Origin: Salpingoeca rosetta | Taxonomy: Eukaryota > Protista > Choanoflagellata | Direction of reading: 5' to 3' | Assembly (NCBI GenBank): GCA_033442325.1 | Contig: JAWQFM010000021.1 | Coordinates: 1,021,692 to 1,085,691 of the forward strand | Length of the DNA stretch: 64,000 nt | Program-made: the position numbers and the translations under genes | In this document: piece by piece, positions 1-64,000 of the stretch | How positions within the stretch are numbered: the first letter of the stretch is position 1 | Layout: every line of letters starts with the position of its first letter | The notes under the pieces: generated by a model | Seen by the model: the letters and a program-made list of their open reading frames with translations, nothing else | Told to the model about the DNA's origin: nothing | The model's database searches: none

Positions 1-97
1 CGCACAAACAAGACACGTGAGGGAAAGCCTTGGACAAGATGCGTATGACACACACACAGACACACAGATACACCCACACATACGTACACACGTGACT

Positions 98-128
<31 letters not shown>

Positions 129-135
129 GACTCAC

Positions 136-845
136 GTCCACGAGTTCCTGTAGGTGGTTGAGGCTGTTTCGCACGACGGCTCGCAGGCCGTTCACGTTCC
201 AGCTCAGGATCTTCACGGGCTTGTGCTTGGTATCCAGTGGCTTTGGGCGCTGCGTTGGCTCCCGAGGCACACCGGCAGACGCAGCCTGTCATCACAACAG
301 CGGCAGCATGGAGAACGTTTGCTTGGTTGACATCTACATGTCTGCGAGCGCGTGCACACGCTTGTTTGTGTGTGGACCAATGTGTGCAAACCACACACAC
401 ACACAGGCACACACACACACACACACGCATACACACGCGCGCACGCACTCACTCACTCACTCACTCACTCACTCACTCACTCGCTCACTCACTCACTCAC
501 TCACTCACTCACTCACTCACTCACTCACGCACGCACACACGCACACACGCACACACGCACCTTCTTGAGGCTCTGCTTTTTCTTCTGTTGTGGGGTGCCA
601 TCGCTGGCCTGTTTGGTGGAAGCGGAGCGGCTGCTCTTCTTGCCCTTGACCGCCTTCTCCTTCTTCAAGGTTGCCTTCTTTGCACGCTTGGGCGCGTTCG
701 TCTCCCCTGCATCTTCCTCCTCCTGCTGCTGCTGCACGGCTTGCTCCTGCTGATCCTGCTCAGCAGCGGCCTCGTGTTCCTGCTGCTGCTTCTTGCTCTC
801 GGCCTCGTCCTGTTTCGCCGCCACCCTGGCGCTGCGTCGCGGCAT
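136..845 (-). CDS. APEX1: AP endonuclease / exonuclease III family (APE1-like), first two exons; gene continues beyond the window start
   Basis: Exon 845-561 (MPRRSARVAAK..., Lys/Glu-rich extension) splices GT-AG in phase 0 to exon 285-136, which encodes PVKILSWNVNGLRAVV, the N-terminal ExoIII/APE1 signature. Confidence 0.85.
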
Positions 846-1150
846 GGTGATGATGATGCTGTTGCTGCTGCTGCTGTTGTGTCGCTGTTGTTGTCGCTGT
901 TGCTGGTGCTGGTGGTATCCAAGCAACTGTGCTCCTGCTGCTGTTCTGTGTACAGGCCACTGGTACAACTGCACGGCACGTCCCCTCTGCACTGCTCCTG
1001 CTGCTCCTGCTGCTGCTCCTGCTGTTGCTGTTCTCTTCACCACACCGCTTGTCGCCAATCGCCGCACAGCACCACGAACTGCCCTCTGCATCCAGTGCGC
1101 GCTTTGCTTCTTCCTCTTCTCTCTTCTCTCTTCTTCTCCTTTGTTGTTGC

Positions 1151-1162
1151 TTTGGCGGGAAA
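1151..1162. promoter_or_regulatory. E2F-type site TTTGGCGGGAAA in the divergent APE1/BRCA2 promoter
   Basis: Matches the E2F consensus TTTSSCGS on both strands. It lies in the 440 bp between the two divergent ATGs (845 and 1286). Confidence 0.65.
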
Positions 1163-1285
1163 CGCGCAAACCGCGCAAACACACACACACGAACGTGTTG
1201 CAACCCGTTCAAGCCAATACACAACAAACAGCAAACGATACAAGGCGCTGAGAGCAGCACCGACCAACCTAGCAGCGATTCAACG

Positions 1286-11324
<10,039 letters not shown>

Positions 11325-11835
11325 TTTGCGAACATCTTTTGAAGATCAAACATCCACACTCCTTTCCTTGATTTGCGTTCACCAATCTCTTTGTTTGCCC
11401 GTTGGCTTCGGTGTCCGCGTCAGTGTGCTGTGTGCTCTGCAGTATCACGGCTGTATGGCGGTACTGTCGCTCCGTTTACAGAGGCAGAATGGCGCGTGTT
11501 CAGCTACCGTCTTCGCCTCCTCATCTGCGGCCACCCCATCACGGTGAGGTCGCTGCGCTCGCTGCATGCACGACACCAATAAGAAATACGCAACCACGTG
11601 TGTGTCTGTCTGCTTAGTGGGCTGTTGCAAACTTCTGCTGGGCGCTCACATCACGTCCCGCGCGTTGTCGTTTTCGATGTGATATGACCGTTTCTTCGCG
11701 GACCAGGCCACGCTCGACACGACAACAGACCCCACAACACTGCAACTTCCGCCGCTCAACTAGCCAGCCCGTAATGGAACCAACTAAGCGAAGCAGTAAC
11801 AGAACAGAGGGAGGGAGGGAGGGAGAATGTAAGCG

Positions 11836-12287
11836 ATGCAAGAGAACGGTCACGCCGCAACAGCAGGGGACGGCGATGAGGACAGTGGTGGCGGTGGTGG
11901 CAGTGGTGGTGGCGATACGTTCACGTCGCCAATGTCCCCCGAAACCGTTCCCGACGGCGACAACAACGACAACGAGGGTGGCGACAACAGCAATGGGACG
12001 AGTGGTGCTGGGGGTGCGGTGTCGCTGCTGCGGCAACACGGCCACGCTGCGCCGCGCATCTTCGCCACGGCGGTGAGCTGCGATGGGCGCGTTGCCGTCG
12101 GCTGCGCCTTCAGCCTGGAGGTGAACAGGAAGCGGCGGCGGTACTCCATTGCGCTGTACAGCTGCAACGGTGAGCTGCTTGCCGTCACCACGGAGATGCA
12201 GCACATTGCGGCCATGGCGTGGATGGTGGACGGCTCCCACCTCCTCGTCGCCGGACGCGGCGCTGAAGTCCTCTTCCTCGACGCCCT

Positions 12288-12368
<81 letters not shown>

Positions 12369-13152
12369 GTGTGTGTGTGTGTGTATGTGTCTGTGTATGT
12401 GTCTGTGTATGTGTGTGTATGTGTGTGTGTGTGTGCCCGATTCCTACAACTCACCACCTGCTTGCTTATTTTGGCTGGTTGTAGGTTGGAGCGCAAGCAG
12501 CGGCTGTCGATTGGTGCGCCCGTGACGGCGCTCACGATATCCCCAGACGACCGCTTTCTTGTTGTGGGTCTCAAGGATGGACGCATTGTTGTCGCCACGG
12601 TGAGGATGGCCGTGCGTTCTCGTTGTGTGCTTTGGTGACAGCGAGCGTCTGGGTTCGCTTGCCCTCACTCACTCACTCACTCACTCACTCACTCACTCAC
12701 TCATTCATTCATTCATTCATTCATTCACTCACTCGCACCAGCCCGTTGTGCGGGAGGAGCTGAGGGCGACGCGCGCGTCGTCGATTGGGGCGAAACCGGC
12801 GCTGCGGCTCATCTCCCGCACACTCAACACGGCCAAGACAGCAGCGGCAGGGCTGAAGAAGAAGAACAAGCACAAGAAAGGAAGAGGGCAACCAGGGAAG
12901 AGAGGGTCGCAGGAAAGGGAAAGTGGTGTGGAAGCTCTGCAGGAGGAAGAAGAAGAAGGGGTGGAGGAAGAGGAGGAAGAGGACTTAGTGGAGTTTGAAG
13001 AGGATGAGGAGGAGGAGGAAGTGGATGGAGAAGAAGAGGAAGAGGAAGTAAGTGGTGGTGGTGTTCGAGATATCGTGGTGGTGGAATCGAGGGGAAAAGG
13101 AAGCGAAGGTGAAAAGCAGCGTGAGCACCATGTGCCGGCATCAGACGTGTGA
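11836..13152 (+). CDS. WD40 C-terminal region resembling BEACH-domain (neurobeachin/LRBA-type) proteins, plus acidic tail; 5' end unresolved
   Basis: Exons ~11836-12290, 12485-12599 and 12742-13152 join in frame: SIALYSCNGELLA...HIAAMAWMVDGSHLLVAG...PVTALTISPDDRFLVVGLKDGRIVV. No BEACH domain is visible upstream. Confidence 0.6.
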
Positions 13153-13770
13153 GGACAGAGAAGGAGGTAGAGGGAGGTCGATCATTGGTTGTCTGTAATG
13201 GAATGGAAGTAAAACTCAGTCGAGTCACAGCACGGCATGGCAAGCAAGCGAGCGAGCAGGAAAGGGCGATGTTGTGAGTTTGGTTTGCTGGGGAGAAGGG
13301 CAAAATTGCCGAGGTGTGGAAAGTCAGAATTGATGTTGGTGGCTTTGCTTGGTGAAAATTCGCAGGAAAACACACCACAAACTTCCTCCAGCCAAACAAA
13401 ACAAAACAAAGCACACAGTCACCCTAACACCACCAGAACCACAACACCCCAGCCACTGTCCGCACGCACCGAAACGACTCAACACCAACAACGAGGCTTG
13501 ACCTTCCTTCTCACCTTAACCAAAGGCCTGGCACACACACACACACACCACACGCACCGCCTTGGCATTCTCACACCTTTTTGTTTGTGAGTGAAAACAG
13601 CTGTGGCTGAACAGGACAACAAGAACAACAGGACAGAAGCATCACACTCTCGCAGGCTTGCCTTCTGCCTTTGCCTGCAGGCAACAGTACACAGCCACAC
13701 TCTTGCACAAAAAGTTGTGTGAACACACACTCAAGACACCTGAAGGAGCATTCATCGACAACAACAAGTC

Positions 13771-16700
13771 ATGACCTCCCAGGAGCTGGAAACCAAGCTG
13801 GCGGCGATGTTCTGGCTTCACCAGGACGCTAAGGATGAGCTGCGATCCATCGCCAACAACACATGTGGACCAACCTTCAAGTGAGTCCTGCTGAAAATGT
13901 GAAGGGATAGCTGCTTGGTAGCTAGCAAGCGTTTATTTGGACGGGGAGCATGCATACAGTCACGGGTAATATTTACATTCGTGTTTGGTCGCTTGCTCAC
14001 CTCTTGTTCCTGCCGCCCATGCCCCATTTTATCACACCTCAATTTCTTCTCCTTCTTGGACCGCAGAGCGTAAGTCATAGCTGTTGAACTTGAGTGAGCA
14101 TGCATGTGCTGTAGCAACGAAATGTGAAGACGCGATAACGTTGTGGTGATGGTGAACAGTAATGTAATGCGACGCTCATGAGACAGTGTTGCTGTGTCCG
14201 CTCAACTGAATTGACGACTTGCGCAAATGAGGTTATGAGGTTCACAAGAAGAATCAAGTCTCGCGCTCACCGCCTCCTCTTGAACATTTCATTGACGACT
14301 GTGTGCCACACGTTGCATGTGCGCGATCATGGAACACGGTGCCGTGGACACATATGAAACCCGAACGACTCGTGCGCGCGCGTTGGGTGTGGAACGCGAC
14401 ATGACACAACATGACGTTGCGGCTGAATGCGCAACTACAACTTTGTTGCTGCGTGGAACGTGTGACTGAACAGCCCGTACGTTGACTCGCAGCCTGCATG
14501 TTGATGTTTGTATTGTGCTTGTCTGTTGTGTCCGTTGTGCATTGTGTTGTGCTGAGGAAGGTGATGGGAGTGTGTGGTATGTGTTTGTGTTGGTTGGTGT
14601 TGTTGTTGTGGTTGAGCGAGGTTTGTTTGCGCAATTGAGTGCTTGGGTGCATGTGTTGAGGACTCTGTTGGTGACAAGTGTTGTGAGTTTGCGTTGGGTG
14701 ACGGATGCTTGTAGCTGACCCGCTCACATACTCATATGCCTCACGCGCTCACACGAGAGTGTACTGTACTATTGTGGATGATGATGATGATGATGCGCTG
14801 CATACGTTTGGTTTGTGTGCTTTTTGTGTTTTGTTGCTCTTGGGAACCACCATTTGACATGACGTGGCATGGCATGACATGGCATGACGTTGCGGCTGAA
14901 TGCGCAACTACAACTTTGTTGCTGCGTGGAACGTGTGACTGAACAGCCTGTACGTTGACTCGCAGCCTGCACATGCGTTGATGTGTGTGTGTTGGTGTTT
15001 GTGTTGTGATTGTCTGTTGTGTCTGTTGTGATTGTGTGTTGTGCTGAGGAAGGTGATGGGAGTGTGTGTTCGTTTTTGGGATGGTTTGTGTTGTTGTTGT
15101 GGTTGAGCGAGGTTTGTTTGCGCAATTGAGTGCTTGGGTGCATGTGTTGTGGACTCTGTTGGGTGACAAGTGTTGTGAGTTTGCGTTGGGTGACGGATGC
15201 TTGTAGCTGACCCGCTCACACACTCATATACCTCACGCGCTCACACGAGAGTGTACTGTACTATTGTGGATGATGATGATGATGATGATGATGCGCTGCA
15301 TACGTTTGGTTTGTGTTGCTTTTTGTGTTTTGTTGCTGTTGGGAACCACCATTTGACATGACGTGGCATGACATGGCATGGCATGACGTTGCGGCTGAAT
15401 GCGCAACTACAACTTTGTTGCTGCGTGGAACGTGTGACTGAACAGCGCGTACGTTGACTCGCAGCCTGCACATGCGTTGATGTTTGTTGATGTTTGTGTT
15501 GTGATTGTCTGTTGTGTCCGTTGTGCATGGTGTTGTGCTGAGGAAGGTGATGGGAGTGTGTGGTATGTGTTTGTGTTGGTTTGTGTTGTTGTTGTTGTTG
15601 TGGTTGAGCGAGGTTTGTTTGCGCAATTGAGTGCTTGGGTGCATGTGTTGTGGACTCTGTTGGGTGACAAGTGTTGTGAGTTTGCGTTGGGTGACGGAGG
15701 CTTGTAGCTGACCCGCTCACACACTCATATGCCTCACGCGCTCACACGAGAGTGTACTGTACTATTGTGGATGATGATGATGATGATGCGCTGTATATGT
15801 TTGGTTTGTGTTGCTTTTTGTGTTTTGTTGCTGTTGGGAACCACCATTTGACATGACGTGGCATGACATGGCATGGCATGACGTTGCGGCTGAATGCGCA
15901 ACTACAACTTTGTTGCGTGGAACGTGTGACTGAACAGCCCGTACGTTGACTCGCAGCCTACACATGCGTTGATGTTTGTGTTGATGTTTGTGTTGTGATT
16001 GTCTGTTGTGTCCGTTGTGCATGGTGTTGTGCTGAGGAAGGTGATGGGAGTGTGTGGTGCGTGTTTGTGATGGTTGGTGTTGTTGTTGTGGTTGAGCGTG
16101 GTTTGTTTGCGCAATTGAGTGCTTGGGTGCATGTGTTGTGGACTCTGTTGGGTGACAAGTGTTGTGAGTTTGCGTTCGGTGACAGATGCTTACAGCTGAC
16201 CCGCTCACAGACTCATATGCCTCACGCGCTCACACGAGAGTGTACTGTACTATTGTGGATGATGATGATGATGATGCGCTGTATACGTTTGGTTTGTGTT
16301 GCTTTTTTGTGTTTTGTTGCTGTGGGAACCACCATTTGACATGACTTGGCATGGCGACGACATGACATGGCATGGCATGACGTTGCGGCTGAATGCGCAA
16401 CTACAACTTTGTTGCGTGGAACGTGTGACTGAACAGCGCGTACGTTGACCTCGCAGCCTGCACATGCGTTGATGTGTGTGTGTTGGTGTTTGTGTTGTGT
16501 TGTGTCCGTTGTGCATGGTGTTGTGCTGAGGAAGGTGATGGGAGTGTGTGGTATGTGTTTGTGTTGGTTTGTGTTGTTGTTGTTGTTGAGCGTGGTTTGT
16601 TTGCGCAATTGAGTGCTTGGGTGCATGTGTTGTGGACTCTGTTGGGTGTCAAGTGTTGTGAGTTTGCGTTGGGTGACGGATGCTTGTAGCTGACCCGCTC

Positions 16701-19700
16701 ACACACTCATATACTCACGCGCTCACACGAGAGTGTACTGTACTATTGTGGATGATGATGATGATGATGCGCTGCATACGTTTGGTTTGTGTTGCTTTTT
16801 GTGTTTTGTTGCTCTTGGGAACCACCATTTGACATGACATGACATGACACGACATGACGTGGCATGGCATGACGTTGCGACTGAATGCGCAACTACAACT
16901 TTGTTGCTGCGTGGAACGTGTCACTGAACAGCTTGTACGTTGACTCGCAGCCTGCACATGCGTAGATGTGTGTGTGTTGATGTCTGTGTTGTGATTGTCT
17001 GTTGTGTCCGTTGTGCATGGTGTTGTGCTGAGGAAGGTGATGGGAGTGTGTGGTGTGTTTTTGTGATGGTTTGTGTTGTTGTTGTGGTTGAGCGAGGTTT
17101 GTTTGCGCAATTGAGTGCTTGGGTGCATGTGTTGTGGACTCTGTTGGGTGACAAGTGTTGTGAGTTTGCGTTGGGTGACGGATGATTGTAGCTGACCCGC
17201 TCACACACTCATATGCCTCACGCGCTCACACGAGAGTGTACTGTACTATTGTGGATGATGATGATGATGATGATGATGCGCTGCATACGTTTGGTTTGTG
17301 TTGGTTTTTGGGTTTTGTTGCTGGTGGAAACCTCCATTTGAATGACGTGCCATGACATGGATGACATGGACGGTGCGGGCTGAATGCGCGACTACAACTT
17401 TGTTGCTGCGTGGAACGTGTGACTGAACAGCGAGTACGTTGACTCGCAGCCTGCACATGTGTTGATGTGTTTGTGTTGATGTGTGTGTTGTGATTGTCCG
17501 TTGTGATTGTCCGTTGTGCATGGTGTTGTGCTGAGGAAGGTGATGGGAGTGTGTGGTGTGTGTTTGTGATGGTTGGTGTTGTTGTTGTGGTTGAGCTAGT
17601 GCGTTTGTACCTTGCGCAATTGAGTGCTTGGGTGCATGTGTTGTGGACTCTGTTGGGTGTCAAGTGTTGTGAGTTTGCGTTCGGTGACAGATGCTTACAG
17701 CTGACCCGCTCACAGACTCATATGCCTCACGCGCTCACACGAGAGTGTACTGTACTATTGTGGATGATGATGATGATGATGCGCTGTATATGTTTGGTTT
17801 GTGTTGCTTTTTGTGTTTTGTTGCTGTTGGGAACCACCATTTGACATGACGTGGCATGACATGGCATGGCATGACGTTGCGGCTGAATGCGCAACTACAA
17901 CTTTGTTGCGTGGAACGTGTGACTGAACAGCCCGTACGTTGACTCGCAGCCTACACATGCGTTGATGTTTGTGTTGATGTTTGTGTTGTGATTGTCTGTT
18001 GTGTCCGTTGTGCATGGTGTTGTGCTGAGGAAGGTGATGGGAGTGTGTGGTGCGTGTTTGTGATGGTTGGTGTTGTTGTTGTGGTTGAGCGTGGTTTGTT
18101 TGCGCAATTGAGTGCTTGGGTGCATGTGTTGTGGACTCTGTTGGGTGGCAAGTGTTGTGAGTTTGCGTTGGGTGACGGATGATTGTAGCTGACCCGCTCA
18201 CACACTCATATGCCTCACGCGCTCACACGAGAGTGTACTGTACTATTGTGGATGATGATGATGATGATGCGCTGCATACGTTTTGTTTGTGTTGCTTTTT
18301 GTGTTTTGTTGCTCTTGGGAACCACCATTTGACATGACGTGGCATGGCATGACATGGCATGACGTTGCGGCTGAATGCGCAACTACAACTTTGTTGCTGC
18401 GTGGAACGTGTGACTGAAAAGCCTGTACGTTGACTCGCAGCCTGCACATGCGTTGATGTGTGTGTGTTGGTGTTTGTGTTGTGATTGTCTGTTGTGTCTG
18501 TTGTGATTGTGTGTTGTGCTGAGGAAGGTGATGGGAGTGTGTGGTGTGTGTTTGTGATGGTTGGTGTTGTTGTTGTGGTTGAGCGAGGTTTGTTTGCGCA
18601 ATTGAGTGCTTGGGTGCATGTGTTGTGGACTCTGTTGGGTGACAAGTGTTGTGAGTTTGCGTTGGGTGACGGAGGCTTGTAGCTGACCCGCTCACACACT
18701 CATATACTCACGCGCTCACACGAGAGTGTACTGTACTATTGTGGATGATGATGATGATGATGCGCTGCATACGTTTTGTTTGTGTCGCTTTTTGTGTTTT
18801 GTTGCTCTTGGGAACCACCATTTGACATGACATGGCATGGCATGACACGACGTGGCATGGCATGACGTTGCGGCTGAATGCGCAACTACAACTTTGTTGC
18901 GTGGAACGTGTGACTGAACAGTCGGTACGTTGACTCGCAGTCTGCACATGCGTTGATGTTTGTGTTGATGTTTGTGTTGTGATTGTCCGCTGTGTCCGTT
19001 GTGCATGGTGTTGTGCTGAGGAAGGTGATGGGAGTGTGGTGTGTGTTTGTGATGGTTTGTGTTGTTGTTGTGGTTGAGCGAGGTTTGTTTGCGCAATTGA
19101 GTGCTTGGGTGCATGTGTTGTGGACTCTGTTGGTGACAAGTGTTGTGAGTTTGCGTTGAGTGACGGATGCTTGTAGCTGACCCGCTCACACACTCATATG
19201 CCTCACGCGCTCACACGAGAGTGTACTGTACTATTGTGGATGATGATGGTGATGATGCGCTGCATACGTTTGGTTTCACGGTTGTTGTGTGACTTGTATG
19301 TAATATGTCCATCATTGTGCATTGCCTTTTGGCCTTTTGCAGTGACGCGTACATCGACGCCCTTGCTGTTGCTCTCAAGTCCAACCACTGCCTGCAGACC
19401 CTGGAGTACGTTTGCTCTGCCCCGTGCGCTTTCAGGCGCGACATATCGTGTTGCCATTGGCATTCTTCGGGGAATGTCACATCAACCATTTCTTCTCACA
19501 ATCTAATTCCTTGTTCCTCTCTCCTGCAGTTTGAGCCGATTCTGGATGACTGCCGACCGCGCCATCACCATCGCCAATGCGCTCGATCCCCATCGCAACA
19601 TCACCGTCAAGTTGTACGTTCAATGTCCTGTTTGATACGTGCAATGCAATTCGACACCCAACCCCGCGCAGCCGAGCGACTGCGTGACGATGTTGCTGCC

Positions 19701-21896
19701 TGACCCCACACCACTCTTGCCGTTTACCTCGATGCTGTTCTGTTAGTGACGGTGAAAACGAAGATGTGAGACACGCCTTTGACAAGCGCATGAACGAGCG
19801 CCGCCAGCAAAACACGCCGCAACCTTCCCACCCACTACACGCAGCAGTCGCTCCCCCGTCTTCGCCAGGCTCATCGGCCAAGCCTTCGGTGCGTTGTCGC
19901 TCTCCAGTTGAACCCGACCTGTATTGCTCTTCCATTGTGCCCACAAACTCACACGTTTCACGCATTCACCTTCAACATTGTATTCTCATACCAGTCGGAG
20001 ATTGCGCTCAAGAAGAAGCTTCAAGAGAAAAGTAAGCAGCCACCACTGTGCTTCTGTACACAGTTTCTCTGCGTCACCCTGTCTCATGTTTCCACGCCAC
20101 GCCACACGGTGTACCTGACATGACACAGATGCGGAACTCAGTGCGGTTCAACAAGCAAACGCAAAGCTGCAGCAGAACCTCGAGTCAGTCCAGCAGCAGC
20201 TGGCTTCCAAGACGTCCTCCCTCAACGATGCAGGTGAGTGGATGTGATTGCCAACGTCTCCACCGTGTCCTTCCCTCTCTCCGTCCTTTGTCCCGTGCTC
20301 CCCATTTCCTCTCACTACACCTTCCAACTCCCTCATCCGCCCCACCTTCAGATGCGCGCATCGCTGAGCTTGAGCAACAAGTTACTGCGTTGAGTGAAGC
20401 TCTCAGCAACTCTGAAGACATCGTCAAGCACTTTGGTAACGTTGTGCGTGACTGTTGACAGAGGGTGGTTTTTGCGGGGGTGGCTCGCTGCTCTCTTCTT
20501 GGTTTTCTCAGTTGCTTTCCTCCTCACTCCAACCCCATCCCTTCTTCTTGTGTGCCAGAATCGCATTCGCAACAGTTGGCACAGGAGAACGCCTTCTTCA
20601 AGACACGCGTAGAACTCAAGGACAACTGGGAAGAGCAGCTCGGTCAGTGCAGTTCTGTTGGTGGTGTTGATTGCACAACGTCCACTTTAGTACTTGCGTT
20701 GATTGTGCTTGAGATCTGCAACCCACACGGTTCTCGCCTTCATCAATTATCGTCTGCATACCACCTCTTACGTCTGCATACAGAGGGCGTGTTGAACCTG
20801 AACATCCCGTCGTCCCGTTTTGTGGGGAAAGTGCGAGTATTCGACATCAACGGCAAGCCCGTTGGTGGCGCCTTTGGTTCTCTCTTCAAGGCGGAGCTGG
20901 CAGGACAGCCGGTTGCTCTCAAGCAAATGCCCGTCCAGAATCGCCCTCGCCTCTCCGAAATCATCGCATGCGTTGCTGGGTCTGAGGACGTTCCAGACCA
21001 TTTGAAGCAGTTGCGACGCGAGGCGCTCATCCTGCTCTCCCTCCGTCATCCCAACATTGTGCACTTCCTTGGCCTCACCCACGATGAGCAGAGCCAGACG
21101 CTGGCCTTTGTGCTGAGCTGGGCCGAGAACGGGTCCCTCTACGACCTGTTGCACGTGAAGAAGCAGCTGCTTGACGAGCCAACTTGTCTTCGCGTTGCAT
21201 TTGAGGTGGCCTGTGCCATGGCGTTCCTTCACGCCCACAACGTCGTGCACCGCGACCTCAAGTCGCCCAACGTACTGCTGGACGCATCGCTCTCCGCCAA
21301 GGTGACGGACTTTGGCCTGAGCACCTTCAAGTCGGCAGACAAGTCCGTGCTGACACATGGTGGTGGCACACCGCTGTGGGCATCGCCCGAGCAGCTCTTG
21401 GAGGGACAGGAGCTCCGCATGGACACGGACGTGTTTTCCTTTGCTGTTCTGGTGTGGGAGCTGTTCCTCAACATCAAGCCCTGGTACCATGGCAAGTACG
21501 CTGCGCTGGGTGGCGCGAACATCTCCACAATTGCCAGAGCGTATGAGAAGGGCAGATACCTCCCGCTTGACGTTGAGGTTGATGGTCGCAGGCTGAGCGA
21601 TGCGGTGCAGCAGGTGCTTGGTCAGTGCTTTGACGTCAGCGGCAACCGACCATCGTTTGTTCAGCTGCAAGGCACGCTGGGTGGGCAGTACACAGCCGCC
21701 AAAGAACAGCACGCAGTCGATATGGAACAGCAACACGAGCAGCTGCACGGTCCTGCCAGTGCCGCGTGGAAGTGGCAGCCCAACGTCCTCGAACCACTGC
21801 AGTCGTTCATGGTGACTCATCCAACCCGCGCGTCAGTGCGCATTGCTGCGGTTGGCGCTGCCCACGACAAGGCCATCGCCATCGCCAATCAGGTGA

Positions 21897-21956
<60 letters not shown>

Positions 21957-22544
21957 ATTCGTGTGAAGCAATGGGTTGCTGCGACATGTTAATCACGCCC
22001 CTTCATCCCATCCCTTCATCACTCCCTTTCACACTCACCGGTCACCCACTCTTCTCTTGTCTCCCACCCCACAACCACACGACAGATGATCACGGAAGCT
22101 GGCGGCCGCTCAAGTGATGAAGCAAGACATGGTTTTGAAGGTCATACGCTGCGCTGGGTGGCGCGAACATCTCCACAATTGCCAGAGCGTATGAGAAGGG
22201 CAGATACCTCCCGCTTGACGTTGAGGTTGATGGTCGCAGGCTGAGCGATGCGGTGCAGCAGGTGCTTGGTCAGTGCTTTGACGTCAGCGGCAACCGACCA
22301 TCGTTTGTTCAGCTGCAAGGCACGCTGGGTGGGCAGTACACAGCCGCCAAAGAACAGCACGCAGTCGATATGGAACAGCAACACGAGCAGCTGCACGGTC
22401 CTGCCAGTGCCGCGTGGAAGTGGCAGCCCAACGTCCTCGAACCACTGCAGTCGTTCATGGTGACTCATCCAACCCGCGCGTCAGTGCGCATTGCTGCGGT
22501 TGGCGCTGCCCACGACAAGGCCATCGCCATCGCCAATCAGGTGA

Positions 22545-22604
<60 letters not shown>

Positions 22605-23534
22605 ATTCGTGTGAAGCAATGGGTTGCTGCGACATGTTAATCACGCCCCTTCATCCCATCCCTTCATCACTCCCTTTCACACTCACCGGTCACCCACTCT
22701 TCTCTTGTCTCCCACCCCACAACCACACGACAGATGATCACGGAAGCTGGCGGCCGCTCAAGTGATGAAGCAACAGCAGCTCCTCTGCAGCCCTTTGGCA
22801 AGACCGTTGCTGGTGTCGCTGTTGTGCAGTGCAGCCAGAAGAATGCTGCCTTCAACGGCGCCGTGCACCGCAACCAGACCCGTTATCGTGGTCACATGAG
22901 CAGCGCCAACCACCCGTTCCATCCCAAGTACCAGATGGGTCAGGCAACGGGTGCGCCCATCAACGCCGAGGAGGCTGCTGTCCTTGCTCGCGCCACCCTC
23001 CACCCTGCTGGCGCTTCATCGTACAAGGTGCTGGACCCGGCCATGATGCAGCCTGATGTGCATCTTCGCCTGCAGCGCGTGTTCCATGGCGTGCCGTCGT
23101 TTGCTGTGGCCATGAGCATCCTGGGCGGCGATTTCGCACAGCTGCAGAAGACTGACAATGGCTGGTACGGTGCTGGCTTCTACTTTACGCACGACCTCGA
23201 CTATGCTCTCGAGTACACGAAGAAGTGTAAGGATGTGCCGCCTGAGCTGCAGCACCTGAATTTGCCTGCAGGCAAGCAGTTCCGGGTGGTCCTGGTGTGT
23301 GACGTGCAGTATGGCAACCCATACCCAGTGCCGGACGCTGTCACCTTTAACGGCAAGCCGCTCGTTGGCGGACACGACGCCCATGTTGCCGTCGTCGATT
23401 TCAGCACCGGCAGCAAGGCTGACGCATTCCCCCTCGCACCCACAGAATGGGCCAGCAAGCGCACCGCCGCCGAGATTGTGATCAACGACCCGTCCTGTGT
23501 CCTCGTGCGCGGCATCCTCGTGTTTGAGGCCTGA
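13771..23534 (+). CDS. LRR - coiled coil - TKL Ser/Thr kinase - PARP-like ADP-ribosyltransferase protein (~872 aa without microexons)
   Basis: Phase-consistent GT-AG exons 13771-13880, 19343-19405, 19530-19613, 19747-19888, 19995-20031, 20129-20233, 20352-20435, 20559-20642, 20784-21892 and 22734-23534. RI-like LRRs (ALAVALKSNHCLQTLDL), heptad region, kinase motifs VALK, HRDLKSPN, DFG and GTPLWASPE, and ART motifs VFHG, GWYGAGFYF, ALEY, LVCDVQYGNPY and AEIVI. Confidence 0.85.
14067..14069 (+). other. Candidate 3-nt microexon (AGC) of the LRR-kinase-ART gene
   Basis: Pyrimidine tract ttcttctccttctt, then CGCAG|AGC|GTAAGT with a perfect donor. Inclusion preserves the frame. Confidence 0.6.
14398..19276 (+). 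repeat. ~495-bp tandem array, ~10 units, each containing a candidate 3-nt microexon AG|NNN|GTACGT
   Basis: Triplets at 14474 CCC, 14947 CCT, 15446 CGC, 15938 CCC, 16437 CGC, 16932 CTT, 17431 CGA, 17931 CCC, 18422 CCT and 18922 TCG (spacing 473-500). Units also carry (GAT)n and (CATGR)n microsatellites. Confidence 0.93.
21497..22773 (+). repeat. Direct 629-bp duplication (21497-22125 = 22145-22773) with a 19-bp filler
   Basis: The copies appear identical, including a (GT)24 tract; offset is 648. The filler GACATGGTTTTGAAGGTCA lies at 22126-22144. Confidence 0.92.
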
Positions 23535-24334
23535 ACGCCTGAACGCAACGGCCCGCCACCCGTCCGCCAACAAGGTTGTTGGTGTCGTTTCCTCGTTGGT
23601 TCGGTGTTACATCTAGGCGTCTCGTCTCGTCATCCCCCTCCTTCACACTCTCAGCTCACGCTTGCCATTGCTGTTTCATGGCAGATTGTTGCTTTGTTGT
23701 TTTGTCGCTTCCTTGTTCCATGGTACTGGATAGTCTTCTGCCATTCTGCGTTCGTTGACGGTACAACGTTTTTGCAAGCTTCCATTCCTTCGTTCCTTTC
23801 GTTGTGCATGCACGAGCACATCGGCTCTTGTTGTATTTCTTTGTTCTTGCGAGGAAACACGGCAAATACTCACTCTTTCCTCTGCAATCCGCCATTTTAC
23901 GGTGCTATCAACTTTCCTCTGCAGTGCGTGTAGATTCTTCATCATCCCGCCTGTTCGCCTTTGTCGGCCCTTTCACGTGTTGGCACGTTACAGCTGGCTT
24001 TGGTTCACCGTTTCCTCCCAAGCACACTTGTTTCTGTTTGGTGGTCCAGTGGTCCTTCCCGTTCCCCCTCTACTTTTCGTCCTTCCCGCTTTTCGTTCCC
24101 CCACCACCTGCCCGTTGTTTTGCCCTTCCATACTGAATGTCGCCTTGCTGCCGTCGCTTGTCCTCCCCCACAGCCTTCATTCACCTTTCTCCTACCCGCC
24201 CGTTACGCTCCGTTCCATCTCTGGTCATACAATACAGCGTTCCCCGAAACACAGAGGGCGAAGGCAGCATGACTAGCTTGCGGAATTTTTGCTGAAGTTA
24301 TTCGTCACTTTTCCATAAGCACACAACCTCGAAG

Positions 24335-24362
24335 ATGATGCACCGACTGCTGGCAAGGGTGT

Positions 24363-24403
<41 letters not shown>

Positions 24404-25202
24404 TGTGTGTGTGTCTGTGTGTGTGTCTGTGTGTATGTGTGTGTGTGTCTGTGTGTCTGTGTGTCTGTGTGTGTCTGTGTCTGTGTGTGTGTGTGTGTGT
24501 GTATGTCTGTGTGTGTAAGAAGGCACCACCAGACATTGCTGCTTGTCATTGTGGTTCATTTGTCGCTGTTTCTTTATGTTCCGCTTTATGTGCAGGCGAT
24601 GCGCGCACGCGCCGCACCTCTTCGTCAAGGGGCGCGCAATGCATCTCACGGTGGCGCAGATGCACACAAGTACTCCGAGAGTGTCACGCCCATTGAGCCA
24701 AGCCCAATGTACGTTGGTAGTGTCGAATTAACCGTTGTTGTGATTGTTTGAGCGTTACTTCGCCCTCGTCCTTGTTTCCCTCCTTGCTTGCGTCTTTGTG
24801 CTGAGCTGTTCATTCGTCAACCTTCTCCCACTTAAAACGGAATGATGTTGCTTGTGGTTCTCGCGCATCGTTAACTCTGCTGCCACCCTTGCTGTTCCTG
24901 TGCGCTTGACGCAGGTACTCGTATGCGGCCACGGGCATGGGCGCAGTGATGTGGTTCTGGATTCTGTGGAGGGCAAAGCACGACCTTCCCCACCTCTTGG
25001 TACGCATGAGCTTGCTGCTGTCACCGATTACACCTGTGCTTGTCACAGTTTGCACATGTTTTGCACACACACACATGTGTTTGTTGTTCATGGACTGGCT
25101 TGTATTGACTCTTGACCCCACCCCACCTCCTCTCGCCATATTCAGGGCTTTGAGCATCCTTGGGACCACCTGCACGAGCACGGTGACGAGGAGCACCACT
25201 AA
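24335..25202 (+). CDS. NDUFB2: NADH:ubiquinone oxidoreductase subunit NDUFB2 (AGGG)-like
   Basis: Exons 24335-24358, 24596-24708, 24915-24999 and 25146-25202 give an Arg-rich presequence followed by ATGMGAVMWFWILWRAKHDLPHLLGFEHPWDH, the family signature. Confidence 0.85.
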
Positions 25203-25510
25203 GCGTACCACTACCATCGACAACCAACAGCCAACCAACCATCTGTCGTGAACTGTTGTCTGTGCTCCTGTCTAGTTCATGTGTCAATGTGTGCTTGTGT
25301 AAGTGTTCTTCACCCTTCTTTCTTTCTCCCCACAACTCCCGCTTTGGGTCCTCTCTGCGTGCTGCCGTGTCGTGTGTCATGTGTTGATGGATAACTGTGG
25401 TGTACTGGTTTGCTGTGTGGACCACAAGTGAATGAACAGCGTGTTTGTGATGAGACGACTGCAACATATGGGGAAGAGGAGAACTGTGTTGGAGGTGGCG
25501 GCCGCCTTGT

Positions 25511-28071
<2,561 letters not shown>

Positions 28072-28151
28072 GTCTGCGTTCGGCGTGCACTGTCTGCTTC
28101 CTCTACTTTCTCTCGCCTTTCTCTTCCTCTGCTTCTGCTTCTTGCATGAGA

Positions 28152-28165
28152 TTTTGGCGGGAAAA
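28152..28165. promoter_or_regulatory. E2F-type site TTTTGGCGGGAAAA upstream of NASP
   Basis: Same core as at 1151; 80 bp upstream of the NASP ATG. Confidence 0.65.
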
Positions 28166-28471
28166 CAACAAAACCGCCAAACACACAACAACCTCTTGTT
28201 GCTCTTGTTGCTCTTCTTGTTGGCCGTTTGGTTGCGTGTGTTGGAGGTGTGCAGCACTGCTGGTTGTTGGTTGAACGTTACAGTCACATCTCACACCACC
28301 GCTGACACTACCACCACGGCTGCTGTTGTTCCTTGGTTGCACCTGTTGATTTGCACGCTTGAGCGACCACCCTCTCCTCCACGCTCTCTCCACCAGCACC
28401 ACCACCACCCAAGAAACCGTTGATCGGTTGCAGCCAGCCATTCTGACCGTTGTACAGGACTGGCGCTTCTC

Positions 28472-28486
28472 TTTTGGCGCGCAAAA
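28472..28486. promoter_or_regulatory. E2F-type site TTTTGGCGCGCAAAA upstream of E2F itself
   Basis: Canonical TTTGGCGC within a near-palindrome, about 80 bp upstream of the E2F ATG (28568). Confidence 0.65.
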
Positions 28487-28567
28487 GCCACGCACCGCCG
28501 CTGCATATTGACGGTGCCACTGCTGCTGCTGCTGTCCCCCGACGCCTGCCGCTGCTGCTGCGCCAAG

Positions 28568-29516
28568 ATGGCGGACGACGACGATTCCCAGGTCTCACCG
28601 TCATCATCCGTGCAGGGGCGTGGCCGCACAAGCAAGAGCCTGGTGCTGCTGACGCGCCGGTTCATGGAGCTGATGCACAAGGACGGCGGAACCATTGATC
28701 TCAAGACCGCGCACACCAGACTCAAGGTCAAGCAGAAGCGGCGTATCTATGACATTGTCAACGTACTGGAGGGCGTGGGCCTCATCACCAAACCAAGCAA
28801 ATACGTCGTGGCCTGGCAGTGAGTATGTGTGTTTGCGTGTGCTCGTACATATGTGTGCATGCGTGTGTGGTTGTGTGTGTGTGTGCGTGTGTGCGTGCTC
28901 GTACATGCTTCATGGGCATAGTCTTCCTCACACCTCGTCCTCCCCGCCTTTAACCACACACACACACACATACCCACACACATACATACACACACACAAT
29001 CATACACACACATCCACAGGGCACAAGACACTGCTGGCGATGCAGAATACAGAGCAAAAGTCGAACAGTTGAAGCAGGAGATCTCGCAACTGGATTACGA
29101 GCTGACACGCATCCAGCAGGCCGTGCGTACCGTCGTCCACTCCACAGAGTCGCTGGTTCAGGACCTGGACACGCCGTTCCACGCCTACGTGACCCAAGAT
29201 GACCTCCTTCAAACACCTACGCTCAAGAACCAGCTCAAGTTTGCCATCAAAGCCCCAACAGGCGCAACGCTGACCGTTCCAGAGCCACACTCTTCCGTGC
29301 GTGTGTGACTGTGTGCCTGTGCGTCTATGCGTGTGTGTGTGTGTGCATGTCTATGCGTGTCTGTGCGTCTGTGTGTCTGTGCTTGCGTGTGTGCGTGTGT
29401 ATCATGTGGACGATTGTGGCACGCGCTCACGTCTTGACATGACACCAAGGTCCATTCTGTGGCGAGCTGCTGGTGCATGCAGGCCTTTTCCCCTTGCTTC
29501 TCACACCACAACATGA

Positions 29517-29562
<46 letters not shown>

Positions 29563-30068
29563 TTTTGCAGGATGATTCGCCGTATGACATTATTCTGTCG
29601 AGCAAGAGCGGTCCCATCGACGCCCTCCTCATCTGCGAAACCGGGGACAAGTCGGAGCTGCAGCCCGTGGACGGAAACCAGCCGCCACACAATGACGGTG
29701 GCGATACGCGTGCACAGCAAATACCTGGACATCAACTACAGCAACACCAACAGCAGCAACACCAACAGCTACAACACCCGCAGGGTGTGCACTCGTCACA
29801 GGCCACGCCAGAAGCAACCGACCCGACACACTCCACACCCCTGCCAACCGCGATACCACACCAACACCAACACCAACACCAACACCAGCAGCAGGAGGAT
29901 GCGTACTCGCTACTGGCAGAGGGGGATGCGCCGCTTCCCATTCCAACACAGCCGGACACAGTGAGTCAGTTGTGGTCCACAATCGATGATGACCTCCCAC
30001 CGGTCTCTTCGTCCGCGTCCGCATCGGCAGCGATAGCGGGCGGGCCGCCACGACCTTTGCAGCAGTAG
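28568..30068 (+). CDS. E2F: E2F transcription factor
   Basis: Exons 28568-28818, 29020-29296 and 29571-30068. [13 protein letters not shown]...[17 protein letters not shown], coiled coil, and marked box AYVT...[14 protein letters not shown]...[10 protein letters not shown]. Confidence 0.95.
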
Positions 30069-30736
30069 ACGATTACCTCTCGAATGATTCCAATGAACAG
30101 CGGCAACTTGTGCGTGTGTCTTTGTCTGTCTGTGTCTGTGTCTGTGTGTCTGTGTGTCTGTGTCTGTGTCTGCATGCATGCATGCACGCATGCGTGCCTC
30201 CTCGGCCTTGTCTGTCTGTGTCCCTTCTTCGCCAGCGCAAGACAGGTCATCATGCTGTTGAGCCCTTTCTATGCAACCTCGCCCCCCCCCCCCTTCACCT
30301 GCTTCCTCCCAGCTTTCCATCTTCATTCCCGCCTGCTTTTCTATCATGCCACGCGTGTTATCCCTTTGCCAACCATCCTCCACCATCCGCACCGTGCCCA
30401 TCCCCTTCTTTCCCCTTTCCTTCAGCGCTGGGTAGCTGAGGAGGGCATACACAACTCAACAGCACACGACCCAATGACGTTTCACTCGTGATTGTGTTGC
30501 GGGTGAAGGCGCCAGTGATGACGATAACGCTCATGATTGTATTCAACGCAGCGAAACGGCCACACAACGAACAAACAGGGGTGGAACCAACCACAACAAC
30601 AGCCACACGCCCCAAACAAGCAGTTGCTTGGTGGCGGTGGTGGTTAGAATTGCACGGGGGTGCATGGCATTGAGGGGTCGAAGGTTGAGCAACACGACGT
30701 GTGACTGGCATCGGCTGGAGTGGTGTTGGCTGCGGA

Positions 30737-30867
30737 TCACTCGCTCTTTTCGTGGAGACGGAAGACCTTCGTCAGCTCCGACACGTCATCGTACTCCTTG
30801 CTCTCCCGAATCAACTGCATGCACGCGTGGTGGTGGTGGTGGTGGTGGTGGTGGTGGTGGTGGTGGT

Positions 30868-30964
<97 letters not shown>

Positions 30965-31313
30965 TGAGAGGCAAACCCAAACATTGCATCACGTGGTGGC
31001 AGCAGAAGCGGGCAAAGAAGAAGTGTAACACAAGCACAAGGCCGCGGTGACATGCATCACAGCGCGGAGCAACATCACGTGCATGTCTCACCCTTCGGGC
31101 CACGGGAATCTTGTTGAAGACATTCCAGAGAAGCACACCGACGACTTGCTTGTCACGCAGGTAGAACACAACACCCTGCAGTGACATGCATAAGGATGAG
31201 CGGAAAAGGCACAGCGATGGTGGGCGGTGCGGCTTGCCAGCCGTCAAGCAAAATGAAATGAACACGAGGAACACCGAAGACGCATCGCGTGCGTCTGAAT
31301 CATCCAACACACG

Positions 31314-31364
<51 letters not shown>

Positions 31365-34332
31365 AACACGCAAATCAAGCAGGGGGCGGACCTTGCCATA
31401 TTCCTTGCTGGGTGCGGTGGGCGCTGCGCTGCTGCTGCTGTCGTCCACACCCTCGCCGCTCGACGACGACGCAGGGTTGGACTCGTCAACACCGGCCCGG
31501 ATGTTGCCGGCCTCCGTCGCAGCCTGCCACAGACACAGTGGTGGTGGCGGTGGTGGTGGTCAGTGGTGAGAGTGGAGGGGGTGCAAGTGGAAGGCGTCGG
31601 TCAGTGACCAGCAACAAGCAAGACCACCCATCCTTTGCAACACACACGCACACACAAGGGTACCAGCACACGTGTATGACGTTTGCGCCGCCAATGCAGG
31701 CATGCTGCGCGTACCTTTGGCGTGTCCTTCTCCGAAGCGGCTGCCCAGACACCGACGGTGCGGAGGGACGAGTCGACGATACCGATGGCCTCATATCCGA
31801 CCTCGGGGCCAAGGTCGCTCCAGAACATGCTCTGGTGGAAGTACGGCTTGCGCGCGCCAGCCATGTTCTCTCCAGCAAGGCGCCCTTAATGGCATGGGAC
31901 AGTTTGTATGTGTGAGGCAGCAGGTGGTTTGGTGAGAAGATATTGTACATGCGTGTGTATCTATCTTGCACCAATCGAGACAAGAGCTGCACCACCACAA
32001 CCACCGCCACCCCACCCCCACCCCCCATTCAGCTTGCCCCGTGTGCATGGGCTGCTCACCGCTGACGGCTGCGTGGTCGTGGTGCTCCTCGCGACGACGG
32101 CCAAGCGACATGTCGTAAAAGCTCGCAACGTCGCCGGCCTGTGTTGAGGGAGGGGAGGTGTGCGGTGAAACGAGTTGTTGATAAGCACACTCACAACAGT
32201 CCATAATCAACAGCGCACACGTGCAACCACAGCAGCACCAAGCGCAGCCATCCATCCCTCCAAACACACACGCCAACACACTCGAACACACACACATACG
32301 CACACATACACACATACGAACACACTCGAACACATGAAAATGCACAAACACACACACACGAAAACGCTGACTGCCACCACCACTGGACGCACCACCCAGA
32401 TGTCGCGCCTGGCCTCGAGCTCCGAGTTGACGAGGATGCCGCCCTTGACGGGATCAATCTCAAGACCACTCCGACGCGCAAGCTCCGTGTTCGGCTCAAT
32501 CCCAACGGCAACTGGGAGGGAGAAGGGTCGTGTGACAGTGAAAAGGCGTGACAGTGACTGTGGTGAGGGGGAGGGAGGAAGCACCCATACATGCGCACGT
32601 GTGTGTGTGTGTGTATGTGTGTGTGTGTGTGTGTTTGGGCATGTGCCCTTGTCCTTCCTCTCCCCCATGTGAGCGCGGTGTCCATTGGCGGCATGATGCA
32701 AGATGTGCAAAGTGTAGCGTGACGAGGCGTTACCGAGCACGTAGTCGGCCTTGACGTCATCGCCGTTGTCGAGGTTCAGCGTCACTTTCTTCTCCTCAGC
32801 TGAATCGCATGAATGGCGGCACAACAACAATTGGGTGGACGATGATTGGTGGTGAGCTGGAAATGGAGCGTGTTGGTGCACATGACAACGGCAGCAACCA
32901 CGCGACCACAAGCGGACTCCGCCCCATCCACAAGCAAGACGACACTGCTTTGCATGCAAGCACAACATGGTTCGCACTGCACCGTTGAAGGAGGCGTCGA
33001 CGACTTTGCGATCTGTGACAACATTCACACCGGTCGAGCGGACCTTCTTCGTCGTCCACTTGCACAAGTACTCCGGCAGCACCTGCGCCATGTTGCCTGC
33101 AATGGGGTGGAAGGAAGGCACGGTGATAAGATGACGGCCACAATCGTGGTGGTGGTGGTGGTGGTGGTGGTGGGATCGCGAGGAAACACAGGCAAACAAG
33201 CCAAGTCACTGTCATGCGGTGTCGTGTTCACAAGAGTGTGTGGTTGAACGCACCGCTCTCCGGGAAGACCTGCGTGACAGCGCCAGAGTGCTTCTTGCCG
33301 TTTGTGGCGAGGGCAACAGCCAGCTCGCTGGAAAGTAAATGGCAGTGGTGATGGTGGCGGTGGTGAGGGGGACGAGTCGAGAAGAGTGGTGCATCGGTGA
33401 CACATGGGGATGGACAGACCCACACACACACGCACGCACTCACGCACACACTCACGCACCTGCCGAGGAAACCGCCACCAATGACGGCCACGTCCTTGCC
33501 GCTGTCGCTCAGAGCACGAAGGCGCTTGTAGTCCTCAACCTGAAGGCAGGCGGTACGTTGTAGTTCAGTGTAGGCGTGAGTATGGGAACGGCTTCGTATG
33601 CACTCTCGCATGCATCATTCATGCATGGGTGCACTTCCCAACTCCAATGCATATGTGTGTGTATGTGTATGTGTATGTGTGTGTGTGTGCGTGTGTGTGT
33701 GTGCGTACGGTGCGGAAGTAGATGACGCGATCCGAGAGGTCGCCCTTGTTCTCAAACTGCCGCAGTCGCTTCGGGCGCCCGCCTGCACACACCATGCCAT
33801 GTTGAACAAGTGATGTGGGTCAGCGAAAAAGCGTGTGTGTGTGAAGATGTATGCGATGTTGCGGTTGTGGATGGGCAAGCAAACATGCGTCTGTGATGAT
33901 GCTGGCGCTGGTGAAGAGGACCGCCACCACCACCACCAGGACGAGGGAATGCAAGTGCGGGACCTGTGGCGATGAGGCACTTGTTGTAGAGGATGGCGCG
34001 CCCGTCATCCAGCTCCAGGATCTTGTCGTAGTGGTCAATCGTCAGCACCTGAACACGGCATGATGGTGGTAGCGGCGGTGGCGGCGGTGGTGAATGGTGG
34101 GCATTCGCGTGAGTGTGAGGTTGTGCTGTTCGTGCTGTTTATGCGTGTTTTGTCGACACACACACACACACACACATGCACACACATGAACGACTGACAC
34201 AAACGGCCAGAGTACGCAGCGCACCTTTGTCTTTGGGATGAACGCGACGCCGGCGTCATCGGAGGCCATCAGCTCATCTGTCGTCTGGTAGAAGTTCGGC
34301 TTGCGGAAGAAGATGCTGTGCACAGTTCGTAC

Positions 34333-34389
<57 letters not shown>

Positions 34390-35348
34390 AGTATTGTGAG
34401 TGTTGTGTTTGGCAGTTAAGAGGAAGCAGCAACACGGTGCAATGCGACGACACCACAACAACAGCAACAACATGCCAACAGCAAGACAACAGCTCACTCG
34501 CGCGTGCGGCCGCCCCAGTCCGTGAAGGAGAAGTCGTTCTCGTCTGTCTGGTCCTTGAACCAGAGCTCCTTGGAAAGTGGTGTGCGCGCATATGGGATGT
34601 CCTCCTCCGCAGAAACAATGATGATCTGACGCGCATTCCGTGGGTGTGCGTGAGTGAATAAGTGAGTGAATAAGTGAGTGTACATGCGCGCGCGTGTGTG
34701 TATGTGTGTGCATGCGTGCGTGTGTGAGTGGATAAATGAGTGAATAAGTGAGTGTGCATGCGTGCGTGCGTGAGTAAGCGAGCCATGCATAGACACACAG
34801 ATACGCACACACACACACAGACGAACAAGCAAGTGCAGCGTGAAAGCAAATGTGTGCGCATGGCCATATGCACAAGCATGTAACATGCGCACCTTTGCGT
34901 TCTTGTCCCGGTCCATGATGCCGCGAACGGCAAAGAAGGCGGTGGGACCGCCACCAATGATCACGTACGTGGCTGCAAGCGGAAGGTTTGCTGTGGACAG
35001 TGCAAGATGATTAGGGCCACAGATGCAGTGGCAGTGAGCGTTGTTGTGTTGTGAGCAAGCAGGCGCGTTGCCACGGATGTGGAGTGGCGCGCACTACAAC
35101 ACGAACCATTTCAAACCCATACACTCGCACACGCACACTCACTCACCGGCCTCGGGAGCGGCTGCCTCGTCCTTGGATGCATCCTCGGCTGCAGCGGGTG
35201 TTGTCTCAGACTCCTGCTCCTGCTGCTGCTCGGGCTCTTCCTTGGCGGCTTCGTCGTTGGACTCCGTGGACGCAGGGGTTGCGGTCTCCTCCTCCTTCTG
35301 CTCTGGCTCAGGGGCTTTCTCCGACGCCTAAGCGAGCACACATGCGCG

Positions 35349-35432
<84 letters not shown>

Positions 35433-35933
35433 CAGAACTTGCTCACATGTGTCGCGCCTGCGCACACAAACGTTTAACCTCTGCACGAGCGTTGCACACG
35501 TCACCGGCCAACAACCAAGGACAACAAGAACAAGAAGCAACAGACCTTCTGCTGGTGCTGCTCAATGTCCTTCTGGCTCAGCGGTGCTGTTGGGGGGCTT
35601 GGGAACAGCATGTCCGACAGCTATACCCACAAAAGGGAAGAAGGCCGTGGCCAGTGAACATGCCAGTAAACCACAACAACAAGTCAAACCAAGACAGCGC
35701 AGCAAGAACACATGCGTGCGTGCGTGTGTTGCACTTACGAAGTACGCGGCGGCACCGGCGCCAATGACGGTGGCGACGGCCTTGCCGCCATGAGAGGCGT
35801 GAGAGGAGTGTGCGCTGTGCCCGCCAGAGGTGGATGCCATACGCACACCACCGCGACGGCCAGCAACAGCCGCTCTCACGGCCACACGGCTCGCAGCAGC
35901 CCGCACACCGCGCACAAGACCACCAGCAATCAT
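30737..35933 (-). CDS. AIFM1: Apoptosis-inducing factor 1, mitochondrial (FAD/NADH oxidoreductase)
   Basis: Presequence [16 protein letters not shown]; [99 protein letters not shown], and C-terminus ...[13 protein letters not shown]. Confidence 0.93.
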
Positions 35934-36547
35934 CGTCGTGGGGTTTCTTCGTCTTCTCACACACGAGGACGGCAACAAGGAAATGTCCACTGAAAACATT
36001 CAGAAGAAGAAGCAAGATGACGACTGCTGTCTTTTTTTTTTTTTTTTTTTTTTTTTTGTCTGCCTGCGACCCCAGAGCAGCAGAAGAGCAGCAGAGCGCA
36101 GCGCTGGTTTCAGCTACAAAAGGTCTTCCATGCTGCAGCATCCATGTAGGCATTGATGCAGCACTTGCCGACGAACAGGCTCGCTCTCTCTCATCTCGCG
36201 AAAGCCATGATCCTTTTTTTAAGTTTCCTTTTCAAGTGCACCACACCTTTTTCAATCACTCACATTATGTTCACCTTCACGTTGTTACAACTTTGCATGT
36301 GTATGTACACAGATGTAACAAGAGCAGCATGGGCAGGCACGGTACAGGGGAAGGACTGACTGGATGGATGCATGTGCGAAAAGTGAAGCAGTGAAGAGAA
36401 AAAGCATGATTGACGTATTCATTTACTTTGTGTGTGTGTGTGGGTGTGCACAGGCACAAGCAGAAAAGCAAGCGGTCGGTGGAATGGTCGAGTGTTGAAG
36501 ACATTTCTGTAGTTTGGTCTGCTGCTCCTGCAGCGCTCTCTTTCACT

Positions 36548-47199
<10,652 letters not shown>

Positions 47200-48256
47200 T
47201 ATGCTGTGCTGTGCTTGCTACCAGGCAGCGACCAGTCAATCCCCCCCTTGTGGTGGTGGGTCGGTGGTGGCTGCTTCCGCTTTTTTGGTGCCGATGCGGA
47301 AGGAAGACTTGCTCCTTCTGCGCGTTGTTTCGGGTGTATGTGGGTGTATGTGAGTGGAGAAGAACGCGGGAAGCAAGGGAATTGATGCGTTGGATCTTCT
47401 TGCTTGTCCGAGCTCGCGCGCGTGGCTGAGGAGGCCAAAGCTGAGTTGGTTGTTGGTTGTGAATGAGCGTGTGAGTGCTGTGTGCTGTGGTGTGTTGTAG
47501 GTGGCTGGTGGCTGGCTCTGCTCTGCTTGCCTTTAAGGTCAAGTCAGTCAGTTAGTTGATTGTGGTGGGTGATGTGTGAGACGACAGGTCGGTTGCCAAT
47601 TTCCAATTGCGCTCGTCAGCTATCGATCAACCGCCTTCGTTTGTTTGGCCAGTGTTTGTCATGCAACAGAGAGGACTCAAGTGGGGGGAAGGTTTCGTTT
47701 GCCGACAAGTGAAGCAAGCAAACGTGTGCTTGGGAGTGAGGTTGCGCTCGAGCGAGAGGAGGGTGGTGGGCTGGTTGGTTCGCAGCCAAAGGAATGTGCT
47801 GCATTGCACTAAGCAACAAGGTCGGTGGTGGTGGTGCCAGGTTTGGCAGGACCCTTTCGTTTTGTCATCATGCGCGACTTTCGCTGCAGTTCGCAGTTCC
47901 GTTGTTTACGTCAGGCCAGAATAAATGCGAATGATTTCCACGAAAAAGGCAACTGTGTTGTTGGCGTGTATGCTTTTGTTGCTCTCATCTTGTTTGCTCT
48001 CGTCTTGTTTGCTCTCGTCTTGTTTGGTTGTACTGGAGCTTGATTGGTTGGTGGAAGATAGGGAGGGGATGAACTAACGAAAGACAACAAAGACTCAGAC
48101 GCACACTCACACACATCAAACATCCACACTGTAACAACGAAGGAAGGAGGAGACTGGAAATGCCACGCAGAAGACGCCAAGCAGCCAACAAGAAAGGGCT
48201 GGTCGGGAGCCACTCCGTTCTTCAGTCCTGCCGTGTGTGTGTGTGTGTGTGTGTCC

Positions 48257-49778
48257 TCACTTCTTGCCCTTGAGGCCGGCACCCGCGTTGAACTTGAAGA
48301 AGATGATGTCGCCATCCTGCACGACATACTGCCTTCCCTGCTGGCGGTACTTGCCAGCGGCCTGCACGCATGGAAGAGGAGGAGAAGGAGGAGGAGGTTG
48401 GATGGTTGGATGGTTGGTTGGTGGTTTGAGTGTGTCGTTGCGGGTGAGTTGTTGTGGGTGAGTGAAGAAGCAGGAGGCGAAACGAACATGCGGGGAGAGG
48501 GAAGGGGAATAGGTATGTAACGTCTGGCAAACAGGCATCGGTTAAAGTCACAACTTCCCAGTTTCCACAACCACACACACCCACACACACACCCACACAC
48601 ACACACACACCCTCCAACACACGAACCTTGACGCCTGCCTCTGTTCCGTGCTCCTTAAAGTCGGCAAAGTTCATGACCTCAGCCATGATGAAACCCTTCT
48701 CAAAGTCTGTGTGGATCTTTCCTGCAGCCTGCGGCGCCTTGGTGCCCTTCTGGATCGTCCATGCACGCACCTCGTCCTGCGTGTGTGTGTGTGTGTGTGC
48801 GTGTGTGTGAGTGTGTGTGTGTGGTGGGGGTNNNNNNNNNNNNNNNNNNNNNNNNNNNNNNNNNNNNNNNNNNNNNNNNNNNNNNNNNNNNNNNNNNNNN
48901 NNNNNNNNNNNNNNNNNNNNNNNNNNNNNNNGCCTACACAGCACGCACGCGCGCGCACACCCACACCCACCCACACACACACACACACACACGACACACC
49001 TCTGGATCTCGTGCTCCTTGCAGAACTTCTCGCGCTCTGCGTCGTCGGGGAGGCAGGCGAGCTGGAACTCCACATCCGCGCTGTATGGGATGATGATGGC
49101 GTTCTTCTCGTGCTCGTCAACCCACTCCTTGATCTTCCCCAGCCACTTGTTCTTCTTGCGCTTGAAGTCGCGCTCGGAGAGGTTGACCAGGTAGATGACG
49201 GGCTTGGCCGTGAGAAACAGGTGCTCGTTCAACACCTCAATCTCGGAGCGCGACCACTCCCCATACCGAATGTCCTTGCCTTCCTTCAGGTGCTTCTCAA
49301 TCTTCTCGTAGATCTCAAGCTCCTTCTTCTTCTTCTTGTCGCCGCGCTCCGCCAGCTTGCGCACGTTGTTCGCCAGGTCCGACGCCTTGGCCAAGTCCTT
49401 CATGCGCAGCTCGTTGCTGATGATGTCCAGGTCGCGCACGGGGTCGACCTCGCCCTCCACGTGCGAGATCTCCGTGTCCTTGAACGCGCGCACCACGTGG
49501 TAGATGGCGTCGCACGCGCTGATGTTGGACAGGAACGCATTGCCGAGGCCCTGTGGAGATGCAAGAACGGGTGTTTGGTTGGGGGAGGGGGAAATGAGCA
49601 CCAATCAAAGTTGACAACGAAAACAAGGAAGAACCAAGAAAGAAGAACGAAGAACGAAGAACGCAGAACGAGCATTGAAGACAGAAGAACCAAGAAAGAA
49701 GAACACAGAAGTAGATACAAAACACATAGACACATAGACACAGACACACAGGCACACACCACCACCACCACCACCACC

Positions 49779-49826
<48 letters not shown>

Positions 49827-50589
49827 CAAACACACATACGCACCAGGCCCTCGGAAGCGCCCTTGACGAGACCGGCAATGTCCATGACATGGAGAAAGGC
49901 GGGGATCTTGGAGGGTGGCTTGAAATGCTCGCACAGGTAGTCAAAGCGCTCATCCGGGACAGGCACGCGCGCCTCGTTGGGGTCTGCAACAACCCATGAA
50001 AAAAGAGCGGAGGCGTCAGCGAGTGAGTGAGTCAACATGGCTCAGCGGGGAAGTGCGTGCGCAAAACTACTGTTGTTGTTGATTGGATTGCAGGGATAGA
50101 TAACACGGCGTCTGCAAGTGGCCGCTCACCCTTTGTGCAGAAGGGAAAGTTCTCGGCGGGCGCCTCGCTCTTGGTCAAGACATTGAACGTGGTGGACTTG
50201 CTGCACGCCACACACAAGCGAGACACACGACACGGACAAAGCATCCGCAACAGGCACACACCGATGTGAGCGGAGGGGGAGGGTGCGTACAACACACAAA
50301 CAAAGCACTCGTTGCCACACACACGCACACACGCACACCCACACGCACACACGCACACCCACGCACACACACCCACACGCACACACACCATCGAAGAGGT
50401 GCCAGATCGGGGCACATGCATACAACAGAAACAAAATGCACCCGTCTCTCCACACTCAGAGCCTCCACTCTCCAAAAAAACGCACCCGACGTTGGGGAGG
50501 CCGACGATGCCAATCTTGAGGGAGGTACCGAAGCGGCCGAGGAGAAGAGGGCCGTCTTCTTCAGACTCCTGCTGCTTCTTGGGCGGCAT
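48257..50589 (-). CDS. OLA1: Obg-like ATPase OLA1/YchF
   Basis: MPPKK...[78 protein letters not shown] and [14 protein letters not shown]. Confidence 0.96.
48832..48931. other. Assembly gap, probably hiding an OLA1 exon
   Basis: N run. The conserved OLA1 segment expected between ...HEIQ and DEVRAW (the YFFTAG region) is not visible. Confidence 0.9.
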
Positions 50590-51257
50590 GGTGCTTTTCT
50601 TCTTCTTCTTGGTCTTCTTCTTCTTTGCGGGTGGGTCTGTGCTGAGCCCGAAGTTTGTGAACGAGCGAACGGTGGTTACAGCGATGCGGGGTGTTGCTGG
50701 TGTTCGAAGGCAGGACGCGACAACGTTGGTGGCGTTGGTGTTACAGCAGCAGCGAGGCGACAGCGATAATACGGGGACAGCGGAAGCAGCAGTGCGTGCA
50801 CTCCTCAACCAAAGCGCAAAACAGCCCATGTGGTAATGTGTGGTGGCAGGAGAGGACAATTTGCCACGACACCAACGGAATTTCCAGCCATGTGTGTGTG
50901 TGTGTGTGTATCGCGCTGTCTTTCTCCCTCTCTCTGTCTCTCCCCCACACCTCTCACCTCCCTCCTCTCTTCGTCTCTATTCCTGTCGCAGGCTTCATGC
51001 ATCATTCATTCACAAGAAAAGGGAACAGACAAAGAAGCAGGTCAATTACGTGTCGCTTCAACAAAAGCAAGGGCAAGCAAGCAAGAAGGGTGAAGACAGC
51101 AAGCAATACAACTGCGTGCTGTGTGGTGTTGTGGGTTGCGTGTGTGAGTGTGTGTGCGTGTGTGGGAAATGTTCCAGCAAGCACAAAGACAGCACCTATG
51201 AAATGGAAACGGAACAAGGACGGGAGAAACCGAAGGAGGCACCCCTCGTCACAGGGG

Positions 51258-53195
51258 TTAATCTGCCTCGTCGCTGCCAAACAAGCTCTACATTGGCGTG
51301 GTGCCGTGGCGTGCGACACGCGCATGTGCAGTGGCGTGGGTTTGGTGAGTGCATGGGGAGTGCAGGGTTAGGAGGAAGGGGGGGGGGGGAAGAGACCCCG
51401 CAGATGAGCATACAAATATGCGCACACACACCCACACCCACACACGCACACACATACACCCACACCAAAACACACACCCACACACACGCACACATACAAA
51501 CACACGCATGCACGAACGCGTGGCCACTGAGCAAGGTGCGCACCTGGAGGGAATCGTAGTTGATTTTGCTTGATTTCTTCTCCTCTGTCTTGAGGCGCTG
51601 GTGGGGGAACAAAATAACACGCGCACAGCAGCAGCGGTGACGAACAGGACAGGTCAAGGGGTGAGGGAAGGACGGCGTAGTTGGCTGCACACACACAAAC
51701 GGACACACAGACAGATAGACAGACAGGCACACACACACACACACAATCATACACACACACACACAATCATACACACACACACACAATCATACACACACAC
51801 ACACACACACACAAGCACGCGAGCATGTGTGCCCTACCTCGCGGGCAGCGCCACGGTGGTGCTTGTGGTCTGGGAGGCGGGGCTGGTTGCGGCGCTTCTT
51901 GGGTTTTTTGGGCGCATTCGCCTCTTCCTCACGCTTCCGCGCCTGCCGCTCAAGATAGTCCTGGTTGTTCTGATGTGGCATAATTGGTGTGTGTACATGT
52001 GTGCATTGTGTGTGTGCGTGCGTGCGTGTGTGTGTGTGTGAGTGCGTGTGCGTGTGTGAGCGCGTGTGTGTGCGTGCATGTGAGTGGGGACTTGTTGCGA
52101 TGACTTGAGAGAGATTGACAAAGCTACGGGAAACGCAAAGCACGCGCCATGCACACGAATGCAAGTGCTCACCTGTGTCCAAATGACTGTCTTGACCTTG
52201 ACTTCTTCGTCGTTCAGAATGTGCTGTTCGTGGGATGGGCACAAGTGAGGAAGATACAGTTGGGTGCACGAAGAGCAACAGAACAACACGACTGCCCCAA
52301 AACAACATGCAGGTGCGCGTGTCTATGTGCGCGTGTGCATGTGCGCGCGTATGTGTGCGTTTAAGTATGCGTGTGTGTGTATGCATTTGTGTGCACATAT
52401 GTGCGTACATCGGCGAGTTCGTCGTCGTCGCTGTCGTCCGAGAGCTCATCGTCGTTTGTGGGCTGCTCCCACGCCCGCCCGCTGCCGTGCTGCTTCGTCC
52501 GCTTCGGTGCAGGCTCCCCGTCACCGCCGCCGCGCGCCTGAGGGGGGAGGAGGAGGAGGAGGAGGAGGAGGAGGAGGAATGAAAGAAGGGACGATGGGGA
52601 GTGAGGACATGGGGTGGTGGATGAGGGGTGGTGGAGTGTGGAAGGCGGAGAACAAGACTGGGTCATAAACACACATACACAGAACGCACGGCTTTGGGGG
52701 ATGTTGAGGTGCTTGACGCCTTCTGCAATGACGATGACGACGATGCAGTTGACTGTGGTGATGTGGATGCACCTTGCTGCTGCTCTTCCCCGTTTTGTTG
52801 CTGCTGTTCCTCATCGTCATCTTCTTCATCACCATCACCATCACCATCACCTTCGCCATGCTGCTGCTTCTGTCCTGCGCGCAACGCCCCTGCCGATGCT
52901 TCCGCTGCAGTTGCTGGTGCGATTGCAGTTGCAGTTGCTGCTGGTTGTGCGGTTCCCCATACCGGGTGGGGCTGTATTGCGGGCGTGACCTCGCCGTCGA
53001 GCGACGCAAACTCCGCCGACGCCGCCAGCCGCTCGCACTCCTCAACGGCGCTCTGAAGCGCAAGCTGTCGCTCCTCCTGTCAGCATGGTGGTCGTGGGTG
53101 TGGTGTGGGGATTAAGTGGGTTGGGGGATGAGCCAGTGCATGTTCGTCCATGCATGCAGGCATCATGTGTCTCCTTCATTCAAGGCGCACGCAGG

Positions 53196-53258
<63 letters not shown>

Positions 53259-54264
53259 ACACCACACCTGGCTCTTCTTGAAGGCGGGCGGGTCGGCCTC
53301 GCCCTCGAGATCAATGGACATGAACTCATCCATCGTCAGCCGCGCAGACGGCGTCTCCGCAAACTCATCCAACCTGCAGGTTGGGGGTGATCAGGGGTGG
53401 TGGCGAACATGGCGGTGGGGTGAGCAGAGGGAGACAGAGAGGACAGACAGACAGACACAAACAGACACAGACACAGACACAGACACAGACACAGACACAG
53501 ACACACGCAGACAGACAGACAGACACGCAGACAGACAGACACACCCACACACACATCCCATTTCTCTTCCCAAACGCACCGTTTCCTGACGGTGGAGGAG
53601 CAGACGCGGACGGCGTGAACAACGTCCTTCTGCGAGCGGGCAAACCCGTACATGCGCGCAGCAAGCAAGAGCGCAGCGCCACAGATGCCGGCGGGGCGGC
53701 GGCCAACGTGGAGCCAATCGCGCTTCATGCGAGACACAATGCGGATAGCGGTGCGGCCAATGTCGTGCTGCTTGTCTCCGAGATCAAGCTGCATCACAAA
53801 CCGCGGCAGGAACAGCACAGGGTCTGCCGGCGGTCGGTGACGGTGATGGTGATGGTTGGTGGCGGTGGTGGTTGTTGGTGATGGTGAGTGTGTTGTGTGA
53901 AGGGATACGCACACACACACGCACACACACACATACACACACACACACACTCACACTCACTCTCTCTCTCTCTCTGTGTGCACTGCCAAAGGAGAGGGCG
54001 CGTGTGTTTGCATGGTGATTCATGCACACGGTGACGTTTGTGTGTAGTGGGGACAGGTGCTGTACCGATGACGGGAAGCGTGATGGAGAGTTTGAGGCGA
54101 AGGCTGAGGAAGGTTGATGCAAGCTTGTACACGTTCACCTGATCAACAACAAAACAAAACCAGCCGCACATGTGAGGGAGGTGGGAGCATGTACGGGCTG
54201 ATCTGAGCAGCTGCACAGGATCATCGCCAAGCCACAAAAACGGACAACACACCGAGACGGAAGT

Positions 54265-54319
<55 letters not shown>

Positions 54320-54349
54320 CACAGACAAACAAGCAAGCACACACACACA

Positions 54350-54418
<69 letters not shown>

Positions 54419-55368
54419 GCACACGCCCCTCACCCCCCCCCCCCCCACACACAGGGCCGTACCCTGAGAAAGTCTGCGAAATCGAGAAGCATGAGCATGG
54501 AGCGCTCCTCGCGACAAACAATGTAGAGGCAGCACGCAGCCACGTGCTCGCTTGGGCGGCCCGCCGTGAACTTCTGCTGCGCTGCCATCCGGTAGTACTT
54601 GACGGCTGCGTCAATGTGGCCCTGGTTGAGCTTCATGTTGCGGGCCATGTTCTCAATATGTTGTCGTCCTAGAAGGAATGACGTGGTAGGGGGGATGTCA
54701 GTGCGTACGTTGATTCGTGTGTGTGTGTGTGTGTCTTGTGTGTGTGTGTGTGTGTCTTGTGTGTGTGTGTGTGTCTTGTGTGTGTTCAGGTGCGCAAAGT
54801 GTTTGCTTCATATGTGCATGTACGTGTCCAATGTACACGTTGTGTGCATACTGGGGCGAGAAGGTGTGCTGTTACGCGTTCTCGTATCGTGTGCGCCCAC
54901 TGTAGCCCTCCCTCACCTCTTCTCACCTGTGTTGACGGCTGTGACGATGGAACTTCTCGGGAATCCGCGCAACCCGCCAATTTGACCTGATGACGTTGGG
55001 CGAAATCGAGCCACAAAAACAATAGGAAAAAAGGGGTGAGAAGACACGCAAGCAGGGAGAGAAGAATCACAGAGTAAACTGCCACATACATACACCATAG
55101 CCAGGCACACGCAATGAAGTATGTGCCCCATGCCAAACACACACACACACACACGCACCCACACACACACTCACTCACACACACACACACGCACACTCAC
55201 TCACGCACCGTCTGAGCCGACATATTGTTCCACGACGCTGCTGTCTTCTGTGTAGGTGACCTCTGAGACGATAATGCTGTCCTCCAACACGGTGCCGCAC
55301 ACCGTACACGTGGCCGTGCCACGATCCTCCTCCACAGCATCGGACCCACAACTCGGGCACGTCGACAT
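51258..55368 (-). CDS. BRF1: TFIIIB subunit BRF1
   Basis: Zn ribbon MSTCPSCGS...CTVCGTVLEDSIIVSEV, cyclin folds (FTAGR...VAACCLYIVCR; DPVLFLPRF; RMKRDWLHVGRRPAGICGAALL), DPPAF, ILNDEEVKVKTVIW and KKSSKINYD. Confidence 0.93.
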
Positions 55369-55687
55369 GGCTGGCTGTCTTGCTTGTTGTGTTGGCGTTG
55401 TGCGCGTTTGTTGTTTGTGTGTTTTTGCGCGCGGAGAGAACTGCTGCTGCACGCGACAAGAAATTTTGAAATACGCATCTGCGATTCCATGCACAAACAA
55501 CAGCCAAATCACGACAGCGACATACAAAAACACATAAACGTTGGCGTGCGTTGATCAGCGAGCGGACACAGCGCCAACCACAACCACACAACACAACTGC
55601 CCGCTTGACTGAACAGCGCGCGCGCGTTTCTCCTTTGTCCTTGTGCATTTGCTGCGTCGCCGTCCCGTTGCTCCTCGCCCCGACAGC

Positions 55688-57835
55688 ATGCCTCCAAAGA
55701 CAAGAACTCCGGCCTCCTCCAGGCAGAGAAAGCGTGTTAAGACAAGGCAGCGCACCCCGCTCAAAACCTCTTTGTACGACAGTGTCCTGCACTTGCTTGT
55801 TTTCTTTTCTTCTGCACCACTTGTTGTGTTTGCTGTTGCGATGTGTGCGATGTGTGCCAACTGTTGTCGTCCGCATCCGCTGTGGTTGGCGGTGTTCTTG
55901 TGGCATGGCACTGGTTCGCCGCTCACGCGAACTGAGTTGCTTGATTGCCACTTTGACACTGGCCACAGAACATCCAACTACAGCGAGGAGGAAGCTCTGA
56001 AGGCGTTCCAGCGTTATGCAGGTGGGTTAACACTTTGTCTTGTCTTGGCAGCTGTTCTTTGCTGTGGATCGTTGTTGTCCACAACGACACGCGAACGACT
56101 ACTGGCCATTATGGCGCGCTGTGCCCCACGGTGCCTGTGGTGTCATCATGCTTCTTTGTCGTGTTGCCTGGCGTGGTGATGCAGGTGACGAGGACAAGTT
56201 TGGTGTGGATGGCGTGCTCAAGTTCTGCGAAGACCTCAACGTTACCCCAGAAGACGTACGGACGCAATTATCAGTTTTCATGGTGTACCACTCTTGTGTG
56301 CGTGTGTGTGCGTGTGTGTGCGTGTGTGTGTGTGTGTGTTGAGGGTGCACTCTTGTGTATTGTCCTCAGTCCACGTGTTGCATGTGTTGTGTTGTCAGTG
56401 CCCGTGTGTCGTGGCTTTGTCATTGCTGCTGCGTTGCCTGATTGCTGGAAGTCAACTTGACGCCACCCACTACCAGTGCCAGTCAAGTCACTGTTCTGTC
56501 GCCCTGGCTGCGAACAACTGATTGCTCAGGTGGCTGTGCTTGTGCTGGCATACAAGGCTGAGTGCCAGCAGATGGGCTGCTTCACCAAAGAGGAGTTCCT
56601 GCGCTGTTTCCGCGTCATGGAGTGCGTTCCCCTTTTATCATTTGCTTCTTTTTCATCACACTTGCCTACGCAAGTCACAGCCAACCTCCCCCCCCCCCAA
56701 AAAAAAAGATCAATCCCTGCAGATCCTTGTACACTGCCGTCTCCCCTGCGGTACCCTGGCCCCCACCTCACACCAGCCTTATGTCCCTTTTCGCGCGCCT
56801 TTGTTCTTGTTTCCTCCCATTGTTTTATCATGGCAACCTTGCCTCGTATCTGTGCAGTGTCGCCACCCCGGAGCAGCTTGCGTCGAAGATCGCCGACGTG
56901 CGCGACGAGCTGGACGACCCGGCTGTGTTTCGCGCCGTGTACCGCTTTGCATTCAAGTACGCGCTCTCCACCATCCACCCGCCGGCCCGCAACTTGGACC
57001 TGTCGACGGCAAAGGAGATGTGGCACGTGCTGCTCGCCCGCCGCTGGCCGCTCACCCACGACTTCTTCGCTTTTCTCGACCATAAGGCTGCAGCGGTACG
57101 TTGCGTGTTTCATTTATGCTGTCGGTGGGGCTGTACTTGCTGCTGTTGATGTGGCTGTAATTGCTGCGCAGCAATTGCTGTCGTTGATGTGCTGTTGGGG
57201 TGATGGTGAGTGTGTTGCCTTGACTGCATACCATTTCGTACAAGCTGTCTCCCCTCTCCCTATCCATATTTTCCCAAAATCAAGCGTCAATTGTTCTCCG
57301 CCACTCACGTCACGTCACCGCTTCCCCGTCCCCAACGTGTCCTGTGCTGTCAGAGCAAACGCCCCGTGGTGATTACGCGCGACCAGTGGTTTGGTGTGCA
57401 CGACTTTGCTGTCCACGTCGCCCCGGACCTTTCGTCCGGATACAGCGAGGACGATGCATGTACGACGCGCGTGTACTGTTGTGTTGTTGTTCTTGTTGTT
57501 GTTGTGTTGTGGTGTTGCGTGTGTTTTGTTGTGTTGCGTGTGTTGCATGCGTGCGTTTTTGTGTTACGCGTGTCATGTGTATGGTTTTGTTGTGTTGCGT
57601 GTGTGTGTCTGCGTTGCTTGCATGCGCCGACGCCCACATCACACGCTCATGACCTTGCATCACAACCACAGGGCCTGTGCTGCTGGACGAATTTGTAGCG
57701 TGGAAGCGAGAGCGCGACGCTCAGCAACAACAGCAACCACAACAACAGCAAAGCGAAGAGCAAAGAATAGGGCAGGGGAAGCATCACTACTACCAGCACC
57801 GTCAGGTTGGCAATGGTGGTGGTCATCACCAATAG
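55688..57835 (+). CDS. DCN1-like neddylation E3 (PONY domain; DCUN1D4/5-like basic N-terminus)
   Basis: GVDGVLKFCEDL..PED, VLVLAYK...QMGCFTKEEF, FRAVYRFAF, RNLDLSTAKEMW, ITRDQW and YSEDDAWPVLLDEFV. Confidence 0.9.
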
Positions 57836-57883
57836 CACACATCCATCAGCTGCCGTGGCTGCAGTTGCTTTGTGCGTGCGCGC

Positions 57884-57923
<40 letters not shown>

Positions 57924-58936
57924 CTGCAGTTGTTTCGTGGGTGCGCGTGTGTGTGTGTTTCCTCTGTTTGGTAATCGATCCTTCCACATCCTTCCACATG
58001 TGTGTGTGCGTGCGTGTTCAATAACAGCGTAACAGCAGCGTTTAATGTGTCGGAGCTCACGAGGTGAAGCAAACAAGCGAGCAAAACAGCGAGCGAGAAC
58101 TGAACGGGGGACACATCTAGAGAATAGCGCGCGCACACACAAACACACAAACACACACACAAACACACACACAGACACACACACACACACACACACACAG
58201 ACAGACACACACACACACATACAGACGCTGAAGGGCATGGGAGGAAGCGATGATAGCAGGGAGAACGTGGCGGTGAGAGGAGCAAAGACGAAAGAGTGAA
58301 GCAAACACAAACACACACATATGGACAACCCTCCCATGACACACTACGCGTGTGACTGTGGCCATCAGTCCAACAAAATTAAATACGCTTCAGCCGGTGT
58401 TCGCACCGACACCACAATCCAATCAACCGACCAGTCCCACCTCCCTTCTCCAACGCCCAGCCCGCACCAGCCAAAGCCAACGCGAATGCAGCAGCCACAC
58501 ACGTGTGTGTACCAACACCACCACCACCACCACCACCATCATCATTGCAACGACAGCAGCAGCAGCAGGAGCGTCGACAAAGCGTCGCGTGCGCGCGCGT
58601 GTGCGCAAACGAATGACGACGGTGATGATAGGGTGGCGGCGTGGTTGCTTGCAGGCAACAGAGGAGGGCGGTCGTGGGCAATCGGTAGCCAAAGGGGGTG
58701 GAGACGGTGGGAGGACGTGGTGTCCTAAGACAGGGCTATTTTTGGTCATCACATGGCCACAGATCACCACGCACACAGACAGACAGACAGACAGACAGAC
58801 ACACACATGCACACACACATGCACACACACAGACACAGACACAGACACAGACACATGCACACACACACACACGCACACACACACACACACACAAACGACC
58901 AACCTGTGTGCGCCCATGATGCGATGACAGCAGCAT

Positions 58937-59629
58937 TCACGCCTGCTTCTTGGCCTTGTTCGTCTTCTTTGCAGCAGCGGGAGCCGTCGTCAGCTCGTCC
59001 ACATCAGCGCCCCTGCTCTCCGCGTGCGTGTGCGCGTGTGTGCGGAGTGCGAGTGGGGCGACGATGGGAGACGCAGCCGACAGCACAAATGCCGCAAACA
59101 CACACGCGCGCACGGCCGTGGACGCCAGCAGCGAGGGCGAATCCGCAGCAGGCAGCAGCACGCTGGTGTGCGTGTGTGCCCGCGCGTGTGTGTGTGAGCG
59201 TGCGGGTGTGTATGGAGAGTGAGTGCGATGAAAAAAGAAAAGAAAAAAGAGTGTCGAGTGGATGATAAGACGGCATGGCGCGCTGGTGCTTGGTGTTGGG
59301 GATGAGCAAAACCATCATTGCATGCACCAGAGGCGTTTCCCAAGAGATACAACAGCAGTGGCTGTGCAGGCGTGCTGCTGCATGTGGGCCGTACAAGAGG
59401 GTGGCGGCGGTGATGGCGGCGATGGAGAGGAGAAGAAACGCACGCAGCACCGGCGTCCACTTCACACTGCGAAGAAGAACAAGGAGGAGGCGGAGGAGGA
59501 GGAGGAGGAGGAGGAGGCGGAGGAGGAGGAGGAGGAGGAGGAGGAGGAGGAGGAGGAGGTATGAGGAAGGAGGAAGTGTAATTGGTGAAGACATGCACGC
59601 ATACAGACGCGGAGAGTGCAAACACAATT

Positions 59630-59697
<68 letters not shown>

Positions 59698-61837
59698 CTC
59701 ACTCCTTCCACCGCGCACATGAGGCGGATGAGGTCGGCGACGCCAAAGGAGGACTGGGACTTGAACCAGTTGGGCATGTCGGAGCCGCGTTGCTTGCAGG
59801 CAAACGGAAACAACACAGCAGACGTGTCGACAACGGCGAGGACGAGGTGGTGCAGGAAGAGAACAACCATGGCAAGGCGGTTGTACCTGTGCGGCGGACA
59901 CCACAAACACAAAAGGACACACGAGAAGTGGCATGCACGTGGCACGCGGGGGGGGGGACGTGGCAAGGCGAGTTGTGAGGGACAAAGCACAAGGCGTGGT
60001 TACAGCTATGGTGTGGAAGGGGCTCAAGGGATGCGTGTGAAGAGGGCGCGTGACAGAAGACAGCGACCAGCCAATCAACCCATCCGCCACCACCTCAACC
60101 ACCTCGATCACCTCAATCACAAATAACCATCGCCAACGCACGCAGCGCAACTGACAGGAAGGTGTACGCGACGACAAAGGCGAGCGCGTGAGTCAGGGGC
60201 ACAATAAATCGGGCAGTCTCCAGGGGTTTCTTCTTGGTCATCTGCAGGTGCTGTTGTTGGTGGTGGCAGGAAGACGCAACGCCCGAGTCCAAGGCGTGTT
60301 GGTATCAGTAGGTGTCGCAGCAACACGGTGCGACAGATGCACACAGAAGGACAGATACACAAAGGGAGGGGCCACAGCACACAGACACACACATACACCT
60401 ACACACAGACACACATACATACACAGGCACACACATACATACACAGACACACAGACACACCTACACACAGACACACATACATACACAGACACACACAGAC
60501 ACACAGACACGCAGACACACAGACACACAGACACACAGACACGCAGACACACAGACACACAGACACACACACACACACAATACACGGACAGCGCACCCTC
60601 TGCACGTTGACGAGCTGTGCGGAAAAGGCAAAGTAGGCGATGTTGGTGAGGAGAATCATCTTGGTGCCAAAGGTCATGCTATGCGGGAAGTCGACTGTCA
60701 GCCACTCCTGCCACGACAGGTTTGCTTCCTCGTCGCCGCCGCTACCATCCTCTCCATTGCGGGTCATCGTTTCCTTGGGCGCCTGCCAAAACCAAGAGTG
60801 AGCGAGTGAGTGAGTGTGAGTGAGTGAGTGAGTGAGTGAGTGAGTGAGCGAGTGAGTGAGTGAGTCAATGTGTGTGTATGTGTTTGTGTGGTTTCCTTGA
60901 GTTGACAAGTGGCTTCAGTCACCATGGCCAGCAACGCACCGCTGTGAGAGACTGGACGATGAAGATGACATTGAGGACATGTGCGAGGGCGTCGCAGGCC
61001 GTGAACATCCACGTCGCCTGCTGATACCGGTCGACAGCCAGCAACTTGCTCGCGCGCTGCACCATCATGTCGACAAGCAATACCGTGTGAGCCAAGGAAC
61101 AGCATGTTTGAGCCAACGCACTCGACACACTGCCAACAACAATCTTCAAACTCAACACGAGTGCAGGCGCTGAGCAACAGTCGTCACCACTGCCTGCTGC
61201 CATGTCCACCACCACAAGCTCCATCACAAGCCCCACCACAGGCACAGTCGATGCAAGGAGTGAAGGCGACATTACCCGGAGGACGAGATCGCGCACAAGC
61301 TCGTGGACCGCATAGGAGCAGCCAGCCACAAACAACAGCAGAAGCACATCCATGGGGCCCGTCGTAAACCGCGCACTGCCTGCACATGGTTTTGTGTGTG
61401 CGTGTGCGTGTGCGTGTGTGTTTGTGGTGAAATGCGGGAGGGTGATTGTTTCAAGGCGAGAACGAGAGCGTTCGCAAAAACGCAACTGAAAGCAAATACA
61501 AACAACTCCACACACACACACACATACACATACGCACGCAACACTACACGCACGCACCTGGCTCATCTGTGCTTGTGGTGTTGTGCGACGGGTAGGTGAC
61601 GGCGAGCCCCAGCGGCCGCGTCGGTGGGAGGATGCAGAGGAGCAGTGGAATGGACACGGCGATGGTGGCGCAGTCGCCAGGGTTCGACTTCATCACCTTC
61701 CAGAAGAAGGCAAAGGACCACTCAAACTCAAGATCGCCCAAACCAAGATTCCCAAGCATACCAGCAGCACCGCCACCGCCGCCGCTGCGGCTCCCAGCAG
61801 GGCGCTGTGGCCGTCGTGAGCGAGGAAGCTTTGCCAT
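58937..61837 (-). CDS. TRAM1: TRAM1-like TLC-domain ER membrane protein
   Basis: Multi-TM exons with [35 protein letters not shown]...QRMTKK and [18 protein letters not shown], paralleling TRAM1 motifs. C-terminal KKQA is a KKxx ER-retrieval signal. Confidence 0.72.
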
Positions 61838-61995
61838 CTGTGTGGATGTGTGTGGATGTGTGTGGATGTGTGTGGATGGAGATGTGTCGAGCGACCTTGT
61901 TTGCTTCCTCCACTGGCTGTCGACGATTGATGAATGATATCAGATATTTCTCCACAATCAACACAAGCAGCAGGAACACAAGAACGGGTTGAAGA

Positions 61996-62566
61996 ATGAG
62001 TGGCGCAAGTCTTGGTGAGGACGTGGGTGCTGGTGCTGGCGCCACGATTGAGGACGAACGCCAAGACGATGCGGTGGTGGCAGACGCCGCGGAGGGGAGC
62101 GGCGATTGGGTGAAGCCTGTGAGTGCAGCACGAGTGAAGGAGTGGGTGCAGCGCCGAAAGGAGCGCCATGAGCTGCGCGAGAAGCACAAGGCTGCGCCCA
62201 AGGAACGGCCCAACCGAGCGTTCTTCAAGGCGCTGGATGGCACGGTGAAGAAGACGACGGCGTTTGTGAAGAAGCTCAAGTCCGCCATCACCGAGCAACA
62301 GCGGTCCTCCGTCATGGCTGACTTTGAGAAGCTCAACCTGACCAAGTTCCTGAGCGAGGTGGCAGGCTCGCTGGCAGAGGCTGGGCTCACCAAGAACGCG
62401 GATCTGCAGACAGCCGTCACCCTTGCGTCCGCCATGCACTGCCGGTACGCGGAGTTTGATGAGGCCTTGCTCGACGCCCTCAAGAACACCCTCACTCTCC
62501 CTGAGCCAGACGACAAGGATGCCATGGCGTCCTTCAGGTGCGGCCACTGCGTGTGTGTGTCTGTGT

Positions 62567-62620
<54 letters not shown>

Positions 62621-63874
62621 CGGTAGAGGGGAGCGTGAGCAGTGATGCAGAGCAGTGCAAGAGCTAATCGATGTGAGTGCAATACACACACACACGAGTT
62701 CACATGGCTTGTGTTGTTGTCCCTTCTTTTGGGTTTGCACAGGTTTGCCTTCCTCCTGTACAGTGAGTGCGTTCTGCTGGGCATCTACGATGAAGCCGAG
62801 GGGAAGGTCAGTTTGGACAATGGTGGTAGCCTACACTTTCCAACAACAGCACGTGTCTGCCCATTCTTCATGCACACACACACACTTCTTGCACACACGC
62901 AAGCACGTTTGAGCTCGTGACTTGCCGGGTTGTCGACACTCGATAACGACTGCTCACACACTTCGCCTGTCGTGCTTGCGTTTCCCCACTGTCAAACCGC
63001 CTTGTCTGTAGCAACTGGCCAAGCAAGTTGCTGGCGTGGTGCAAAACGACAAAGCAAAACACCACGTGTACCTTCCGCTCGTCATTGACGTGCTGGGGGC
63101 CATAGCGGAGGAGCTGGTTGGCATCACCGCACGTGCGATGCGTCTTGGCGCTGCCGCCCAAGGCGTCGACACTCACACGGAGCCCCTCTTCCCCGTCGTC
63201 CAGGGCAAGGTGGGCACCTGCGTTTGCTTGGTTGCTTGGTGTCGTGTCGTGATTTTGTGTGCTGATGTGTGGTGTGTTGTGGTTTTGTGTAGTGGTGTAT
63301 GGTGTGCTGTGTGTAGTGTAGTGTAGTGATGGATGGTGTGTTGTGTTCGAGTGTGTACTCATAGACGCGGCGCTGTGGTGAGCGTACACCTCACACCGGC
63401 TGTCTCCACACCACGTGCAGCTTGTTCCGTTCCTGGACCAGTACTACGAGACGGTGTCTGCTGCGCTGATCAAGAGGAAGGAAGTCCTCAACGAGCGCCT
63501 CAAGCTCAACCACGCCACATTCGAGACAAAGGTCGCAGCTCTGTGTGGTTACACGTGCATCCGGTGTGCATGCGTGTATTGTCCTTTTGTGTGTGTGTGT
63601 GTTTGCGTGCGTGTATGTGTGTGTTTGCGTGCGAATTTCGCTGTTCTGCGTTAACTCGGCTGCGCCGTGAAGCTGTTCGTAGCCACCCCTCCCTTTGTTT
63701 TGACATTCGTCGGCATGTCCATGTATGTGCGTGTGTACGTGTGTACGTGTGTATACATGTGCGTGTGGTGCAGGGTGAGCTGCGGGCTGAGCAGAAGGAG
63801 CAGGAGGAGAAGCTGCAGGCTGCATTTGACGAGTTAAACGGCCACGTGCGCTCTCTCGCCAATATCATCGACAA
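61996..63874 (+). CDS. UPF2: Nonsense-mediated decay factor UPF2, 5' part (continues beyond the window)
   Basis: RPNRAFFKALDGTVKKTTAFVKKLK...LNLTKFLSEV...AMHCRYAEF matches the first MIF4G domain of UPF2. Downstream exons are in frame (…KGELRAEQKEQ). Confidence 0.9.
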
Positions 63875-64000
63875 GGTGACTTTTGAAGTTTATGTGGAGC
63901 AGTGAAACTGCAAAGTGCTGCCGTGACTCGTCTTTTCTGTCTGTCCGTCTGTGTGTGCGTGTTTTCCCTCTGCTCGCACAGGCACACACACACACACACA

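What the first reader, a model, noticed from the sequence alone, without database searches (positions are those of the whole stretch)
14067..18924. Tandem array of one-codon (3-nt) hypervariable microexons feeding the first LRR of a kinase-ART protein
Seen: all 10 units of the ~495-bp array contain the near-invariant context actgaacAG|NNN|GTACGTtgac (unit 9 has aaaAG). NNN reads CCC, CCT, CGC, CCC, CGC, CTT, CGA, CCC, CCT, TCG, which is six variants between otherwise conserved flanks. GTACGT is the same donor used by the two real LRR exons downstream (19406, 19614). An 11th candidate, CAG|AGC|GTAAGT, lies at 14067. The junctions are phase 2, so base 1 of each triplet is a wobble position; it is C or T in all ten array units, so no combination can make a stop codon. 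The variable bases 2-3 are codon positions 1-2, so changes there alter the amino acid. The 11 microexons would specify A, P, L, A, P, A, F, D, P, L, R, and full inclusion gives ...PTF-KAPLAPAFDPLR-DAYID. LRR exon 2 is 63 nt versus 84 nt for exon 3, and alignment (LAVAL vs IANAL) shows it lacks exactly the first 7 codons, the strand/loop segment where the microexons insert. Inference: combinatorial or mutually exclusive splicing, plus copy-number change, builds a variable ligand-facing segment one residue at a time. This is Dscam-like diversification at single-codon resolution in a unicellular holozoan; I know of no described equivalent.
Basis: partly seen in the sequence, partly recalled or inferred. 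Interest (0 to 1): 0.96.

Follow-up and report, generated by a model that had tools for sequence, protein, structure and literature searches.

The report
Tandem single-codon exon candidates, Salpingoeca
The first intron of a choanoflagellate receptor-like kinase gene holds about eleven "splice acceptor, 3 bases, splice donor" sites. Ten arose by copying a 495-bp block, and comparison with sister genes suggests they are real one-codon exons, but no RNA evidence confirms this yet.

Summary

**What is there**
- The organism is Salpingoeca rosetta. The gene encodes an RI-type LRR, a coiled coil, a kinase and a PARP-like domain (protein XP_004991757).
- Triplet positions 2 and 3 are the two most changeable of 453 alignable columns.

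**New evidence for splicing**
- An inverted paralogue 57 kb away has its own array of at least 9 units.
- A more distant paralogue on contig 23 has a different 2-unit repeat. It also has AG|NNN|GTAAGT, and again only triplet bases 2 and 3 differ.
- All four paralogues carry an upstream AG|NNN|GTAAGTCA site (window 14067-14069).
- That upstream site has a top-6% acceptor and matches the end of an annotated 18-nt microexon in a fifth family member.
- The first two sites lie at the same spacing in two paralogues: 186+404 nt versus 191+408 nt.

**Evidence against, or missing**
- Array acceptors are weak.
- One paralogue unit has lost its GT.
- RNA-seq depth was too low, and most reads came from the paralogue, so mRNA inclusion is unproven.

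**Context**
- A precedent exists: the 3-bp mini-exons of truffle NACHT-ANK genes.
- This scan already flagged the paralogue's array (s1-434338).

The parts
13771..13880 (+). True exon 1. It starts at the ATG, encodes MTSQELETKL...CGPTF plus 2 nt, ends in phase 2, and its donor is GTGAGT at 13881. The public gene model lacks it.
   Evidence: Sense-strand RNA reads cover it. It is conserved in four paralogues. Its donor scores 9.0 bits.
13881..14066 (+). Sub-intron 1a (186 nt). It ends in a strong polypyrimidine tract followed by CAG.
   Evidence: The acceptor scores 12.3 bits, above 94% of 52 real acceptors, and none of 1318 decoy AGs reaches it. The equivalent sub-intron in paralogue L018 is 191 nt.
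14067..14069 (+). Candidate microexon W0 (AGC). It would turn ...F-N-D... into ...F-K-A-D....
   Evidence: AG|NNN|GTAAGTCA is present in all four paralogues. The join TTCAA+AGC|GTAAGT matches the end of the annotated 18-nt microexon CTCAAAGC|GTAAGT in the P0004 gene. Genome-wide, the motif occurs at only about 8e-6 per nt.
14070..14473 (+). Sub-intron 1b (404 nt; donor GTAAGT). It runs from W0 to the first array triplet.
   Evidence: The equivalent in L018 is 408 nt. Weak residual similarity gives z = 3.2, against 1.4 and -0.5 for controls.
14410..19276 (+). Tandem array of 10 units of about 494 bp. Each unit is an intron-like segment (GTACGT...AG) plus 3 nt.
   Evidence: The repeat occurs at only two loci in the genome.
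14474..14476 (+). Candidate microexon W1 (CCC)
   Evidence: acceptor 0.8 bits, donor 6.9 bits.
14947..14949 (+). Candidate microexon W2 (CCT)
15446..15448 (+). Candidate microexon W3 (CGC)
15938..15940 (+). Candidate microexon W4 (CCC)
16437..16439 (+). Candidate microexon W5 (CGC)
16932..16934 (+). Candidate microexon W6 (CTT)
   Evidence: acceptor 3.7 bits, the best in the array.
17431..17433 (+). Candidate microexon W7 (CGA)
   Evidence: An Illumina-derived contig of run X1 spans 17403-17482 with no substitutions.
17931..17933 (+). Candidate microexon W8 (CCC)
18422..18424 (+). Candidate microexon W9 (CCT). Its acceptor is aaaAG.
   Evidence: acceptor -2.5 bits.
18922..18924 (+). Candidate microexon W10 (TCG)
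   Evidence: donor 9.6 bits, the strongest in the array.
19343..19405 (+). Exon 2 (63 nt; DAYIDALAVALKSNHCLQTL). It is part of an RI-type LRR.
   Evidence: Exact mapping of P0001. The donor is confirmed by 9 junction reads. Atlas features point to LRR_6.
19530..19613 (+). Exon 3 (84 nt, one LRR)
19747..23531 (+). The rest of the gene: coiled coil, protein kinase (exon 20784-21892) and PARP-like C-terminal domain (exon 22734-23531).
   Evidence: exon map. Pfam Pkinase E = 3.6e-38; PARP E = 0.0017, below the curated cut-off. Atlas finds PARP clusters at 0.95-0.96.

Best explanation
The first intron of this Salpingoeca rosetta gene (LRR, coiled coil, kinase, PARP-like) is really a chain of ordinary-sized introns separated by single-codon (3-nt) exons.

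**Proposed history.**
- The ancestor of the four-gene subfamily had two such microexons between exon 1 and the first LRR exon.
- The first survives as AGC at 14067-14069.
- The second was later copied in tandem together with its downstream intron: 10 times in this gene, at least 9 times in the inverted paralogue 57 kb away, and twice in a contig-23 paralogue.

**Proposed mechanism.**
- Each unit is removed as its own roughly 490-nt intron and leaves 3 nt behind.
- Exon 1 ends in phase 2. So bases 2-3 of each triplet are codon positions 1-2, and base 1 of the next triplet is the wobble position.
- Included triplets therefore add one residue each (P, L, A, F, D, R, N) to the loop between the first LRR strand and its helix.
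- Weak acceptors suggest that array triplets are included only partly or variably.

**Shown here:** the architecture, its conservation across paralogues, the excess change at triplet bases 2-3, and frame compatibility.

**Inferred, not shown:** actual splicing of the triplets, the level of inclusion, and any benefit of the diversity.
For: 1. **Recurrence.** AG|NNN|GTAAGT(CA) occurs in intron 1 of all four paralogues. Genome-wide, AGNNNGTAAGT occurs only 890 times on both strands, about 8e-6 per nt. That gives about 0.005-0.009 expected per intron.
2. **The first site looks real.** The acceptor at 14066 scores 12.3 bits, better than 94% of 52 real acceptors and better than all 1318 decoys. The join TTCAA+AGC|GTAAGT matches the 3' end of an annotated 18-nt microexon at the same junction in the P0004 gene.
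3. **Conserved spacing.** The first and second sites are spaced 186+404 nt here and 191+408 nt in paralogue L018. The introns themselves are only 55-58% identical, with z = 3.2-4.0 against control values of 1.4 and -0.5.
4. **Excess change at triplet bases 2-3.** Each needs 8 changes on the unit tree, against a mean of 0.43 per column. They are the top 2 of 453 columns, while base 1 changes at the background rate. In L018's unrelated 2-unit repeat the triplets are GCG and GAT, yet 14 nt upstream are identical and 164 of 166 nt downstream are identical.
5. **Frame.** The variable bases fall on codon positions 1-2 in the frame set by exon 1 in every paralogue. No subset of triplets can create a stop codon.
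6. **Intron size.** Real introns of this gene family are 91-841 nt, mostly 100-250 nt. The candidate sub-introns are 186-497 nt. An unsplit intron would be 5462 nt.
7. **Precedent.** Tens of alternatively spliced 3-bp mini-exons are reported in truffle NACHT-ANK genes.
Against: - **No RNA evidence.** Exon depth in three RNA-seq runs was only 2-4x, and no joint touching any triplet was listed. Most reads carried the paralogue's alleles, so reads across the exon 1 to exon 2 junction probably failed the 95% likeness cut-off.
- **Weak array acceptors.** They score -2.5 to 3.7 bits, mostly 0.7-1.3. That is the bottom 2-12% of real acceptors (unit 6 at about 25%), and 30-65% of random AGs score as well.
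- **Unspecific donor motif.** The GT-rich unit has 5-6 donor-like GTs per unit. Roughly 1 in 5 such units would show an AG-3nt-donor-like site by chance.
- **Decay in some units.** One paralogue unit has TTACGT instead of GTACGT, and four units have AAG acceptors.
- **Inserts are not required.** Direct joins, or joins including only the first microexon, give proteins that are colinear among paralogues.
- **No genome-wide trend.** Strong AG-N2-4-GTAAGT sites are not in excess across the genome.
- **Public models.** They contain no microexons.
Confidence: 0.55

Rival explanations
1. The array is an inert intronic minisatellite.
- The 494-bp repeat is non-coding DNA inside one long intron, or inside the intron that follows a single real AGC microexon.
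- The AG-3nt-GTACGT motif is a relic or a chance feature of the unit, copied along with it and skipped by the spliceosome.
- Excess change at two bases reflects a local mutational hotspot.
For: - Array acceptors are weak and poor in pyrimidines.
- The unit holds many donor-like GTs.
- One unit has lost its GT.
- The core AG and GTACGT positions show no significant excess conservation over the rest of the unit: 1 change observed against about 3.4 expected.
- No junction reads were seen.
- The protein is colinear with its paralogues without the inserts.
- Paralogue L017 has no second site.
Against: - It needs an unexplained hotspot confined to two bases, and the same hotspot in a different sequence context in L018.
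- It does not explain why the second AG-3nt-GT site sits at the same distance (404 versus 408 nt) in paralogues whose introns are otherwise barely alignable.
- It requires a 5.3-5.5 kb intron in a gene family whose introns are 91-841 nt.
- CpG observed/expected is 0.85, and most of the changes are not CpG transitions.
Confidence: 0.33
2. The repeat unit has a non-coding function. It might encode an intronic small RNA such as a C/D snoRNA (GATGATGA and CTGA motifs are present), form a structured RNA, or act as a docking/selector system. On this reading the variable triplet would lie in a loop or a guide region.
For: - GATGATGA and CTGA motifs occur in every unit.
- Low sense-strand RNA coverage is seen across the array.
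Against: - Rfam at gathering thresholds gave 0 hits over the whole window. The permissive search gave only sR30 at E = 0.48.
- No tRNA-like genes were found.
- Folds around the triplet are no more stable than shuffled sequences, with z from about -0.1 to +0.9.
- Intron 1 has no inverted repeats of 14 nt or more.
- The triplet lies downstream of the CTGA motif, not in a guide position.
Confidence: 0.06
3. The variation is an assembly artefact. On this reading the triplet differences, or the unit count, are consensus errors in a repeat that is hard to assemble.
For: - The locus is letter-for-letter the same as GCA_000188695.1, so there is no independent assembly.
- The paralogue's array contains a 185-N gap.
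Against: - An Illumina-derived contig of a separate run covers unit 7's triplet with no substitutions.
- No variants were reported at any triplet position in that run.
- The same triplet alleles recur in both arrays.
Confidence: 0.03

Closest known systems
3-bp mini-exons of the Tuber melanosporum NACHT-ANK (nank) gene superfamily (Iotti et al. 2012, Fungal Biol 116:261; known here only through PMC4986451, PMC3689799, PMC9815663 and PMC10197012)
   Same: - Many codon-sized exons lie in series within one gene.
- The gene belongs to an expanded, receptor-like family with a repeat-type recognition domain.
- The proposed result is variation in the protein's recognition region.
   Different: - In the truffle, alternative splicing was reported from transcripts. 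Here no transcript evidence exists.
- The host is a choanoflagellate, not a fungus.
- The protein is LRR, kinase and PARP-like, not NACHT-ANK.
- Here the microexons were multiplied by tandem copying of a 494-bp intron-plus-codon unit.
- Here codon positions 1-2 show excess change.
- I could not read the primary paper, so the detailed anatomy was not compared.
Single conserved 3-nt microexons in animals and plants (cytohesin-1, PMC6314551; MAP4K5, PMC8632122; plant microexons, PMC8831610; Drosophila, PMC8042270)
   Same: - The structure is AG, 3 nt, GT.
- It adds one residue in frame.
- Annotation and standard aligners easily miss it.
- The upstream AGC site (14067) resembles these most closely.
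   Different: - Those are single, sequence-conserved exons.
- Here up to 11 lie in series, and most of them vary in sequence.
Dscam1-type clusters of mutually exclusive exons
   Same: - A tandem array of alternative coding units arose by duplication.
- The array sits in a receptor-like gene.
   Different: - Dscam exons are full-sized and encode half-domains.
- Their choice is enforced by docking/selector RNA pairing. No such complementarity was found here.
- Nothing here suggests mutual exclusivity.
Hypervariable tandem repeats of fungal, plant and animal immune receptors (WD/ANK/TPR repeats of fungal NLRs, LRR arrays), which diversify by unequal crossing-over plus positive selection (PMC4986451, PMC9815663)
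   Same: - Units are highly similar, with a few positions that change fast.
- Copy number differs between paralogues.
- Units are homogenised within and between arrays.
   Different: - There each repeat unit is a whole protein repeat encoded in exon sequence.
- Here about 99% of each unit would be intron, and only one codon would be coding.
Ordinary intronic minisatellite
   Same: - A head-to-tail 494-bp repeat lies within an intron.
- It is GT-rich and contains embedded microsatellites.
- Its copy number varies.
   Different: A minisatellite has no reason to keep AG-3nt-GT at conserved positions across diverged paralogues, or to concentrate change on two in-frame bases.

Membership tests
Serial codon-sized (3-nt) microexons, truffle nank type | 3-nt segments bounded by a canonical AG acceptor and a GT donor | tested here: met
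   All 11 sites in the window have this structure. So do 9 of 10 sites in the paralogue, 3 in L018 and 1 in L017.
Serial codon-sized (3-nt) microexons, truffle nank type | Several such exons in series within one intron-rich stretch, all keeping the reading frame | tested here: met
   Exon 1 ends in phase 2. Each insert is 3 nt. No combination can make a stop codon.
Serial codon-sized (3-nt) microexons, truffle nank type | The triplets are present in mature mRNA, with variable inclusion | tested here: inconclusive
   RNA-seq depth on the exons was 2-4x and most reads came from the paralogue. No joint at any triplet was listed, and the exon 1 to exon 2 joint was not listed either. No cDNA-derived protein was found.
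Serial codon-sized (3-nt) microexons, truffle nank type | Splice signals are comparable to those of the organism's real introns | tested here: inconclusive
   Donors fall in the normal range. The first site's acceptor is in the top 6%. Array acceptors are mostly in the bottom 2-12% (unit 6 about 25%). L018 acceptors are at about the 25-31st percentile.
Serial codon-sized (3-nt) microexons, truffle nank type | The host gene belongs to an expanded receptor-like family with a repeat-type sensor domain | tested here: inconclusive
   The kinase domain is solid and the PARP-like domain is weak. The N-terminus looks like LRR_6 by Atlas features only, and Pfam does not detect it. Many S. rosetta paralogues exist.
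Dscam-type mutually exclusive exon cluster | Docking-site and selector RNA complementarity that enforces the choice of one exon | tested here: not met
   Intron 1 has no inverted repeats of 14 nt or more. Local folds are no better than shuffles.
Recursive splice sites (ratchet points) | AG directly abuts GT, so that the 5' splice site is regenerated with a zero-length exon | tested here: not met
   The spacing is exactly 3 nt at all sites.
Introner-like or transposon-derived introns | Many dispersed copies in unrelated genes | tested here: not met
   The unit is found only in the two arrays on contig 21. The other matches are short, GT-rich and 72-77% identical.
Intronic snoRNA or other known ncRNA array | A match to a curated RNA family, or a fold more stable than chance | tested here: not met
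Plain intronic minisatellite | A head-to-tail repeat inside an intron with no constraint beyond homogenisation | tested here: inconclusive
   The repeat structure fits. The conserved position of the AG-3nt-GT site across paralogues and the excess change at two bases argue against an absence of constraint.

The most novel reading that the evidence does not exclude
A unicellular relative of animals would build a variable, ligand-facing loop of an LRR sensor one residue at a time. It would do so by variable inclusion of up to eleven single-codon exons. These exons are multiplied by tandem duplication and driven apart by positive selection on codon positions 1-2. This would be a splicing-based diversification system in an immune-like LRR-kinase-PARP gene family, arising independently of the truffle NACHT-ANK mini-exons.
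Probability: 0.2. Interest if true: 0.85.

Novelty: new variant of a known kind. Interest (0 to 1): 0.66.

Why it matters
If transcripts confirm it, this would be the second known case of serial codon-sized exons, and the first outside fungi. It would sit in the sister group of animals and in a receptor-like kinase family.

It would show three things:
- Tandem duplication of an "intron plus one codon" unit can lengthen and diversify a protein loop.
- Intron-definition splicing tolerates chains of 3-nt exons.
- Current gene models of S. rosetta miss such exons. Here they even miss the true first exon.

If transcripts refute it, the array remains a useful caution. A repeat can look strikingly exon-like, and there would still be an unexplained two-base mutational hotspot.

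Tried and rejected
   - Exon depth was only 2-4x.
   - The large pile-ups at 15584-15606 and 16572-16590 are (GTT)n cross-mapping. The depth at 19100-19299 is probably (GAT)n cross-mapping.
   - All read variants equal the paralogue's alleles, so the test says nothing about the exon 1 to exon 2 junction.
   - Two joints and 60 loose ends were not displayed.
2. **Protein databases searched for cDNA-derived ORFs spanning the junction.** There were no hits. S. rosetta proteins in the database come only from the genome annotation.
3. **Public gene models.**
   - XP_004991757, XP_004991747 and XP_004989349 start at ad hoc ATGs inside the intron-1 repeats (MGVC, MRNYNFVAAWNV, MRVIS) and omit exon 1.
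   - They are uninformative about microexons.
4. **ncRNA, tRNA, hairpin and docking-site ideas.** All were negative.
5. **Introner or transposon idea.** The unit is not dispersed.
6. **Recursive splicing.** The spacing is 3 nt, not 0.
7. **CpG decay as the cause of variability.** CpG observed/expected is 0.85, and most of the changes are not CpG transitions.
8. **Branch-point motif analysis.** No clear consensus emerged from 52 introns, so it was uninformative.
9. **Genome-wide counts.** Polypyrimidine+CAG-N2/3/4-GTAAGT gave 9, 3 and 6 hits, with no excess over reversed controls. Ultra-short exon signatures are not a genome-wide trend by this crude test.
10. **AlphaFold model of the PARP-like domain.** Mean pLDDT was 31, so it was unusable and not searched.
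11. **More distant exon-1-like loci (L019-L026).** They have a different gene structure and were not informative.
12. **An independent assembly.** The NCBI record is the same sequence.

Full report
**1. Observation**

The region was read directly.
- Tandem Repeats Finder reports a 494-bp period, 9.6 copies and 92% matches at 14499-19276.
- A pattern scan finds ten copies of GTACGTTGAC. Each is preceded by ...cgtggaacgtgtgactgaacAG plus three bases.
- CAG|AGC|GTAAGT lies at 14065-14075.
- Exon 1 is 13771-13880. It ends two bases into a codon, and its donor is GTGAGT.
- Exon 2 (19343-19405, 63 nt) and exon 3 (19530-19613, 84 nt) both use GTACGT donors.
- The exon 2 to exon 3 junction is seen in 9 RNA-seq reads.

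**2. Organism and gene**

- The kinase ORF's best hits are 'TKL protein kinase [Salpingoeca rosetta]'.
- The window is contig 21:1021692-1085691 of a 55.4-Mb genome.
- At this locus it is letter-for-letter identical to GCA_000188695.1.
- XP_004991757 (P0001, 839 aa) maps exactly onto the window.
- Pfam gives a solid kinase domain and a weak PARP catalytic match, E = 0.0017, below the cut-off.
- Language-model features agree on PARP for the C-terminus and on LRR_6 for residues 5-64.
- So 'LRR-kinase-ART' is reasonable, though the LRR and PARP-like parts are weakly supported.
- The public model starts at an ad hoc ATG inside the last repeat unit (19028-19038, 'MGVC') and lacks exon 1.
- The models of two paralogues do the same: 'MRNYNFVAAWNV' and 'MRVIS'.
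- These models therefore say nothing about microexons.

**3. Is the triplet really more variable?**

The repeat exists at only one other place in the genome. That is contig 21:973901-978301 on the other strand, in the first intron of an inverted paralogue (XP_004991747) whose exon 1 is 94% identical.
- Its array has at least 9 units, with a 185-N gap inside it. The triplets are CCC, CCT, CGA, CGC, CCT, CCT, CGA, CGA, CAA.
- I aligned all 19 units, built a tree with the triplet masked, and counted parsimony changes per column.
- Triplet positions 2 and 3 need 8 changes each. They are the top two of 453 columns; the next need 6, 5, 5 and 5, 346 columns never change, and the mean is 0.43.
- Position 1 changes once.
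- Positions 2 and 3 are the only columns showing all four bases.
- CpG observed/expected is 0.85, and most of the changes are not CpG transitions.

**4. Comparative evidence that changed my reading**

I began at about 85% for an inert intronic satellite. Two more distant paralogues on contig 23 (L017, and L018 which is the gene of XP_004989349) changed that.

- **Colinear direct joins.** Their direct exon 1 to exon 2 joins are colinear with this gene: CGPTF-N-DAYIDAL, CGRHF-N-NDYIDAL and CGSSF-S-NHYIDAL.
- **Same sites in their first introns.**
  - L017 has ...aaatAG|CGC|GTAAGTCA.
  - L018 has ...cgcgcAG|ACC|GTAAGTCA.
  - L018 also has a different 2-unit repeat of about 300 bp, carrying ...gacgacgcAG|GCG|GTAAGTGG and ...gacgacgcAG|GAT|GTAAGTGG.
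- **Same pattern of change.** In L018's repeat the 14 nt before the triplet are identical and 164 of 166 nt after it are identical. Only triplet bases 2 and 3 differ. This is the pattern of the large arrays, in another sequence context.
- **Rarity of the motif.** AGNNNGTAAGT occurs 890 times on both strands of the genome, about 8e-6 per nt, against 3304 for the reversed control. One site per intron is expected at only about 0.005-0.009. Finding it in every paralogue is far beyond chance.
- **Conserved spacing.** The first and second sites are 186 and 404 nt apart here, and 191 and 408 nt apart in L018. BLAST cannot align these introns. Global alignment gives only 55-58% identity, with z = 3.2-4.0 against controls of 1.4 and -0.5.
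- **A fifth family member.** XP_004… P0004 (locus L027) has an annotated 18-nt microexon at the same junction. Its end, CTCAAAGC|GTAAGT, matches this gene's TTCAA + AGC|GTAAGT, and both encode ...K-A.

The simplest history has two ancestral codon-sized microexons. The second was amplified together with its intron: 10 times here, at least 9 times in the paralogue, twice in L018, and it is absent from L017.

**5. Splice-signal strength**

I built position weight matrices from 52 annotated introns of six family members. Their lengths are 91-841 nt, mostly 100-250 nt.

| Site | Acceptor (bits) | Rank among real acceptors | Donor (bits) |
|---|---|---|---|
| First site, 14066 | 12.3 | above 94%; 0 of 1318 decoy AGs reach it | 6.8 |
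| Array units | -2.5 to 3.7, mostly 0.7-1.3 | mostly bottom 2-12% (unit 6 about 25%); 30-65% of decoy AGs as good | 6.4-9.6 |
| L018 sites | 3.4-4.5 | about 25-31st percentile | 7.2-9.2 |

The median real donor scores 7.0 bits, so the array donors are normal.
- The donor matrix is unspecific in this GT-rich unit: 5-6 GT sites per unit score as high. By my estimate, an AG-3nt-donor-like site in a single such unit would arise by chance about 20% of the time.
- A branch-point analysis was uninformative.
- Candidate sub-introns (186-497 nt) fit the real size range. An unsplit intron of 5462 nt would be about 6.5 times the longest training intron.

**6. RNA evidence**

- Exon depth was 2-4x.
- The only exon-exon joint listed was 19405>19530.
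- No joint touched a triplet, and the exon 1 to exon 2 joint was not listed either. Two joints and 60 loose ends were not shown.
- All exon variants in the reads (13810/13811, 19373, 19389, 19540, 19542, 19559) are the paralogue's alleles. The paralogue is the expressed copy in these libraries.
- Its exon 1 3' half differs by more than 5% from the window. Junction reads would therefore not have been laid.
- The test is uninformative. It neither shows nor excludes inclusion.
- Searches for cDNA-derived proteins found nothing.

**7. Other explanations tested**

- Known ncRNA families, tRNA, local RNA folds and inverted repeats were all negative.
- The unit is not dispersed, so it is not an introner.
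- The spacing is 3 nt, not 0, so these are not recursive splice sites.
- Assembly error is unlikely. An Illumina-derived contig spans unit 7's triplet without a substitution. However, no independent assembly exists.

**8. Comparison with what is known**

- Single 3-nt microexons are established in animals and plants (PMC6314551, PMC8632122, PMC8831610, PMC8042270).
- Serial ones are also described. Tuber melanosporum NACHT-ANK genes carry tens of alternatively spliced 3-bp mini-exons (Iotti et al. 2012, cited in PMC4986451, PMC3689799, PMC9815663 and PMC10197012). The primary paper is not held.
- The Dscam analogy is loose. The exons are not domain-sized, no selector pairing was found, and nothing indicates exclusivity.
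- This scan had already noted the paralogue's array, with the same reading and the same missing RNA proof (s1-434338).

**9. Verdict**

- I estimate about 0.75 that AGC at 14067-14069 is a real microexon.
- I estimate about 0.55 that at least some array triplets enter mRNA.
- I estimate about 0.2 that variable inclusion is a selected diversification mechanism.
- If real, this is a new variant of a known kind.
- A simple exon 1 to exon 3 cDNA amplicon would settle it.

Noticed in passing
window 21497-21960 and 22145-22608: These two stretches are a perfect 464-nt duplicate with 0 mismatches, offset by 648 bp. It covers the end of the kinase exon, its donor and a (GT)n tract. The second copy lies inside what the public model treats as the 841-nt last intron. 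It is either a very recent tandem duplication or an assembly artefact.
   Followed up: partly
window 13771-13880 and 19028-19038; L031 7001-7035; L033 1389-1402: The public gene models of three paralogues (XP_004991757, XP_004991747, XP_004989349) begin at ad hoc ATGs inside the intron-1 repeats. They omit the conserved and transcribed true first exon, so their N-termini are probably wrong.
   Followed up: yes
window 13881-14420 versus paralogue (L016, reverse complement): There is a sharp change in paralogue divergence exactly at the AGC site. 13881-14063 differs at 33 of 183 positions (18%). 14064-14420 differs at 2 of 357 positions. This looks like the edge of a gene-conversion tract that also homogenises the two arrays.
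   Followed up: partly
window exons 1-3 (RNA reads): About 70-100% of RNA-seq reads on these exons carry the paralogue's alleles. The window's copy is weakly expressed in the three libraries examined.
   Followed up: partly
L027 3427-3444 (gene of P0004, GL832967.1): An annotated 18-nt microexon (TTCCAGCCAACTCAAAGC) has a strong polypyrimidine acceptor. It sits at the junction homologous to the microexon sites studied here.
   Followed up: partly
L031 5101-5285 (paralogue array, GL832973.1): A 185-N gap lies inside the paralogue's array, so its true unit number is unknown.
   Followed up: no
window 929-11371: A single 3480-codon open frame is rich in poly-Q, poly-D and low-complexity runs. It contains three near-identical repeats of about 50 aa (FGGFMTAGNKSISISDEARRKGEALVN...). 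Long (GT)n tracts flank it at 11100-11340 and 12291-12435.
   Followed up: no

Follow-up and report, generated by a model that had tools for sequence, protein, structure and literature searches.

A locus in the window, the 64,000-nucleotide stretch of Salpingoeca rosetta DNA analysed here, very probably (we put the probability at roughly 0.8) contains a ten-exon gene that encodes a single cytosolic protein joining vestigial LRRs, a coiled coil, a TKL kinase and a PARP-type ART domain, with proposed coupling between its parts. From its N-terminus, the chain would comprise a short helix, about two degenerate RI-type LRRs, a Pro/Ser linker, a coiled coil of ~110 residues, a Raf/MLK/CTR1-like TKL Ser/Thr kinase, a linker and a divergent PARP-type ART domain with an H-Y-E triad. 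The gene is one of about twenty kinase-PARP fusion genes and is already annotated, but only as "TKL protein kinase", a name under which these fusions are hidden because the ART domain falls below the Pfam cut-off.

The locus corresponds to the public S. rosetta gene XP_004991757.1 / F2UGT6, whose 839-aa product (P0158 among the proteins compared here) matches exons 2-10 of our model residue for residue. The model comprises ten exons with GT-AG introns on the forward strand (13771-23534), with consistent phases and no internal stops, and inclusion of a conserved but unannotated exon 1 brings the protein to 872 aa (Table 1). The start codon (ATG at 13771), the stop codon ending at 23534 and the 266-aa length of the last exon, all proposed in a preliminary description of this DNA, are correct in this model, although an intron at 20643-20783 that splits the kinase exon of that description had been overlooked. 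Exon 1 sits in a gap without a called gene (13152-19028); it is kept as an open reading frame, donor phase included, ahead of the paralogues L009 (61% amino acid identity) and L010 (54%), and it resembles the N-termini of two further proteins, P0009 and P0015. Its phase 2 donor joins exon 2 directly, with no bridging microexon required. Searches and structure prediction took the exons one by one; joining served solely to check the boundaries of one intron against P0158.

Table 1. Features of the kinase-ART locus, in window coordinates.
Feature	Start	End	Strand	Description
Exon 1	13771	13880	+	Start codon, 36 codons + 2 nt (MTSQELETKL...CGPTF); donor CAA/GTGAGT, phase 2; absent from public record
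Intron 1	13881	19342	+	5462 nt, holds minisatellite; basis: splice sites and phases
Minisatellite	14499	19276	+	494-bp unit, 9.6 copies, 92% matches; inside intron 1
Exon 2	19343	19405	+	Helical half of degenerate RI-like LRR, DAYIDALAVALKSNHCLQTL
Exon 3	19530	19613	+	84 nt, one 28-residue LRR-like unit, LSRFWMTADRAITIANALDPHRNITVK
Exon 4	19747	19888	+	End of repeat region and Pro/Ser-rich linker; 100% to P0158 residues 54-100
Exon 5	19995	20031	+	Putative coiled coil begins, SEIALKKKLQEK
Exon 6	20129	20233	+	Putative coiled coil; weak Pfam matches to coiled-coil families
Exon 7	20352	20435	+	Putative coiled coil
Exon 8	20559	20642	+	Putative coiled coil ends; donor TCG/GTCAGT; sole boundary pair reproducing P0158
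Exon 9	20784	21892	+	TKL kinase domain and ~75-residue linker; donor CAG/GTGAGA
Exon 10	22734	23534	+	~105-residue family-specific extension and PARP-type ART core; stop included
Duplication copy 1	21497	22125	+	629 bp: 3′ kinase exon, (TG)25 intron, first 40 nt of ART exon
Filler	22126	22144	+	19 nt at duplication junction, genome-unique
Duplication copy 2	22145	22773	+	Ends 40 nt into true ART exon
Proximal-acceptor frame	22086	22244	+	Opened by copy 1 acceptor; stop 22242-22244

Intron 1 stands apart in length from introns elsewhere in the gene, which measure 97-141 nt with the exception of the intron preceding the ART exon. Its minisatellite is intronic and non-coding and makes up about half of the gene interval; the same 494-bp repeat occurs in the inverted paralogue L008, and the array is absent from L009. 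Public models begin at arbitrary ATGs within it (MGVC at 19028 in the present gene, MRNYNFVAAWNV in P0167). Each minisatellite unit also contains a three-base segment bounded by splice-like sequences (cag/NNN/gtacgt). We did not count these segments as exons, given that they lack a pyrimidine tract, represent one motif copied with the repeat, and belong to an array missing from L009. Such segments keep the frame, so that frame alone cannot exclude an exon reading.

The boundary between the kinase and ART exons carries a perfect tandem duplication, overlooked in the preliminary description, whose 629-bp copies are 100% identical. Copy 1 supplies a proximal acceptor (22086) 193 nt after the kinase donor, giving an intron of 193 nt as opposed to 841 nt for the distal acceptor. 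Any transcript using the copy 1 acceptor would lack the ART domain because of the stop codon that ends the proximal frame, and production of a single chain at this locus thus depends on use of the 841-nt intron. We rejected the idea that the new assembly had created the duplication artificially, as the older public assembly (GL832973.1) is base-for-base identical to the window over 16028-26534; an artefact common to both assemblies is conceivable. Copying of the junction fillers from elsewhere in the genome was likewise rejected, since both are unique. A second perfect tandem duplication, independent of this one and with the same splicing consequence, is found in the inverted paralogue L008.

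These observations raise the possibility that the fusion is broken at this locus, with splicing to position 22086 yielding mainly either a kinase-only protein that bears a 52-residue out-of-frame tail or a substrate for nonsense-mediated decay, and with the ART exon left silent. We regard this as a serious alternative, albeit one with the odds somewhat against it. The proximal acceptor is identical in sequence to the distal one, its intron is nearer the norm for this gene than one of 841 nt, its frame terminates early, and the duplication is present in both assemblies and has an independent counterpart in L008. Set against this, in the public annotation 21892 is spliced to 22734, and the two assemblies are perhaps not independent and might share an artefact. 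The ART exon is also intact and exhibits a dN/dS of 0.32 relative to a paralogue, but this says little against a broken fusion because a duplication with zero divergence must be very young.

That the LRR region, the kinase and the ART domain reside in one chain, as had been proposed, is corroborated beyond the locus itself. The kinase-PARP fusion is annotated as a single protein for this gene and for many paralogues, and annotated S. rosetta paralogues combine LRR_6, kinase and PARP-like domains. Transcriptomes from two further choanoflagellate species, Microstomoeca roanoka and Didymoeca costata, contain complete kinase-PARP open reading frames, and on a metagenome contig (L001) a single open frame runs without interruption from the last part of the kinase across the ART domain. 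The S. rosetta genome contains at least 18 kinase-then-ART pairs and 5 further ART loci. N-terminal modules have been exchanged between members and relatives, including LRR_6, ankyrin, TPR, WD40, MORN, thioredoxin and Roc-COR, the last of which precedes the ART domain in the relatives P0069 and P0111. The survey of eukaryotic PARP architectures in Perina et al. 2014 (PMC4245714) includes none with a kinase, which agrees with the earlier placement of this protein outside standard PARP architectures. Our literature search found no description of choanoflagellate kinase-PARP fusions and no mention of the accession numbers.

The N-terminal region departs from the preliminary description, which had assigned it an RI-like LRR sensor and an NLR-type logic. 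Only about two degenerate repeats, statistically undetectable, occupy exons 2-3: by eye there are at most two units of 28 residues each, and exons 1-4 return no Pfam match even at E <= 10. Similarity to the LRR segments of paralogues is weak (E 1-10), and exon 3 matches P0008 only (E 5.9e-08). True LRR_6 arrays occur only in more distant paralogues, with P0009, P0011, P0013, P0015 and P0091 passing the Pfam threshold. The following ~110 residues (exons 5-8) may form a coiled coil. Exon 6 yields weak Pfam matches (GIT_CC, ACBP4_C and DUF4763), the remainder of the assignment is our reading of the sequence, and the corresponding region of P0008 matches ATG16, DMPK_coil and the crescentin rod. 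A Pfam scan of the gene and 28 family members detected no NACHT, NB-ARC or other STAND NTPase, and the NLR-type claim does not stand.

It had been suggested that the protein is an innate-immune sensor in which, in NLR-like fashion, LRR recognition and coiled-coil oligomerization activate both a kinase and an effector that consumes NAD+. We consider this unlikely. The lineage-specific expansion of the kinase-ART pairs, the swapping of N-terminal repeat modules and the recent segmental and tandem duplications would all suit such a role, and the arrangement of a repeat module, an oligomerization element and an effector resembles that of NLR/STAND sensors. However, LRRs in the present gene are N-terminal and vestigial, the NTPase of those sensors is absent from every member scanned, selection on the domains tested is purifying rather than diversifying, and the literature search returned no paper in support. 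Membership in the NLR/STAND group was rejected on the basis of the missing NTPase and the vestigial repeats. The lineage pattern agrees with a modular family engaged in signalling or conflict, without showing an immune role.

Both catalytic domains of the proposed single-chain protein are under purifying selection, with dN/dS values among paralogues of 0.08-0.25 for the kinase and 0.24-0.33 for the ART domain. The kinase exon matches PF07714 (E 4.9e-39) and PF00069 (E 9e-39), and its best relatives of solved structure in the PDB are CTR1, RAF1, TNNI3K and BRAF (E 1e-32 to 1e-23). Its motifs are complete, comprising GGAFGS (20864), VALK (20912-20923), HRDLKSPN (21248-21271), DFG (21308-21316) and ASPE (21380), and a 30-residue insert separates VALK from helix C. 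With every catalytic motif present and TKL members as its nearest relatives, the domain appears to be an active TKL-type kinase, as the preliminary description had it; all motifs named there, in the kinase and in the ART domain alike, are found where it had placed them.

The last exon scores 18.3 bits (E 0.0017) against the Pfam PARP family (PF00644), below the gathering cut-off of 26.7 bits, with residues 114-198 of the exon aligned to profile positions 50-123. Close homologues behave similarly, with a weak match in seven of eight (17.8-20.5 bits), and the cut-off is exceeded by P0035 (34 bits) and P0050 (32 bits), two fusion proteins at a greater distance. A phmmer search of the PDB with the exon returned nothing beyond noise (TPR designs, for example), and an eight-sequence profile gave a marginal match to PARP4 (E 0.06) aligned at GxGxYF. 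A profile search with the ART domain recovered 504 homologues. The AlphaFold prediction from an eight-sequence alignment was uninformative (pLDDT 43), as opposed to an AlphaFold2 model built on 72 homologues (pLDDT 95.2, pTM 0.92). Among the matches listed by Foldseek for this model at E <= 0.001, all 305 are PARP catalytic domains, with a probability of 1.00 for PARP3, PARP4, PARP2, PARP1 and tankyrase. VIA-align superimposes the model on PARP12 (2pqf) with Z 15.8 and rmsd 2.6 over 156 of 181 residues, and on tankyrase 1/2 and PARP10/14/15 with Z 14.6-15.1. The preliminary description had made its proposal contingent on the last exon adopting a diphtheria-toxin/PARP-type ART fold, and the predicted structure does adopt it.

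In PARP1, the catalytic motifs are HGS, YFA and NEYIV. The H-Y-E triad proposed for the last exon is intact: H118 (codon at 23085, within FHG at 23082-23090) is kept in 62 of 72 homologues, Y150 (23181, within the GAGFYF portion of GWYGAGFYF at 23160-23186) in all 72, and E247 (23472, within AEIVI at 23469-23483) in 70. The triad occupies the same motifs (xFHG, GxGxYF and xEIVI) as in PARP/ARTD enzymes (PF00644), with which the domain also shares a second tyrosine (Y161). Across PARP12, tankyrase 1/2, PARP10, PARP14 and PARP15, the common fold aligns over 152-170 residues with Z 14.6-15.8 and rmsd 2.4-3.8, yet identity to any solved PARP is only 12-19%, and the domain follows a protein kinase, a fusion found in none of the 17 human PARPs.

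Nicotinamide is anchored in PARP1 by Gly863 and Ser904. A glycine adjoins the catalytic histidine in the present domain (H118-G119), but the residue three positions before the second tyrosine, A158, aligns with a serine of PARP4 that we take to be equivalent to Ser904, and NAD+ binding may therefore differ from that of PARP1. This residue is alanine in 61 of 72 homologues, and the domain further carries a conserved ~105-residue N-terminal extension and a GHDAHVAVV motif, both specific to the family. Together with the subthreshold PF00644 score, these features might indicate a pseudoenzyme or regulatory module that binds NAD+ or ADP-ribose, or docks on the kinase, and transfers no ADP-ribose. 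This strikes us as rather improbable, given that retention of the triad to this degree would be unexpected for a dead site, and given the tight fold match and the purifying selection.

We favor an active enzyme in a coupled single-chain protein. By analogy with MLK and RAF kinases, the coiled coil could dimerize the protein and thereby turn on the kinase by trans-phosphorylation, while the ART domain would draw on NAD+ to modify itself, the kinase or substrates shared with it by ADP-ribosylation, and the short N-terminal repeat module might select the partner. The leucine zipper of MLKs adjoins their kinase domain, and the putative coiled coil lies similarly beside the kinase here. HRDLKSPN, DFG and VALK are also held in common with the MAP3K-like Raf/MLK/CTR1 kinases; in contrast to them, the gene lacks a Ras-binding, SH3 or CRIB module, has the 30-residue insert after VALK, and ends in an ART domain as its output. 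A repeat module and a TKL kinase are likewise combined in one cytosolic chain in LRRK/Roco proteins and LRR-kinases, but the present gene has neither a Roc GTPase nor a COR domain and retains only about two LRRs. A eukaryotic protein that, like this one, unites LRRs with a PARP-like ART fold is LRRC9, in which the ART domain is central, lacks a conserved H-Y-E and is predicted to be a pseudoenzyme (Wyzewski et al. 2021, PMC7955679), whereas the ART domain described here lies at the C-terminus behind a kinase and has retained H-Y-E. The boldest reading is that these choanoflagellate proteins serve in conflict or immunity through coupled phosphorylation and ADP-ribosylation, and that the duplications in both C21 paralogues, each placing a decoy acceptor between the kinase and ART exons, reflect a recurrent uncoupling of the ART output to give kinase-only isoforms, perhaps driven by the (TG)25 intron; we consider it highly doubtful.

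For the public record, annotation of the gene should gain the ART domain and the missing first exon, and start codons within the minisatellite should be treated as doubtful. Both PARP-type enzymes and TKL kinases have central roles in animal stress and immune signalling, and we know of no studied protein that joins the two in one chain. Closely related to animals and amenable to genetic work, S. rosetta has about twenty such fusions in which the H-Y-E site looks intact. The kinase-ART fusions enlarge the known choanoflagellate PARP repertoire and represent a natural system for the coupling of phosphorylation and ADP-ribosylation.

The 266-residue last exon of the gene scores below threshold against the Pfam PARP model (18.3 bits, E 0.0017; cut-off 26.7 bits), and a PDB sequence search with it returned nothing useful. 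A word search recovered eight homologues, the top scorer being an S. rosetta protein that UniRef names 'PARP catalytic domain-containing protein'. Searching 1.84 billion representatives with a profile then yielded 504 proteins at E ≤ 0.001, 23 of them at E ≤ 1e-30. Given a 72-sequence alignment, AlphaFold2 modelled the exon with a pLDDT of 95.2 (43 with an eight-sequence alignment) and a pTM of 0.92. Foldseek returned 305 matches to this model at E ≤ 0.001 (best E 1e-8), all of those listed being PARP catalytic domains (PARP3, PARP4, PARP2, PARP1 and tankyrases), and VIA-align gave a Z of 15.8 against PARP12 (2pqf; rmsd 2.6 Å, 156 of 181 residues aligned) and of 14.6-15.1 against tankyrase 1/2, PARP10, PARP14 and PARP15. 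The preliminary description had let its reading stand or fall with an ART fold in this exon, a fold that these three analyses support. Among the 72 homologues, the catalytic residues are present in 62 (H118, in FHG), 72 (Y150, in GAGFYF) and 70 (E247, in AEIVI). Three features set the domain apart from canonical PARPs: a conserved extension of ~105 residues at its N-terminus, the family motif GHDAHVAVV, and an alanine where PARP4 aligns with a serine, which we take to be the nicotinamide-anchoring one. The divergent PARP-type ART behind the TKL kinase is real and probably active.

Exon 9 matches the Pfam kinase models PF07714 (E 4.9e-39) and PF00069 (E 9e-39) and contains every motif sought (GGAFGS, VALK, the helix-C Glu, HRDLKSPN, DFG and ASPE). 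Because its closest solved relatives are CTR1 (E 4e-32), RAF1, TNNI3K and BRAF, it is best classified as a Raf/MLK-like TKL kinase, in agreement with the initial assignment to TKL. The product of a close paralogue, the public S. rosetta protein P0008 (XP_004989349.1), is matched at 96-99% identity on a different contig of the same genome (G000:C23:782500-790500). This public protein lacks ten residues of the window kinase, VTDFGLSTFK, DFG included, and the genome match to it is broken at the same point (residues 231-408 and 402-597), reflecting either a gene-model error or a dead-kinase paralogue.

For the family, the kinase and the ART reside in one chain, as had been proposed for this gene; RefSeq proteins, transcriptome reading frames and a metagenome contig all bear this out. 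LRR_6, kinase and ART occur together in each of the S. rosetta RefSeq proteins P0009, P0011, P0012, P0013 and P0015. Complete open reading frames from de novo transcriptomes combine ankyrin repeats, kinase and ART in one transcript in Microstomoeca roanoka (P0017 and P0026), and kinase and ART in Didymoeca costata (P0045). In the metagenome contig (ENA ERZ27287950 k119_1290454), the kinase end and the ART form a single intronless open frame. The rest of the kinase there lies in another frame, owing to a one-base frame change inside the kinase at ~1060-1080 that is either real or an error of assembly. Among the five close paralogues, purifying selection acts on both domains, with dN/dS values of 0.24-0.33 for the ART and 0.08-0.25 for the kinase. 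Two further public proteins, P0162 (a 578-aa 'serine/threonine protein kinase') and P0001 (PTSG_08612, a 367-aa 'PARP catalytic domain-containing protein'), share one scaffold (1,067,092 bp) in the older assembly and may represent one kinase-ART gene split by annotation.

The gene and its paralogues are already public, but are named as kinases only. The product of this gene (P0158; XP_004991757.1 / EGD75836.1 / UniProt F2UGT6) is an 839-aa 'TKL protein kinase', which exons 2-10 of our model reproduce exactly. The ten exons total 2619 nt (872 codons plus a stop), with GT-AG at every intron and no in-frame stop; database searches used the exons singly rather than as a joined spliced model. Window positions 16028-26534 match the older public S. 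rosetta assembly (GCA_000188695.1, GL832973.1:1023846-1048352) base for base, which identifies the organism as the choanoflagellate Salpingoeca rosetta. In the public annotation, the upstream neighbours (9028-13152) are the final part of a 3252-aa protein and a protein of 326 aa that weakly matches WD40, and those downstream (24335-25202) are a 92-aa NADH_B2 protein followed by a minus-strand TPR protein; none has an evident functional link to the kinase-ART gene.

Exons of the kinase-ART gene and tandem duplications at the kinase/ART junction
Feature	Position	Basis or composition
Exon 1	13771-13880	splice sites and phases
Exon 2	19343-19405	splice sites and phases
Exon 3	19530-19613	splice sites and phases
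Exon 4	19747-19888	splice sites and phases
Exon 5	19995-20031	splice sites and phases
Exon 6	20129-20233	splice sites and phases
Exon 7	20352-20435	splice sites and phases
Exon 8	20559-20642	splice sites and phases
Exon 9	20784-21892	splice sites and phases
Exon 10	22734-23534	splice sites and phases
Duplication in this gene	21497-22125 and 22145-22773	629-bp unit, 19-nt filler
Duplication in inverted paralogue	G000:C21:968500-978499, reverse-complement 6976-8172	587-bp unit, 23-nt filler, period 610 bp

The conserved first exon is missing from both public models on this contig, and here it is unannotated, sitting in a gap free of called genes (13152-19028). We argue that it is real from three observations: its donor (CAA/GTGAGT, phase 2) is compatible with the phase of exon 2; the same open reading frame, sharing its donor phase, is found upstream of the paralogous loci L009 (61% amino acid identity) and L010 (54%), where the surrounding intron DNA does not align; and it resembles the N-termini of the more distant paralogues P0009 and P0015. 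The public start of P0158 ('MGVC', ATG at 19028) falls within a minisatellite, and that of P0167, the product of the inverted paralogue, is a different ATG elsewhere in the same repeat ('MRNYNFVAAWNV'); both look arbitrary. This minisatellite (494 bp x 9.6, 14499-19276), shared with the inverted paralogue, makes up most of intron 1, which spans 5462 nt as compared with 97-141 nt for the other introns and ~120 nt typically in the genome. Each unit carries gactgaacag/NNN/gtacgt, in which only the middle three bases vary (CCC, CCT, CGC, CTT, CGA, TCG). By analogy, this acceptor-beside-donor motif recalls recursive splice sites and might aid removal of the 5.5-kb intron; no evidence was found for the NNN segments as exons. 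Outside the array, at 14044-14073, a strong pyrimidine tract and acceptor are followed by 3 nt and a consensus donor (ttcttctccttcttggaccgcag/AGC/gtaagt), a candidate recursive splice site or 3-nt exon whose inclusion would add one residue and keep the frame.

The kinase/ART junction bears a perfect tandem duplication. In each unit, the 3′ portion of the kinase exon is followed by a (TG)25 intron and by 40 nt from the start of the ART exon; the filler between the copies occurs once in the genome. The public model treats 21893-22733 as a single 841-nt intron. A nearer, identical acceptor at 22086 defines a 193-nt intron, close to the norm for the gene, and the frame from it ends at a stop (22242-22244), such that its use would yield a kinase without the ART. 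The inverted paralogue, ~70 kb away on the same contig and 92% identical, also carries a perfect duplication, which spans the same (TG)25 intron and likewise puts a decoy acceptor ahead of the ART exon. Its breakpoints differ and its filler, also unique in the genome, is different; on these sequences, we regard the two duplications as independent. The C23 paralogues contain no such duplication. Either the duplications are genuine and arose very recently at a (TG)n hot spot, or they are an artefact common to both assemblies; the fusion at this locus may be interrupted.

The proposed LRR sensor fared less well. Exon 2 (..IDALAVALKSNHCLQTL..) and exon 3 (..ADRAITIANALDPHRNITVK..) each read as the helical half of an RI-type repeat, exon 3 being exactly 28 codons long. 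Since Pfam LRR models do not match either exon even at E 10, and both resemble the true LRR segments in paralogues at E 1-10, the subfamily of P0008, P0158 and P0167 retains at most two repeats; genuine LRR_6 arrays occur in more distant paralogues. Nor does the comparison with NLR-type proteins extend to membership: NACHT and NB-ARC domains are absent from every family member scanned, and the resemblance is one of loose logic.

A survey of eukaryotic PARPs includes those of choanoflagellates and does not mention a kinase fusion (Perina et al., 2014; PMC4245714), and the ART-like family of LRRC9 (PMC7955679) represents a distinct domain without H-Y-E, which the last-exon ART keeps. Our literature search, accession numbers included, found no description of kinase-PARP fusions in choanoflagellates. 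In these already public genes, a divergent ART of the PARP type follows a TKL kinase.

Searched in six frames with P0008, the genome contains at least 18 sites at which a kinase match is followed by an ART match on the same strand, and at least 5 additional ART matches. Relatives of the ART follow ankyrin repeats, TPR, a Roco-protein COR domain (Didymoeca) or, together with a kinase, WD40 (Apiculatamorpha), MORN, thioredoxin or a SidE-type phosphodiesterase (Paulinella); kinase, ART and then LRR_6 is another arrangement. The SidE-type example, a 1267-aa protein from the Paulinella chromatophora transcriptome (P0035 / P0157; PF12252, E 1e-29), has a PARP domain above the Pfam threshold, and this phosphodiesterase is otherwise known to us from Legionella effectors. 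Modularity and lineage-specific expansion are typical of signalling and conflict families, and it is these two features, by analogy, that would support an immune role for the kinase-ART family.
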